IMG/VR virus record: IMGVR_UViG_3300014208_000031 | Coordinates: 32,001 to 96,000 of that record | Source: a virus | DNA: 64,000 bases | Reading direction: 5' to 3' (one strand) | Shown: positions 1 through 64,000 of the stretch, piece by piece | Numbering within the stretch: the stretch's first letter is position 1 | How the letters are laid out: each line of letters starts with the position of its first letter | Translations under genes and position numbers: made by a program | The notes under the pieces: generated by a model | What the model saw: only the letters and a program-made list of their open reading frames with translations | Told to the model about the DNA's origin: nothing | The model's database searches: none

Positions 1-2
1 TG

Positions 3-1211
3 ATATATAAGAATAATAAATTTTTAGCCTTTAGTTCGGCAACATATCAATTTGAATTTTTATATCAAATGTATAAGAATTATAAAAAATCTATTCTTGA
101 TCCAAAGCCAGACCAGTTTGCTTCTTATGGTTTATTTCAGATGAGTCATGAAGCCGCGCCGGAAGGATTATTAAATAAAGCTTCTACAGAAAATGCTAAA
201 AATTCTCTTTCTTCAATGGAATTTCAAAAAGAATATTGCGGTCAATTTCCGGCGGACTCAGATAGCTATTTTAAGATGTCTAAAATGGAAGATGCAACCG
301 TACCATCAGGCGAAGACCCATCTATTGAGATAGTAGGAGAGAAAAATGGTAAATATTTGGTTTCTATTGACCCCAACAGTATGAACGACGCGACCTCAAG
401 CGATCATTTTGCGATTTCTGTATTTAAGTTAAACATGGAAGACAATACAACTGTTTTGGTTAATCAGTTTGCCGCATGTGAGCTAAATATCATAGATTAT
501 GTTTGGTATTTTTCATATATTCTAGAAAATTTTAATGTTGTTATGGTGGTACTAGATGAAGCTGGTGGCGGGACTTTTATAAATGTTTGTAACGAATCCA
601 TTCAATTTAAAGAAAAGAATTTAAGGTTAGAATTTTTTAGTGCAGATTTTGATGTTGATCCTAAAGAATATGTCAAAGAATTAAATAGGGCTAGACGAGA
701 CTATAACCTAACCAGTAAAAAGATTTGCTATTCTCAATATTTTCTTAATCCATTTAAATTAGCCGCCAACGAGCATTTAAAATATTGTATTGAATATAAG
801 AAAATGCTTTTTGCTTCAAAACCACATGAGATTAAAGAGGAAAAAATGTTGAAAACTCATATTCCAAATTTTGATAAACTTAAATTTATATCTGGAGAAG
901 ACTTTGATCAAAAAATGTCTAACGATGATATGCAAAAAATTAGAAGACAGGATTTTATAGACCATCAAGTATTTTTAATGAAAGATGTAAAATGTCAATG
1001 TGCTCTTATAGAATTAAGACCAGAAGGAAACAGTATTAAACTTGAATTACCATCAAATATTCGTCGTTTGCGTGGCATTAATATGGTGCGTCGCGATTTG
1101 TGGACGAGCCTATTTTTAGGAAATTATATGGCTAAGAGATATTTTGATATGATGTCCACGGACGACAGATTCAACTATAATTCCAACTGGACTCCTTCAA
1201 TCGTAGGTTAA
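3..1211 (+). CDS. terL: Terminase large subunit, C-terminal part (5' end outside window)
   Basis: Frame is open from position 3 (LAFSSA coupling-motif-like). FQKEYCGQF linker, then RNase H-like nuclease motifs VSIDP..DHFA, VLDEAGGG and a C-terminal RRDLWTSL; directly upstream of portal. Confidence 0.85.
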   Translation: MYKNNKFLAFSSATYQFEFLYQMYKNYKKSILDPKPDQFASYGLFQMSHEAAPEGLLNKASTENAKNSLSSMEFQKEYCGQFPADSDSYFKMSKMEDATVPSGEDPSIEIVGEKNGKYLVSIDPNSMNDATSSDHFAISVFKLNMEDNTTVLVNQFAACELNIIDYVWYFSYILENFNVVMVVLDEAGGGTFINVCNESIQFKEKNLRLEFFSADFDVDPKEYVKELNRARRDYNLTSKKICYSQYFLNPFKLAANEHLKYCIEYKKMLFASKPHEIKEEKMLKTHIPNFDKLKFISGEDFDQKMSNDDMQKIRRQDFIDHQVFLMKDVKCQCALIELRPEGNSIKLELPSNIRRLRGINMVRRDLWTSLFLGNYMAKRYFDMMSTDDRFNYNSNWTPSIVG

Positions 1212-1257
1212 TATTTTCTATAATAAAAGTATATAGTTTAAATAAACCAAAGATTAA

Positions 1258-1265
1258 AGTGTAAA
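1258..1265 (+). promoter_or_regulatory. Late-promoter motif AGTGTAAA upstream of portal
   Basis: Same motif precedes most structural genes in the window. Confidence 0.65.
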
Positions 1266-1280
1266 TAAATTGTACTAATT

Positions 1281-3248
1281 ATGGCGCGCCCCAAAAAACA
1301 ACAAACACCAATCGAAATTCCAATAAATCAAGGAGTTCCAGCTAAGGTGGTTTACGAACCACATAATTTACCCGCTCAGATGTGCGGAACTTCTTACGCC
1401 GCCCAAGAATTCACTCATGAATCTCTAGCTTCAATCCCTTACAATCGGGCCGGGGACGATTGCGGAGCTTCTTCCGAATTAAGTTATCTTAAATATAATA
1501 ATTTAGTTAATCGAACAACCCCTTACTCTGAAACTAACGGTTTTTGGAATATTCGTAACTCTGTAGTTTTGTGTCAAACGGCGTGGAGGGAAGTCCCCGT
1601 TTTTAATCAAACCATAGAAACTATGACTATTTTAGCCAATACTAATATAGTTTGGCGCGGCGGCTCGGATAAATGCAAGAAGTTTTTGAAAGTTTGGTGG
1701 AACAAAATTCGCGGACATAATCTTAATGAGCAACTTTTAAGAGAATTATTTAGATCAAGTAATGTATTTGTGTACAGATATGATGGGGGGATTAAAAGTA
1801 ATAAAATCAATAAGTTTGTTTTAGGCGAAGAAACTACAGAAAAAATTAAAGATAAAGAGTTAGAAAAAAGTGAAGCCGCCAAAACTATCGACATTCCAGT
1901 TAAATACGAAGTTTTAAATCCGGCGGATATTTGTTGTGCTAGTAACTATTCTTTAAGTTTTACTCCTAGTTATTATAGGTTTTTTGATCAAAGCACTAAA
2001 CAGCGCCTATTGGAGATGCAAAAAAACAAAGATATTCCTATTAGACTAGACGAAGAGTTATTAAAGTTTTTAAAGGGCAATATTAGTGCTAAACCTTTAG
2101 AACCGGAAAAAATAAGTGCAATTTTTTACCATAAACAAGATTACGAACCTTTTGCTATGCCAATGGGTTATCCAGTATTGGAAGATATTAATCTTAAATT
2201 AGAGTTTAAAAAATGTGATACTATTGTAAGTAAAACTGTTGAATCAATTATCATGTTAGTTACTCACGGTGCCGAACCTGATAAGGGTGGAATGAATCCT
2301 ATTTTAGATACCGCATTAAAAACCTTATTTTCTACTAAGCAAACCGGGCGGACACTTATTTCGGATTACACTACTAAAATTGACTTTATTATCCCCGATT
2401 TAAAAAAGGTAATTGGTCCGGAAAAATACTTAAAACTAGACCAAGACATTAATGATGGTTTAATGAATATTTTCTTTGGTGATCAAAAGTTTGCAAATAT
2501 CATGGTCAAGTTACGAGTATTTGTAGCTATACTTACTTATGCTCAAGAATTATTAATCAATGAGTTTTTACAAAAAGAAATAAATAGGGTTTGTAAATTA
2601 GTTGGATATGGAGAGGAAGAGATACCTACGATTAAATTTTCCAAGCTACAATTGGAAGACCCTTCCCAATCTCAAAGAATAATAGCTCAATTTTCTCAAT
2701 TAGGCTTATTGAGCGCAGAAGAAACATTTGAAGCAGTAAAAACTGGTATATTCCCAACCAAAGAAGAATCTGAAAAAAGTCAAGAAAACTATAAAAAATT
2801 AAGAGATAAAGAATACTATTTCCCGTTGGTTGGCGGCTCTCAAGAAAAAGAGGCAACTGTTAATGGTCGTCCGGCGGGCTCAAGTGGAATTTCTAAGAAA
2901 AAAGTTAATCCGGGTTTTAAGGGTGGAAGTTCGGGGTCATTTGATGTTATAAAATTCAAACGAAATATTTTATTGGCTAATGAAGTAGTTAACGAAATAG
3001 AAAAAGAATATAAAGCTAAGTTTCACAGAAAAAAACTAATAGACAAAGACCAAGAGATTATCAAAATTGTTTCTACTCATTTATTTACGAATGAAGCCGC
3101 CGAGAATTGGAAAGAAAGTATTGGTAGGTATTTAAATGAGAATTTACCCGAGCCTAATATAGAAAATATTGGAATAATAGAAGAGATTAAAGAAGAAAAT
3201 GGGACGGATGAAATTACTAGTGCGTTACTAATGTGGAGTAAAATATAA
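1281..3248 (+). CDS. Portal protein
   Basis: 655 aa directly after TerL; portal-like segments (RELFRSSNVFVY, HKQDYEPFAMPMGYPVL, FSKLQLED). Confidence 0.75.
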   Translation: MARPKKQQTPIEIPINQGVPAKVVYEPHNLPAQMCGTSYAAQEFTHESLASIPYNRAGDDCGASSELSYLKYNNLVNRTTPYSETNGFWNIRNSVVLCQTAWREVPVFNQTIETMTILANTNIVWRGGSDKCKKFLKVWWNKIRGHNLNEQLLRELFRSSNVFVYRYDGGIKSNKINKFVLGEETTEKIKDKELEKSEAAKTIDIPVKYEVLNPADICCASNYSLSFTPSYYRFFDQSTKQRLLEMQKNKDIPIRLDEELLKFLKGNISAKPLEPEKISAIFYHKQDYEPFAMPMGYPVLEDINLKLEFKKCDTIVSKTVESIIMLVTHGAEPDKGGMNPILDTALKTLFSTKQTGRTLISDYTTKIDFIIPDLKKVIGPEKYLKLDQDINDGLMNIFFGDQKFANIMVKLRVFVAILTYAQELLINEFLQKEINRVCKLVGYGEEEIPTIKFSKLQLEDPSQSQRIIAQFSQLGLLSAEETFEAVKTGIFPTKEESEKSQENYKKLRDKEYYFPLVGGSQEKEATVNGRPAGSSGISKKKVNPGFKGGSSGSFDVIKFKRNILLANEVVNEIEKEYKAKFHRKKLIDKDQEIIKIVSTHLFTNEAAENWKESIGRYLNENLPEPNIENIGIIEEIKEENGTDEITSALLMWSKI

Positions 3249-3499
3249 TGAATAAATTCCAACCAATTACTCCTAATCATCATATACATAAATTTCATAC
3301 TTGTGTTAAATTACCATTTTTAAAAGATGGATACCAAAGAATTTTAGATAAAATAAGGTACGGTCGTGCGGACTTATTATCAGTTTCAGAGTTTAATGGA
3401 TTAAAAGAGTATTTCGTTGAAATAACCTATATAAACGAATCTAAAAATAAAGCTTTGGAATTAGATAGGATAAATAAAAATAATTTAGCTAAGTTATAA
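3248..3499 (+). CDS. Hypothetical protein
   Basis: TAATG overlap with portal stop; fills the gap before the next gene. Confidence 0.5.
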   Translation: MNKFQPITPNHHIHKFHTCVKLPFLKDGYQRILDKIRYGRADLLSVSEFNGLKEYFVEITYINESKNKALELDRINKNNLAKL

Positions 3500-3502
3500 T
3501 TT

Positions 3503-5029
3503 ATGGCCGATAACCCTTTCAATATTGCGTTAAAACAACTTAGATCAGAAGAAATTTCTGGTTATTTAGTTTCAGTGTTAAATAATAATTTTACTGGACT
3601 AGCTAACTCTTATCTAGCCGGGGCTAATATTGCTCATCTCACTGGAATAGAAACTTTTACAGAACAAAAAACCTTTGTTGAAAATCCTAATGTTCCATAT
3701 TCAGGGGCTACAGGTCAAGCGCCTAGCCGATTATACGTAGATTATTCTGGCCTTCAACTTCAACTTCAGCTAAACACTTTAGTTAATCTAATGCATATTA
3801 GCGGGTCAGAATATGTAAGCGGGGAAAAAATATTTAATAAAATTTTAATAAACTCCGGAAGATTTACTGGAGTATGTGAGGTTCCTTATCCGGCCAATAA
3901 TAGTGGGGCAATTAGCTTAGAGTATCTTAATAATCAAATAGGAATATTAAATGGCGATTCTTTCGTTAAAACTAGCGGAGATCAAGTTGTTAGTGGAATA
4001 AAAAGTTTTTTTAATGGGGGGTCGGTATATTTGCCTACGGCCACGCAACCATCTGGCGGGGTTCCACTTTCTCAATTAACTAGTACTGGAACTCATATTT
4101 TAAATGTTCTAGCTGCCGCCGATACTAGTTTACAAAACCAAATAACAGCAATAACTCTAACTGGTTTGGCAAATATAACAGGGTTTGCTGGAGTAGCTGC
4201 TATAAATGGCGTATCTGGTTTTATTTTCACGCAAGGACGGGGTACTATCACCACCACTCAAAACGGAAATATACTAAGTATTAGCGGACATAGTTTTCAG
4301 CCTTATACTGGTGCATTTTTAGGTCATGTTAATGTTCTTAGTGGTGTAGATAGACAGTTTATTTCGTATGGTAATTCATATGCAGCAGTTCCATACGTGT
4401 TTACCCAATTAGAAAGTCCATCTGGAAATCCTCAATTACCATATTATGTTTCTGGAAGATCATCTAATGGATTTAATGTTATTTACTCTGGAACGGTAAA
4501 TCATAGTGGTTATGCTATTAGTTATTTTGGCTGGACCGGTTCTGGGTCAGTTATAAATGTAATACAAGGGCCACAGGGAGTATCTGGTTTGTCCGGGGCA
4601 AGTATTGTAGGTCCAGAAGGACCAGCGGGCGTATTTATTAACAGCGGAACAATAACTGGTAATTTCTATACATCTTCATATTTTCTAGATATTGTATACA
4701 CAGGAGTCGATTTGGTTAATTCATTCGTTTTTCGTCCAACGGTTATTACTGGGTGGCAAATTGCCTGCGGAACTACAGGGCGCGGCGGAGCGCATTTAAA
4801 TAGCGGATCAAGTGGCATTGTTTTACAAAGAGAACTTACGGGAAGTATAAATAAAATTGATACTTCTAATAACTCTACATTTATGGGCGGGTTTTCCTTA
4901 AATTCGGGACAGATATATAACTCCGGCTCTTATTTGTTTAATATACCCGCCTATAATAGGATTTCCATAAATATTTTAAGTGGGCTTTCTGGTTTATCCA
5001 ATCTAACTATTGGCCTGGCTGGATATTAA
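3503..5029 (+). CDS. Fibre-like virion protein, S/T-G rich
   Basis: Fibre repeats (TGIETFTEQKTF, SGSEYVSGEKIF, SGDQVVSGIKSF), short collagen-like GPQG..GPEGPAG, about 40 SG/TG dipeptides. Confidence 0.6.
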   Translation: MADNPFNIALKQLRSEEISGYLVSVLNNNFTGLANSYLAGANIAHLTGIETFTEQKTFVENPNVPYSGATGQAPSRLYVDYSGLQLQLQLNTLVNLMHISGSEYVSGEKIFNKILINSGRFTGVCEVPYPANNSGAISLEYLNNQIGILNGDSFVKTSGDQVVSGIKSFFNGGSVYLPTATQPSGGVPLSQLTSTGTHILNVLAAADTSLQNQITAITLTGLANITGFAGVAAINGVSGFIFTQGRGTITTTQNGNILSISGHSFQPYTGAFLGHVNVLSGVDRQFISYGNSYAAVPYVFTQLESPSGNPQLPYYVSGRSSNGFNVIYSGTVNHSGYAISYFGWTGSGSVINVIQGPQGVSGLSGASIVGPEGPAGVFINSGTITGNFYTSSYFLDIVYTGVDLVNSFVFRPTVITGWQIACGTTGRGGAHLNSGSSGIVLQRELTGSINKIDTSNNSTFMGGFSLNSGQIYNSGSYLFNIPAYNRISINILSGLSGLSNLTIGLAGY

Positions 5030-5032
5030 ATA

Positions 5033-5596
5033 ATGAATGTAATTACTACTAATAAATCTAATGGTTATTATATTCCATATTTAGAAGGTAATGCAGGAAT
5101 GACATTACTCTCTTTAGAGTCTGGCAGTAATGATGATGGATATTATTTACTTCCAAATGGATTAGATTTTGTTTTTCCGTTTTACGATATTGAATACTCG
5201 TCTGATATTTATGTTGGAACTAACTCCTATATTACATTTGGATATGGATCGACTAGTTTAAGTGCTAGCTGTAATTCTCCGGGACGAGGAATATTTTTTA
5301 ATACTAAAGATAATAGCTGTGATAACTTATATTTTCTAAAAGAAAAAAATAGATTAAGGATAAGATTTGAAGGGTATAATGCTACAAGTGGCACCCCACC
5401 GTATACATTTGTATGGGAATGCTCTTTATGGAGAAATGGTAATATTACTCTTGTAACTGGAGATATTGAGAATCTAGAAGCTTCTTTTACTGGAATGACC
5501 GATGATTTAGGAAATTGTCAGCAGTTTTCAATAAGCCCCAACAAAACGTTTGTTTTTATAAAAAATGGTAGTTTTTATAATGTTATTACTAAGTAG
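5033..5596 (+). CDS. NIDO-like beta-domain protein, probably virion-associated
   Basis: DDG..L..F.FPFY....IYVGTNSYITFG resembles the NIDO-type N-terminal motif. Confidence 0.5.
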   Translation: MNVITTNKSNGYYIPYLEGNAGMTLLSLESGSNDDGYYLLPNGLDFVFPFYDIEYSSDIYVGTNSYITFGYGSTSLSASCNSPGRGIFFNTKDNSCDNLYFLKEKNRLRIRFEGYNATSGTPPYTFVWECSLWRNGNITLVTGDIENLEASFTGMTDDLGNCQQFSISPNKTFVFIKNGSFYNVITK

Positions 5597-5927
5597 CATC
5601 TGTTTTATATCTTTAGTATTATTTTTATTATTTGATACAAATGTTATTGCAGATTATTGTAAATTTTTAAAGTTAAATCCACCTCATTTTAAAGAGTATC
5701 TAGAGATAGAAAAGAATGGCGGCAGCGCTCACTATTTAAAGTTTGTTAGAGGTGTTTATCATAATAACTTTTTTATTAAATTAATTTCTTGTTCAACATG
5801 CTTGTCTGTTTGGCTATCTTTAATTTTATCTTTAATTTCTTTTAATCTTTTAAATTATCCGATAATTAACGCGGGCGGGCTTTTAACATATTTCCTTTTA
5901 AAACTTTTATACAAATTTTCTAGTTAA
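5565..5927 (+). CDS. Membrane protein with CxxC-W motif (DUF1360-like)
   Basis: N- and C-terminal hydrophobic helices; KLISCSTCLSVW. Confidence 0.55.
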   Translation: MVVFIMLLLSSICFISLVLFLLFDTNVIADYCKFLKLNPPHFKEYLEIEKNGGSAHYLKFVRGVYHNNFFIKLISCSTCLSVWLSLILSLISFNLLNYPIINAGGLLTYFLLKLLYKFSS

Positions 5928-5961
5928 AGTATATATTAGAATAAGCAGTTAAAATAAAATT

Positions 5962-6396
5962 ATGAATGAAAATAAAAATATAGATAACCAATCAAATCTA
6001 ACGACCCAAAGATCAGCGACAGCGGAGGAAGGCGCGATGCCTGCACGGCGGGCGGGCCAAGTGGAGGCGGAAGCAGGCAGCGTGCCTGACGTAGCTGTTC
6101 GCTGCATCGCTTGGTTAGGCGATTTGTGGAGGGATTGGAAAAAGATATTGTGCGTATCTGGCGGACTATTTCTTACCGCCTTCCTGAGTTTTGGTATCTA
6201 CGCTTGGCTTTGGTATGGGATCGACAGTTATATCTTTCGTCTTTGGGTTGTTGTTGATTACGGGATTGGATATGTTGGTGCCGGTATCGTTCTGTGTAGT
6301 CTTTGGCGGCTTCATAAGAGTTTGGCAGCTAACAATACACGATGGAACGCCGAGTATGATCGTGACTACGGTGAGAGCCGTAATGACAAAAGTTAA
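5962..6396 (+). CDS. ORF starting in phage DNA and reading through attC into the cassette antisense strand; status uncertain
   Basis: Preceded by AAAGTATATA (5926) and an A-rich leader. Codons 12-53 are the attC; the rest overlaps a - strand ORF. Confidence 0.25.
   Translation: MNENKNIDNQSNLTTQRSATAEEGAMPARRAGQVEAEAGSVPDVAVRCIAWLGDLWRDWKKILCVSGGLFLTAFLSFGIYAWLWYGIDSYIFRLWVVVDYGIGYVGAGIVLCSLWRLHKSLAANNTRWNAEYDRDYGESRNDKS
5996..6120 (-). mobile_element. Integron attC site, downstream of the cassette genes
   Basis: On the - strand: R'' GCCTAAC, spacer CAAGC, left arm GATGCAGCGAACAGC ... right arm GCTGTCGCTGATC, R' GTTAGAT. Two extra unpaired bases in the left arm. Confidence 0.88.
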
Positions 6397-6582
6397 GCAC
6401 CGAATGGATTCGTTAAGTTTAACGCTTTTTTCCGCGTAAGTTCCCGCTCGCTTATCTAGTTCCGTTAATAATTGTGCTAATGCGTCAAGAATTAGTAGCA
6501 GTCCGGGGTTCTTCCCGGACGGATCATTCTTCTTGTTAGCTTCTATTATTTTCAATAAGTCTTCGGGGTCCATTTGCGGCAT
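6166..6582 (-). CDS. Cassette ORF3, single-pass membrane protein
   Basis: Helical N-terminus, TM segment LTFVITALTVVTIILGV, low-complexity tail; abuts ORF2 and ends just before attC. Confidence 0.65.
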   Translation of the reverse strand: MPQMDPEDLLKIIEANKKNDPSGKNPGLLLILDALAQLLTELDKRAGTYAEKSVKLNESIRCLTFVITALTVVTIILGVPSCIVSCQTLMKPPKTTQNDTGTNISNPVINNNPKTKDITVDPIPKPSVDTKTQEGGKK

Positions 6583-7149
6583 TTAGTGTTTGCTGCACTG
6601 ATAGAAAATAAGTGGAATAACGAAGACGATAACAAAAGCCCATCTGAGAACGCCGAGATGAGATGTTGCCTTCTGTTGTTCTTCGACAACCTGCTTTAGC
6701 AGTTGGGATTCGCTGCTTGAAGAGAATTGCCATTTGTCGTTCTGGCAAAACTTCTTGACGGGTTTCCATTCTCCAAGGTCTTTGTGGTAGAAAAGTGTGT
6801 CGGAAGTTATGGAGCCCGCGTTCCACATTGAACGAATTTGGGCGGGTGCAAATGGGCCGCTTTGCTGGCCGTCCTTGCTTAAATAGCATTCAGCGTTTGG
6901 GTGCGGACTACTTTCTGCCTCCTCAATTGAATAATTGCTGACATACGGCGCGAACTGAGGGAACTTTTTAATCGGAATATAACTACTTCCTGACCAGAAA
7001 CCGCATTCTCGGCATAGAGCTTTAACCGTGATGCGGGTTCGTTCTTTACACAAAGCAATAATGAAATCCTCCGACTCATCTTGGATGATTTCAACCCCAT
7101 CTACTGAAATGGCATACGTCTTTGGCTTCGGATTTTTAGGTGCGGCCAT
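6583..7149 (-). CDS. Cassette ORF2, GYF_2 (DUF4339)-domain membrane protein
   Basis: YLSKDGQQSGPF...IRSMWNAGSITSDTLFY.....EWKPV is the GYF_2 pattern; C-terminal TM. Start at ATG 7149 is likely (frame open to 7179). Confidence 0.75.
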   Translation of the reverse strand: MAAPKNPKPKTYAISVDGVEIIQDESEDFIIALCKERTRITVKALCRECGFWSGSSYIPIKKFPQFAPYVSNYSIEEAESSPHPNAECYLSKDGQQSGPFAPAQIRSMWNAGSITSDTLFYHKDLGEWKPVKKFCQNDKWQFSSSSESQLLKQVVEEQQKATSHLGVLRWAFVIVFVIPLIFYQCSKH

Positions 7150-7185
7150 AAAAAGTGTAAAGGAATAGTATGAAAACAAACGATA

Positions 7186-7410
7186 CTACTTCATCAAACG
7201 CGATAGCTGGCTTGAAATCTCTTTTAGATTCTTTGACTCATTTGCGATGTTTTTGGACAGAGCAGTTAGCTCTGCACGAACTTCGGGATTCAAGTTTGGC
7301 AAATGCTCGGCAACCAGCGCATACAAACCAGAGTGAGAAGTAATTAGGTCTGAAAGATACGTCCCGAGCTTAGATGTAAAATCGAGCAAAACTTGTTCGT
7401 TGTCAGTCAT
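7186..7410 (-). CDS. Cassette ORF1, small helical protein
   Basis: First ORF after the cassette start, with an A-rich leader. Confidence 0.6.
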   Translation of the reverse strand: MTDNEQVLLDFTSKLGTYLSDLITSHSGLYALVAEHLPNLNPEVRAELTALSKNIANESKNLKEISSQLSRLMK

Positions 7411-7471
7411 AGTGTTGGTTTTTTTGTTTCTTAATTTACGTATGGAAATTTAGGGGAGACTTGGGGGAATA

Positions 7472-7560
7472 GCCTAACTCTTTGAACTGAGCGACGGCGT
7501 GAATAGATATAGCAAAAACCACCGATGTAAAGCGCCGTTCGCTCTAGTGAATGGTTAGAT
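7472..7560 (-). mobile_element. Integron attC site, phage-resident recipient
   Basis: On the - strand: R'' ATCTAAC, CATTC, ACTAGAGCGAACGGC ... GCCGTCGCTCAGT, R' GTTAGGC. Extra bases in the left arm. Confidence 0.85.
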
Positions 7561-7568
7561 TAATTTTT

Positions 7569-7597
7569 ATTATAAATTTTTAAATATTAAGTGTAAA
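7569..7597 (-). promoter_or_regulatory. Sigma70-like promoter pointing into attC and the cassette
   Basis: TTTACA (7597-7592), 17 bp spacer, TATAAT (7574-7569). Confidence 0.5.
7590..7597 (+). promoter_or_regulatory. Late-promoter motif upstream of the lysis cluster
   Basis: AGTGTAAA ending 7 nt before ATG 7605. Confidence 0.65.
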
Positions 7598-7604
7598 TAT
7601 AACT

Positions 7605-8303
7605 ATGAGTCTCAAATATTTAGCTATTTTTATATGTCTAGCTATTTCTTTTACCGGTTGTTCAACTGTTAAAAAAAGACAGACTAAACAAACTTCAATA
7701 TTATCCGCCGCGATAAATGATAGTATAAAAGTCGGGCGATTCGATAGAGCTAAAGAATTTTCTGATCAGTTGGTTAAATTAACTCCGCCTGTTAAAACTA
7801 AAGATAAAATCAAGGTTAATAAATTTCAAACAGTTAGGGTAAATATAGATAAAAAAGGAATATTTACTAAAGAAGAATTAATACCTGATAAGAAATTTAT
7901 AGTTTTGCCAGAAGGCTCTAAAGTAGAAAATGTTATAGTAAAGAACGATGAACAATTTAAACTAATTTTAAATGAAAATCCTAAATTACAAAAAGAAGAG
8001 CTAAAAATAGACGAAGAGCTAAAAAAGTCAGAAGAGAAAGTCAATCAAATTTTAATTGATAAGGAGAATGAATTAGAGAAGTCGCGCGGACAAAATAAAG
8101 GATTTTTCTCGTCAATCTTTGGATTTTTTAAAGGATTATTTGGGTTAGGTTTGATTGGTACAATAATAATTATAATAGCTACGGCATTTTTAGCCCCCGA
8201 ATTTTTACCAGTGATATTTACCGCTATTAAGTGGTTTTTTAAATGGTGTATTAATTTATTTGGTGGTTTGATCAGTGGAATTATGTCTTTTTTTAAAAAG
8301 TAG
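7605..8303 (+). CDS. Lipoprotein with C-terminal membrane anchor; candidate unimolecular spanin
   Basis: Signal peptide with lipobox-like FTG|C, coiled coil, C-terminal TM; lies in the lysis cluster. Confidence 0.5.
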   Translation: MSLKYLAIFICLAISFTGCSTVKKRQTKQTSILSAAINDSIKVGRFDRAKEFSDQLVKLTPPVKTKDKIKVNKFQTVRVNIDKKGIFTKEELIPDKKFIVLPEGSKVENVIVKNDEQFKLILNENPKLQKEELKIDEELKKSEEKVNQILIDKENELEKSRGQNKGFFSSIFGFFKGLFGLGLIGTIIIIIATAFLAPEFLPVIFTAIKWFFKWCINLFGGLISGIMSFFKK

Positions 8304-8317
8304 TGTAAATATTTATT

Positions 8318-8806
8318 ATGGAAACTACAGAAAAAACAGAAACTACTTCTAGTGAATCATCGGTAAAAATTCCCGAAAATAAAGGAAATCTTCAAGTTCA
8401 CAAAGACTTAAAAACATTTTTATTAAGTAAGAAATTATGGATGAGTGTTTTTGGTTTAAGTGTTTTATGGTTAGCTTACTGGAAACAAGTGAATTACCTT
8501 TATTCATTTAGTGCTTATCCACAAGATATGGCCGCTGTTTTGGTTCCAGCCTATATCGGATTAACTCGCGATTTCATGGTAGCATTTACTGGTGTAGTAA
8601 TGAGTTTTTTGGGTATTGAAGGTTTTGTTAGTTGGAAGCATGGTACTGAAAGTGTTATTAGTCAGGCAACTAGCTTTGTGCAGGAAAAGATTAAGGAAGA
8701 TAGAACTGAGAAAATAGATATAACCGAAAATAAAACTATTACTTATAATAATACTAAAGAAGATGATTATACTCTAGAGGAGCCGACCGAAAAATATGAA
8801 TATTAA
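8318..8806 (+). CDS. Holin-like membrane protein
   Basis: SKKLW.. start, 2-3 hydrophobic segments, charged C-tail; overlaps endolysin start. Confidence 0.55.
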   Translation: METTEKTETTSSESSVKIPENKGNLQVHKDLKTFLLSKKLWMSVFGLSVLWLAYWKQVNYLYSFSAYPQDMAAVLVPAYIGLTRDFMVAFTGVVMSFLGIEGFVSWKHGTESVISQATSFVQEKIKEDRTEKIDITENKTITYNNTKEDDYTLEEPTEKYEY

Positions 8807-9407
8807 TCAAAAAGGTAAGGATTTTATAATAAATTGGGAAACTGGTGGAAAAAATTACTATGAGAAAGTTTATAAGTCAACTTTTATTTGGCCCGAAGGG
8901 GCATCTGGTCCAACTATAGGATTTGGAATTGATTGTGCGTATTATAGTAAAAATGAACTTAAAGAAATATTCTCTCCCTATGTATCCGCCGAAGAATTAA
9001 GTTTAATTTTAGGGGCGCCTGGGAAATCTGGATCGGCGGGACAAGCATATACTAAAAAACTAAAAGGTATTATTATTACTTGGGATGAAGCCAAAGAAAT
9101 TTTTGATAAATTTACTTTACCTAAATTTACTTCTTTAGCTGAGAAGGTATTTCCAGGTGTTAATGATCTATGCGAAAATGCTCAGGCAGCAATTCTTTCT
9201 TTAGTTTTTAATCGGGGGACGGCTTTAGGTGGACAAAGACGTATAGAAATGGCAAATATTAAAAAAATGATTTCAACTAAAAATTATAAGTCTATAGCTA
9301 CAGAATTTCGTAAAATGAAAAGATTGTGGAAAAATAATCCTAATTCAGATAGTGATTTAACGGATAGGCGAGAATCAGAAGCGAAGTTAGTAGAAAGTTG
9401 TATTTAA
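8796..9407 (+). CDS. Endolysin, lysozyme/pesticin-like muramidase
   Basis: FIINWE..WPEGASGPTIGFGID, AILSLVFNRG, L..RRE.EA.L. Confidence 0.85.
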   Translation: MNINQKGKDFIINWETGGKNYYEKVYKSTFIWPEGASGPTIGFGIDCAYYSKNELKEIFSPYVSAEELSLILGAPGKSGSAGQAYTKKLKGIIITWDEAKEIFDKFTLPKFTSLAEKVFPGVNDLCENAQAAILSLVFNRGTALGGQRRIEMANIKKMISTKNYKSIATEFRKMKRLWKNNPNSDSDLTDRRESEAKLVESCI

Positions 9408-9411
9408 TAAT

Positions 9412-9651
9412 ATGTTTCAAAAATTTCTAATAGATAATGCAATTAAAATATTTACTACTTTTGTAAGTTTGTTAGTGGCGGCAGGTATTTGGATCGGTCG
9501 GAGCGAAATGGAAGTTTCACATTTTAAAAAAGACCTAGAAGAACAAAAAATTGTTATTAAAAATTATGACCGTTTGATTAACCAACATGAATTTATGGTT
9601 CTTAATCATGATTACAGATTAGATAGATTAGATAATTTGTCAAGAAAATAA
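9412..9651 (+). CDS. Small TM plus coiled-coil protein, lysis-associated
   Basis: N-terminal TM followed by a heptad pattern. Confidence 0.5.
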   Translation: MFQKFLIDNAIKIFTTFVSLLVAAGIWIGRSEMEVSHFKKDLEEQKIVIKNYDRLINQHEFMVLNHDYRLDRLDNLSRK

Positions 9652-9696
9652 TTATTTAAAAATGCATTTTTCTCTGTAACAAGTGTAAATATAAGA

Positions 9697-10794
9697 GTGA
9701 ATATTAGAAAAATTGGATTAACTGTTGTGGAAGAATGTGGACACGGATGGAAAATATGTATTGATTGTGAGGAATTAAAATCATTAGATAATTATAGACC
9801 ATCTGCAAGAAATCAACTTATGCGATTAAAGTATTGCTCTATATGTTTAGAAAAACGTATTTCAAAAGCACAAAAAATAGCCAGAGACAATAGGCGCGGA
9901 TTTTGTGTTTTAGATGGTTACAAATATTGTGGTAGATGTTCTGAAATTAAAAACTTAGACTATTTTAGCGCGTGTAGTGCTCATGAAGACAATAAAAACA
10001 TTTATTGTAAGGGGTGTCTATCTGATATTCGGAAAGAAAATATAGATGTTATTAGAGGTCAACAAAGACAAAGATACAGAAAAGACATAACAGAATCGCG
10101 ACGAAAGAATAATGAATATAAACATAAAATTTCCTCTACTAAGCCCGCGCCAATAGATAAAAAATGTTCTATCTGTCAAGAAACTAAACTTATTAAAGAT
10201 TTTTATAAATGTAAAATGCGGCCCGACGGATATGATGTTAGGTGTAAGAAATGTGAACAAGCTAGAAAAGTAGATTTTCATTCAAAAAATAAAGAAAAAT
10301 TAAACTTAAAAAGTAGAAAATATCAAAAAGAAAACAAACAAAAATTGAACGATAAAATTAAAAATGATCCAGGTAAAAGTTTGGGTCGAAGACTTAGAAG
10401 TAGAATTTGGCACGCTCTTAAAAGAAACTCTGAAATCAAAGAAGAAAGAACTAGAGAATTAACTGGTTGTAATATAGAATTTTTACGAAAACATTTGGAA
10501 TATAAATTTCAATTAAGATATAAACATGAATTAGATTGGGATAAATTTATTAAGACGGCTGATTATGAAGTTGACCATATAATTCCTTGCGAAGCTTTTG
10601 ATTTGCACAATAAAGAGGCTCAAAAATTTTGCTTTCATTATTCTAATTTAGAAATCTTGTTAGCTGATGAAAATTACGATAAATCTGATTTCTTATTTGG
10701 TATAAGGGCGCGGCATATGGAAGAAAAATTAAACGGATCAGAAGACTGGCTCAAACTAAAAGATTGGAATCAAAATATAATTAAGTGTAAATAA
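9697..10794 (+). CDS. Free-standing HNH-type homing endonuclease with CxxC repeats
   Basis: Three CxxC..K...F/Y..CxxC repeats, TGCNIEFLRKHLE, YEVDHIIP, FHYSNL..L....N. GTG start. Confidence 0.8.
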   Translation: MNIRKIGLTVVEECGHGWKICIDCEELKSLDNYRPSARNQLMRLKYCSICLEKRISKAQKIARDNRRGFCVLDGYKYCGRCSEIKNLDYFSACSAHEDNKNIYCKGCLSDIRKENIDVIRGQQRQRYRKDITESRRKNNEYKHKISSTKPAPIDKKCSICQETKLIKDFYKCKMRPDGYDVRCKKCEQARKVDFHSKNKEKLNLKSRKYQKENKQKLNDKIKNDPGKSLGRRLRSRIWHALKRNSEIKEERTRELTGCNIEFLRKHLEYKFQLRYKHELDWDKFIKTADYEVDHIIPCEAFDLHNKEAQKFCFHYSNLEILLADENYDKSDFLFGIRARHMEEKLNGSEDWLKLKDWNQNIIKCK

Positions 10795-10797
10795 AAC

Positions 10798-12591
10798 ATG
10801 GACATTTCTAAATTTAAGTATCGTGCCTCATTTTCCTCTGTAATTAAAACAATAATTCCGGCGGAATACGATAAGTTTTTAGCTACTGCAAGTTTAAAGT
10901 CTTTACATGGCGTATTCCCGCCCGGACTAAATCCAGAAGATAGTCCTGATTTATTATATGTTGTAGCTAATGGGGCCGTTGGAAATCTTTGTAATAAAAA
11001 TGCGGACTGCATATCTAATGCCGATATTGTTAAGATTGCTCCATTTTCTATAAATAAATATCTAACCGTTGAACATAAAAGAACTGAGGGGGCGGTTGGA
11101 GCTATATCTAACTTTGGATTTTCTAAATATGGGTCTAATGAATTAATGACAGCAGAAGAAGCTATAGCATCAAATGATCCTGTGAATTGGGTTGTCGGCG
11201 GATTCATTTGGAAAATTCTTGATGAAAATTTAGCTAATTTAGTTATAGAATCTAGTGATGAAAATTCATTAAGGAGTAATACGGTGTCTTATTCGTGGGA
11301 AGTCCTTTTTTCAGATTATCATATTATGGTTGGTAGTCAAAATTTAAGTGAAGCCAAAATTATTACCGATAAAGACGAGATAGAAAAATTAAATCCATGT
11401 CTTAGAGCAAATAATGGTTCCGGTTTTAATCAAACCAAAGAACCTATCTATCGTTTAATTGTTGGTGAAATGCTTCCAGTTGGATTCTCTCTGACGAAAA
11501 ATCCGGCGGCCCATGTACAGGGAGTTTCTGTTTTAGAAGATAAGCCTACCCCGAAACAACAAGAAGAAATAATTATAAATTTAAAAGCTAATGAAAATTT
11601 AGTAACTTGCGCCGCATGTAATAAACCTTTTGATTATAATAGTGTTAGCGAAAGTTCAATGGGTGCGGTTCATTGTCCAAATTGTGATTGTACTTTAGAT
11701 CAAGAAGGAAAAGTTTTAAAAGCCTCGGATTCACAAACTAATATTATAGAGTCTTTAACTATAGAATTAGCCGTAGCGAAAGAAAAATTAGATAAATTTG
11801 AACAAAATGATAAAAATATTTCACTTTCTCAAAAAAATAGTGTAAATGATAATATCAAGAAAAATCCTGATAATGATTTAACGTCAAAAAACAAAATAAA
11901 ATCAAACAAAATGATCAAACTAAAATTTAACGATAGTGATAAAGAAGTTCTAGAAACCGCGGCTTCTACCGATGTGTATGAAATTGCTAAAGAACTTAAT
12001 AAGAAAATGACTGAGTATTCCGCCGAGCTTGATGTAAAAGCCGCCGAAGCTAAAACCGCGCAGGAAGCCTCCGCCAAACTTAAAGAAGATAGCGCCGCGT
12101 TAGCTGCTGATCTTGAAAAAGTTAAATTAGAACTAAAAAATCTTAATGAAGTCCGCGCACAAGAAAAAGTCCAAGCTGATTTTAGTGTTCGTATGGCCGA
12201 CCTCAATGAGAAATTTGAACTGGACGCTGATAAATCCAAATCCATCGCCGCGGACATTCGTGGTCTCGACGATGAAAGTTTCGCTTCGTGGCTTGCTAAA
12301 ATGCAGCCGTTCTTAGTTGCTAAGAAATTTGTTCCGTTTGAAAAGAAAGGCGATAAGGTTGACGATTCTGAGCCTGATGAAGATGGTGATGACGAGGAAA
12401 TGAAAAAAGAGAAGAAAGCTAAGGCTAAAAAAGAATGTAAGGCTTCAATCCTCGAACAAATTGCCGATCTAAAACCTTTTGGCGAAAAGATTGTTAATAA
12501 AGTCGCCGAAGGAACAAAATCGGTGGCAGACTTATTTGCTGAAGCTTTCGCAGACCTAAGCGAAGATAAAGAAAAAAATAAAGCTAAATAA
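10798..12591 (+). CDS. Prohead protease-scaffold fusion
   Basis: NKNAD, LTVEH, VSYSWE and GFSLTKNPA protease-like motifs, a Zn ribbon, and a C-terminal coiled coil; two genes upstream of the capsid gene. Confidence 0.7.
   Translation: MDISKFKYRASFSSVIKTIIPAEYDKFLATASLKSLHGVFPPGLNPEDSPDLLYVVANGAVGNLCNKNADCISNADIVKIAPFSINKYLTVEHKRTEGAVGAISNFGFSKYGSNELMTAEEAIASNDPVNWVVGGFIWKILDENLANLVIESSDENSLRSNTVSYSWEVLFSDYHIMVGSQNLSEAKIITDKDEIEKLNPCLRANNGSGFNQTKEPIYRLIVGEMLPVGFSLTKNPAAHVQGVSVLEDKPTPKQQEEIIINLKANENLVTCAACNKPFDYNSVSESSMGAVHCPNCDCTLDQEGKVLKASDSQTNIIESLTIELAVAKEKLDKFEQNDKNISLSQKNSVNDNIKKNPDNDLTSKNKIKSNKMIKLKFNDSDKEVLETAASTDVYEIAKELNKKMTEYSAELDVKAAEAKTAQEASAKLKEDSAALAADLEKVKLELKNLNEVRAQEKVQADFSVRMADLNEKFELDADKSKSIAADIRGLDDESFASWLAKMQPFLVAKKFVPFEKKGDKVDDSEPDEDGDDEEMKKEKKAKAKKECKASILEQIADLKPFGEKIVNKVAEGTKSVADLFAEAFADLSEDKEKNKAK
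11819..11846 (+). promoter_or_regulatory. Internal bipartite late promoter TTTCAC-N14-AGTGTAAA
   Basis: Same architecture as at 12616, 16605, 23790 and 26301. Confidence 0.7.
11911..12591 (+). CDS. Scaffolding protein from an in-frame internal start (226 aa)
   Basis: In-frame ATG after an internal promoter and A-rich leader; coiled coil; codon usage shifts at this point. Confidence 0.6.
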   Translation: MIKLKFNDSDKEVLETAASTDVYEIAKELNKKMTEYSAELDVKAAEAKTAQEASAKLKEDSAALAADLEKVKLELKNLNEVRAQEKVQADFSVRMADLNEKFELDADKSKSIAADIRGLDDESFASWLAKMQPFLVAKKFVPFEKKGDKVDDSEPDEDGDDEEMKKEKKAKAKKECKASILEQIADLKPFGEKIVNKVAEGTKSVADLFAEAFADLSEDKEKNKAK

Positions 12592-12615
12592 TTTTAAAAT
12601 AATAATTTAAATAAA

Positions 12616-12643
12616 TTTCATAAAAACAAAAAATTAGTGTAAT
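12616..12643 (+). promoter_or_regulatory. Bipartite late promoter for decoration and capsid genes
   Basis: TTTCAT-N14-AGTGTAAT. Confidence 0.7.
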
Positions 12644-12721
12644 ATAAATATAACTAGTAATAACTAACAAAATTTTTAAACAAAAAAATCAAAGATCAAC
12701 AAATAAGAAAAAAACAATAAT

Positions 12722-13312
12722 ATGGCTACCCAAACAAATCTAACTAAGATCAGAGTCTACGAGGAACATGAAGTAATCAATCTGTATTCTACAATTGAAG
12801 GCGACCTCCCTAAAGGTGCAATTCTTGAATATGTTACTGCTGACCCCGATAATCATAACGGTTTTGGAGTGTCCTTTGGGAATGTTCCTAGTTATGCGAT
12901 TTCTAAAGATTATGTAGTTAATTGGAAGGTTCAGGCTGCGCCCGCCTATTCTAAGAAAATTGCCGGTATTCTTCTCGACACCGTTGTAACTAACCTAACT
13001 GATCCTTGGACTCTTGATGCTCGTTTTGCCGATCCCGCTAAACTCGCCGAAAAACAACTAGTTCCTTCTGGCCGCGCAATCCGATTCGTTTCTCGTGGAT
13101 ATTTTGAAGTTAGTGGTATTGATATGAGTTCTGGCTCGGCTGGCCCCGGCCCCGGTTCAGGTGTTTATCTTTCTCATTCTGGTAATGGTACTATTGCGGT
13201 GGGAAATCCCGCTGGTGACATTGGTGATCTTCGCCCTCGCATTGGAACTTGGATGACATCCACCGGAGCAAACGGTTCAGCAACCTTTAAACTATCAGTT
13301 CCTAATAACTAA
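12722..13312 (+). CDS. Capsid decoration/cement protein
   Basis: Between scaffold and MCP; beta-rich with GILL..GRAIRFVSRG..G..VYL..G.I...IG pattern. Confidence 0.65.
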   Translation: MATQTNLTKIRVYEEHEVINLYSTIEGDLPKGAILEYVTADPDNHNGFGVSFGNVPSYAISKDYVVNWKVQAAPAYSKKIAGILLDTVVTNLTDPWTLDARFADPAKLAEKQLVPSGRAIRFVSRGYFEVSGIDMSSGSAGPGPGSGVYLSHSGNGTIAVGNPAGDIGDLRPRIGTWMTSTGANGSATFKLSVPNN

Positions 13313-13354
13313 GTTTTAACAAATTAGACAATAATTAAATAGAATAAAAATAAT

Positions 13355-14452
13355 ATGAGAAAAAAACAATTTACAATTGAACGTAATCCCAAAAGAGTTG
13401 AAATGATGAAACTCATGGCGAGTGATGATATGAATGTAGCTTATCAAGCACAAACTGCTATGGCTAAGTTCATGCGTGAATTCGTCCAACGTTTATTTGA
13501 TCAGAAAAGCACTATTTCCGGTATTTTCCGTAAGGAATATATGGCGAAAGGCGCTCCACAAACTATTTTGGTTGATCCTTACGAGGGATACGCCGAAAAA
13601 GATTTTCATGTGTGGTCAATTACAAAACCCGGCGGACTAACTTCACAAACCGTTGAAGGTCTTAGTGAATATCCTTTTGGTTATTTTAATTTAGATTCTG
13701 CTTTATATTTTGAGAAAGATTATATTGAACAGGCGCGACTTGATCTCTTAGCCAAGGGAATAAATCGTGTTGTCCAAGAGTTTGTAGCTATAGAAGAACG
13801 TTTGGGTTGGACTATGATTCTAACCGCTCTAGCCGCCGGAACTAACACAAATGGTCAAAACCATGTTATTAATTCTAATACTGCTGGTGTGTTTCAGATT
13901 GATGATTTCACCCGTCTTAAAACTTTAATTACTAGATTATATCAATCTTTTGCTTCTGGATCAATTGCCGGAGATTACGGTTTAACTGATTTATACATGT
14001 CGCCCGAACGTATGGCCGATCTTACTAGAATGTCATATAATCCTATGAATACTTATGGTATTCCTAACAGTGACGAGTCCACTTCGTTAGGTTTACCTGA
14101 TAAGATTCGCGAAGAGATTTTCCGCGCTTCAGGAACTAAAGAAATGTGGGGAGTTGAGTTTCATGAACTTCGTGAATTAGGTTTGGGTCGCAAACTAAAT
14201 GTTATTTTTGATGGAGTATCAACAAATACTCCCACTTACAATAATGCCACCCAAGACCTAATGATAGGTATGGATTTAAGTCAAGATGTAGCAATCAGCC
14301 CAGTTGAATCTGGCGACAGTGGAGAAACCGTGAAAGTAGCTGTAGATAATCAGTACTTTTATAATCGTCAAAATAAAGCCGGGTGGTTTTTTACACGTCG
14401 AAATGGTTATGCGGTAATTGATAACCGCTGGTTATGTGGACTAATTGTTTAA
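13355..14452 (+). CDS. Major capsid protein
   Basis: 365 aa, position in the head module, HK97-fold-like motifs (DLYMSPE, WGVEFHEL, GWF....GYAVID), followed by a terminator. Confidence 0.8.
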   Translation: MRKKQFTIERNPKRVEMMKLMASDDMNVAYQAQTAMAKFMREFVQRLFDQKSTISGIFRKEYMAKGAPQTILVDPYEGYAEKDFHVWSITKPGGLTSQTVEGLSEYPFGYFNLDSALYFEKDYIEQARLDLLAKGINRVVQEFVAIEERLGWTMILTALAAGTNTNGQNHVINSNTAGVFQIDDFTRLKTLITRLYQSFASGSIAGDYGLTDLYMSPERMADLTRMSYNPMNTYGIPNSDESTSLGLPDKIREEIFRASGTKEMWGVEFHELRELGLGRKLNVIFDGVSTNTPTYNNATQDLMIGMDLSQDVAISPVESGDSGETVKVAVDNQYFYNRQNKAGWFFTRRNGYAVIDNRWLCGLIV

Positions 14453-14475
14453 TTAGTAAATAATACTAACAAATT

Positions 14476-14500
14476 AACGCTCTTAATTGAGTGTTTTTTT
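14476..14500 (+). terminator. Rho-independent terminator after MCP
   Basis: AACGCTC-TTAATT-GAGTGTT followed by a T run. Confidence 0.7.
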
Positions 14501-14564
14501 GTGAGTAAAAATGTCTGGAAAAGGATATAAAGTTAAGGATACTTGATTGATATAAAATAAAACT

Positions 14565-16286
14565 ATGATACAAAAAGAAAAAACATTAGAAAAGTTTGGG
14601 GTCAATACGGATAATCTTCTAGACGGAAGCCATAAAAGAATCATTATAAAATGTGATTATTGCGGGGATGATACCGAAAATACCTATAAAAATTATATGA
14701 TAAGTAAAAAAAATACAGTAATAAATAAAGATTGTTGTATGAAATGTCGTGGATTAAAAGCAAAAGAGTGTAACGCCGCGCGAGATAGAACTGAAGCTGT
14801 ACAAAAGGGTAACAAACAAAGAGAGGAAACTTGTTTAGAAAAATATGGTAAAAAACATGCCAATCAGACACTAGAAATAAGAGATAAAATGGCAGAATCT
14901 CTTCGTAATAGAACACCGGAAGAAAAAGAAATTAGCAATATAAAACGCAAACAAACTTTTTTAGACAAGTATGGTAAAACTTTTGGGGAAATGTTAAAGG
15001 ATATATTTCTAGAAAAATATGGAGTTAATTATTGTCCACTTGCTCATTCGCCAGATGCTAATAAAAAACGAGAAGACACTATGTTAAAACTATATGGAGT
15101 AAAAAATATTTTTGAACTCCCGGAAATTCAAGAACAGATTAAAAAAACCTGTCTGGAGAGATATGGTTTTGAATATCATATGCAAAGAGATGAATTTAGA
15201 GAGTTGATGTCTAAAGAAGGATTTGGTTGGAATACTGAAGAATCCAGAAAAAAAATTAAAGAGACTAACTTAAAAACGTATGGATTTGAATACGCCACAC
15301 AAAACAAAGAAATTCAAGATAAAATAATTAAAACTAAAATAGAACGTGGATTTATTAACTTTGTTGAAGGCAAAACAGATCAACAATGGGCGGACGAAAC
15401 AGGAATTTCCAGAACTTATGCTAATGTATTATTAAGAAAATATGGTTCTCAGGCATTATTAAATTTTGAACGCGGTAGAACAAGTATAGAAACAATTATT
15501 AAATATATTTTAGACAATAATAATATTAAATATAAAGAACAGGAGATTTTTGTCAATGATGATAAAACTGGACATAAGCGCGCGGATTTTGTAATTGAGG
15601 ATACCAATCTAATTATTGAAGCAAATGGAACATTTTGGCATTCTGAAAACATAAGGGGTAAAACATATCATAAAGAGAAGAGAGAATTTTACTTAAAAGG
15701 GGGATACAATTGTTTATTTTTTAACGAAGATGAAATAATGTTTAAGTCACAAATTGTTGAATCAATTATTTTAAATAAATTAGGATTGACCAAAAATAAA
15801 ATAGCCGCTCGAAAGTGTCAGATTAGAGAAATTGAACCTTCAATATCTAGAGAATTTTATACAGAAAATCATTTAATGGGTAAAAGTTCTGGACGGACTT
15901 TCGGTTTATTCTATAAAGATAAATTAGTTTCTTGTATCCAATTAAGAAAAAAACAGGACGGTTATGAAATAGCAAGATTTTGTAATTTATTAAATTATAG
16001 TGTAATTGGAGGGTTTTCCAGATTATTGTCTTGTGCTGTCAAAGAACTCAACGCGAAAAAAATTATTACATTTATTGATTTAAGATACGGATCAGGAAAC
16101 TATTTACCAATTTTAGGGTTTGAGAAGCAGACGGAATATTTATCTTTTAGGTGGGTTGGTTATATTGAGACTTTTCATAGAATGCAGTTTCCCGGAAATA
16201 CAGGATTAGCAAAAGGTTACAAAAAAATATGGGACTGTGGACAGGCAAAATGGGTTAAATACATAAATTCAAAATCAAGTATATAG
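14565..16286 (+). CDS. Homing endonuclease, PD-(D/E)XK/Vsr-like, with TxLxKYG repeats
   Basis: Repeated TCLEKYG-type units; RADF...IIEANGTFWH; IAARKC..; C-terminal IWDCGQ. Confidence 0.75.
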   Translation: MIQKEKTLEKFGVNTDNLLDGSHKRIIIKCDYCGDDTENTYKNYMISKKNTVINKDCCMKCRGLKAKECNAARDRTEAVQKGNKQREETCLEKYGKKHANQTLEIRDKMAESLRNRTPEEKEISNIKRKQTFLDKYGKTFGEMLKDIFLEKYGVNYCPLAHSPDANKKREDTMLKLYGVKNIFELPEIQEQIKKTCLERYGFEYHMQRDEFRELMSKEGFGWNTEESRKKIKETNLKTYGFEYATQNKEIQDKIIKTKIERGFINFVEGKTDQQWADETGISRTYANVLLRKYGSQALLNFERGRTSIETIIKYILDNNNIKYKEQEIFVNDDKTGHKRADFVIEDTNLIIEANGTFWHSENIRGKTYHKEKREFYLKGGYNCLFFNEDEIMFKSQIVESIILNKLGLTKNKIAARKCQIREIEPSISREFYTENHLMGKSSGRTFGLFYKDKLVSCIQLRKKQDGYEIARFCNLLNYSVIGGFSRLLSCAVKELNAKKIITFIDLRYGSGNYLPILGFEKQTEYLSFRWVGYIETFHRMQFPGNTGLAKGYKKIWDCGQAKWVKYINSKSSI

Positions 16287-16302
16287 TATTAGAAACAACA
16301 AT

Positions 16303-16593
16303 ATGAAAACAAAAAAAATAAAAGTAGAGCCAATTACGAACGTAATCACCAATATTAAATCTATTGATGCTCTTTGGGGTATTAACACGTCTAAATATCG
16401 AGGAAAAGATTTGCAAGAATATACTAATTATATTAGTCAATTAACCAATTTTGGGCTAGAAAATCACGCAAGAGAATTAAATCTTACTTATTTACTTGAT
16501 CGCCAATCTATTATTGATGAATTAATTAAATTATACAAAAAAGACACAAATTCTCGAAATATCCCTAAAGATAAAAATATACAATCTATTTAG
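16303..16593 (+). CDS. Small helical protein, paralog of 18015-18266
   Basis: Shared Y...I..(L/M)....L..HA........R.S.I..LIK.(Y/F)K. Confidence 0.6.
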   Translation: MKTKKIKVEPITNVITNIKSIDALWGINTSKYRGKDLQEYTNYISQLTNFGLENHARELNLTYLLDRQSIIDELIKLYKKDTNSRNIPKDKNIQSI

Positions 16594-16604
16594 TTTAAAT
16601 AATT

Positions 16605-16632
16605 TTTCACTTTCTCCTAAAAATAGTGTAAA
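16605..16632 (+). promoter_or_regulatory. Bipartite late promoter
   Basis: TTTCAC-N14-AGTGTAAA. Confidence 0.7.
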
Positions 16633-16686
16633 GTATATTGACAATTTAACAAAAGCAATTAAAATAAATAGAAAGAATTAAACAAA

Positions 16687-16989
16687 ATGGCACAGAAAAA
16701 AGAATTTAGATGGTTATCGACCGCGCCAACTGGCTCTCCTACTGGTATATCCACGCTTTATGCCGATACGTCTGGTATATTAAAAGTGGTGCGTCCCGGC
16801 GGCGATGTAGTCACCGTTGGTGGAGTATTTCAAAATATATTATCAGGTAATTTTCCCGGACAGCTAGGCACTTTCGTTACCGGACTTCAACCGTCAGTAA
16901 CCGGAAGTCTTGGAAGCACTAAGACATTTTTTGTCGTAACTGGGCCGAGCGGCGGTTCATATGCTCTGCCCGCTTACGCGATAGTCTAA
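16687..16989 (+). CDS. Small virion or fibre-like protein
   Basis: Own promoter and terminator; APTGSPTG..LYA..G.LK and Y.LPAY fibre-type motifs. Confidence 0.55.
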   Translation: MAQKKEFRWLSTAPTGSPTGISTLYADTSGILKVVRPGGDVVTVGGVFQNILSGNFPGQLGTFVTGLQPSVTGSLGSTKTFFVVTGPSGGSYALPAYAIV

Positions 16990-17000
16990 TAAGATAAGTT

Positions 17001-17029
17001 AATCCAATATAGTCTATTGGATTTTCTTT
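17001..17029 (+). terminator. Rho-independent terminator
   Basis: AATCCAATA-TAGTC-TATTGGATT plus T-rich tail. Confidence 0.65.
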
Positions 17030-17058
17030 GATTATTTTTAAAAAATAAACACTATAAT

Positions 17059-17976
17059 ATGAATATCACCGAAACTAAATCAGTTGGTCAAAAATGGTCT
17101 GAAGAGGAAGTTGGATGGCTAAAACTAAATTATCCCATTAAGGGTGGAAATTACTGCGCTAATTATTTAGGGAGAAAGCCAAAAAGCATTATTAAGAAAA
17201 CTTCTTCTCTAAAACTACGAGTTAATCCAGATGTTACAAGCAAATTACAAAAAGAGTCTCATAGGGAAAGAAATAAAAAACGCATTTATTCGGTGAACCC
17301 TAAACAATTTTATAACATCCAAACTCCTGAAGTTGCTTATGTCTTGGGGCTTTTATGGGCAGATGGATGGATAATCAATAAACCATGTGGGCACACTGTA
17401 GCTTTAGCTTGTCAATTGAATGATTTTAATATGTTTAAACCTGTATTTGATAAAATAGGAACTTGGAAAACATACAATATAAATAGAAAAAACAGAAAAC
17501 CTGCTGGAGAATTTAAAATTAGCAACAAACCTTTAGTTCAATTCCTCATGGAAAATGACTATCTAGCGAAATCATCTTTATCTGCTTGTAAAATTCTATC
17601 TAGAATACCCGATAATTTGAAGCATATGTGGTTTAGAGGATTTTTAGATGGAGACGGGCATATTGGAAGAAAGGGTAAAATAATATCTTTTTGTAGTAGT
17701 TTTGAACAAGATTGGACTTTTTTACAGAAAATTTTAGATAAAAACGGTTTAACGTATAATATCCGAAGAAATGAGGTGATATGTAAGGATAATGGAAAAA
17801 TACATAGAAATTCTTATTTTGTTCTTCATGTTAGTTCTACGATGATTTTTGGAAATTTTATTTATAAAGACTATTTAGATAATCACATAGGTCTTCCTAG
17901 GAAATTTGAAATTTATTCTGAAATTAAAGATATTAAACCTAGAGATTATTTTCGGATATTTGATATAATTTTATAA
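17059..17976 (+). CDS. Free-standing LAGLIDADG homing endonuclease
   Basis: AYVLGLLWADG and FRGFLDGDG motifs. Confidence 0.85.
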   Translation: MNITETKSVGQKWSEEEVGWLKLNYPIKGGNYCANYLGRKPKSIIKKTSSLKLRVNPDVTSKLQKESHRERNKKRIYSVNPKQFYNIQTPEVAYVLGLLWADGWIINKPCGHTVALACQLNDFNMFKPVFDKIGTWKTYNINRKNRKPAGEFKISNKPLVQFLMENDYLAKSSLSACKILSRIPDNLKHMWFRGFLDGDGHIGRKGKIISFCSSFEQDWTFLQKILDKNGLTYNIRRNEVICKDNGKIHRNSYFVLHVSSTMIFGNFIYKDYLDNHIGLPRKFEIYSEIKDIKPRDYFRIFDIIL

Positions 17977-18014
17977 ATAGTGTAAAGGTCGGTAGTTACA
18001 AATATTATAAATCT

Positions 18015-18266
18015 ATGAAAAAATCTAAACTTAAACTAAATGAAATGAGTATTGCTAACGGCAAAGTATGGTTAGGAGACGAGATAGATGTGAATCACAA
18101 AACTAAACGGTCTTTGTCACTAGCTAGTTACGAAGAAAAAATAAATAAAATGAATTTACTTGATTTACAACATCATGCTGTAGAAAACCTTGTCCCTGTA
18201 AAAGAAAAACGTGAAAGCCTAATAGCTAGTTTAATCAAAGAGTTTAAAGTCCGCGGCGGACACTAA
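18015..18266 (+). CDS. Small helical protein, paralog of 16303-16593
   Basis: See paralog; preceded by AGTGTAAA at 17979. Confidence 0.6.
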   Translation: MKKSKLKLNEMSIANGKVWLGDEIDVNHKTKRSLSLASYEEKINKMNLLDLQHHAVENLVPVKEKRESLIASLIKEFKVRGGH

Positions 18267-18367
18267 ATTTAGTTACATTAAGTTTAATGTTTCTAGATAT
18301 AGAATCTTAGAAAAGTGTAAATTATACATTAGTCACAAATAATTAATATATTACATTTTAAACTTTT

Positions 18368-18709
18368 ATGAGTGTTCATTATGACTTGTCGGGAATTTCT
18401 CAGGGTTCAACCTACTCTTTAACTTTTAGGGCAGTCGATTCCGCCGGGGTTCCAGTTTCTTTATCTGGTTACTCAATCAGATCAACCATTAGAGAAAAAT
18501 ATTCTTCTACCACGGGAATAGCATCTTTTAATAGTTCTATAACTACCCCCAACTCTGGAATTTGTAATATAGCTTTAACGGCGTCCGGCGCGGCGGCTAT
18601 CGCGGCGGGAATATATTTATACTCTGTAGAAGTAGAAAATTATAGTACATTAGATGTAATTAAATTGTTAGATGGACATGCTTATGTCAATCCAGAAATT
18701 TTATATTAA
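18368..18709 (+). CDS. Ig-like (BppU N-terminal-like) structural protein
   Basis: QGSTY.LTF..D..G.PV.LSGY..R..IR..G.Y.Y.VE pattern. Confidence 0.6.
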   Translation: MSVHYDLSGISQGSTYSLTFRAVDSAGVPVSLSGYSIRSTIREKYSSTTGIASFNSSITTPNSGICNIALTASGAAAIAAGIYLYSVEVENYSTLDVIKLLDGHAYVNPEILY

Positions 18710-18718
18710 TTAATTTAA

Positions 18719-19666
18719 ATGCCTGAACCCGTAGATATAATAGTCATTGATTCGTCAATCCCTTCTGTTGTTGTACAGAATGATAGTATAAACATTGACA
18801 TTAATAACTCAATAGCTTTAAGTAATTATGTAGCAAAGGTGGAGTCGGGTCAATATTATAGTATTTATAATGTTAATAATTATTGTAATTCGGGAAATCT
18901 AAGTGGAGCCAGCGGGGTTTTACAAAATCAACTTAATAGTATATCAGGAATTGCTTTTGTACAGCTCACAGGGATAACTATTTCGGGGTCAAATGCGCTA
19001 GTTGATCTTGTAAAAATAACTGGAATCAATAATAATATTTCTATTAGCGGCAACACTATTGTTATTAGTGGTAATGATTTAAGTAATTATGCTGAATTAT
19101 CTTCTAGTAATATATTTAGTGGTTCTAATAGTTTTTATAGTTCTATTCAAATAACAAATAATGGGGCGGTGGGCGGGACACTAATTCTGCATGTTCCAGC
19201 GGGCTCACCGGCGGTTCCAAACCATAGTAAAATCCGAGCGGGTTATACGACGCAGCCAAGAACATTAACTACCCCGGACAAAGACGGATTGATCGCTGTT
19301 ATTTCTGATTTAAGTGGATATTACTTATCCGGTAATGGAGAATTATTAAGTGGAAATTTATTTCAGACGGGCGCAAATCTTTTTATAAATGATACTATTT
19401 TATCTGGTAAATTAATAAGTTTAAGTGGGGATATAACTAGAAAATACTCTACATATATTGGAAATGGAATTTCAACCGGCATAGTAGTTTCTCACGGACT
19501 AAACACTGATGATATAATTTGGAGTTGTAGAGCCACTGGACTAAGTGGAAATTATGATTTTGTTTATCCAACAGTTTTTAACAGCGGAGTAGGAAATTTA
19601 GTTTTTGGATTTGCATCGGGATTTACTCCACAAACCAATGAATATAAAGTTGTTGTAATAGGTTAA
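18719..19666 (+). CDS. Fibre-like structural protein
   Basis: SG-rich; N.F.G.N.F, RTLT.PDKDG and HGLNT.D...Y.VVVIG fibre motifs. Confidence 0.6.
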   Translation: MPEPVDIIVIDSSIPSVVVQNDSINIDINNSIALSNYVAKVESGQYYSIYNVNNYCNSGNLSGASGVLQNQLNSISGIAFVQLTGITISGSNALVDLVKITGINNNISISGNTIVISGNDLSNYAELSSSNIFSGSNSFYSSIQITNNGAVGGTLILHVPAGSPAVPNHSKIRAGYTTQPRTLTTPDKDGLIAVISDLSGYYLSGNGELLSGNLFQTGANLFINDTILSGKLISLSGDITRKYSTYIGNGISTGIVVSHGLNTDDIIWSCRATGLSGNYDFVYPTVFNSGVGNLVFGFASGFTPQTNEYKVVVIG

Positions 19667-19674
19667 TTAAAAAT

Positions 19675-20116
19675 ATGAGAATTTTAGATCAATTAATTGT
19701 AGGTAGATCGGGTTCAACAGCTAAACTTTTTGTTGAAATAGATGCTACAGGAACGCCCGGAGTAGTAATACGCGCGGCTGCTGGTCAAGTTGCTAATTTG
19801 TTAGATATACAAAATAGTAGTGGAGCCAGCCTACTTACTATAGATAAAGATGGTAAAATAACTAATGGTGTTATTACGGGCGGTTCTATAGATAATGTTA
19901 TTATCGGCGGGACGACTCCGGCGGCGGGGACGTTTACTACGCTATCATCGACAGGCTTTTCGTGGACTCCCGCCTCGCGGGAGTTGCGACTGGCACTCGC
20001 GTATCGTGACCGACGCGCTAACGCCAACGCTCGGCTCAACCGTAGCGAGCGGAGGAAGCGCCGATGTCGTCGTCCGCAGCAACGGAACCAACTGGATCGT
20101 CACCGAAATTCTATAG
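19675..20116 (+). pseudogene. Fibre-like gene with a frameshifted GC-rich 3' end (decay or sequence error)
   Basis: The fibre-type C-terminus IVTDALTPTLGSTVASGG..VRSNGTNWIV is out of frame with the N-terminus (IGGTTPAAGTFTTL). Confidence 0.55.
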
Positions 20117-20160
20117 AAACAGTTTAGCTTTAAATAAAAAGTATATATAAAATAAAAATT

Positions 20161-20412
20161 ATGAATAAATCACTATTAGAGAAAGAAGTTAAAGAATATA
20201 ATGAAATTATTGAACAAATTCAAAAACTACAAACCGAATTAAACAATTTGGAGCAAAAACGACTTATTAAGTTTGGGCGGATTCAATTAATCGAAGAAAA
20301 TTTATCTGAAAATAAAGACAAAAAATTTCAAGATGAAGTGATTAAGGAAATCAAAATTGATGAGGTTATTAAGGATAGTAAAAAATCTAAAGTATTAAAA
20401 GAAAAAACATAA
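20161..20412 (+). CDS. Coiled-coil protein, possible fibre chaperone
   Basis: Heptad pattern with L.G.IQL; follows fibre genes. Confidence 0.5.
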   Translation: MNKSLLEKEVKEYNEIIEQIQKLQTELNNLEQKRLIKFGRIQLIEENLSENKDKKFQDEVIKEIKIDEVIKDSKKSKVLKEKT

Positions 20413-20414
20413 TT

Positions 20415-20879
20415 ATGCATTTAATTGATTTATCTGAAAATTTATGGTTTGAATTGGGCGAGCCGACTGATACAAGTGTTGTTAAAATATTAAAATATTT
20501 AATTTTTCATATTGGAGATTTAAATGACTTAATAGCGGAGAATTATGTAATCTCGGGAAACGACAGCTCTCCAGAATTATCTGACGATACAGCAGCTATT
20601 TATGCTGCTCTTTATATGGATTATTATTATCAGAAACAATCTAGAGATAATCTCGGCGCAGCGGGAATTCAGGTCTTAGAAGTTCGCGAGGCCGATTCTG
20701 TAGTTAGAGTTGCTTCTAGAACTGAAGTTAGTAAAACATTTTTACAGTTAAAAAATCAAAACAAAGATTATTTGAATAAACTAGTAGATTCTTATCGGCG
20801 ATGGAAATGCGTCCCAGCGAGTTTGCATTCAAATTTTTATAATTGCGTGACATATCAAAAAACTTTACAACAGCCGTAA
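20415..20879 (+). CDS. Putative head-tail adaptor
   Basis: Size, helical N-terminus with a beta hairpin (LEVREADSVV), and position. Confidence 0.45.
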   Translation: MHLIDLSENLWFELGEPTDTSVVKILKYLIFHIGDLNDLIAENYVISGNDSSPELSDDTAAIYAALYMDYYYQKQSRDNLGAAGIQVLEVREADSVVRVASRTEVSKTFLQLKNQNKDYLNKLVDSYRRWKCVPASLHSNFYNCVTYQKTLQQP

Positions 20880-20882
20880 AAT

Positions 20883-21812
20883 ATGAATGGCATTGAAGAT
20901 TATGAAGAATTAAAAAATTTAGGCGGAGTATATTTTATATGGTGTATTCCGAATAAAAAATATTATATTGGTAGAACTAATAGTTTTATAACTAGAAATA
21001 ATAAGCATTCCAATGATTTAAAGAATCGTCTTCATAAAAATAAATTTCTTCAAGCAGATTGGAATATTTATGGAGAAGATAATTTTGTGTTTGGGGTTGC
21101 GAATGAAATTTATTATTATACTAGACAAAAAGCTGTTGAAATGGAGCAGTTTTGGTTAGATTACTATAAACCTTGGGATAGAAATATCGGTTATAATATA
21201 TCTAAAAAAGCGAATGGTTGGGATGGGAGTTTATTATCCAGAGAAGATAGAGAGAAAATAGGAATAAACATTCGTGGTAGATCATTTGAAATAGTATCGC
21301 CTAAAGGCGAATTGATAAAAAGTAAGGGTCTGAGAACTTTTTGTAGAAATAATAAAATTTCTGTAGAACCGATGAGGCTGGTTCTTGATGGGAAATTAAA
21401 ACATTATAACGGTTGGCATTTAGAGAGTACAGAAATCAATTTAACTAAATTTGAAAATTATAAATTTATTTCTCCCTCGGGGGAACTAGTTGAAATAGAA
21501 AGACTAAAACTAAAAGATTTTTGTAGAAAAAACAAAATCGGATACAGAGGAATACTTTCTATGTGGCAAAAAGTTTCTCCATATTGCGCGGGTTGGTCTA
21601 GATTTGATAATCCGCAGCATAGAATATTGTTATCTCCAAGTAATGAGATTTTTTATTTGGGCATGGGATATACCAGACAATTCGCCGAAAAACATAACTT
21701 ACATTATAGTGGTTTAAGATCAATTATTAATGGAAACTGTATAACACATCGCGGCTGGAAATATTTAGGTATGCTAAAATTGGAGAATGTTAATAATCTA
21801 TGCCCAGTTTAA
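20883..21812 (+). CDS. GIY-YIG homing endonuclease
   Basis: GGVYFI...YYIGRT, H.N..LQ.DWN.YG, EQ.W, GYN; C-terminal SP.GE...FC repeats. Confidence 0.88.
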   Translation: MNGIEDYEELKNLGGVYFIWCIPNKKYYIGRTNSFITRNNKHSNDLKNRLHKNKFLQADWNIYGEDNFVFGVANEIYYYTRQKAVEMEQFWLDYYKPWDRNIGYNISKKANGWDGSLLSREDREKIGINIRGRSFEIVSPKGELIKSKGLRTFCRNNKISVEPMRLVLDGKLKHYNGWHLESTEINLTKFENYKFISPSGELVEIERLKLKDFCRKNKIGYRGILSMWQKVSPYCAGWSRFDNPQHRILLSPSNEIFYLGMGYTRQFAEKHNLHYSGLRSIINGNCITHRGWKYLGMLKLENVNNLCPV

Positions 21813-22267
21813 TCTCTGATGCTCAAAAAAACCAAGCTGCTGAAATGATGGATAATTTAGCGCAGACTTATCAAAAATTAATTACCGTCATAACCGAAGT
21901 AGCTAATGCAACTATAATTGACGACGGTTCGTATAATTCTATGTCGGACAGAAAAGATTCTAACATAACTTATTCGGCTAACGTTCAGGAAATATACGCA
22001 CGTATAAAATTTCTTGATAAACCAGAAGATTATGCTGAATTAATTTTCGCGGGCGGAGGCGGCGGACAAGTTGGCGGAACGGCAGTTCCTTTAAGTCTAA
22101 AATTTGGAGTTATTAGATTAAAAATAGATAAACAGTATGAATCTTTAGTAGCAGGATCAAGCAAGATTATAGTAAATGGAGAAGACTGTCAATTTATTAT
22201 GAATTATGTTCCACAAAGTTTATTTGACACCAACTATTCACTTTGTTATGTAAATAGACAAAAGTAA
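21800..22267 (+). CDS. Putative head-closure/stopper protein
   Basis: Position and beta-rich composition. Confidence 0.4.
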   Translation: MPSLISDAQKNQAAEMMDNLAQTYQKLITVITEVANATIIDDGSYNSMSDRKDSNITYSANVQEIYARIKFLDKPEDYAELIFAGGGGGQVGGTAVPLSLKFGVIRLKIDKQYESLVAGSSKIIVNGEDCQFIMNYVPQSLFDTNYSLCYVNRQK

Positions 22268-22279
22268 ATTTATCTGATT

Positions 22280-22900
22280 ATGGCCACAACAAATAAAATT
22301 ACTATCAACCAAAGAGAATTTCGCGAAATAATCGGGAATGCCGCGGCTAAAATTGCGCTTGTCCCCGCGAAAAAACTTGCGGCTCAAATAGTAGAATTTA
22401 AAAAGAAAGAGTTTTTGGATGAATTTGATAGTCATGATGTCTCAACCGAAATAAAAGCCGGGGCCGAACCTAATTTTGGAATAGGAGATGCTAATGGTAA
22501 CTTATTTAGCTTTTTAGGATTTAACGCGGGGTCTGACCCAGTAGGAGATTTAAGAAGTTATTTAAATAAGTCAATAAAATTAGGACCAAGTTACGCCTAT
22601 AACAAAGGAACTAGAACTTATACGTTTAAAATTCAATTTCCAACGATTGATGAGATTAAAGAGGTTACAAATTTAGGAAATTATACAGATGACGGCTGGG
22701 GAGAAAATAGAAGCTGGGCGATTAGTATCGAAAGAGGAATTCCTGGTTTGAATCGGTATAAATATAGTTTAAATGAGAAAGAGCTTGGGGGGAATTCTAG
22801 ATCAGGGACGGGTTTGCAAAGAAAGAATATTTTGAGAAACTCTCAATATAAGCCGCGCAAGTATATTTCTGAATTATTAAAGATTCTATATAGTGTTTAA
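22280..22900 (+). CDS. Putative neck/tail completion protein
   Basis: Position; SWAISIERG motif. Confidence 0.4.
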   Translation: MATTNKITINQREFREIIGNAAAKIALVPAKKLAAQIVEFKKKEFLDEFDSHDVSTEIKAGAEPNFGIGDANGNLFSFLGFNAGSDPVGDLRSYLNKSIKLGPSYAYNKGTRTYTFKIQFPTIDEIKEVTNLGNYTDDGWGENRSWAISIERGIPGLNRYKYSLNEKELGGNSRSGTGLQRKNILRNSQYKPRKYISELLKILYSV

Positions 22901-22915
22901 GTGTAAATTATTGTT

Positions 22916-23773
22916 ATGATAAGTAGTTCTAATAATGATTTATATTACTCAGCTTGTCTTTATTTGCAGCATCAAATAGAACAACGCGGCGCGGCCTTCC
23001 GTAATCATAGCGGATATTACTATAAAGTAGAAGATAGAGAATTACCGAATTTAAATGTTTATGCTTTACCCTTTAAGAGTTTGATATATGATCATAGTAT
23101 TTCTGGAGCTACTATTCCCACTGGAGTTTGGGTAAATTCAAATTATGTAGTTAAAAATCAATCAGGTCTAATAGCTATTGATTATATTAATAGTCGAGCA
23201 ATATTTTCGGGCGGCTCAACTTATAGCAATTTAAGTGTTTCGGGCCGCTATGCTATCAAGGATTTCAATATTTGGCCATCGACAAAATCTGATGAAGAGT
23301 TAATTTTTGAAACTAAATACCAATTAAATCCTAGTTATAATAGAGGGTTGAGTGGAATTGATAAAAATGCATTAGTAGTCCCCGGAATATTTATAACTAA
23401 TTTAAATACCGAAAATGAAATATTGGCTTTTGGGGGATTACTTGAAAACACTACAAATATCCACTGTGTTATTTTGGCGGACAGTAAGGATCAACTCGAT
23501 GCGGTTGGCGGACTTCTGGCGGACGAAAAATATAGTTCTTTCCCGGTATTTAGCAAAACCCCATTAAATTATTACGGGGATTATAAAAGTGGTAATTATA
23601 ACTATATTGACTATATTGGTCCGACTAGTGGGCAAAACTTAGCTTTTATAGATGATGCAAGTTTTTATAGATTAAGCAGTAAAGATTTTAGTGATAAATA
23701 TCCAGACCTCAAGGCTGGCTTCTGTGAGTTTCACTGTAAGATGGTTAAGACAGTTAACCGATCAATATATTAA
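22916..23773 (+). CDS. Putative tail terminator
   Basis: Immediately upstream of the tail tube; P.IFI...FGG motif; late motif at 22900. Confidence 0.45.
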   Translation: MISSSNNDLYYSACLYLQHQIEQRGAAFRNHSGYYYKVEDRELPNLNVYALPFKSLIYDHSISGATIPTGVWVNSNYVVKNQSGLIAIDYINSRAIFSGGSTYSNLSVSGRYAIKDFNIWPSTKSDEELIFETKYQLNPSYNRGLSGIDKNALVVPGIFITNLNTENEILAFGGLLENTTNIHCVILADSKDQLDAVGGLLADEKYSSFPVFSKTPLNYYGDYKSGNYNYIDYIGPTSGQNLAFIDDASFYRLSSKDFSDKYPDLKAGFCEFHCKMVKTVNRSIY

Positions 23774-23789
23774 AGAAAACGAAGAAAAA

Positions 23790-23817
23790 TTTCACTATTA
23801 AGAAAAAAAAGTGTAAA
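23790..23817 (+). promoter_or_regulatory. Bipartite late promoter for the tail tube gene
   Basis: TTTCAC-N14-AGTGTAAA. Confidence 0.7.
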
Positions 23818-23900
23818 TAGTTATACAGATTTAAGAAATTTATAAAAATAAACAATTTTTCAGAGTAAAAGAATTATAAAACACAGAAGGAAAAACTAAC

Positions 23901-25010
23901 ATGCCCAGAAATAGAACTATTAGTCAAAGTGAAGCGTTATTCGTAGGACCAATTACGGGGGTAGCTACTGGTTATCATTTAAATATTGGCGGAACAGGTG
24001 GCGTAAATTTAGTTCGGCAGCTTCACAGAGTTCAGACAATTGGCTATTCTGCCAGTGTGACTAGAACTCCCGTTAACCAATATGGTCAACTAGATGCGTT
24101 AGAACGTATTATTCTAGAAGCTCCTACGGTATCACTTAATTTTGATTATCTAGTAGCTAACACTTATAATGCTAATACTTTAGGATTTACAACTGACGGT
24201 AGTGCGTCGGTCGTTTCGGGTATTCTTACTAAAGCATCTGACGAACGTAACTATTTCGTGGTTACGAGCCGGGAGGGTTCAGACATTATAAATAATACGA
24301 CCGATGCAGATTCTACTAAATTCACTACAGCAGTCGGAAACGGATTTATTTCCAACTTCAGTGCTGAGGGCTCCGTTGGTAATTTTCCAGTGGAACGTGT
24401 TACTGTAGCTGGTCTTAATTTAGTTACATATATCGGTTCTACTGGTCTTGCTAACCCAGCCATTGTTCCCTCTGGTGGGCAGCGAGTTTCTACTTTAGGG
24501 GTAAATAACTTTACTATTCCTAGTGCGGTAAGTGGAGTTGATGGTGCTGTATCAGCAATCCGTCCCGGTGATATTACTTTAAATATTCCCGCTGCCGTAT
24601 TCGGTCCAGCCGTAAGTGACTTAAAAATTCAAAGTTATAATATTAGCGTTCCTCTATCTCGCCAGCCACTTACTAAACTTGGATCACCATTTGCGTTCTC
24701 ACAAGAAATTCAATTTCCAATTGATGTAACTCTGGCAGTCGAAGCTGATCTAGGTGATATGATAACGGGCGATCTTTCGTTGTTATACTGCACCGATTTG
24801 GCCCAACAAATTGACATAGATTTACGTCGTCCTCAGTGTGGCGGTGGCGGACCTATCGCGGTTCGTTATCGTTTAGTGGGCTGCAAACTTGATACTTACA
24901 ACACAACTAGTTCAATAGGAGCTAATAAACGTGTGAGCCTCAACTACGTTACAACTCTTGGTGGCCCACAAGCAACGAATGGGCTCTTCGTGAGCGGCTC
25001 AATCCAGTAG
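23901..25010 (+). CDS. Major tail (tube) protein
   Basis: Two tube-like halves (RVQ..YS...RTPVNQYG; IQSYNI...RQPLTKLG); own promoter and terminator. Confidence 0.75.
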   Translation: MPRNRTISQSEALFVGPITGVATGYHLNIGGTGGVNLVRQLHRVQTIGYSASVTRTPVNQYGQLDALERIILEAPTVSLNFDYLVANTYNANTLGFTTDGSASVVSGILTKASDERNYFVVTSREGSDIINNTTDADSTKFTTAVGNGFISNFSAEGSVGNFPVERVTVAGLNLVTYIGSTGLANPAIVPSGGQRVSTLGVNNFTIPSAVSGVDGAVSAIRPGDITLNIPAAVFGPAVSDLKIQSYNISVPLSRQPLTKLGSPFAFSQEIQFPIDVTLAVEADLGDMITGDLSLLYCTDLAQQIDIDLRRPQCGGGGPIAVRYRLVGCKLDTYNTTSSIGANKRVSLNYVTTLGGPQATNGLFVSGSIQ

Positions 25011-25030
25011 ATATAGTTAATTTTTAATTT

Positions 25031-25061
25031 ACTGAAAGAAATAAAAGTCTTTCAGTTTTTT
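25031..25061 (+). terminator. Rho-independent terminator after tail tube
   Basis: ACTGAAAGA-N8-TCTTTCAGT followed by a T run. Confidence 0.7.
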
Positions 25062-25085
25062 AAAGGATATAATGTATTATTACAT

Positions 25086-26294
25086 ATGAATATACTACCA
25101 GAGTCAGAAGTTAAAATAAAACAATTTTATATTGCCGATAAATTATCTATTAGAAGAATATCTCAACTATTAAAAATTGACGAGAGACGTATTTCCAAAA
25201 TTCTAAAACGATTAAAAATCCCTATTAGGACTACTCAATATACTAGTAGGAAATATAATTTAAACGAAAATTATTTTGAGAAAATTGATACTCCCGAAAA
25301 ATCACAAGTATTAGGAATGATATATGCTGACGGATGCTTATCTAAAAGAACAGAAAGGTCTAAGGCTTTATCTATTATTCTTAGAGAGCCCGACAATGAT
25401 TATTTGGAGTTTATAAAAAATCAAATGGAATATACGGGACCAGTCAATAGAATAAATCCAAAAGGTAAGAATGCCTTTTACTATATTTTAGCTGTTACTT
25501 CAATAAAAATATTTGATGATTTAAGTTTAATAGGATTAACAGAAAGAAAATCTTTAACTATAGGCTTTCCAGACGAAAGCAAAGTTTCTCAGAACTTGTG
25601 GAAATATTTTATAAGAGGATATTTAGAAGGTGATGGAAGTATCTTCAATATTCGCAAAGACAAGAAAAATAAGAATGGAAAAAGTAGATTTCTAAGTGGA
25701 TATGTATCATTTTGTGGGACAATGGAATTTTTACTTAAACTACAAAGTATATTAGAATTAAAATTACAAATAAAATCTTCCATTTCTCGAAAGAAAAAAT
25801 TAGAACAACGAAATATAAATTCTCATTCATTAAGAATTTCTGGAAATTTACAAGTTATGAAATTTTTAGATTGGATTTATGAAGACTTTAAGTTTGTTAT
25901 GCCGCGAAAACATCAAAAATATTTAGATTTAAAGAGCGATATAGAATATCGAGAATCAATTAAAGATCAACTATTAGAAGAAAAAAGAGAGCTTTGTCGA
26001 ATTTTATCTACCGGACGAAAACATACAGAAGAAACTAAGAAAAAATGTAGAGATAAAAATATAGCACATGCAAGTTTACATAAAAATAAAGAAAGATGGG
26101 CTATTAGCCCTGATGGTATCATTTATCATATTAAAGGGATTAATCCATTTTGCAAGGAGTTTAACTTAACTGGTCCTTATTTTGGTAAAATTACTCACTT
26201 AGATTATCCACCCGGTCATAAATGTCAAGGTTGGATAAGATATGATTTTGACCCAAACAATCCGCCAGCCGAATATATAAAAAAGTTTTACTAA
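25086..26294 (+). CDS. LAGLIDADG homing endonuclease with HTH and NUMOD3-like segments
   Basis: LGMIYADG, IRGYLEGDG, GRKHTEETKKK. Confidence 0.85.
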   Translation: MNILPESEVKIKQFYIADKLSIRRISQLLKIDERRISKILKRLKIPIRTTQYTSRKYNLNENYFEKIDTPEKSQVLGMIYADGCLSKRTERSKALSIILREPDNDYLEFIKNQMEYTGPVNRINPKGKNAFYYILAVTSIKIFDDLSLIGLTERKSLTIGFPDESKVSQNLWKYFIRGYLEGDGSIFNIRKDKKNKNGKSRFLSGYVSFCGTMEFLLKLQSILELKLQIKSSISRKKKLEQRNINSHSLRISGNLQVMKFLDWIYEDFKFVMPRKHQKYLDLKSDIEYRESIKDQLLEEKRELCRILSTGRKHTEETKKKCRDKNIAHASLHKNKERWAISPDGIIYHIKGINPFCKEFNLTGPYFGKITHLDYPPGHKCQGWIRYDFDPNNPPAEYIKKFY

Positions 26295-26300
26295 TTTAAA

Positions 26301-26328
26301 TTTCATATTCCCTTAAAAATAGTGTAAA
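26301..26328 (+). promoter_or_regulatory. Bipartite late promoter
   Basis: TTTCAT-N14-AGTGTAAA. Confidence 0.7.
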
Positions 26329-26378
26329 GATAGATAGCCCTAAAAAGCAAGGAATAAGAAGTTTTTTACATTAAAAAT

Positions 26379-26657
26379 ATGCACAACCAGGATCAAGACG
26401 AAGTTATTAGATTTCAACTACAGCGAATTTTTGCGGTATTAGGCCGCGGATTACTTGTTATGGTAGAGGATTTAAAAAGTGTTCACGATAATAACTTTAA
26501 TAAGCTCCAAGACAATTTGCCGCCCGAATGCGGGCCAGTTGTTGACATGAGTAATTATTTTGATAATAGTAGATATAATTGGTGTAGAAAAAGGATTTTG
26601 GACCAAGTAAATAGCTCAAAGAGAGACTTGGAAGAAATTTTAAAAAATACTAAATAA
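26379..26657 (+). CDS. Hypothetical late protein
   Basis: Late promoter plus AGGAATAAGAA leader. Confidence 0.6.
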   Translation: MHNQDQDEVIRFQLQRIFAVLGRGLLVMVEDLKSVHDNNFNKLQDNLPPECGPVVDMSNYFDNSRYNWCRKRILDQVNSSKRDLEEILKNTK

Positions 26658-26658
26658 T

Positions 26659-27537
26659 ATGTCTAGATTGATATTTTTTGAAGAAAATGATAAGGATTTT
26701 ATGGTTTCTGAATATTCTAAGGGTATAACTTTATTACAAATTGGTAAAAAATTTGGAGTTAATCCACATACTATTAGGCGAGTATTATTAGAAAAGAACA
26801 TAAAAATAAAAACCCGCTCAGATGCTAGAAGAGAATTCTTCTTTGATCAAGATTATTTCAAAATCATAGATACTCCCGAAAAGGCACAGATTTTAGGATT
26901 TATTTATGCGGATGGGAATGTTTGTGGTGGACAGTTGAATATTGTATTAGCATCAAGAGACAAAGATTATCTCTATCAGATTAGCCGAGCTTTAAATTAT
27001 GAAGGAAAAATTACCGATAAAACACTATTGCCGGGCGACGGTCTAGGTAAAAATATTTGTTTTAGTTCTAGGTTGAGTGTTAGGTCAATTAAAATGATTG
27101 GAGACTTAAATAAAAAGGGTGTTTTCCCAGCAAAATCTTTGACTTTAAAATTCCCTACACCAGATCAGGTTCCTAACTATCTGCTTTCTCACTTTATCAG
27201 AGGTTATTTTGATGGGGACGGAAGTATTTGTATCGTTAAAAAGGATGCTACAATGACTTTTTGTGGAACTATGGAATTTCTTAAATCAATACAGTTAATT
27301 ATTAAAAATGAATTAAATGTTAACTCTTATATACGAAACCAAAGTGTTTATAAAAATACGTCTTCAAATATAAATTCTTTTATTCTAACGGTAGGAGGGA
27401 ATAAACAGGTAAAAAAATTATATTACTGGTTATATGAGAATTTTTCTTTCTCGTTAAAAAGGAAATTAGATAAATTTTTAGAATTAGAAAAATTATATCA
27501 CGATAATATTATTAAATCAAAACTAAAGAGTTATTAG
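26659..27537 (+). CDS. LAGLIDADG homing endonuclease
   Basis: LGFIYADG, IRGYFDGDG; related to 25086-26294. Confidence 0.85.
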   Translation: MSRLIFFEENDKDFMVSEYSKGITLLQIGKKFGVNPHTIRRVLLEKNIKIKTRSDARREFFFDQDYFKIIDTPEKAQILGFIYADGNVCGGQLNIVLASRDKDYLYQISRALNYEGKITDKTLLPGDGLGKNICFSSRLSVRSIKMIGDLNKKGVFPAKSLTLKFPTPDQVPNYLLSHFIRGYFDGDGSICIVKKDATMTFCGTMEFLKSIQLIIKNELNVNSYIRNQSVYKNTSSNINSFILTVGGNKQVKKLYYWLYENFSFSLKRKLDKFLELEKLYHDNIIKSKLKSY

Positions 27538-27549
27538 AACAATGAAACT

Positions 27550-27909
27550 GTGAATAGATTTACTTTTATAAAATCACTATTTTTAACTTTAGCCGCGGCG
27601 GCTATTCCGTTTAAATCAAACAAACCAAAATTTGGACACTATGATGTTTCTAAACCTCCATATCCAAATATGAGAATGGGCGATTGGATTTGCGTGAGCG
27701 AAAATAGCTCTGACATGATGCAAAATAAATGTATTATGGAGGCCGATGATATTGAAGGTTGGATTAGATATTGGCCCACGGACGATAAAGGACATTTAAC
27801 TGATTACGTCGAACATATTCGTAAATCCGGCGGAAACATGTATGAGAATAACCTTAATTTTAGAATCGTTTATAAAGGAAAAGATAAAAGATTTTTACAA
27901 TATTCTTAA
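27550..27909 (+). CDS. Hypothetical protein with N-terminal hydrophobic leader
   Basis: GTG-start ORF filling the gap. Confidence 0.5.
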   Translation: MNRFTFIKSLFLTLAAAAIPFKSNKPKFGHYDVSKPPYPNMRMGDWICVSENSSDMMQNKCIMEADDIEGWIRYWPTDDKGHLTDYVEHIRKSGGNMYENNLNFRIVYKGKDKRFLQYS

Positions 27910-27948
27910 CAATTTCAAAACAAAAGTATATTATATCTTATAAACCAT

Positions 27949-28236
27949 ATGTATCAAAATAAATATATGAAACAAAAACCTTTACCTAAAACCGAAAAAC
28001 AAATACGTTTAATTATTGAAGATAGATTATCTTTACAGTCAACCAGCCGATCTTTAGAACTTTACAGGCTTCCTTCAATTTCATTAAACTATTTTGAGTC
28101 CGCCGATTTCGCGCGGATTTATGAAACTTGGGATGAATTTCGGAAACGCAGCTTCCTAAAAACCGTGGCCGGTGAATATCAGTATTTTCTTAAAGGATTT
28201 ATTGAGAGAAATTTAAGTCAAGAACTAGCAAGTTAA
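27949..28236 (+). CDS. Hypothetical protein
   Basis: ORF coupled to the next gene by TAATG. Confidence 0.5.
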   Translation: MYQNKYMKQKPLPKTEKQIRLIIEDRLSLQSTSRSLELYRLPSISLNYFESADFARIYETWDEFRKRSFLKTVAGEYQYFLKGFIERNLSQELAS

Positions 28237-28451
28237 TGAATCCGCGCGATTTTACATTTTGGTTGCATGGATATTTTGAACTTAGTAACTCAAATAATTT
28301 ATCCGCCGGACAAGTTCAGGAAATTAGAAATCATTTGGATTTAGTATTTAATAGAAATATTCTATCTTTCAAGTTATCTCAATACCCCGATCCTCTTAGA
28401 CAAACTAATATAGAGCGTGCATCCGCCGGATTACCACCCTTGTATTGTTAA
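28236..28451 (+). CDS. Small phage protein, WLxG(Y/F) family
   Basis: M.P.DF.FWL.GYFE...Q...I..HLDLVF; paralog of 28551. Confidence 0.6.
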   Translation: MNPRDFTFWLHGYFELSNSNNLSAGQVQEIRNHLDLVFNRNILSFKLSQYPDPLRQTNIERASAGLPPLYC

Positions 28452-28550
28452 TTATGACTCCTAATAACTATCAAAAACATTTAACGCGCGGCTCAATTTT
28501 AACATTTCAAGAAATAATGACAGGGCAAACCTCTAAACCTAAATAAAATA

Positions 28551-28829
28551 ATGACAAGTGAACAATATGTAAGTTGGCTGGACGGATTCCTTTCTGCGAT
28601 TAACGGAAATGAATTAACTATTAGCCAGATGAATTTGATTAAGACTAAATTAGATAGTGTTTTTAATAAGGTAACTCCGCCGGTTATTTCTGGCAATATT
28701 TCTACTTGTGGTTATTATAACCATAATCCGGCAAATTTCAATTATAATTATTTATCATATGGCGGATTAAGTGGATTATCTGGAGTATCGGTGCTAGATT
28801 TCTATCAAAACATACCAATAACCTGTTAA
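28551..28829 (+). CDS. Small phage protein, WLxG(Y/F) family
   Basis: MT.EQY..WLDGF...Q...IK.KLD.VFNKVTP. Confidence 0.6.
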   Translation: MTSEQYVSWLDGFLSAINGNELTISQMNLIKTKLDSVFNKVTPPVISGNISTCGYYNHNPANFNYNYLSYGGLSGLSGVSVLDFYQNIPITC

Positions 28830-28869
28830 TTTAACAAACAAAACTAAGGAATAAGAAAAATAAAAAAAT

Positions 28870-29697
28870 ATGCGCGAACTATTTTCATATAATTTACTCT
28901 ATAAGGTCAAAGAAGACGTGACCGAAGAATTAGAACCCGGTAAAAAAACAATTACTACTAAATTAGTAGAGAAACCGGTAAGGGTAATTTTAAAAGAGCA
29001 AAATAGGGCAGATATGTCGGCTGCAAATAGCGTTTATCAAATTGAATGGTCCGACGCGATCAGAAAAGGGATTTTGCCCCGTAGTCTAATTAGTAAGAAA
29101 TTTCGTGAAAGTGAAGGAATTTTAACTCCAAATGAGATTAAAGCGTTAGAAGAGATTAACAAAATTATTGAGGATGTGAAGGACGAATACCAAACTATCA
29201 ATTCCAAAGAAACTAAATCTAAAGAAGATGAAGATAAAATTCAAGAATTAATGGAGAAATTTAGTTGGGCTAATGAACAATTAGCATCGCTAGAAGAAGT
29301 TAACGAGTCACTTTTTCAGAATTCGGCGGAAAATTTAGCATGGTCAAAACAATTAATGTTTAATATACTCAATCTTTCCCACGTTGAGTTTGTCCCCGGC
29401 AAAATTATTCCTTACACTCAAGGTGACACGTTGGATGAAAAATTAGAATATTTAGATAAAATCGCGGCGGACGAATCAAGCGATGAATCAAAAGAAAAGG
29501 CTAGATTATATGATGAAATTTTAAGTATTAACACTGAATTTTTAAAATTAGTTTCAACTGGAAAAGTGACTAAAGAACAATTTCCTGCGATCCGTGAAAG
29601 TATTGAAAAGAAAGAAGTTAAAATCGAGCCGCCCGCCGAGGAAGTTAAAAAAGAGTCTAAAATTGAAGTAATTCCGGCGGAAGATAAAATAGTTTAA
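28870..29697 (+). CDS. Putative tail assembly chaperone 1
   Basis: Acidic helical protein between tail tube and TMP. Confidence 0.45.
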   Translation: MRELFSYNLLYKVKEDVTEELEPGKKTITTKLVEKPVRVILKEQNRADMSAANSVYQIEWSDAIRKGILPRSLISKKFRESEGILTPNEIKALEEINKIIEDVKDEYQTINSKETKSKEDEDKIQELMEKFSWANEQLASLEEVNESLFQNSAENLAWSKQLMFNILNLSHVEFVPGKIIPYTQGDTLDEKLEYLDKIAADESSDESKEKARLYDEILSINTEFLKLVSTGKVTKEQFPAIRESIEKKEVKIEPPAEEVKKESKIEVIPAEDKIV

Positions 29698-29724
29698 TTT
29701 TAGATAGTTAGCTTGTGAAATATC

Positions 29725-30735
29725 ATGCTAAATGAATCTGAAATAGTTTTCCTTAGAAAAATCTACGCGGAATTGTGCGCAGGTTATTCTATCTATGATT
29801 TAAACAGTAAAGAGTGTTATATAAGACATTTTGGTATTATTGATGATTTACAAACCGACACCCTCTACACAAATCAACTAAATAAATTAAAACAAAAAAA
29901 AGTTTTTACCGAGTCCGAAAAACTTAACTATCTCATAAAAAACGAACTTTGGGATAAAAAACAAGAAGAAAAAATTAAGTTTGTTCAGGAAACTTTAAAA
30001 GATTTATATACAAATAAACGAAAAGTTTTTAAGCCAGCGGATATTGAGTTTTATCGTGGTCAAATAGAGGAAAACGAGAAGTTTTTAAATAAAATATTGG
30101 TAGAACGGTGGAATTTGTTAGGTGAAACCGCCGAGGTCTTGGCAAGAAAATCTAGTGATTTATTGTTAATTAAAAAGTCATTTTTTAAAGATGCTGGGCT
30201 AAAAAAACCTTTTCATACAGATAAGCAATTTGAAGATTTGTCCGCCGAGGAGGTTGACAGCCTTTTTTCACTATACAATAAATTTCAAAATGATGTTAGT
30301 GAAAAAAATATTAAAAAAATTGCTGTCCAGAGATTTTTTCATGACCTTTATTTTTTAAGTCAATCGCCGACCGACTTCTTTGGAAAAAGTTTAATACAGA
30401 TGACTCATGTACAATCTAAATTACTCATATACGGCGGATATTTTAAGGGTATATTAGAAAATAATAGTATTCCAGACGATATTATGGACAATGCAGAAGC
30501 CATCGAAGAGTGGGCGTCAGGAAGAAAAAATATCGTTGAAGTTATAGAAAAACAAGAGGCGTCCGGCGGAGATAATGCTGTAGTAAGTTTGCCTGGTGTA
30601 AATAAGGAAATTTTGAAACGGTACGGGATTGATAATCCACAGGGAAATGCTAACGACCAAAAACTTGCAACTAAATTAAAAGAATCGGGTGGAGAGTTAT
30701 CAACTCAACAGATGATAGAATTGGGTCTTGCTTAA
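29725..30735 (+). CDS. Putative tail assembly chaperone 2
   Basis: Last + strand gene before TMP; IPDDIMDN..AIEEW. Confidence 0.45.
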   Translation: MLNESEIVFLRKIYAELCAGYSIYDLNSKECYIRHFGIIDDLQTDTLYTNQLNKLKQKKVFTESEKLNYLIKNELWDKKQEEKIKFVQETLKDLYTNKRKVFKPADIEFYRGQIEENEKFLNKILVERWNLLGETAEVLARKSSDLLLIKKSFFKDAGLKKPFHTDKQFEDLSAEEVDSLFSLYNKFQNDVSEKNIKKIAVQRFFHDLYFLSQSPTDFFGKSLIQMTHVQSKLLIYGGYFKGILENNSIPDDIMDNAEAIEEWASGRKNIVEVIEKQEASGGDNAVVSLPGVNKEILKRYGIDNPQGNANDQKLATKLKESGGELSTQQMIELGLA

Positions 30736-31718
30736 ATCTGATAATCCCGCCACTCGCCGGAATCGTAACGAGATTTGAATGCGTTAAATTGTTCTCGGGT
30801 GTTGTTTCTATTCCCATAAAGATGGTGAAATAAATCATGAACTTCAATTGATAATGTTATTCCGTTGTCTAGTTCATACCTTTTTTCTTTACACCAATTA
30901 TATCCTTCTAAATGGTGGGCGCAAATTTTCTGGCCTTTAATTCCTGTTAATTGACAGGTTCTATTATCGCGTTTAAAAACTTGTATTTTCCATTCCATAT
31001 ATTCTGGTAAATAATTTCTTTTTCCATAATTAGCAAGTCTAGCCCTTTCTTCTTCGGAAATATCTTTACGCCAATTAGGATGATTTTCTTTCTTTTGGTT
31101 ATTGTCTCGTTCAATTTTTAAACATCCACAGGATTTGGTATTAGAACTTTTAAGATGTTGACTAGATACAATAATTTCTTTTCCACAATCACATAGGCAT
31201 GTATATTGAGCCACAAAATTTTTAGTATGATGATATGATATAACTTTCAATCTGTTGAATTTTTGACCTATTATATTTTTTCTGTTACCAATTAAGCATC
31301 CACAACTTTTTGTTGCCCCCGATATTAATCTTCCGGTTTGAACTACAGTATAATTACCACATTCACATAGGCAATTCCAATAACATCCTTTTGCTCCTTT
31401 GGCGTCTTTTCCACTGTTTCTACGAGAAAGATTCAAAGCTGTTAATTTGACAAATTTTTGATTAGTTAGGTCTATGTATCTAGATTGATTTCTTTCTATT
31501 ATTTTTGACAGGTTTAAACATCCGCAACTTTTAGTTGAGCTAGATTTTAAACTAGTTCCAACAACAATTGTTGTTGTAGTTTTATCTTCAGAACATTGAC
31601 ATAGACATTTCCAATTAGCGCTTCTGTTTTTATCGACATGTGAAAATTCGATAACAGTTAATCTGCTAAATATTTGTCCGGTTAAATCCTTAATTCTTTT
31701 GTTCGGAATTAAGTTCAT
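30732..31718 (-). CDS. HNH homing endonuclease with W.C.C.C..KSCGC repeats
   Basis: Three DLTG..F..L..C.C.CG..KSCGC repeats; VFKRD..CQ..AHHL..NGITL..H..FH..YG. Confidence 0.88.
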   Translation of the reverse strand: MNLIPNKRIKDLTGQIFSRLTVIEFSHVDKNRSANWKCLCQCSEDKTTTTIVVGTSLKSSSTKSCGCLNLSKIIERNQSRYIDLTNQKFVKLTALNLSRRNSGKDAKGAKGCYWNCLCECGNYTVVQTGRLISGATKSCGCLIGNRKNIIGQKFNRLKVISYHHTKNFVAQYTCLCDCGKEIIVSSQHLKSSNTKSCGCLKIERDNNQKKENHPNWRKDISEEERARLANYGKRNYLPEYMEWKIQVFKRDNRTCQLTGIKGQKICAHHLEGYNWCKEKRYELDNGITLSIEVHDLFHHLYGNRNNTREQFNAFKSRYDSGEWRDYQI

Positions 31719-31866
31719 TTTCTTTAATCAAATTTTCCACGGCCATTGTTACGAGTTGTGTTCGCGTGTAATTTTTTCTTTCAGCTAATTCTTGTAGCTT
31801 TTCTACCAACTCGGGATCGAAAAAATAATTCTCGCGAATTTTTTCTTTTTTTGTTTTTATTTTCAT
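31690..31866 (-). CDS. Ribbon-helix-helix (CopG-like) protein, 58 aa, absent from the ORF track
   Basis: MKIKTKKEKIRENYFFDPELVEKLQELAERKNYTRTQLVTMAVENLIKENELNSEQKN; overlaps the HNH start. Confidence 0.7.
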   Translation of the reverse strand: MKIKTKKEKIRENYFFDPELVEKLQELAERKNYTRTQLVTMAVENLIKENELNSEQKN

Positions 31867-31895
31867 ATAGTTTTATATCCTTTTAGCTATATTTA

Positions 31896-31959
31896 TTTAC
31901 ACTTAATTCTGATAAAAATGAAGAAATATTTTAAAAAAGTTTAATAAAAATAGTGTAAA
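31896..31959. promoter_or_regulatory. Divergent pair of AGTGTAAA motifs (RHH-HNH leftward, TMP rightward)
   Basis: TTTACACT at 31896-31903 and AGTGTAAA at 31952-31959. Confidence 0.6.
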
Positions 31960-31997
31960 TACTATATAACTAATTAAAGGAACAAGAAATAAACTAA

Positions 31998-34900
31998 ATG
32001 GCGAATTCTGGGAACATAATTTTAGGAGTATCAGTAGACGAACAATCTATACGTTCGGCTGAAAATAGAATTCGTGGGTTAATTAAAGGTAATCAAGCAA
32101 TTAACCTTAAAGTCAATACAACTGGACTTGGTAGAATTAGTAGTGATGTAGCCCAATTTTCCAAATCGCTAGAAAGTGCGCAGGCAAGAACTTTGGCATT
32201 CGTTTCTGCTACTACATTATTATATGGAGTTGGTACTGCCGTAAAATCTATCGCGAGCGCATTTATCGAAACGGAGGCCCGGTTCAAATCAATTCAAATT
32301 GTCCTTAATACAACTACACAAAAATTTGACAAATTTAAATCTTCTTTATTTGATATAGCTCGTAACACCGGAAAATCCTTCGAGGAAGCGGCTTCGGCGG
32401 CAGAAGAACTGGCGCGCCAAGGTCTAAAAGTAGAAGAAGTTCAAAATAGAGTTAACGCAGCTTTAATATTATCTCGGCAATCAGGATTAGGAACGGCGGA
32501 GGCAGTAAAAGCTCTAACTGCTGCAACCAACTCATTTAATAAATCTGCTTTAGATCAAATTGGTATTGTTAATAAGTTAGCAAATGTTGATGCTAACTTT
32601 GCTGTATCTTCAAAGGATTTAGTTGAATCACTATCTCGCGCAGGCGCTACCGCACAAGACGCTGGTATTAGTTTTGAGAAATTACTATCTTTAACCGCTT
32701 CACTTCAGCAAACAACCGCGCGCGGCGGTGCTGTCATTGGTAACGCTTTAAGATCAATATTTACTAGAATTGAACGGGGTTCTACATTAGATGCACTTCA
32801 ACAATTTGGTGTTGCAACAAGAGACTTGCAAGGAAATGTTTTAGCTGTTGACCAAGTATTAAAAAATCTAGCTAATACTTATAAAACATTGAGTCAAGCT
32901 GAACAGGCTGCGCTATCCGAAAAAGTCGCAGGCATTCAACAAATTAACCAATTAAAAGCTTTGTTAAGTGATTTAAGTAAGGGTAATTCAATCTATGCAC
33001 AGTCTTTAGCTGTCTCCACCGAAGAAACAAACTCTGCTATCGAAAGAAATAAGGCTTTAAATCAGACTTTACAAACAAACTTAAATGCTATTAAAACAAC
33101 TGCTACTCAATTTAGTTCGGTTTTTGGTAAACTAGTATTTCAACCAACGATTAAAGGCGGCGCGGACTTTGCGCAAAATGTTTTAGGCTCTTTAAACAAT
33201 CAAGATCAAGATAGTAAATCCGCCGGACAGAAACTCGCCGAAGGATTTTTAAGTGGATTTGGAAAAGCGTTAGCTGGCCCCGGCGCGGTTATTGGTATTA
33301 GTGCTATTGTTAATGTAGTAAAACAATTAGGTAAATTTTCTTTTAGTGTTTTAAGTGATTACGCAGCTTTAAATAGTGCTTCTAAATCTCAGGGTTCTAT
33401 TCAAAATGCTATAAATCAAATTTTAGCTACTGGTAATGGTAAATATATTGAAAGATTGGCCCGCGCCCGCTCAATTAAGGAAGAAGAGTTAGCCATTAAA
33501 AGTATAATGTTAGAAATTAACGCTTTGCAAGTTCAGCAAGGAGCGCGAAACTTTAGTGCTGTTCAAAATATTGCTAGAAATAGAGGCGGAGTTACACCTG
33601 AAGGTAGTTTTAAAATACCACGGGCGTCCGGCGGATTTCTTCCTGTGAATCAAGAACAAAATGATATAAATCGGGGTGTCGGCGGGGCATCGCGTTCGGC
33701 CCGGCCTAAAGTTATTCCAAACTTTAATTTCGGCGGAGGCAAAAGAGGAACAGTTGTAGCTAACACTGATGAATATATTGTTCCTAATTTTGGAGGTTCT
33801 GATGGGTCGGCAATATTTAATCAACAAATGGTGGCTAGACATGGATTACCTAGTAATGCTAGAAAAATAAATGCGTCCGGCGGACTTATACCAAATTATA
33901 ATGAATTCAAAGGTTATCCTGAATTTAAAACTCCTAAAATTGGTCGGGGCGGATATTCTGGAATGGTCGGTATTGATTGGAAAAGCGTTTTAAGATATAT
34001 TAGTCCTAATCAATTTTTAGAATCTGCCTTACCATTGGATTCAAGAATTAGAGATGAAAAATCTATTAGTAATATTAGAAATAGAATACAAAAAGGACAA
34101 GAAATTGATCCGGGTTATTTACGTTTAGAAAGAGATAGAAAATCTCGGCGCGGAATCACCGGACACGAAGGGCGACATAGGGCGACAGCCGCGCTTTTGG
34201 AAGGCGTTCAAGACTTTCCAGTAGAATTTGATATTAAAGATTTTGGCCGCGCGCCAAGTTTATATCAGGATGGTAAAATTGAAGAAATATTGGCTCAAAA
34301 ATATTACCCAGAAGCAACAATGACTGGAAATCTTAGTGGATTCGACAACAAAGTAAGACCGGTTCAATTTAATTTTAGACGCGGCGGAAACAGATTATTA
34401 AGTCAATTTTCGCGCGGACTTATTCCCAATTACTTCAACAAATACAACAAACAAGAAGCAAATTATAATGGAGCTTTAATTGATAAAGATTATAAATATA
34501 TTTACGCAGACCAAAACGAAGCAATCAGTAAAAGTAAAAGGTTAGCCGCGCGGGCTAAGGGTTTTGAATTATTGAATCCAGATGACGTTAATTTTCTAGC
34601 TAGAAATGAAGAAATACTAAAAGGCCATAAATTAAAAATAATTGATCCAACTGCTCAACTTACCAAGAATGGAACTGGCAGTTTTCTAAATATTTTATCA
34701 GCTAATTCTTTCAAAGGCGATAAATATAATGAAGCCAGATTATTAAAATTAGGAAAAGTTTCTCCACTGGCGGGGTTTTTGAAATCTAGAGGAATAAGTA
34801 ATCAAAATTTTTTAAAAGCTAAAAAAGCTATTGCACAAAAATTTGGAAATAATTTTTTCATTAAAGCAAAAGAAGGCGGCGGCTCAAATTTTGAAGAAAG

Positions 34901-37900
34901 TAATGAAGTATTTTCATCTAATAAAGGTATTTCAAAATTAAAAGATATTGACCCAGAACAATATTATATTCAAGAGGGAATTAAAAATACTACAGGGCTA
35001 GAATATCGAGTTAATTTAGCTGGCGTGGGTAAAGGTGCTCAAGTATTGGGTCGCGGAGCTTATATTAAAGATGAATATAAAGAAGTCGATCCAAATTTAA
35101 GCGATGCTCCTTCAAGTTTAATTTCAGCGGTTAAATCTGGACGAATTGAAGATTATTTAAAATCTCAAATAGCTATTAGACAAGCGAAACAAGTATTATT
35201 GAATGCCCCGGAAAGAGTCCGGCGCGGCTCAATTACAGGATTTGACGTTTTAGAAACCAACAAAAGTGGATTAGGACTGCTTGGACAGTATTTAGGAATA
35301 GGAAAGGGTGGCGGAGTTGTCGAAGCAAACTTTAGCCAAGACGACCAAGGAAAAGGTCAAGCTGGATATTCTGGATATTTAGACAAATTAGGAGTTTTAA
35401 TTCCGGCGGCTCAAGCTTTGATTAAAAACAATGGAGGATTTGCTGGTGGATTAATTCCCAATTTCAATTTATCTAATAGTCTATTAAATGCCGGAGTAGG
35501 ATTAGATGATAAAGCTAAATTATTAGCACAAATATTGGGCGGATCAAACAGTCCATTAAAAACCGCTATAAACAGAGAGAAAAACGCTGGAATTCCATTA
35601 GATCAGATAAAAGTAGAAAATCATCCAAGTTTAGTGTCCGGCGCGAATCCGGGCGGACTGGCTGTAACTAATAAAATTGATGAACCGGGCGGAATATCTC
35701 AGGGAATATCTCGCGCGATTAAAGAAGGTAGAAATCCTAAAACTTACGGAGCAAGTAAGGGATTGATTCCGAATTATGCTTTACCAAAACCCCCAACTTT
35801 ACTTTCTGGCGCTCCCGCCGCACTACAAGAAGAATTTTTACAAGAATTGTTAAGAGAATTTGCTAAAAAAGCCGCTCTAGAAAATCAAAAAGGATTTTTT
35901 AGTGGAAGAAAATCTGGTAAAATATTAAAAGATTTTGAACAAGAATTAAAGGCGTCGCCGGGATTTGCTAGATTGGGTCAAGCTTCGCAAGATAGATTTG
36001 ATCTAGAAACGTCTAATGTTCAAGCGGCACAGGCAGACAGACGTAGAGGAAAAGTTCAAGGAGCGGCTTTTACAGCGGCTATCGGAGCGCCCATTTTAAC
36101 TAATGCTTTAACATCTTTATCTCCAGCAAATGATAAAACATCCAGACAAATTAACGCGGTTGGAGAATCCGCCGGAACTGGATTAAGTTTGGCTGCAACA
36201 TTCGGATTTAGTCCTTTTGGCATTGCCGTCGGCGCGGCTACTACAGCTTTAGGTTCATTAAGAGGAATAGCTGATGCTAGTAGAAAAAGTTTAGAAGATT
36301 TAACTAAAGAAGTTGATGATACGCGCGGGACATTTGAAGGAAATAAAAATGCCTCGGCTGGTGTGTTTCAAGGCCGTGAACAACTAAAAGATTTAATAAA
36401 TTCTGGAGCTTCAAGTAAAGAAATAGATTTAGTTTCAAGAAACATTCAAGATTTAATTACTTCGATTGATGATCCAAGTTTAAGAAACAAAGTGGTCGGA
36501 GCTAAAACTAACGATGAGCAACTTAATATTTTAGCAGAAATTTCGTCAGCCCAAGCCAAAGCTGTTGCAGAAAAAGGTATAGGAGTGGGTCTAGAATCTA
36601 TAATTGGTAAAAATCGTGATATTTTTAAAGACAAATTTGGCGATACACAAAATATTCTGCTTAATAAACAAGATAGAACAGATGTAACTAGCTTAATTAG
36701 AAGTGCTTTACCCTTAGAGTCAGATGCAACTAAACGCACCGGACAAATTAAGGGTTTAGAAGATTTAAATACCAAGGGAGATTTTGGTTTAGAAAGTTTA
36801 CAACGTGTGCTAGGCACACTAAATATTAGTTCCGACGCCTTAAAACAATTTAATCAATTAGCATTAATCGAACAAGAACTTATTGTTAAAAACGTTGTTC
36901 AACGAAACTTGTCCGCCGATGCGCTCAGAAAAGAAAATGAGAATCTAAAAGTTTATACTCAGTCGGTGGTAAATCTAGGAAGACTACTAGATAAATTACA
37001 AACTTCAACAAATTTTAAATTTGATTTAGGTAATATTAGAGATTCTGGAACTAGAAATCGCGCGTTATCCGGGGCAAATCAAGCTTTAGGGACTTTAGGT
37101 AATTTTATTACTCCTGAATCTCAAAATAGATTTGAAAATAGAAATAAAGAGTTTGAGATTAAAAATGAATTAATAACTAGCACTAACGACATTAGTAAAA
37201 GTTTTATTAACAGTTTTGATTCTTTACCAAGTTTAGTTGAAGAAGCTTTTAAGAAATTCACTACCGGAAACGGAGAAGGCGAAGGTAAAAATATTTCCGG
37301 AAAATCTGAATCATTAAAAAATACTTTACAACAATTAAGAGCAAATGTTTTAGCTGCCGGCGGCAATCCAGTTGACGCAGCAAATTCTGGCGTTGAAAAA
37401 ATAAACGAACAAATTAAATTACTTGGAGGACAAGACGGTAAATTAAATAAACCCTTAATTGACGCTCTAATCAAATTTAGAGACGAGGGGTTGAGCATTC
37501 CTGTGGAGTTAGCCCGCGCTCAAAGTGAGGAAGCAAGACTTTTACAAGCTAATACCAACAAACTTAACGAACTAAACCTTTCTATAACAAAACAATTAAG
37601 TTTCCTCGGCGGACGAAGCTTTAAGGATTTACCGTCCGCGGACTTCAGTGATATTAAAGGTGGTTTAAGTCAAGGAAAAACAATTAGAGATTCAATTAAC
37701 GGACCTTTTAGTAAAAGAATATTTAAATCGCGCGGATCAAGTTTCCAAGATTTCTTCCAAGGTCAACAAATTGATGAAGAAGCGGAAAACTCTCGTCGTG
37801 GAAATGTATTTTCTAAATTGGCGGGCGGAAAACTTCAAGCTTTTAAAGAAGGATTTTTAGATGGAAATCCCGAACAAATTAACCAAGCAAGATTTGAAGT

Positions 37901-39971
37901 TGCGAAAGCTTACGAAGCCAGACAAACAGAAACTTTAGATAAATTAATTAAAGATGCTCAAAATTCTGGAGATTTTGAATTCGCAGATCAATTAAGAAGT
38001 AAAAAAACAGGGGTGTCTGGAAATGCAGCACTTTTAGCGGCGAAAGACATTCCGTTTGATCAAAAAAACTTAAATACTCCCTTCGGCCCGGAAGGCGCGT
38101 TTAAAGAGTTAAGTGCTAGTTTAACCGGATTAAAAACTAGTTTTGACGCTGGGATAACAGGTAATTTTAATTTATTATTTGACAATTCTAAAACGGCGGC
38201 AAGCGCATTACTTGATTTAGCTAAAGCAACTAAAGAAGTAAGTGATATTAATGCTGTTGCTGCAAAAAATATAGAAATGGTAGCATTAAATGAGCAAAAG
38301 AAAGAGTTAGAGGGTAAAAAACTTGGCTTATTACAATCTCAAACAGCAAAAGACGAAGAAAATAAATCATTTTTTCAACAACTAGATAAAACTGCGCCGT
38401 CAAAAAGTTTGTTTGGTAGAAGATTAGATGAAAAAGCTGTTGGGGCAGAATTAGGAATTGATCCACAACAAATTCGTAGGTTTAACGATTTTGGACAACA
38501 ATATGCTAATCAAAAAGATTCTAAATTCACAGATTATTCTAGGAACGTTGGCGGATTAGGATTTAATGAACAACAATTAGGCTCTTTATATGATAAACAA
38601 TTTCAACCGGATCAAAATCATTTTAAAAATCCTGAATTAGAGAAATTACAAAGAGATGCTGTTGACAGAGATAAGAGAAAAACTTTAAATTATGTTTATT
38701 CAACCAATCAGCAATTAGGTAATACTCCAAATAATCAATCAGAAATTAAAAAACTACAAGATCAAATAGATGAATTACAAAGACAATTAGATGAAAAAAA
38801 TAAACCTGAAAATAAAGCCGCCGGATATATTCCTAAATATGCGGGCGGATTAATCAGTTCATTAAAAGCCGAACAAAAAGCTATTAGTTCTGGAGTCGGT
38901 GGTGCGCGAGCGGGCGATAAACCCTATCTAACGCAAATTAAAGGATTAGGCCCGGCGGTTGTTAACACTGGAGAATCTATAATAAGAAACTTTGCAGGTG
39001 GCGGAGATGCAGTATTAAACAGAAAGATGAAAAAATCTTTAGGTATAAATAATTACGCCGACGGAAATATTGATTTATCTAAATTATCTGAAAAAGATAT
39101 AAGATATGGAGATAATATCGTAGCAAATGATGAATTGAGTAGATTAGCCGCTGCCTATAAAAAAGATGGAATTGAAGGGGTCAAAAGATGTATTGCTATT
39201 TTAAATAGTGGTAATGAAAATTTAGTTGCTAATAAAGCTGGAGGGTACTTTGGAGATGAAGAAATTGATAAATTTTATCAAGAATCTTTAAGAATTAAAG
39301 GTGTTAATCGTTTCGATAAAAATCGTTTTCAAAATTATACTAACCGGGAAAGAAAAAATAATTTCGGCGGAAGCAAAATATTTGGAGACGATTTTAATAA
39401 CCAGTCTAATATATTTAATTCTCAATTTGCTGGTAGCTCACAATACAAAGGAATAGATATTCAAGAAAGAATTAGAAACCAAGGCAGCGCATTTAGCCCA
39501 GTCTCAATTCAATCGTCCGGTGGATTACGTTCAGGTAGTCTCCAAGGACCGCAAAGATACGGCTCGCGCGAACTTAATTCTGATGAAATCGAAAGAGATG
39601 CTAGAAGAAATAGCGGAAGAAATCAAAATAGATATGATAGAAATGTTGGCCGCGCGACGAATGAAGTTGATTCTCTTAAAAAGGAATTAGAAGATTTAAG
39701 AAATAAAGTTGGTCAACAAAATAATAATACTACAAATAATTCACAAAATTCTGTTAATAATAGTGAGAAAAATGGACCCATAGATGTTTCCCATACTATT
39801 AAAATCGAAATTAACGGAAATATAACTGCTAAAACTGACGCGCAGACCGCCGTGATAAACGAAGAACTTGCAAATTTTAAAACAAGGGTTGAGGCTCGTT
39901 TGGCTTCCCTTGAGGCCGCAACTCCGGGGGCAAAACCCGTGCCTCCCATTGCAAATCGCGGGGCTAGTTAA
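31998..39971 (+). CDS. Tail tape measure protein with inserted ParB-like and ATP-grasp domains
   Basis: N-terminal TP901-like TMP region (LFDIARNTG..ELARQG..TTARGGAVIGNALRSIFTR), long helical stretches, hydrophobic segments; cargo domains described in findings. Confidence 0.9.
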   Translation: MANSGNIILGVSVDEQSIRSAENRIRGLIKGNQAINLKVNTTGLGRISSDVAQFSKSLESAQARTLAFVSATTLLYGVGTAVKSIASAFIETEARFKSIQIVLNTTTQKFDKFKSSLFDIARNTGKSFEEAASAAEELARQGLKVEEVQNRVNAALILSRQSGLGTAEAVKALTAATNSFNKSALDQIGIVNKLANVDANFAVSSKDLVESLSRAGATAQDAGISFEKLLSLTASLQQTTARGGAVIGNALRSIFTRIERGSTLDALQQFGVATRDLQGNVLAVDQVLKNLANTYKTLSQAEQAALSEKVAGIQQINQLKALLSDLSKGNSIYAQSLAVSTEETNSAIERNKALNQTLQTNLNAIKTTATQFSSVFGKLVFQPTIKGGADFAQNVLGSLNNQDQDSKSAGQKLAEGFLSGFGKALAGPGAVIGISAIVNVVKQLGKFSFSVLSDYAALNSASKSQGSIQNAINQILATGNGKYIERLARARSIKEEELAIKSIMLEINALQVQQGARNFSAVQNIARNRGGVTPEGSFKIPRASGGFLPVNQEQNDINRGVGGASRSARPKVIPNFNFGGGKRGTVVANTDEYIVPNFGGSDGSAIFNQQMVARHGLPSNARKINASGGLIPNYNEFKGYPEFKTPKIGRGGYSGMVGIDWKSVLRYISPNQFLESALPLDSRIRDEKSISNIRNRIQKGQEIDPGYLRLERDRKSRRGITGHEGRHRATAALLEGVQDFPVEFDIKDFGRAPSLYQDGKIEEILAQKYYPEATMTGNLSGFDNKVRPVQFNFRRGGNRLLSQFSRGLIPNYFNKYNKQEANYNGALIDKDYKYIYADQNEAISKSKRLAARAKGFELLNPDDVNFLARNEEILKGHKLKIIDPTAQLTKNGTGSFLNILSANSFKGDKYNEARLLKLGKVSPLAGFLKSRGISNQNFLKAKKAIAQKFGNNFFIKAKEGGGSNFEESNEVFSSNKGISKLKDIDPEQYYIQEGIKNTTGLEYRVNLAGVGKGAQVLGRGAYIKDEYKEVDPNLSDAPSSLISAVKSGRIEDYLKSQIAIRQAKQVLLNAPERVRRGSITGFDVLETNKSGLGLLGQYLGIGKGGGVVEANFSQDDQGKGQAGYSGYLDKLGVLIPAAQALIKNNGGFAGGLIPNFNLSNSLLNAGVGLDDKAKLLAQILGGSNSPLKTAINREKNAGIPLDQIKVENHPSLVSGANPGGLAVTNKIDEPGGISQGISRAIKEGRNPKTYGASKGLIPNYALPKPPTLLSGAPAALQEEFLQELLREFAKKAALENQKGFFSGRKSGKILKDFEQELKASPGFARLGQASQDRFDLETSNVQAAQADRRRGKVQGAAFTAAIGAPILTNALTSLSPANDKTSRQINAVGESAGTGLSLAATFGFSPFGIAVGAATTALGSLRGIADASRKSLEDLTKEVDDTRGTFEGNKNASAGVFQGREQLKDLINSGASSKEIDLVSRNIQDLITSIDDPSLRNKVVGAKTNDEQLNILAEISSAQAKAVAEKGIGVGLESIIGKNRDIFKDKFGDTQNILLNKQDRTDVTSLIRSALPLESDATKRTGQIKGLEDLNTKGDFGLESLQRVLGTLNISSDALKQFNQLALIEQELIVKNVVQRNLSADALRKENENLKVYTQSVVNLGRLLDKLQTSTNFKFDLGNIRDSGTRNRALSGANQALGTLGNFITPESQNRFENRNKEFEIKNELITSTNDISKSFINSFDSLPSLVEEAFKKFTTGNGEGEGKNISGKSESLKNTLQQLRANVLAAGGNPVDAANSGVEKINEQIKLLGGQDGKLNKPLIDALIKFRDEGLSIPVELARAQSEEARLLQANTNKLNELNLSITKQLSFLGGRSFKDLPSADFSDIKGGLSQGKTIRDSINGPFSKRIFKSRGSSFQDFFQGQQIDEEAENSRRGNVFSKLAGGKLQAFKEGFLDGNPEQINQARFEVAKAYEARQTETLDKLIKDAQNSGDFEFADQLRSKKTGVSGNAALLAAKDIPFDQKNLNTPFGPEGAFKELSASLTGLKTSFDAGITGNFNLLFDNSKTAASALLDLAKATKEVSDINAVAAKNIEMVALNEQKKELEGKKLGLLQSQTAKDEENKSFFQQLDKTAPSKSLFGRRLDEKAVGAELGIDPQQIRRFNDFGQQYANQKDSKFTDYSRNVGGLGFNEQQLGSLYDKQFQPDQNHFKNPELEKLQRDAVDRDKRKTLNYVYSTNQQLGNTPNNQSEIKKLQDQIDELQRQLDEKNKPENKAAGYIPKYAGGLISSLKAEQKAISSGVGGARAGDKPYLTQIKGLGPAVVNTGESIIRNFAGGGDAVLNRKMKKSLGINNYADGNIDLSKLSEKDIRYGDNIVANDELSRLAAAYKKDGIEGVKRCIAILNSGNENLVANKAGGYFGDEEIDKFYQESLRIKGVNRFDKNRFQNYTNRERKNNFGGSKIFGDDFNNQSNIFNSQFAGSSQYKGIDIQERIRNQGSAFSPVSIQSSGGLRSGSLQGPQRYGSRELNSDEIERDARRNSGRNQNRYDRNVGRATNEVDSLKKELEDLRNKVGQQNNNTTNNSQNSVNNSEKNGPIDVSHTIKIEINGNITAKTDAQTAVINEELANFKTRVEARLASLEAATPGAKPVPPIANRGAS

Positions 39972-40014
39972 ATAGTGTAAAATAAAATGTTAATTAAAGG
40001 AATAAGAAAATTTT

Positions 40015-41661
40015 ATGTTAAGCTTTAGCGGGGCTAGTCTACTTTCACAAAATCGTCAAAATCAATTTTTTGGCGACAGTTTTAGATATGCGATCAAAGA
40101 TTCATACACAATAAACGGATATTTATTGGACTTAAAAAACGTTTCTGGGATTTCTGGGATATTAACTCAGTTGAGCGGTATGAGTTTAGAAACGCAAGAT
40201 AACCAAATTATTTTAATTAATGGAACGTACTTTGGCCTTGGCCGGATAAACAGCCTAAATTTTGCAGAAGGGGTAGATGTCAAATTAAAAAATTATACTT
40301 GTAATTTTGATATAATCAACTCTGGAAATACGTTTAATTTGCCGACAGAGCCACTTTATTCTGGCTTAGTATTAAATAATTCTAGTTATAGCGCACATTT
40401 TATTGATGAATTTAGTGAAAATTTTTCGTCTGAAGTCTCGGAAGACGGGTCATATACGGAAAATCAAGTAATTAAACTACGCTTCTATTCGGGTATTGAC
40501 GGGACTACAAAAAATCCAATAACAATGGCGCAAAATTTTGCTTCCAATCTTATCTTAACAAATGCTCCAGTGGGTTTTATAGATAGTTTTTATTCAGGCT
40601 GGCGCAGACAGCCGGGCCGCCGACAAAGACAAGAAAGTATTAATCTTATTACTAACGAAGTTAGTATTACCGAAACATTTAAAATATTAAAAGGGATTAG
40701 TGGAACTTATTCTATTAATTATATTAATAGTTTAAATGTAAATGAAAATTCAATAACCACAGTATCAGAAAAAGGACGAGTTCAAGGATTAATACCGGAT
40801 AGTAGAAATCAATATTTCCCGGCGGCTTATTCCGGCGAACAATATGAAGTAAATAATTTTTCTTATTTGCGCTGTAATAATCTATTTAATTCTTATCAAT
40901 TAGGTAGTAGTTATCCATTAAATTCTCGACGGCTAACTTATGGTCAAAGTTTGAATAAATTTAGTGATACTGTAGATTATGAGGTTTCTTACTCAAATGA
41001 TCCACGAACTAACAATTCTTACTCTTGGGAATATACTCAAAATATTGAAAGAGAAAATGGTGGATGTACTTATAGTATCTCCGAAGACGGTCAAGTAATT
41101 GGACTAAGTACCAATTGTGATCCAGCCGCGCGATATTTAAACGCTTTAACTGCTTACAGCGGAGTAAAAACGGGAGTTTATTTAAGAACTTATAATTTTT
41201 ATACCGGATTTAGTACTTTTGCTAATCCAATTAAATTAATTAATCAAAGTGAAACAAAAAGTAAATTTAATGGAGATATAAAATATCAATTTAACTATTC
41301 CGATAACCTTTTATACTCGACTAGCGGAGTCAAAAAAATGAGTATTAGTTTAACGGACGATCATGCTACGCCCGGTAAAAATCTTTTTGACATACCATCG
41401 GTCAAGCAAATAGCACAGCCAAATAATATACCTAATTTAGCAAAAAGATCATTAGAATTGGAAATTATAGGAAACCGTGGAACCAATCTTACGGGATACT
41501 TAAATTTAGCAAAAAATACTATAAATTTATATCCGCCTACCGGAACAGACGGTTATATTAGTAATTTAAATTACAGTTTCGCGCCTCTCACTAACACGTT
41601 TAATATATCAACGGAATGGGCTTACGAAGAGTCAATTAACTTAAACCAATTTATTTTATAA
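40015..41661 (+). CDS. Tail-tip protein (distal tail-like)
   Basis: Directly after TMP; internal repeats (VSE.G.V.G); related to 42798-44858. Confidence 0.5.
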   Translation: MLSFSGASLLSQNRQNQFFGDSFRYAIKDSYTINGYLLDLKNVSGISGILTQLSGMSLETQDNQIILINGTYFGLGRINSLNFAEGVDVKLKNYTCNFDIINSGNTFNLPTEPLYSGLVLNNSSYSAHFIDEFSENFSSEVSEDGSYTENQVIKLRFYSGIDGTTKNPITMAQNFASNLILTNAPVGFIDSFYSGWRRQPGRRQRQESINLITNEVSITETFKILKGISGTYSINYINSLNVNENSITTVSEKGRVQGLIPDSRNQYFPAAYSGEQYEVNNFSYLRCNNLFNSYQLGSSYPLNSRRLTYGQSLNKFSDTVDYEVSYSNDPRTNNSYSWEYTQNIERENGGCTYSISEDGQVIGLSTNCDPAARYLNALTAYSGVKTGVYLRTYNFYTGFSTFANPIKLINQSETKSKFNGDIKYQFNYSDNLLYSTSGVKKMSISLTDDHATPGKNLFDIPSVKQIAQPNNIPNLAKRSLELEIIGNRGTNLTGYLNLAKNTINLYPPTGTDGYISNLNYSFAPLTNTFNISTEWAYEESINLNQFIL

Positions 41662-42537
41662 AACTGGATTTACGTTTATTTCTTTCACCCATTCAAATTC
41701 CGCTGGATTCGGCCAAGTTTGAATTAAATCGAGAAGTTGTTGTTTAGATTTGATTTTAGGAATATTCTGTGCGCGTTGCCCATCTGGTAGAATATCATTC
41801 TTAACAGAATTTTTATTATTGGAAAGTGGTCTTAAATTTTTATAGTAAGTAACCATAAATTGGGGTTCTAAAAATGCAAAATCAAATAAAGTTACTGGAA
41901 TTATATGGTCAAAAACCCATAATTTATCTTTACCATAATTTTCCCAAGTCATATTGTTGTTGAATTGATTTTCGATATAACTTCTACATTCTTTTAATCC
42001 TATTCCTAATAGGTTTTTTGAGTTTTTGTATAATTTTTTATTTTTTCTAATAACAGCAGAAATATGTCTAACGCATTTCATAATTTTAAATTCGGGTTCA
42101 GAAGATTTTATTCTTAGCCTTTTTCGTTCTCTTTCTCTAACTTTTTGTTTATTTTTCTTTTTATATGTTTTAATATCTTCGTTAACACATTTTTTACATT
42201 TAGCTCTATATCTTTTTGTATCTCTAATAATTCTTTTTATATAAAATTCATCAACTAATTTTATTACATTACAACATATGCAAATTTTTTCTGTAGGTTC
42301 AATATAAAATTTTTGGCCTTTAATTGTTGGTAGTGGCAAATTATTTTTAATATATTTATTTTCATAGTATTGTTTACTGCTACAATCTTTACATTTACTT
42401 TTTAGTATATTGTTTCCAGATAGAGAAAAACTGGAAAGCTCTAAAACTTTTTCGCATGTTTTACAAAATTTGTATCCATCTAGACAACAAAATTCATGTT
42501 TATTATAAATAAATTTTTGATGGTTATTCTGGACCAT
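41656..42537 (-). CDS. HNH-type homing endonuclease with CxxC repeats
   Basis: YIENQF...MTWENYG..W.FDHIIP..Y.NLRPL..N..K.D; same family as 9697-10794. Confidence 0.8.
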   Translation of the reverse strand: MVQNNHQKFIYNKHEFCCLDGYKFCKTCEKVLELSSFSLSGNNILKSKCKDCSSKQYYENKYIKNNLPLPTIKGQKFYIEPTEKICICCNVIKLVDEFYIKRIIRDTKRYRAKCKKCVNEDIKTYKKKNKQKVRERERKRLRIKSSEPEFKIMKCVRHISAVIRKNKKLYKNSKNLLGIGLKECRSYIENQFNNNMTWENYGKDKLWVFDHIIPVTLFDFAFLEPQFMVTYYKNLRPLSNNKNSVKNDILPDGQRAQNIPKIKSKQQLLDLIQTWPNPAEFEWVKEINVNPVL

Positions 42538-42673
42538 AATTCAATAATTCAATTGCTTTTCTAATTAACTCTGAAATTGTATAGCCCGTTTTCTCACTTA
42601 ATTTCTTTAATTTTTCTTTTTGATGTTCAAATATTTGATAATCCGCGCGGATAAGTTTAGGTTTTTGATTCAT
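42524..42673 (-). CDS. Ribbon-helix-helix protein, 49 aa, absent from the ORF track
   Basis: MNQKPKLIRADYQIFEHQKEKLKKLSEKTGYTISELIRKAIELLNYGPE; overlaps the HNH start. Confidence 0.75.
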   Translation of the reverse strand: MNQKPKLIRADYQIFEHQKEKLKKLSEKTGYTISELIRKAIELLNYGPE

Positions 42674-42718
42674 ACGTTTATTTCTTAGTTAATTTAATTG
42701 TTATCTATTACTATATAC

Positions 42719-42769
42719 TTTACACTAAAAAATAAAGAAAAATGTAAATTTTATTTTAAAAAGTGTAAA
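42719..42769. promoter_or_regulatory. Divergent pair of AGTGTAAA motifs
   Basis: TTTACACT at 42719-42726 and AGTGTAAA at 42762-42769. Confidence 0.6.
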
Positions 42770-42797
42770 ATTATAATAAACACAGGAATAAGAACAA

Positions 42798-44858
42798 ATG
42801 ATTGAAATTTATTATGGAGGGAGTGGAATATTGGCGTATCCGACTGGATACCCCAAACCTTTATTTAGTGAAACTGAAAACGCTGTAAGGTACGGGGGAA
42901 AGTGGTGTACTACGACCACAATTACTCTAAACGGCCAATTGTCCGGTTGTACATACGATGCAATCCAAACTGCTAAATCCAGACTAGAGAATATTTATAG
43001 CAAAGATTTTCAAAGCTTATTAATAATTCAAGACGGGCGGACTTATTATGATAGTTATTATAATATCATTAGAGAAATTGATTTTCAACAATCTAGATAT
43101 ATTGGATTGCTTGATTATAGTGTTAGTTTAGAGAGTTATCCGCGCGAACTTTTTAGTGGCTATTTCGGCGTAATAGAGCCGGTTAATGAATGGAATTTTT
43201 CTGAAGATAACAATCAGTTATTAATTGTTAACCATAGAGTATCAGCTAAGGGAATTCAGACATCTAATAGCTATAGTAACTCTTTTGATAATGCAAAAAA
43301 TTATGTATTATCGTTAACGGGTTCTAGCAGTTTTATTTCCCCATATTTTACAAATCACTGCACCGGAGTTTCTCTATGTTTGGATACTTTTAGCGAAAAC
43401 ATAGATAGATTTAATTGCACGTTCGGAATCGAAGAAAAATATTATTTAGACCCATTAGCAGAAGGATCAATTTCTCCAATAATTGAATCTATATCTGGCG
43501 AATATGCATCTGTAAGTATAAGTATTTCACCAGTAGTTGATGGAGATACGTTTCTTGCTTCTTATACGGATAATGGAATAACTACCACAATAAATATAGA
43601 ATTTGATAATAATTCTAGTTTGAATAATCCATCATATACATTACTAGATATTGGTATTGGAGGCGATCCGCTTGATTATGGAGAGAGTCTAGCTAACACT
43701 ATAAACCTAATTCTAACTAATGCTGTTTGTAGTTTTAATTCTTCTAATAGCTTACTAACTCTTATTTCAAATAACCAAAGTAGTTTAATTTCCGTTAATT
43801 TAAATGGAACTAGTGACACTGGAGTAACTGAAGTAATAGGAACTCCAGCTAGTATTGTTTATAATAATAGGCATGGATATATAAGATATACCACAGATTA
43901 TAGTTGTGATGCATTGCGAGGCGCGGCGACTTTATCAATCAATGGTGAAGTTAAATCTTGTAAAAATGTTGATTTAGATACTTTACGGTCTAAGTATCAG
44001 TCTTTTGATGTTTATTCGGCGGCTGTCCGCGCGTATTATGAATCGTGTGGTCGATTAGATTTAAATAGAAATTTTTTATTCAGCGGGATTACCGAGGATC
44101 AATTTAGCAAAAAAATCAATTTTAATGTTAGTTTTGATAATGATTTTAACCCGCGCACATTTTTAGAGTATGAAACTTCAATAAAATTGGACGACCAAGA
44201 TATAACCACGGTTGGCGTAAAAGGAACGATTAAGTCTCGCGGGGACTTAAAAAATAAATATTCTTTAGTAGAAAATTACTACAACACTCAACTTAATTTA
44301 TATTATTTAGCTTATCAAAGCTATAATGAATTTTATAATAACGCGCCGGTCTACCCACTGAGAAATCAGCAGTTAAACTATTCAATAAGTAAAAATCAAT
44401 TTGTTGGAGAAATCAGTGTTTCAACAGAGTACGATAATAAAGATTTAATACCGCCAGAATTTCAAAGTTTAGATTATAATATTTCTGTTACCCCCGCTAT
44501 TCGTCAAATTAGAGCATTGCCACTTGTTAAGTTGGATTCGCCTAGCTTATGTTCTGGGAACTGGTATTGTAGCGATCTAGGATTTAATAATAGGGCTCAA
44601 ATACAAATCGCGGGCCGTGCGGTTGGAACATGCACTGGCAACGCAACGACCACTCTAACTGGAATTCGTAATTTAGGAAATTACTGGTTAACTAATTTAT
44701 ATAATAATGATAGAACATTTCTAGATAAAAATTCTATAGTCCAAACTAACGAAGGAAAAGGGAATTCATTTTCGTTTAATTTCGGATGGTCATTTGACGC
44801 AACGCAGTCTGCAAATACCAGTCCTTGGAATTGGATTGAAACATTAAGTCTAAAATAG
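42798..44858 (+). CDS. Tail-tip protein
   Basis: Similar layout to 40015-41661; late motif and leader motif upstream. Confidence 0.5.
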   Translation: MIEIYYGGSGILAYPTGYPKPLFSETENAVRYGGKWCTTTTITLNGQLSGCTYDAIQTAKSRLENIYSKDFQSLLIIQDGRTYYDSYYNIIREIDFQQSRYIGLLDYSVSLESYPRELFSGYFGVIEPVNEWNFSEDNNQLLIVNHRVSAKGIQTSNSYSNSFDNAKNYVLSLTGSSSFISPYFTNHCTGVSLCLDTFSENIDRFNCTFGIEEKYYLDPLAEGSISPIIESISGEYASVSISISPVVDGDTFLASYTDNGITTTINIEFDNNSSLNNPSYTLLDIGIGGDPLDYGESLANTINLILTNAVCSFNSSNSLLTLISNNQSSLISVNLNGTSDTGVTEVIGTPASIVYNNRHGYIRYTTDYSCDALRGAATLSINGEVKSCKNVDLDTLRSKYQSFDVYSAAVRAYYESCGRLDLNRNFLFSGITEDQFSKKINFNVSFDNDFNPRTFLEYETSIKLDDQDITTVGVKGTIKSRGDLKNKYSLVENYYNTQLNLYYLAYQSYNEFYNNAPVYPLRNQQLNYSISKNQFVGEISVSTEYDNKDLIPPEFQSLDYNISVTPAIRQIRALPLVKLDSPSLCSGNWYCSDLGFNNRAQIQIAGRAVGTCTGNATTTLTGIRNLGNYWLTNLYNNDRTFLDKNSIVQTNEGKGNSFSFNFGWSFDATQSANTSPWNWIETLSLK

Positions 44859-44895
44859 TGTAAAGATAATCCAGGAATAAGAAAATTTTAATTGA

Positions 44896-46638
44896 ATGAA
44901 CCCCACAGGAGTCCAATATTTTACACATAGCGATAAAACGAATACGAGCGGCCAGCTACAAGTATTTTATGCATTTACGGGCGGTTCTGGAACTCATATT
45001 ATCCCCAGTTTACCTTTTGGTAAGTCCGCGTATTCAGGATTTATAGATAATACTGGATCGTTTTATGATGTTTCTGGAAGCGGATTTTTCGGAGGTCAAA
45101 CTAGTATTCGAGTAAATAATGCTTCCGGGCTTTCTAGTCAAACTTGGAGTATGATTATTGATTATAAAATTTCAGGCGGACAGAATAACGTGCTTTTCTC
45201 CAACTATTCGTCTGGAACTATAAATAGCGGATGGATAATAGGTGTTAACGATGCGAATTCAGTATACCTGGAATATTATTCTAATCAAGGTCCGCAAATT
45301 TTAATATCTAACACTACATACGGAACACAAAATACAATAGTTATTACTAAGAATAATTCCGCAATAAATTTAGATTATTTAGATTATAATACAAAATCTT
45401 TAATTTCAGAAAATTTTTCAATTGATCCTGTATATTTTTTACCTAGTGACAATTGGTATATTGGAGCGAGCACGGGAACCCCCGGATATTATTCTGGACA
45501 AAAATATAAGGGGTTTATGGATTACTGGCTTTATTTTGCACCAGCACTTTTACCAAGTCAAAAATTAGGTGTTTTATCAGGATTATATTGTGATATAACT
45601 AATCCAATTCAAACAATTAGTTCTTATACTACTAGTTTGGTTACGGGGCAAACTACTGGATTAGTGAGTATATTTACTGGAACTACTGGGGAAGCAAACG
45701 AATTCTACAATTATATTACGGGTGCATGTAATTCAATTCATGCTGTATACTCGGGTATTAATTTAACCGGTTTCGTGTATGATATTGGAACGGTTCCTCT
45801 AACTCAAACAATTACTACATACATAACTGGAATTACAGGCGGCGGACCGATTGAGAATAGCGGATATTCTATTAGTCATGGATTTAATGCGGTTAGCTAT
45901 CTAAAAGAAATAAATGCGACGGACATCTCAGAGCTATATTATTTTCCTCGATCTACTAATAAAATAAATATCAATAACGAATTATCTTTCGACTTTACAT
46001 TAAATAAATTTATTTTACCATCTCAATATAATATTAATCAAATTAATTTTTATATTAATTCAGTGGGACAATTTGGCAGTGGTTATAACGTAACTGGAGA
46101 TTTTTATAATTTAACGATAGATAAAAGCGGTATGTATTTTGTTTCTGGAAATTATTTATCTGGAGATTATCAAGGTAATGATACTAATATTATTGATATA
46201 ATCAGCGGAAATAGAGTTTTTAACACGGGATTTTGGGTATTAAACAATAACACTGGTATATCTGGGATGGGATTACCAAACTCGTTAGTATTTTTGGGTG
46301 GACAAAAACTTAAAAGTGGACTAGACTATAGAATATCTGGAACGGATTTAATTTTAAATAATTCTTATTGGTATGATACTATAGATAGTGGAAGATATTG
46401 GAGTGCGCCGATTGATACTGAAAGTAGTTTTACTTCTGGAGTTTGGAATAACTTAGATTTAAATTCTGGTTATTTTGCCCGTGGAACCACACAGTTATGG
46501 ATGAATGGCGTGAGAGAGAACTTAAACGATGATTATATTGAAATTAGTCATTTATCTTTACTCAATAACTCTGGACACTATTTAGATAATTTAAATAATA
46601 TTTTTATTAGTGATTTAGGATTTTTAGAAAGTATATAA
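44896..46638 (+). CDS. Tail-tip protein with LamG/concanavalin-like domain
   Basis: N-terminal lectin-like pattern (WS.....VLFSN...GW.IG..WYIG..YKGFMD); SG/TG rich. Confidence 0.55.
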   Translation: MNPTGVQYFTHSDKTNTSGQLQVFYAFTGGSGTHIIPSLPFGKSAYSGFIDNTGSFYDVSGSGFFGGQTSIRVNNASGLSSQTWSMIIDYKISGGQNNVLFSNYSSGTINSGWIIGVNDANSVYLEYYSNQGPQILISNTTYGTQNTIVITKNNSAINLDYLDYNTKSLISENFSIDPVYFLPSDNWYIGASTGTPGYYSGQKYKGFMDYWLYFAPALLPSQKLGVLSGLYCDITNPIQTISSYTTSLVTGQTTGLVSIFTGTTGEANEFYNYITGACNSIHAVYSGINLTGFVYDIGTVPLTQTITTYITGITGGGPIENSGYSISHGFNAVSYLKEINATDISELYYFPRSTNKININNELSFDFTLNKFILPSQYNINQINFYINSVGQFGSGYNVTGDFYNLTIDKSGMYFVSGNYLSGDYQGNDTNIIDIISGNRVFNTGFWVLNNNTGISGMGLPNSLVFLGGQKLKSGLDYRISGTDLILNNSYWYDTIDSGRYWSAPIDTESSFTSGVWNNLDLNSGYFARGTTQLWMNGVRENLNDDYIEISHLSLLNNSGHYLDNLNNIFISDLGFLESI

Positions 46639-46649
46639 ATTAATTTAAT

Positions 46650-49364
46650 ATGGCTATACATTCCGTCCCACAAATTCAGATCAACGGTTCAAACAAAATT
46701 TTTAACTCTTATCCTTATAGTCTTAGGTATCAAATCAGTTATGGTGAATCTCCATCTACATTACAAATTTCAATGGTTTCGGAGGACGGAAAATATGATA
46801 TTAATGCAGGTACTTTGGTTAATACTTACTGCACCCCATATAATATATCCATAGTAGGTAGTCAAATATCCTTGGACATGTATCTAGAAGATATAAACCT
46901 AAGAGTGTCCCCGGCGGGCAATATATTAGATTTAAGTTTTGTGGATACAAGCGTGATTTTAGATACTATTCATGTGGGATTATATAAACGGCATGGCTTA
47001 ACTTCTACAAATAATCTAATTATAGTAGGTAAGGAGATTAGCCCATGTTCAGATGATCCTTATGGTAATCCTTCTCCTTCTACATTTTTTGATCCATGTC
47101 ATCCATGTTTAACGTCTGAACAGCAGAATACGACAGCTAATCTTATTGACTGTATAGAAAAAGCTAAATATGAGATTCTAGATGTTAAATATAATTTTTC
47201 CGATTTGTTATCGAGTGTGAGAAATAAGATTTCACTTATAAACGCTATTGACCCTAATCCTAAATATTTATCACAGTATACAGGTTCTTTACGAGATGTA
47301 TTAAATTCATGGTGTAGAGATTTTGGATGGTTCTTTTATTGGAATAACGGCTCGGTAGTTTTTAAGGATTTAAGAAATACTATTAATGTAAATTCTGATA
47401 TAGAAAATTTCTGTCCTAATGTTTTAGAATATAATGTTAGTTATTCTATGAAAGAGTCCGTGAAAACTGCGACTATTACTAATTTTAGTAGACCTGGCGA
47501 TCCTGCTAAATTATATACTTGTCAAGAAGCTAGATATTTAGTGGCTAGTTCGCTAACTAGTAGTAACGCTTTTTCTATGCCACTAACTATTAGTCCAGAA
47601 ATAGATAGAGTGGCCGCCGGGCTCTCTTATTATAACGAAGATTTAAGAGATTTATATTACTTTTATACAAAATATCAGATGTATAATGAAGGAAACTTCC
47701 GAATTGGGAAAAGATTGGAAAAGTTAGGCTTAACTATTCTATCTAATGTTATTAAAATGGATTCCGGCGGCTCGAATGCTAAACCACTTGATGATGCTAA
47801 TACTCCTAGCGGAGCAACGGAAGCTTCAGATAGTAAAGTCTCTATTGATCCATTTGCGTCAGAAAATGCAGATTTATTAGAAATGAGTTCATTAACTACT
47901 AAGGCTGAATCTATACGAAATAATTCAGATTTTTATGAATGTGTAAGGATGTTAGATTTTGAAACTCAATGGAAAATTATAGAAAATCCTGGTAATTATT
48001 TCTTTTTTTTCGGAGAGCAAAATGAAAGTTTAAATAAATATTATCTAGATGAAGAAAGAGAATTCGCCGGATTTCTACATAAATATGCTGTTTATGTTCC
48101 AGATTCAAATGATACATTTTTTGAAGAGTATGATTTTCAGCTAACTAATTTATGTGGAGTAAATTACTTTGTAAATACCGGAAATGTTTCCTACAACTTT
48201 TTAGGGGATAATATGGGTAATATAACGTTTTATAATACTTCATCGAAAGGCAATTCTGCCGGAGACGGAACCCAGATTGGTGAATTACCCTTTTCAAAAT
48301 TTCTTTCAGTTATAAGAGATTCTAAAAATAGACAGGGTAGTTCTTCCAGTTATCTCATTCCTTTTAAGCTAATAGTAGCAGAAAGGGGAAGAAATACTTT
48401 CGTTCCAGACGGAGCCACACAATCAACTGGCGGATTTTCATCAATACGAGATTATTATTTATTGGATAAGGTAAAAAAATATTTACCATATAAAATTGCT
48501 AATAAAAATAATATACGTGGAGAATATTTATCTAGAAAGCTAGGCGCAGGTGCCAGTTCGGTTAGTAGCGATGTCTCTTTATTTATTGGGCGAGTTACTT
48601 CGGCGGACGATTTTAGATTGACTGAAATTAACGGATTTAATAATTTAGCTAGTCCGGGAACATTATTTGATGGCAAACCTATAAACCAAGAACAAGACCC
48701 ATCAAATCAAACGACAAAAATAGTTTATCAATACCCAGATTTAAAATGTAAAATAGTAGGTAATAATAGCTTCGGAAGTACCTCTGCTTTACATGCAAAA
48801 AAAATAGTCTTTAGGACTCCACTAACTTCTTTTGAGTATACTGAACCCACGGATTCGTTATTCGGAATTATTATAGAAAAAACTACCAAGAAAAAAAGAA
48901 TTATTAAAAAAGTAGAATCATTTAATTCAACTAATTTATCATCAGGAGCTACTTCTTGTAATTTTGCTAAATTAATAGTAAATAATACAAACATTTCGGA
49001 CGATACATTGCGAGTTTTAAAGAAAAGTAATAGTGTGTGCCAGTTTGATACTAAAACTATTCAAAAAATACATGATGATTTTTCTAACAATTTAGCATTA
49101 AATTATACACAACCAACAATTACTAAATCATTCAAGGTCGCCGGGATTGAATTAAATGGATATTACCCTAGTATAGATAACGGTCTAATTAGTTTACAAA
49201 TTGGACTAGATTCTTCTAATGGAGTTTATGCTGAATATGAATTTGGGACTAGACTAATGAGACTGCCTAATAGTAGTGTTTTAGATTATAATAGTATTAA
49301 TATGTCCTTAACTCACGGAAGTTATACAAATACTGTTAATAACTATCCACTAGTTATGAAATAA
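46650..49364 (+). CDS. Baseplate hub / Tal-like protein
   Basis: 904 aa; PSTL.I..V and Y.GSLRDVL.SWC.DFG..FYW hub-like motif. Confidence 0.5.
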   Translation: MAIHSVPQIQINGSNKIFNSYPYSLRYQISYGESPSTLQISMVSEDGKYDINAGTLVNTYCTPYNISIVGSQISLDMYLEDINLRVSPAGNILDLSFVDTSVILDTIHVGLYKRHGLTSTNNLIIVGKEISPCSDDPYGNPSPSTFFDPCHPCLTSEQQNTTANLIDCIEKAKYEILDVKYNFSDLLSSVRNKISLINAIDPNPKYLSQYTGSLRDVLNSWCRDFGWFFYWNNGSVVFKDLRNTINVNSDIENFCPNVLEYNVSYSMKESVKTATITNFSRPGDPAKLYTCQEARYLVASSLTSSNAFSMPLTISPEIDRVAAGLSYYNEDLRDLYYFYTKYQMYNEGNFRIGKRLEKLGLTILSNVIKMDSGGSNAKPLDDANTPSGATEASDSKVSIDPFASENADLLEMSSLTTKAESIRNNSDFYECVRMLDFETQWKIIENPGNYFFFFGEQNESLNKYYLDEEREFAGFLHKYAVYVPDSNDTFFEEYDFQLTNLCGVNYFVNTGNVSYNFLGDNMGNITFYNTSSKGNSAGDGTQIGELPFSKFLSVIRDSKNRQGSSSSYLIPFKLIVAERGRNTFVPDGATQSTGGFSSIRDYYLLDKVKKYLPYKIANKNNIRGEYLSRKLGAGASSVSSDVSLFIGRVTSADDFRLTEINGFNNLASPGTLFDGKPINQEQDPSNQTTKIVYQYPDLKCKIVGNNSFGSTSALHAKKIVFRTPLTSFEYTEPTDSLFGIIIEKTTKKKRIIKKVESFNSTNLSSGATSCNFAKLIVNNTNISDDTLRVLKKSNSVCQFDTKTIQKIHDDFSNNLALNYTQPTITKSFKVAGIELNGYYPSIDNGLISLQIGLDSSNGVYAEYEFGTRLMRLPNSSVLDYNSINMSLTHGSYTNTVNNYPLVMK

Positions 49365-49379
49365 ATATAGGTATTAAGT

Positions 49380-51275
49380 ATGCTTACAACCTCTGGAATT
49401 AAATTTTCTTTTTTTAATCAAACTGGTAATTTTCAGTTTGAAACTAATTTAAATTTAGACAGTTTATTGAGTTATGCTAATATAGGCATTTCGGGAGTAT
49501 CACAGTCTGGATTAAATGGAGCTACAACTCTGAATTTTTCATATGTAAGCGGTAAAATACTAGATAGTAGTGGAAGATTTGTAGCCAGTTATAAAAATGG
49601 AGATAATACTAAAATAGCCGGTAATGTTATAAATAATAAATATGATATTTTTATCAATGATATTCCAATCTCTTTTGGAAACTATAGAGCTACGGGAACA
49701 TATAATTATTTTTATATTAATCCTACTAATATATCTATTGATTATAGCTTATCAATTAATGGGACAAAGCCATCGATTTCTCTAATAGATATTAATTGTT
49801 TTAGTGGGGACAGGGAGGGGACCGGATATTTAGTAAATAACAATTTACCTGTAATAATTTATTCCGGCGGATTTAGCAATTTTGCTAATATGCCTTTTAC
49901 TATATCTGGAATTCATACGGGAACGTTGTTTCAAACGGGAAATTACTATGTTTTGCCAACTGACGGAGCTTCAGTAGGAAATTATACTGGTAATTTACAG
50001 TTATTAACTAACGGTGGATTATTAGAATATACTACGGTTATTAACATAACTGGAACACCTATTGTAGAATCTTATTCGTTTAATTTAAATGGAGATAATA
50101 CTATTTATGATGGAATGACTAATTTGTATATGTCAAATGTACAATCAGTCATATCTCCCGTACCGATGTTGGCATCTTTAGAGTATCTTAATGGGAGCGG
50201 AACTTTTTATACAGGTATAGATGTATTGACCGGCTGGGCGGGAAACATAACGGGCGCAGTTACAGGAAGCGGATTAATTATTCAGTGTAAGAGTGAAATT
50301 GGAACGGGGATTGGTGGACAATTAAATAATACGGGTAGCGGATTAGCTACCGGATATATTACGGGAATTTTTACTTATGCAACCGGTAATTTTACTTGGC
50401 CGCTGCCAGTAATTGTAACTGGATATGGAACTGGATTTAATTATTCTGGCATAGGAACTGGAACTTATAACGCTCAAATAACAGGAACTATATTAACTGG
50501 AAGCGGTCTTTATTATCTAAATAATACTTTTACAGGAGATTCAACGTCAATTTATAGTATTGGTCATACTGGATTTATTAGAGGGACAGGACAAATATTT
50601 TATAATACTCCATCGAATTTTGATAAATTATATATTTATAATACTAATTTTGCAATAGTCAATAATTTTCATTATACCTCACTATCGACTTTAACCTCCT
50701 ATTTAAATTCTAATACTGGCACTCACTATGTAACAGCTATAGATGATACTGTTAATACGGTTACTTTAAGTGGACTATATAGCCCTAGTCTGAACTCAAC
50801 TAATATTAATATATCTTTAGATGATACGAATTTGGGGGATATGAGTTTATCCGGTCCTAATTTAAGCGGTGGACAACTTATAGGGGTAGGAAGAGACTTA
50901 ATTACAACGGGGCAAATTACCGGATTCATTAATCATACTTTTACTGGAAGCGGCAATTATGTATGCACTGGCGCAGGGTATTTATTTGGAACAGGCGTAA
51001 TTATAGATCATATAAAAACTTTTACTGGAACGTGGAATTTATTAACTGGTGATGTTTTTGCGCCACTAGATTATAGACATAATAGCTATTATAACGCCGA
51101 AAAAGATAAATATTCTAATAATTACCCAGAGTATTTCATGAATTCTACTATGATTACTCAATTACAATATATAAATAGTGTGGATACATTAATAGATACA
51201 GTTAAATTAACTATTTCAGGGTTAAATACTAATAGTGGTATAAGTATATTAGTCACTGGAAATTTTATAAACTAA
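49380..51275 (+). CDS. T/S-G-rich tail fibre or spike-like protein
   Basis: Dense TG/SG beta repeats; tail-tip position. Confidence 0.5.
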   Translation: MLTTSGIKFSFFNQTGNFQFETNLNLDSLLSYANIGISGVSQSGLNGATTLNFSYVSGKILDSSGRFVASYKNGDNTKIAGNVINNKYDIFINDIPISFGNYRATGTYNYFYINPTNISIDYSLSINGTKPSISLIDINCFSGDREGTGYLVNNNLPVIIYSGGFSNFANMPFTISGIHTGTLFQTGNYYVLPTDGASVGNYTGNLQLLTNGGLLEYTTVINITGTPIVESYSFNLNGDNTIYDGMTNLYMSNVQSVISPVPMLASLEYLNGSGTFYTGIDVLTGWAGNITGAVTGSGLIIQCKSEIGTGIGGQLNNTGSGLATGYITGIFTYATGNFTWPLPVIVTGYGTGFNYSGIGTGTYNAQITGTILTGSGLYYLNNTFTGDSTSIYSIGHTGFIRGTGQIFYNTPSNFDKLYIYNTNFAIVNNFHYTSLSTLTSYLNSNTGTHYVTAIDDTVNTVTLSGLYSPSLNSTNINISLDDTNLGDMSLSGPNLSGGQLIGVGRDLITTGQITGFINHTFTGSGNYVCTGAGYLFGTGVIIDHIKTFTGTWNLLTGDVFAPLDYRHNSYYNAEKDKYSNNYPEYFMNSTMITQLQYINSVDTLIDTVKLTISGLNTNSGISILVTGNFIN

Positions 51276-51301
51276 TAATTAAAATATAATAAAAAACTAA
51301 T

Positions 51302-51847
51302 ATGTTTAGAACTTTACCAATTAGAGTTGGCGGCGACCCAATAACTACAGACCACCCATTTAAAGTTTCTACTATTAAAGTGGGAAAAATATGGAAACGA
51401 GGTGTAACCTTTAACTCTAAATTATTTAATTCATTGTCTTATATGGATACTAAAACGATAACTGGTCTACTAACTGAGAGTTCGCCTTCTTCCGATGACG
51501 CGGGATGGGCTACTACTAGAGATGGAGATTCTATTTGGTTAGAATTAGAATTTACTACTGCCGGATGGCCAACTATTAGTACTGCGAAAATTAAATCTAA
51601 AAAAGTAGATAACGATTTTGCGGCAGGAGAGGTTGAACATGATGGTGGCGTTGGGACTCCCAAGGTTTATACGCAAAAAAAAGCAAGAATAGTCTTAGCC
51701 ACTATTGCTATTACCGATGGTGCTATTACGGTAAACCAAATAGTTACATCTAATCTTAGAATGGCTTTGTCTGCTATTGGCGGTAAAGCAAGTGAATCTG
51801 ACACTAATCCTGTTGTTATCGCGGCTAGTTATCCATACGCCGTATAA
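51302..51847 (+). CDS. Tail-tip accessory protein
   Basis: HPFKV start and a.Q.V.SNL.M end; co-transcribed with the tail genes. Confidence 0.45.
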   Translation: MFRTLPIRVGGDPITTDHPFKVSTIKVGKIWKRGVTFNSKLFNSLSYMDTKTITGLLTESSPSSDDAGWATTRDGDSIWLELEFTTAGWPTISTAKIKSKKVDNDFAAGEVEHDGGVGTPKVYTQKKARIVLATIAITDGAITVNQIVTSNLRMALSAIGGKASESDTNPVVIAASYPYAV

Positions 51848-51858
51848 TAAATAATATT

Positions 51859-52593
51859 ATGATTATACAGTCATATAATTTATCATATAATCCAAATAAG
51901 TTTTTTAATAATCCTCCTATTCAATCTACTAATTTTGGTCTTGGAGTTGGTTGGTCATTTGTAGATTTAGATGATCCTATTGCTGCGCAGGCATTATTAG
52001 ACTTTTACGGGTATCCAACGTCGATAACAGATTTTCTTGTTTTTTTTGCGCCGCTTGAAGTCACAATTCCCGAACTAATGACCATGTTTTATCAGATTAA
52101 AAAATTTACAATAACTACATCATTGCCTGCAAAATTCTCATATGATGAGTCTGGCGAAACTACAACTAATACACGAATAGTTCCATTCTATGGAACAGAA
52201 GATTATTTTCCGAGAATTCAAAATATTTATAGATATATTGGAGGAATTGGTGGCAATCCTCTACACCACGCCGAATCACCATTTGGTTATTCAGATAATT
52301 TTATTAATAATACTATTAATTTCTTTATAAGGCCCGAAATATATATTTATAATAAAAAATATTATATACATATGAGCTATCTACAAAATAGTGTAGCTGG
52401 AAGTCCAGCAGAAGAATCATACTCAGTGCAAATATCTACAGATTCACATCACTCTTTTCCATCCCAACAAGGAGTTGGGAGCTTAACTATTTTGGGAAAA
52501 AATATTCCATTATACGCACTTTCAGTACCGGAAGGCGAATCACCACCATCTTGTAACGTAAGTATTGAACCGATAGAATATTGGGTATTATAA
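51859..52593 (+). CDS. Tail-tip accessory protein, possible receptor-binding
   Basis: Last gene of the late operon; ends EYW. Confidence 0.4.
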   Translation: MIIQSYNLSYNPNKFFNNPPIQSTNFGLGVGWSFVDLDDPIAAQALLDFYGYPTSITDFLVFFAPLEVTIPELMTMFYQIKKFTITTSLPAKFSYDESGETTTNTRIVPFYGTEDYFPRIQNIYRYIGGIGGNPLHHAESPFGYSDNFINNTINFFIRPEIYIYNKKYYIHMSYLQNSVAGSPAEESYSVQISTDSHHSFPSQQGVGSLTILGKNIPLYALSVPEGESPPSCNVSIEPIEYWVL

Positions 52594-52616
52594 TTTATCC
52601 CCAATATAAGACCATT

Positions 52617-52657
52617 CAGTAATATGCGATGTTACTGTAGAGCCATTAGAATAATGG
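52617..52657. terminator. Two short hairpins in the convergent gap
   Basis: CAGTAATAT-GCG-ATGTTACTG and CCATTA-GAA-TAATGG; no clear T run. Confidence 0.3.
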
Positions 52658-52672
52658 ACTATACAAGGCTAA

Positions 52673-53548
52673 CTATTTTTCCTTAGATTCTTTTTCTTTA
52701 ATCTGATCCAAAATCTGAACGATTTGCGCGGGTTTAATATCCATTATTGAATTCCAGTTTTCAGCATTTTCGTACTGTTTTTTAATAGACGTTTCTTTAA
52801 GTTTTTCAAAAGAGATGTTTTTCTCGTCCATTTTTTTCTGAAGGCTAGCGTGTGGCCCGGCGGCTGACATTTTAGGGTCTTGAGTTTCTTCATCTTTCAT
52901 GTCCGCGCCCGTTTCTTCTTTAGAACAAATATGAATATTAAGAAAATTACGGATATTTCTCGCTAAGGCTCTATTCTCGGCGGCTGTCGTTAAATACTTG
53001 GAATACCATGAGAAAACATTTTCTCTAGTGGCGTCCGCGCAGGATTCAAAAACCTGATCATTGTGTCGTCCGCCGGACTCATAGTTTCCAATATAAGTAA
53101 TTGAACATGTTTTAGATACTAAATCATAAGAAATATAATCATTTTTAAAAGTAACTGATTTATAGCCGCGAAGTCTTAAAAGCTCTTTAAGCCCGGCCAA
53201 GCCAATTAAAAGATCAACATCCTGAACCTTATCTTCAATAATATTTATTTCATAAAACTTTTTACCATATTTTTTTTCCATTTTATCTTTAGTTTTTTGG
53301 TCCTGTCCATTTAAAAATAAATATTCAGGCTTAATCATCGCGCGCCAGTCAATAAACCCGTCTTCACGGTATTTATATTCGATTCCTTCGATTAAGCCAC
53401 AGTTGTTACGTTTGAGTGGACAAACCGGGTGGACTTCTTCTACGGCTTTATAATCTTCTGAAATTTTATTTACAATATCATCATATCTAACGTCTTTCGT
53501 ATAGGGGTCTGGGGACACATTTTTTAATTCTTCTTTATTTTTTTTCAT
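52673..53548 (-). CDS. Putative ssDNA-annealing protein (Rad52/Sak-like)
   Basis: AGL..L..LRG, ADA and AENRALAR.IR......S.EE motifs. Confidence 0.45.
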   Translation of the reverse strand: MKKNKEELKNVSPDPYTKDVRYDDIVNKISEDYKAVEEVHPVCPLKRNNCGLIEGIEYKYREDGFIDWRAMIKPEYLFLNGQDQKTKDKMEKKYGKKFYEINIIEDKVQDVDLLIGLAGLKELLRLRGYKSVTFKNDYISYDLVSKTCSITYIGNYESGGRHNDQVFESCADATRENVFSWYSKYLTTAAENRALARNIRNFLNIHICSKEETGADMKDEETQDPKMSAAGPHASLQKKMDEKNISFEKLKETSIKKQYENAENWNSIMDIKPAQIVQILDQIKEKESKEK

Positions 53549-53553
53549 ATTAT

Positions 53554-53898
53554 TTATTTATTTTTCTGACTTATATTTAAATCTTCTGGTAGTGGAAGAC
53601 GCGCGAATCCTTCTTTTGCTGGAGCTAAAACATTCAAACTACTAAAATGAATTGGTGAGAAATTCTTATAATCAACTTTTTTATTTTCTAAGTCTATATC
53701 ACATTTATAAAAACTTAACCTCCAGCCGTCTTCATCTAATTTAGAAATATCAACCAACATTTTAATTCCCCAAGCGAATAATTCGGTGTGGTCACGAATT
53801 TCATATTTTTGTGATAAATAATCCATTTCGTCCGCGCGAATATTTAAAACTTTCATGTTTCTAAGTGTTTCGGGAGTGACTTCTTCGTTGTTTTCCAT
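53554..53898 (-). CDS. Hypothetical protein
   Basis: ORF within the - strand operon. Confidence 0.5.
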   Translation of the reverse strand: MENNEEVTPETLRNMKVLNIRADEMDYLSQKYEIRDHTELFAWGIKMLVDISKLDEDGWRLSFYKCDIDLENKKVDYKNFSPIHFSSLNVLAPAKEGFARLPLPEDLNISQKNK

Positions 53899-53907
53899 AA
53901 ATTTAAC

Positions 53908-54174
53908 TTAACAAATTTCACTAAATACAACCTGGCCCGACTCAAATTCATCAATAGTATATCCATTAACACAATTAACCATATTATCTACTTTAGAATT
54001 TTGATAATGTGCGTCCCAAATAAGAGAATTTAACATTCCGTTTTCATCACGTTCTGGGCCGGGCGGAATTTCTTTTTTAGTTTTAATTAGAGCGTTTTTA
54101 GCTTCTTCAAGAGATTCCGCGCAGACAAATGCCTCTTCTCCGTAATCATTGGGATTAAAATGGTATAACTTCAT
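53908..54174 (-). CDS. Hypothetical protein
   Basis: V.AES.EEA motif common in small phage proteins. Confidence 0.55.
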   Translation of the reverse strand: MKLYHFNPNDYGEEAFVCAESLEEAKNALIKTKKEIPPGPERDENGMLNSLIWDAHYQNSKVDNMVNCVNGYTIDEFESGQVVFSEIC

Positions 54175-54176
54175 TT

Positions 54177-54449
54177 TTATTCTTCTTTTTCCTTAAAATC
54201 TGATTCCGTCATTACATCAATATACCCTTGAGTTCTTTTTATAACTTCTTGAATCTGCGCTTTTTCCATTTCTAATTCCCATTCTTTAAATTGTAATTCG
54301 TCAATCTCTTTTAGTTTAGAAAATTCGCACGGCATTGCAAAATAAATATATTCTCCGTTTTCATCTTTGCCCGGATATAAGGTTGTTCCAACTGGGATTT
54401 TGCTCATGTCTATTTTAGACTGGATAAGGTTTTCTGCGTTTATTTTCAT
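54177..54449 (-). CDS. Hypothetical protein
   Basis: ORF preceded by AAAGGATATAA. Confidence 0.5.
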   Translation of the reverse strand: MKINAENLIQSKIDMSKIPVGTTLYPGKDENGEYIYFAMPCEFSKLKEIDELQFKEWELEMEKAQIQEVIKRTQGYIDVMTESDFKEKEE

Positions 54450-54488
54450 GAATAACTTATATCCTTTTCCGCCAGACTATTGATTAAG

Positions 54489-55700
54489 CTAATCTGAATG
54501 AATCCAGAAAAAATCTTGGTTTGAAATCCACTCTTTATTATCCAACTTAACTTTTCCAACAGGATTTTGTGGATCGCAAGGGTTTTGCGCCCGCCATTCT
54601 GAAATATCTGAATACCACTGACCTTTACTTAGGATTAGTTTTGAGCTTTTATAATTACAATTTTTATAATCTTCAACATTTACTGATTCCGCCGGGACAT
54701 TTAAATATTTAACTATTTTATTTTTCAAATCTTCCAAAGTCGGGCGGCCTTGTTGTTGAATTAAAGGTAAATCCATATAGTCGAGAAGCACGTTAGCTTT
54801 TAGCCATTCTCTGTCTTCGTAGCTTATTAAGACTAGTGGAATTCCAAGTTTTATTACTTTTTGGCACCATTCTTTATTATGTTGGTCGTCAATTTGATAA
54901 ATTATACTATTTATGTTTTGTTTTAATTGTTTTAAATATTCTAGGTTTAAAGGACGATCAGTTACAACATTATATTTTCGGGCAGCTAAGTTATTAAAAA
55001 TTAGATTTTCGTCAAAATATAAGTCAGCGCGCATGTTTAATACTTGACCCGGTAAAAAATTAGGATCGTTGATTATAAAATCTGGTATTACCTCGGCGGA
55101 CTGATTTGGATATATTTGTCCAACCAAAACAGTTTTACCTTTAATTTCGTGTTTGATTTCTAAAGTGTCAAGAATCGCGCGGGCTACATCGTAAACACAA
55201 ATCAGATTTATACTCTTGGGATTTTCCCCCGGATTAAAACTGCAATTTCTGCCCCAACGATGACTTTCTATGAATTTTGACCGTGAATTAAAATAGAATG
55301 GAGAATGGACCGATACGCTAGTTGACCCATACAAACTAATTATAGGCACCTCTACGGCGGCGTGACAAGCCCAAGAATCATTACCAACGTGAGCCAAGGC
55401 ATTTCTAAGGATATAAACCGATTGAGCAAAATTTGTTTGATTAACTAAGCCAATCACATTATTTAAGGGCTTTATTTCTCCTTGTCCTAATTGAATTATT
55501 TTGATATTTTCTTTTTCTAAATGAGGGAGTATTAAGTCAATTACGTTTTGCCACAAATCATAATCTTTTGCAGGCTGTCCAGAACTATTTTGAATAGTAA
55601 TATATTTGTCTGCTGGAGTTGGAAAATATTGAGACGGTAAAACAGGCTTGTGTTTAATTTCAACGCTCGATGATAAACTATAAGATTCCAGTAATTTCAT
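54489..55700 (-). CDS. GT9 (heptosyltransferase-like) C-terminal domain protein
   Basis: YITIQ..S...AKDY, IIQLG, L.NQT..Q...IL..A..HVGNDS...HAA..P.ISLYG. Confidence 0.7.
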   Translation of the reverse strand: MKLLESYSLSSSVEIKHKPVLPSQYFPTPADKYITIQNSSGQPAKDYDLWQNVIDLILPHLEKENIKIIQLGQGEIKPLNNVIGLVNQTNFAQSVYILRNALAHVGNDSWACHAAVEVPIISLYGSTSVSVHSPFYFNSRSKFIESHRWGRNCSFNPGENPKSINLICVYDVARAILDTLEIKHEIKGKTVLVGQIYPNQSAEVIPDFIINDPNFLPGQVLNMRADLYFDENLIFNNLAARKYNVVTDRPLNLEYLKQLKQNINSIIYQIDDQHNKEWCQKVIKLGIPLVLISYEDREWLKANVLLDYMDLPLIQQQGRPTLEDLKNKIVKYLNVPAESVNVEDYKNCNYKSSKLILSKGQWYSDISEWRAQNPCDPQNPVGKVKLDNKEWISNQDFFWIHSD

Positions 55701-57592
55701 TAGTATTTATTAGTAAGATAATTTAGAATTTTTTGTGTTGCTATTGGAACCAATATATAAACATTAACGATTCCTTTATCTTGGCCCGCCCCAGTCATAA
55801 TCATTTCATTGTCCATTATTGGAGCATATGGAATTAATTTAATATCATTATTGCCTGAATAAACTTCCCAATACTTTTGCTCTGCGGCTAAATAAATGGC
55901 ATATTCTTCGCGTGGATATTTTTCAATTATACTCGGAACTAAAGAAGTGAAAATTACATGATCGCCATAAGACTGCGGTAAAACTAATAACACTCTTTTG
56001 CGCGGATCATTTTTGTCAAATAAATCTTCTAAGTTTATTTGATTTTGCTGTCCAGATTCAGAATTCTGTTTCCGAGCCGTCTCGATAAAAAAACTATACA
56101 CCTGTTCCCTTGTTCTGCCATGAAGTAAACCTTGAGTCCAATTACTAATTCCTTCTTGGTCGCCATCACAGAGTAACACATTTTTATATAAATCAACCAC
56201 AAACTCTGTGTCACTTAAATTATTTTTTTGAAATGGATAATTTTCGTTTTTTCTTTGTTCTTCATAAGAATAATCCCAATTCACTTCTGGTAAATTATCT
56301 AGTATATTTTCCCAATCTTTAGCTACTTTATTTACGTCAAAATTATCAATAATCCATTGTCGGCTTTTTTTGCCTAATTCTGCACGCTTAGAAACTGGTA
56401 ATTCATATATTTTCTTAATAAATTTCATTATACTCCACGCTGAGGGAGTCATTTTTTCAAACTGTGTTCCAAACTCTATACTTTTAGAAGCGTCAAGGGT
56501 ATAAACAAAATCATTTTTGCAGAAATCATGACCGTAAGAATAATCAATCGTAGCAAGAGGGACAGCGCACGACATTGATTCTACGCCGGGAAGCTCTGTC
56601 GCTCCGCTATTGGCTACCAAAGTAAAACAATCGGCAATTCCATACAATTGATACATTTCATTAGAATCCGCGCCGAACATCACGTTTGGAGTGGTTAATG
56701 ATTTTTCCGCTCCACAACATTTACAATTTTTATCATCGTCATCAATTTTAATTGAAATATTTTTACATTGCTGACATAACCAAGTAAAAAGAATTTTGTG
56801 GTAATCTACATTATATCTTTTGCAAAATCTCTTGTGATCCCATCCTTCTGAAAGGCTGGTATGAAAATATAAATAGGTATTTTTGGCGATTTCTGGACTG
56901 TTTTTTTCTAGTAATCCATAAGCCTCAATAATACTATGGCTTTGTTTTCTTAACTGTGATCTAAAAAAATATGAATCAATAAAAGAATCTTTAGGAACTC
57001 CAAATTTTTCTCTTAGTTCTCGTTTTTCTGTAGATGTTATTGGTTTATATTTTTCTGTATCGACTGGAGGAAAAATTGTTTTGACCGTATGGCCTAATTT
57101 AGCAAATTCTTCCGTAGCAAATGAACTCCAAACATATAGATTTTTTAATTTATCAATATTATCGAGACATGGTTGATATAAAGGAGTACTGTCCAAGGTG
57201 ACCCATGCTATAGAATTTATTTTATTATTGAATTTTTTATTAGCAAGTAAATCGCTTGATCCCCACGGATCATTAACCCATATTAATGTTTTTGGTTTAA
57301 ATTCTCTTACCCATCTGTCCGCTGCGCTATTTGCATAACTTTCTTGCCTAGCTAAAAATTGGTCCTGATTAAGTCTATTTATTTCATTTTGATCGTTAGG
57401 AAGCGCCCCGACACATTGCCACGGAAACTTTTGAAAATCAGGGTGTCCGTCAACCATCCCCTGACAGATGTGCAGGATTTGAAAACGTCCAGTTTTATAT
57501 AATTTACTAAGTAGTTGAAGCGAAACATTTCCGAATCCCGTTTTAGCGGAAGCGCAGTCTGAAATATAAATTAGTTTATGTAAATCTTTCAT
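55700..57592 (-). CDS. GT4-like glycosyltransferase with a DUF4214-like helical domain and a GT9 N-terminal domain
   Basis: SD....TGFG.V, PVDTEKY.P, R.Q.RK, LY..AD......ELP..E.M; FV..LY..VL..D.EG..W; VLLVLPQSYGDH. Confidence 0.75.
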   Translation of the reverse strand: MKDLHKLIYISDCASAKTGFGNVSLQLLSKLYKTGRFQILHICQGMVDGHPDFQKFPWQCVGALPNDQNEINRLNQDQFLARQESYANSAADRWVREFKPKTLIWVNDPWGSSDLLANKKFNNKINSIAWVTLDSTPLYQPCLDNIDKLKNLYVWSSFATEEFAKLGHTVKTIFPPVDTEKYKPITSTEKRELREKFGVPKDSFIDSYFFRSQLRKQSHSIIEAYGLLEKNSPEIAKNTYLYFHTSLSEGWDHKRFCKRYNVDYHKILFTWLCQQCKNISIKIDDDDKNCKCCGAEKSLTTPNVMFGADSNEMYQLYGIADCFTLVANSGATELPGVESMSCAVPLATIDYSYGHDFCKNDFVYTLDASKSIEFGTQFEKMTPSAWSIMKFIKKIYELPVSKRAELGKKSRQWIIDNFDVNKVAKDWENILDNLPEVNWDYSYEEQRKNENYPFQKNNLSDTEFVVDLYKNVLLCDGDQEGISNWTQGLLHGRTREQVYSFFIETARKQNSESGQQNQINLEDLFDKNDPRKRVLLVLPQSYGDHVIFTSLVPSIIEKYPREEYAIYLAAEQKYWEVYSGNNDIKLIPYAPIMDNEMIMTGAGQDKGIVNVYILVPIATQKILNYLTNKY

Positions 57593-59295
57593 AGTAAATA
57601 ACCTAATCTATTTCTAATATCTTTTATTATTAATTTAGCGTCTTCTAAAACTGCCTTGCCAGATGAATATCGAGCTTTCCCAACAACCATTTCAACTATT
57701 TTCTCATATAATTCAAATTTTCTTTTCATTATAAATGGAGTATCTCGAAAAAGATAGTTACATATTTTTATAATTGGCTGCCAATATTGAACCCATATTG
57801 TATATGTATTTTCTCCTTGTTGTCTAAGATAGATATTAATACCCAGCTCTGTAGAAAGTTTGTCTCTAATTTTTGAAACTAAATCTAACGTTCCCGTTAT
57901 ACATAATCCTAATGTTTTACCAAAAGTTATACCACCATCTCCCATAAAAATTCCATGAATAAAATGAGATTCTAGTTCAGAACTGACCCATTTTGGATAT
58001 TCTATGATCAGGCTTTTATTCGGAACAATACCTAATTCTATTAGACGATTCCCTAATACCTTATTTTTAATGCTTAAAATAACCGAATTCTTTTGTTTTT
58101 GATCAAAAAGGCGTCCTTCGTATTTTAATTCAGATTTTATAAATTTAACTGTATCTAAATCTATGTTATTTAATTCTATAGAAAATGTATTATTTTGTCC
58201 ATGCTTATTTCCATCAGAATATAATAATCCCATAACTATATTTTTGCTGGCCGTGTCTATTTCATTAAAATAGTCTTTATCCACAAAATATTTTTGGCCA
58301 GATTCAGAATAATCTCTAATTGGAATTTTGTATTCTCTAAAGATTCTGTCTATAACCGGACGACTAACTAAATACTCGGCGGCTAGTTTTTCAATACTAA
58401 TTTTATTTTGTAGATATTTATTAATTATTTCTTTCTTAATTTCGGGATTAGTGAGTTTTTGTGGTTTAAAACCAGAAATACCAGACTTCATTTTCCTAAT
58501 ACCAGCCTTATCTAAGGCTCTACTTACTGTTAGTATTGCCAGTTTTAGCTCTTTGGCTATAAAAGATAGCGTATTACCAGCGTTAAATAACTCAATAATT
58601 AACTGAATATCATATTCTTTTTTTATATTAGCTTCTGAAATTGTTCGTAATTTTATATCATTTCTAGTTAAAATCCCCTGAATTACGGTGCGATCACAAT
58701 TATATTCTCTTGTTAAAGATCTTTCTGATTGATTTGTATATTTTTCACAAATTTCTTTTTCAGTCTCTACTGAGAATCTACGTTTAAGTTTTCCAGGGTG
58801 TCTTAGTACGTGCCCATTTTTTACAATAATAGCCGCAACGTCTGGATTATTTTTAATTCCAAAGAGTTTTCCAATGTTTCTTTGTGTCCAATTTTCTTCT
58901 GTGTATAATTTGCAAATAATCAATTCATCTTCTTTGGATAAATTTAAATTTTTACGTTGGATATTATCATAATGTTTAGGGATTTTATTATTTTCAATAA
59001 AAGCTCTTATAATTAAGTATTCGTGTAGCCCGGTTTGATTATGGATAGAAGATATATTAATTCCACTTTCGTTTAGAGAAAAAACTAAATCAATTTCATC
59101 TTTAGTTAAAGATTTTCTATCTACTGTGGAAAAATGAGTCTTTTTTAGGAGACTTTTACTAGATAGGAACTCAGCAATTTTTGCATGTCCAATATTAATT
59201 TGTTTTGCAATATTAGTATATCCAACATTTTGATTTACATACAAATCAATTATTTTTTCTTGCTGTTTTTCTGTTAATCCTAAAATCTCCATCAA
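57589..59295 (-). CDS. LAGLIDADG homing endonuclease with multiple HTH repeats
   Basis: About six I..LY..IA...I..IL repeats; MGLLYSDG and IHGIFMGDG. Confidence 0.8.
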   Translation of the reverse strand: MMEILGLTEKQQEKIIDLYVNQNVGYTNIAKQINIGHAKIAEFLSSKSLLKKTHFSTVDRKSLTKDEIDLVFSLNESGINISSIHNQTGLHEYLIIRAFIENNKIPKHYDNIQRKNLNLSKEDELIICKLYTEENWTQRNIGKLFGIKNNPDVAAIIVKNGHVLRHPGKLKRRFSVETEKEICEKYTNQSERSLTREYNCDRTVIQGILTRNDIKLRTISEANIKKEYDIQLIIELFNAGNTLSFIAKELKLAILTVSRALDKAGIRKMKSGISGFKPQKLTNPEIKKEIINKYLQNKISIEKLAAEYLVSRPVIDRIFREYKIPIRDYSESGQKYFVDKDYFNEIDTASKNIVMGLLYSDGNKHGQNNTFSIELNNIDLDTVKFIKSELKYEGRLFDQKQKNSVILSIKNKVLGNRLIELGIVPNKSLIIEYPKWVSSELESHFIHGIFMGDGGITFGKTLGLCITGTLDLVSKIRDKLSTELGINIYLRQQGENTYTIWVQYWQPIIKICNYLFRDTPFIMKRKFELYEKIVEMVVGKARYSSGKAVLEDAKLIIKDIRNRLGYLL

Positions 59296-59331
59296 AAATT
59301 ATATCCTTTATTTTTCAAATTACTTATAAAT

Positions 59332-59367
59332 AAAAACAAAAAATCTACAGTCGATTAAAACTGTAGA
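59332..59367 (-). terminator. Rho-independent terminator
   Basis: TCTACAGT-N8-ACTGTAGA followed on the - strand by a T-rich tail. Confidence 0.65.
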
Positions 59368-59419
59368 AATTTTGATTTACCTCAATGAACAACACACCTA
59401 ACACTAACAGCTTTTAAAT

Positions 59420-59881
59420 TTATTGATTGGCTTTTTCTTCTATCAGTTCTGCCAATTCATCATCTCCAGTGATAACTTCATAAGAACCAAATCTAAAATC
59501 CCCATTTTCAACTTCTAAAATTGAATCTTCTTTTAATTCAACTATTTTTAGTATATCGTCTTTTCTAGATAGCATTTTTTCTGAGTCTGGCCAAGATTTT
59601 GCTAATTTTAGTGGAATAATAGAAAGTAGTCCTGAATCGACTCCTACTATTGCGATAGTCCGCCCGGCTTTCGTTACAGCATATCCGCCGTCCCCAAAAG
59701 CTGTTCCAATAACCACGAACTTAGTTTCATTGTAATCCATTTCGATTCCGTTGCTATCATCTTTTAATTTATCACATAAACTACCCCATTCTTCATCTGG
59801 ATAGACATAACATGGATCGGTTATTACATATTTTCCTTTAGCCAATTTGAATATTTCTGCGTTTTTATATTTATGTTTCAT
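59420..59881 (-). CDS. Conserved hypothetical protein (DUF4241-like)
   Basis: ITDPCY, TAFGDGGY and VDSG motifs. Confidence 0.55.
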   Translation of the reverse strand: MKHKYKNAEIFKLAKGKYVITDPCYVYPDEEWGSLCDKLKDDSNGIEMDYNETKFVVIGTAFGDGGYAVTKAGRTIAIVGVDSGLLSIIPLKLAKSWPDSEKMLSRKDDILKIVELKEDSILEVENGDFRFGSYEVITGDDELAELIEEKANQ

Positions 59882-59883
59882 GT

Positions 59884-60600
59884 TTAAATGATGTTTAGTT
59901 TTGCTTTATCTCCATGATATTTAATTGCGGCTTCGTTGTAAGCTCGGGCGGCTTCTTTTTCAGAGTTAAAAAGACCCAAATGAATTCCTTTGTAATTAAA
60001 TCCTATTTTAGCGCACCAAGCTTTATCTCTTGAAGAGAAACTCACTCCACGATATTTAGATGTGTATTCTCCAGAATTTTTGATTTCTGTCCCTGAGAGA
60101 AGTTTAGATATTCTTAGAGTGTCATCTTTACTCGCTTCGGGTAAATTTATTAAAGCAAATTCTCCCCAAATCTCTTTAGCTTTTATATCGTAAGCAATCG
60201 CGGCGTCTTTAGCATTATCAAAACGACCAAGATTAATTCTTTTTCTATTTAACATTATATAGGCATGATAATTTTGACTTTTTTTATCGAAAGATACTCC
60301 TTTATATCCGGTAGTATTATTCTTACTCATAATAGAATTTCCGCCATTTTGCGACTGGCTACAAACTCTCAAATTTTCCCTTCTATTGTCTAATTTGTTA
60401 TGATTAATATGATCGACAAATTGACCTTTTTGAGCATTCGTAATTAATCTGTGCATAAGAACACAAATTTTATTTCCTAAGATAGATTGATTATAAGCGT
60501 AACCTTGAGCATGAAAGGTCCACTTATATTGATTTAGATTCTCGTAATCCTCATCATCTACCAGAGCAAATTTGTCTCGCGTTAACTTAATTTCTTTCAA
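59884..60600 (-). CDS. HNH-AP2 homing endonuclease with two AP2 domains
   Basis: ALVDDEDY, MHRLI..VDHIN.N.LDNRRENLR; two YKGVS..I.LG.F....AA.AY AP2 repeats. Confidence 0.9.
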   Translation of the reverse strand: MKEIKLTRDKFALVDDEDYENLNQYKWTFHAQGYAYNQSILGNKICVLMHRLITNAQKGQFVDHINHNKLDNRRENLRVCSQSQNGGNSIMSKNNTTGYKGVSFDKKSQNYHAYIMLNRKRINLGRFDNAKDAAIAYDIKAKEIWGEFALINLPEASKDDTLRISKLLSGTEIKNSGEYTSKYRGVSFSSRDKAWCAKIGFNYKGIHLGLFNSEKEAARAYNEAAIKYHGDKAKLNII

Positions 60601-61274
60601 AATAAGTCGTCGGAACTACTATCATCAATATTTACGTCCCCATCAACATCTTCTTTTTCTTTAATTACTTCCTTTTTCTTGGGCGCGGACTTAGCTTTTG
60701 GCGCGGCAGGCTTACTTGCTGGTTCTGCTCCGGTAACAGTTAGCTTTACAGATAACTCGCGGAGTTTCTCAATAAAGAAATCATCGGTAGGGGTGAAGTC
60801 CCTCTGTATTTTGTTTTTAAAACTAACTTCGATTGGAGCCGGGATTTCTGAAAGAGAAAATTTCCAATTTACCATATTTCCTTTTTGGCGTAATGCTACC
60901 GAAGCAAAGTCTTTCTTACTTGTATATAATCCAATTTTTAAATCGGTATATTCTTCAAGATTAAGTAAGGAATTGTATAATGACCGTGATAGCATGTTTA
61001 ATTTTGTATCCACAAGGTATGTTTCCCCAAGGACTGAATCTTTAAGGGTCAGAGAAACCGTATGATATACATTCCCTTCCCAATTATTTTCTTTAATTTC
61101 AATTCGAGTCAGGTCGCCGGACACACTAGCATTGGTTCCTGTAACCACCCATTTACCTTCAATTTTCTCTCTAATTTCAAAGGTCGGATCAATTTTGTGC
61201 TTTTGAGCATCCTGTACTATGAGCTTGAGGATTAAGAGTTTGTTATTGTCGTTTTGGTTATCGTTGCCTAACAT
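60597..61274 (-). CDS. Putative single-stranded DNA-binding protein
   Basis: Beta-rich body, flexible linker, acidic tail ending DDLF. Confidence 0.5.
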   Translation of the reverse strand: MLGNDNQNDNNKLLILKLIVQDAQKHKIDPTFEIREKIEGKWVVTGTNASVSGDLTRIEIKENNWEGNVYHTVSLTLKDSVLGETYLVDTKLNMLSRSLYNSLLNLEEYTDLKIGLYTSKKDFASVALRQKGNMVNWKFSLSEIPAPIEVSFKNKIQRDFTPTDDFFIEKLRELSVKLTVTGAEPASKPAAPKAKSAPKKKEVIKEKEDVDGDVNIDDSSSDDLF

Positions 61275-61346
61275 ATTTTATCTTTTCTATTTGGTTTGTT
61301 TTAACTTACTTGTCTTTATATACTTTAGTATTGAGAATTTTCTAGT

Positions 61347-61583
61347 TTATTTTACCACTTCTAAATCATGAATATCGGCAACATTGGAAATCGTTTCCAT
61401 TGTGGTCATTTCTCCGTTAAGAATATCTTCTCTTTCTTTTTCGGCGCGTTTTATTTCTTCTCGAAAAGACTGTTTAACGGCTTTAAATTTCTTATTCATA
61501 TCTTGAATATATTCTGAGATTTCTAGCACTTTTTCTGCTTTATTATTATCGTTTTTCATCGTTTCTTTTATTTGTGGCATCAT
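61347..61583 (-). CDS. Small coiled-coil protein
   Basis: ORF within the operon. Confidence 0.5.
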   Translation of the reverse strand: MMPQIKETMKNDNNKAEKVLEISEYIQDMNKKFKAVKQSFREEIKRAEKEREDILNGEMTTMETISNVADIHDLEVVK

Positions 61584-61590
61584 GGTTTTA

Positions 61591-61974
61591 TTATTTTAAA
61601 TTTTGACCTTCGACTCCTCTTAAAATTCTATCCTTAGTTCGTTTTTGTAGCCATTCAAGACAGCTTTCCGCGTGCAGTAAAGATTCTTTATTATCTTCGC
61701 AAGTATATTCCCCGGACTGAAATCCGCGCAGCCTATCAATTATGATAGCTAATAAGGCTTCATTAGATATTCCATTTACTCCAAATTCTTTAATTGGACC
61801 GTTTTGGAAACTAATATTTTGATAAACTACTGGAGTTCCCGATTTTTCGTATGGATCATTATATGCTTCAATACGATATTCGTGATTGGCATTGCCTTGG
61901 CCGGGCGCATCTAATACTAGAATATCTAGTAAATCATTTAATCCGTTTAGTTTATGGTCTGTTAGTTGTCTCAT
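61591..61974 (-). CDS. tad1: Tad1-family anti-defence sponge protein
   Basis: G.G.ANHEY.I, I.FQ.G......G...E.LL.I..DRL..FQ.G....N...L...E..L.W...R..DRI.R.V.G matches the Tad1 pattern over its full length (recognised from memory). Confidence 0.75.
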   Translation of the reverse strand: MRQLTDHKLNGLNDLLDILVLDAPGQGNANHEYRIEAYNDPYEKSGTPVVYQNISFQNGPIKEFGVNGISNEALLAIIIDRLRGFQSGEYTCEDNKESLLHAESCLEWLQKRTKDRILRGVEGQNLK

Positions 61975-62005
61975 ATTTTTACTTTATTTAGTTTGTTTGA
62001 AATTT

Positions 62006-62042
62006 TGACAGGATATTTACCACGAGTAACTGTCATGCTCGT
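62006..62042 (-). promoter_or_regulatory. Candidate H-type RNA pseudoknot in the tad1 leader
   Basis: ACGAG/CTCGT stem interleaved with a TGACAG/CTGTCA stem, 31 nt upstream of ATG. Confidence 0.45.
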
Positions 62043-62050
62043 CTCTTCAA

Positions 62051-62272
62051 TTAGACCCCAGTAACTACAGAGATAGTTTTTAGTGCTACCTTAACTTGAC
62101 GTTTTTGGTTGCGGTCGAAAAGCGTGACAAAATTCGGCGTGACTGACCGGATTTGGCCGTTGTAGCTTGCCTCTCCGCGAGAAGTTACTGTATGAACTCC
62201 TACCATGCGTCCGCGCGAATTGGATAACCGAGCGGATAGACTTGACTGACTTACTTTATTTGACTTACTCAT
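62051..62272 (-). CDS. Small basic protein, possible Sm/SH3-like fold
   Basis: Helix then GRMVGV....YNGQIRSV..NFVTL....V.V.L..I..V; AGGAATAAGAA leader. Confidence 0.5.
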   Translation of the reverse strand: MSKSNKVSQSSLSARLSNSRGRMVGVHTVTSRGEASYNGQIRSVTPNFVTLFDRNQKRQVKVALKTISVVTGV

Positions 62273-62325
62273 TATTTTATTTTTCTTATTCCTTTGTTAA
62301 TTACGAGCGTTATTGCTCTGTAAAA

Positions 62326-62535
62326 TTATATACTTTGGTCGCCGGTTTGTATTAAACTTTCTAATTCTTTATTTACTCTCTCAAATTGTTCCAATACATT
62401 ACAATATTTAATATAAAAAGATTTATCTAGGATAATATTTCCGTCGAGTTTTTCTACTAAATTAATAATTTTTATTTGTGAAGTCCGCGCGGCTAAATTG
62501 ATTTTTTGGGCCATTATTTTTGGGGTAGCAACCAA
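62326..62535 (-). CDS. Hypothetical protein
   Basis: ORF within the operon; start uncertain. Confidence 0.4.
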   Translation of the reverse strand: MVATPKIMAQKINLAARTSQIKIINLVEKLDGNIILDKSFYIKYCNVLEQFERVNKELESLIQTGDQSI

Positions 62536-62939
62536 AGTTTAGAACTTGAGTTAACATTATATGCTTTTTGCCAGATTTGTGTCATGAATTTTAATAATCG
62601 CGGTGTGATTTTACATTTAATCATATAATTTTGAAGAGTATCCGGGCAGAAATTTGCGCTTCCAATCCACGAATTAGAATTTATACACCAAATCTTAGCA
62701 TGAAAGCTTGGTAAAACCTTAATACTCCACCCCATTTTAGCGTATTCCAAGACCTTAGCCTTTAATTCGTTGCAATCATGGGACTGTTTACTAAAACCAA
62801 CAACACCGCGAATCTTGGCAGCGCGATTTATATTTTTAACCACACTTTTAATTTCGTCCGGCGCGGCTATATTCCAACTAGTTATAAAAACGTCGCTTTT
62901 GGAATTTACCGATTCAAATGGCTTAAATATTTTAAACAT
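62514..62939 (-). CDS. Phospholipase D-family nuclease (single HxK motif)
   Basis: FHAKIW......IGSANF. Confidence 0.7.
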   Translation of the reverse strand: MFKIFKPFESVNSKSDVFITSWNIAAPDEIKSVVKNINRAAKIRGVVGFSKQSHDCNELKAKVLEYAKMGWSIKVLPSFHAKIWCINSNSWIGSANFCPDTLQNYMIKCKITPRLLKFMTQIWQKAYNVNSSSKLWLLPQK

Positions 62940-63151
62940 TAAATTTTATATAACTTTTTACCAAATCTTTTTAACCAAACTTTATTCATGTTTTCCGCTT
63001 GTTCTAATTGAGTTAATGCTTGAGATTCTGAAATTTCCCAAATACCTACGGTAAATTGTCCGCCGCCAACAAACACGGGTGGCTCAGAGCCGGGAAGCTT
63101 TTGATAGCCTAAAATACTAAGTTTTTGGATTTGAGAATGAGTTATTTTCAT
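62939..63151 (-). CDS. Hypothetical protein
   Basis: ORF coupled to its neighbours. Confidence 0.45.
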   Translation of the reverse strand: MKITHSQIQKLSILGYQKLPGSEPPVFVGGGQFTVGIWEISESQALTQLEQAENMNKVWLKRFGKKLYKI

Positions 63152-63153
63152 AA

Positions 63154-63999
63154 CTATACTGCCATTTTAGCTTTAATTGGAGGGTGCGGATTATAATCCT
63201 CCAGATGAATATCATCAAATTTAAAATCAAAAATATTTTGAACTTGTGACCTTAAATACAAATCAGGTAATTCGCGCGGTTCTCTTTTTAACTGCTCTTT
63301 AACCTGATCTAAATGGTTTTCATATAGATGTAAGTCACCAAAAGTATGAATAAATTCTCCGGGAATCATATTGGTTACATGGGCTATCATACAAGTTAAT
63401 AGACTATAAGAAGCGATATTAAATGGAACACCAAGGAATAAATCTGCGCTTCTTTGATAAAGTTGACAGTTAAGACGGCGTTTAGGAATTCCCAATTTAT
63501 CTAATGCCATATTCCAATCTTTGAAAGTATGATAATCGGGATGATAATCTTTATTTAAGGATTTTCTTTCTTCTAAGGTTAATTCTTCCGTGTGGAATTG
63601 AAACATAACATGGCACGGAGGAAGCGCACAATTGTCAACCCAATAGGGATGCCAAGCGGACACAATATGGCGGCGACTATCGGGATTATTTTTAAGACTT
63701 TCTATTACTTTAGATATTTGGTCAACGTATCTAATCTCTTCTCCATCTGGAGAATCGTAGCCGTAAGGAAATTCTCTCCACATTCCCCCGTAAGTTCCTT
63801 CTCCTAAACTCGCTTCTTTTAAAGCCGCTGGATCATTACTCTTAATCGCTGCTATAAACCATTCTTTACTAAAAGGTTGACCGTTATGTTGAATCCATTT
63901 TAAACCTTTCTTTTTTAAATATTTATCGTAACAATTATCATCCCAAATATGAACATTATTATCAACTAGATATTTAATGTTTGCGGAGCCACTTAAAAA
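63154..63999 (-). CDS. thyA: Thymidylate synthase (5' end outside window)
   Basis: Frame open to the window edge ([18 protein letters not shown]); [37 protein letters not shown]. Confidence 0.96.
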
Positions 64000-64000
64000 C

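Follow-up and report, generated by a model that had tools for sequence, protein, structure and literature searches.

Genomic setting of the locus

The phage record under study is linear, 167,664 bp long, has a GC content of 33% and is complete by CheckV estimate; the window, which is the whole stretch of 64,000 nucleotides analysed here, comprises bases 32001-96000 of that record. Between two plus strand phage genes, both having orthologues in the relative L167 (Table 1), the window holds a block of three open reading frames on the minus strand enclosed by two attC sites, as was claimed in the first-pass annotation. The block is also GC-rich as described there, the inserted cassette having 45.5% GC against 28% in each flank and 33% in the genome. 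AT-rich phage DNA resumes just outside both sites, again in agreement with the earlier reading, and the outermost bases of the two attCs mark the exact limits of the foreign DNA. On its 5' side the insertion locus is preceded by an ERCC4 nuclease, a protein of 1,059 aa with a LAGLIDADG hit, and proteins of 655 aa and 508 aa. The 1,059-aa protein is probably the large terminase, and this putative terminase together with the ERCC4 nuclease upstream places the attC locus inside a packaging or morphogenesis gene block. Its match is to LAGLIDADG_3, and its gene occupies positions 3-1211 (+) and extends upstream of the window (15939-19118 in L001, another assembly of this phage). A relative encodes at the same position a Terminase_6N protein of 630 aa, and this comparison points to an intein or homing endonuclease within the large terminase.

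Three further assemblies, L001, L002 and L003, showed identical junctions at 99.99% identity, so that with the record itself four assemblies are at hand, all of them bearing the cargo. Since these independent assemblies share its junctions, the attC/cassette locus is not an assembly chimera, a possibility that the first-pass annotation had asked to be checked. Every contig returned by exact-protein look-ups of the flanking genes also bears the cassette. A blastn comparison of the region with the phage collection yielded nothing, and no relatives emerged from single-protein and alignment-based searches of IMG/VR. A protein identical to the GYF protein of the cassette (P0001) is also present on a contig of 224,142 bp, and in view of this contig the 167.7-kb record may not cover the whole phage genome.

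Two further observations concern the surroundings of the locus. A second GC-rich stretch, reaching 65% GC, lies before the window at 11,500-20,000 of the phage's own genome (L171); it contains a 473-aa GDSL-lipase-like ORF and gave no attC hits. Also, a copy of the motif AAAGTATATA is found at 5926-5935 (+), directly 3' of the 120-aa gene, with no start codon at the usual 7-nt distance, the next ATG being at 5962.

Table 1. Features of the cassette locus, in window positions, and of the attC loci of two related phages, in positions of their own records (last two rows)
Feature	Position	Strand	Description
Flanking phage gene	5565-5927	+	120 aa; orthologue in L167 (44% identity)
Site A, the cassette's own attC, 125 nt	5996-6120	-	R'' GCCTAAC...G|TTAGAT; 64% GC; R1 E 4e-24
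Inserted cassette, 1,476 bp	6002-7477	-	From TTAGGC to the G of the site A R' box
Cargo ORF 3, 138 aa	6166-6582	-	Homologue P0014
Cargo ORF 2, 188 aa	6583-7149	-	GYF_2 (PF14237, E 1e-12)
Cargo ORF 1, 74 aa	7186-7410	-	Orphan
Site B, resident phage attC, 89 nt	7472-7560	-	R'' ATCTAAC...G|TTAGGC; 46% GC; R1 E 1e-6
Sigma-70-like promoter, TTTACA-17 nt-TATAAT	7569-7597	-	Phage DNA; consensus match only
Flanking phage gene	7605-8303	+	232 aa; orthologue in L167 (35% identity, E 2e-33)
L147 (IMGVR_UViG_3300046778_000197)	3482-4045		Two attCs around a 90-aa ORF, the only two in the 51.7-kb record
L162 (IMGVR_UViG_3300037264_002542)	8596-11887		Eight attCs, one truncated, 3' of a 1,261-aa gene

The two attC sites

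Read on the plus strand, the heptamers that bound the two sites are ATCTAAC (5996-6002) and GTTAGGC (6114-6120) for site A, and GCCTAAC (7472-7478) and GTTAGAT (7554-7560) for site B, and 1,351 bp (about 1.35 kb) separate the sites. Both are imperfect palindromes that can fold, with R boxes pairing at five of seven positions as found and at all seven once the swap described below is reversed. Site A lies close to the consensus of the 124-nt Verrucomicrobial attC class, and site B is a divergent, AT-richer member of the same family with an AT-rich loop. In an attC the extrahelical, unmatched bases occur only in the R''-L'' arm and so define the strand. Each site has two single-base bulges, both in the 5' arm of the minus strand (R''-L'') and at the positions seen in the family consensus, which bears out the orientation that had been assigned from the extra bases in this arm.

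The attC covariance-model check proposed for these sites was made with a custom-built model, R1, derived from 34 aligned complete sites. In the window R1 matched sites A and B only, both at full length and on the minus strand alone. Site A scored 102 bits, its 3' arm matching partly by construction as the seed motif of R1 was taken from it, and site B scored much lower at 33.6 bits; this value falls inside the 20-43 bit range of attCs lying beside intI and is thus typical of real array members. Nothing beyond the two sites was found by nhmmer in the whole record, and in a genome-wide scan for RYYYAAC...GTTRRRY motifs combined with folding they stood far above all else. Across 49 family members, in an alignment fitted to the covariance model, 90.6% of cells were paired and compensatory changes occurred in 21 of 27 pairs, while slid controls reached at most 41%. 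On these sequence grounds sites A and B are genuine attC sites of Verrucomicrobial type, and their recombination by IntI is predicted.

Distribution of the attC family in bacteria

The conserved 3' arm motif of site A was searched in one genome per species for 185,579 species. It was found at more than 120 genome loci, and Verrucomicrobiota account for 68 of 80 among the matches listed. An IntI scoring above the TIGR02249 cut-off was present in four of five genomes carrying the attC family. After the intI of L173 come, on the opposite strand, at least 11 co-oriented attCs with scores of 20-43 bits; four attCs of the family follow intI in L174, and in L133 too an array of the family adjoins intI. 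At the bacterial loci the R' box most often reads GTTAGGC (112 of 154) and the R'' box GCCTAAC (76 of 108), GTTAGAT being found only three times among the 154 R' boxes and ATCTAAC not at all among the 108 R'' boxes. The phage locus is thus like the sedentary chromosomal integrons of Verrucomicrobiota, for example that of L173, in its R'', L'', L' and R' arms, and homologues of the cargo genes as well as co-oriented cassettes are common to both. Unlike those integrons, it has neither intI nor attI, contains two attCs only, lies in DNA of 33% GC and runs antisense to its neighbours.

The cassette, its genes and its putative promoter

Relatives of two of the three cargo genes were found in bacterial cassettes. 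P0002, a homologue of ORF 2 with 64% identity, is encoded on a short metagenomic contig (L009) immediately 3' of an attC, a 127-nt palindrome both arms of which are close to site A, and the contig itself opens with the 3' half of another attC copy. P0014, the homologue of ORF 3 (137 aa, 42% identity, E 7e-22), forms a single-gene cassette with an attC on each side in L186 and is preceded by an attC in L187; the attCs around these homologues in L009, L186 and L187 scored 85-129 bits. The search for the cassette in bacterial integrons suggested by the first-pass annotation succeeded for homologues in attC arrays, and it failed for the sampled genomes of the phylum, as the ORF 2 GYF protein had no match at E <= 1e-10 in 401 Verrucomicrobiota genomes. 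The best donor match for the cargo reached only 64% identity.

All three ORFs and site A lie on the minus strand, and TTAGGC at 7477-7472 complements the GCCTAAC of site A. These features, together with the attC-flanked homologues, support the earlier claim about the nature of the insert, which by its sequence is an integron cassette. A typical integron cassette carries a single, usually promoterless ORF in about 0.5-1 kb. The 1,476 bp of the phage cassette comprise three ORFs, and since the homologues of ORF 2 and ORF 3 occur in separate bacterial cassettes, the cargo is a composite and not a textbook single-gene cassette.

ORF 2 would be 198 aa long if started at the TTG at 7179. Its hydrophobic C-terminal stretch is predicted to be a membrane anchor, and a hydrophobic stretch of ORF 3 a transmembrane segment, both as read by eye. 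Against 1.84 billion representatives ORF 1 had itself as sole significant match, two others being weak and partial, and a family search gave no credible family for it. For the cargo as a whole, PADLOC, NCBIfam, PHROGs and ESM Atlas added no function beyond GYF_2; neither defence nor resistance families gave a hit, and nothing in the cargo bears the signature of a resistance gene or a toxin.

A plus strand ORF of 144 aa (5962-6396) begins in phage DNA, crosses site A and overlaps the 138-aa cargo gene in antisense orientation. It is listed in the gene calls for L001-L003, which omit the 138-aa ORF of the minus strand. We set it aside as probably spurious, since a conserved cassette homologue exists for the 138-aa ORF on the opposite strand. 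A 138-aa gene beside a GYF homologue in L004 was likewise compared and found to be unrelated to the 138-aa ORF of the phage.

The sigma-70-like promoter site (Table 1) ends 8 nt before site B, is directed into the cassette and agrees with the consensus at 11 of 12 positions. Sites of such strength number 11 in 335 kb (both strands counted), and the one beside site B alone has the 17-nt spacer. Judged from this consensus match and its placement just upstream of site B, the cargo is probably transcribed from it.

Footprint of the proposed capture event

The R boxes of the two sites carry a record of how the cassette was inserted. Deletion of 6002-7477 restores ATCTAAC/GTTAGAT at the phage site and GCCTAAC/GTTAGGC on the excised cassette, each with a fully paired 7-bp R box, and we could thus reproduce in the sequence the reciprocally swapped cores which the first-pass annotation had pointed out. 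In other words, the last six bases of site B are now cassette-derived and those of site A come from the resident site; when they were exchanged between A and B, both sites regained full R box pairing and a lower folding energy. The outer boxes, which are rare variants, complement each other exactly, and so do the inner boxes. As GTTAGAT (3/154) and ATCTAAC (0/108) are so rare at the bacterial loci, the footprint of an insertion into a solitary attC is unlikely to have arisen by chance. A crossover by IntI at G|TT between a solitary attC and a circular cassette leaves reciprocally swapped R boxes, and the swap at this locus is the product expected of it, in line with what had been proposed.

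An integrase gene was reported to be missing from the window. We extended the search to the whole 167.7-kb record and found no PF00589 tyrosine recombinase, which implies that the integrase acts in trans, although in view of the 224-kb contig there is a slight chance that the phage encodes an integrase beyond this record. The event would have started from a phage in which one attC (ATCTAAC...GTTAGAT), with no gene of its own, was already present. Its partner would have been a circular cassette (GCCTAAC...GTTAGGC) with three genes and its own attC, site A, and the integron integrase would have been supplied in trans, most likely by a Verrucomicrobial host. IntI would then cut the folded bottom strands (the plus strand here) between G and TT in the R' boxes of site B and the cassette attC, and by strand exchange site B would gain TTAGGC from the cassette and site A the TTAGAT of site B. 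We therefore consider it likely that the locus is a phage CALIN formed when a circular cassette was spliced by IntI, acting in trans, into a single attC which the phage already had.

Insertion of cassettes by IntI at secondary, non-att sites (PMC4889954; bioRxiv 10.1101/2022.09.11.507474) similarly puts a cassette outside an integron, with the integrase in trans and attCs lacking an integrase. Such an insertion has one attC and a bare G|TT upstream, whereas the phage locus has a complete attC at its upstream junction. This rules out a secondary-site origin of that junction and shows that the recombination partner was an attC. A tiny 'empty cassette' arising from GTTATAT near 7603 was also considered and was set aside as unsupported speculation.

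Related phages with attC arrays

A search of IMG/VR with the attC 5' arm pattern gave 27 contigs, most of them of 50-65% GC; the contigs in this GC range may be bacterial or prophage fragments and were left out of the phage examples. Two AT-rich records, L147 (from a distantly related phage) and L162, have proteins that share 27-39% identity with those of this phage, and neither has a PF00589 recombinase. L147 reads TTCTAAC...GTTAGGT, the 90-aa ORF, then ACCTAAC...GTTAGAA, with outer boxes that are again rare. By its sequence L147 is an independent replicate of the reciprocal R-box swap, at a different genomic position. The array of L162, which brings the attC count in this phage group up to eight, has R' and R'' boxes that are complementary from one site to the next along the whole chain, its outer pair excepted. 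The attCs of this phage, L147 and L162 lie at three different loci, and no strong promoter-like site was found upstream of the arrays in L147 or L162.

The first cassette of L162 has no attC on its upstream side. An isolated TTCTAAC at 8399 is complementary to the terminal GTTAGAA, perhaps by chance. Arrays of the attC family are also seen at L166 (nine covariance-model hits at E <= 1e-20), L155, L156, L154 and other IMG/VR loci, on GC-rich contigs labelled viral; these may stem from integrons carried by prophages or be pieces of integrons wrongly classed as viral.

Alternative explanations and the landing-pad question

Palindromes are many in AT-rich genomes and the RYYYAAC and GTTRRRY boxes are short, and one may argue that the two sites are not derived from an integron and represent terminator-like phage palindromes, a chance motif or an assembly chimera. 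This is extremely improbable and effectively refuted by the R1 E-values and their strand specificity, by the lack of any further hit in the phage genome, by the linkage of the attC family to intI and by the agreement of four independent assemblies. It could also be that a segment of a host cassette array, comprising site B, site A and the intervening genes, entered the phage in one step through recombination that was either illegitimate or driven by homology, so that no exchange between two attCs took place in the phage. Off-target or illegitimate recombination has been proposed for phage CALINs by Qi et al. 2023 (PMC9892861), and the family does occur in long bacterial arrays. However, such a piece would hardly be expected to end exactly at the outer attC ends, as the foreign DNA does here, or to have outer R'' and R' boxes that are rare and yet perfectly complementary, a feature shared by L147; moreover, the 46% GC and AT-rich loop of site B against the 64% GC of site A suggest that the two had different residence times. 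We regard this en-bloc capture as improbable, and the insertion of a circular cassette into the resident attC as the better account of the locus.

A separate question is whether the phage keeps its attC as a landing pad for sampling cassettes, as the first-pass annotation had it. In that case the promoter and the solitary attC would be maintained as an integrase-less mini-integron into and out of which cassettes are repeatedly loaded and unloaded by the host IntI. The footprint proves that a solitary attC was once present and competent for recombination, the rare strong promoter-like site abuts this attC and points into the cargo, and two related AT-rich phages hold attC-flanked cassettes, in one of them with eight attCs. 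The idea of a kept site was not borne out by the comparisons that bear on it. L167 shares 44% identity with this phage in the 508-aa protein; there a mere 8 nt, without an attC, separate the orthologues of the two flanking genes, and the gene map of another relative, the P0009 contig, leaves a gap of 14 nt at the orthologous junction. The cargo is identical in all four assemblies, a pattern specific for site B occurred on no other viral contig, and neither an empty-site nor an alternative-cargo form was found among the four assemblies, the exact-protein matches and the viral contigs searched with this pattern. Also speaking against such a platform are the differing attC loci of the three phages and the arrays of L147 and L162 that have no strong promoter-like site upstream. 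A maintained acceptor platform is therefore doubtful.

Relation to known systems and significance

By the definition of Cury et al. 2016 (PMC4889954) a CALIN consists of two or more neighbouring attCs that lack an intI in their vicinity, and the phage locus, with two attCs and no PF00589 match in the record, falls under this definition. Of a complete integron it has a promoter-like site only, there being no tyrosine recombinase in the record. Qi et al. 2023 (PMC9892861) surveyed 10,705 NCBI phage genomes and found 17 CALINs, including some in virulent phages. They demonstrated that IntI1 can recombine attCs from phages, put forward the idea that phages serve as vectors of cassettes, and suggested that these CALINs arose by illegitimate recombination; text searches of their paper turned up neither Verrucomicrobia nor single attC sites nor attC x attC recombination. 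Like those CALINs, the present locus combines co-oriented attCs and cassette ORFs in a phage genome without intI. Unlike them, it has an R-box swap from which the event can be reconstructed, seen twice (in the window and in L147), and an attC type that indicates the phylum of the host. The clustering of attCs in phages and the role of phages as vectors have thus been reported already, and the locus adds a clear new example; its contribution lies in an attC x attC event that can be reconstructed in two phages, in an attC of Verrucomicrobial type and in a relative with an eight-site array. That this phage acts as a cassette vector, as the first-pass annotation proposed, is plausible, and the idea itself has been published for phage CALINs (PMC9892861).

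More generally, it may tentatively be proposed, although we hold it to be rather unlikely, that a group of AT-rich Verrucomicrobia phages use attC acceptors lacking an integrase, in the present phage combined with a sigma-70-type promoter, as minimal trans-acting integrons, which would be loaded from the integron pool of the host through its IntI, expressed during infection and carried between hosts, growing into arrays of eight or more cassettes as in L162. The locus provides natural evidence, at the level of sequence, for attC x attC capture inside a phage genome with no visible integrase, and so bears on the origin of phage CALINs, about which the earlier survey could only speculate. The attC type can place an uncultured phage with a host phylum, and a phage group whose members carry two, two and eight attCs is one in which cassette traffic between chromosomal integrons and phages could be measured.
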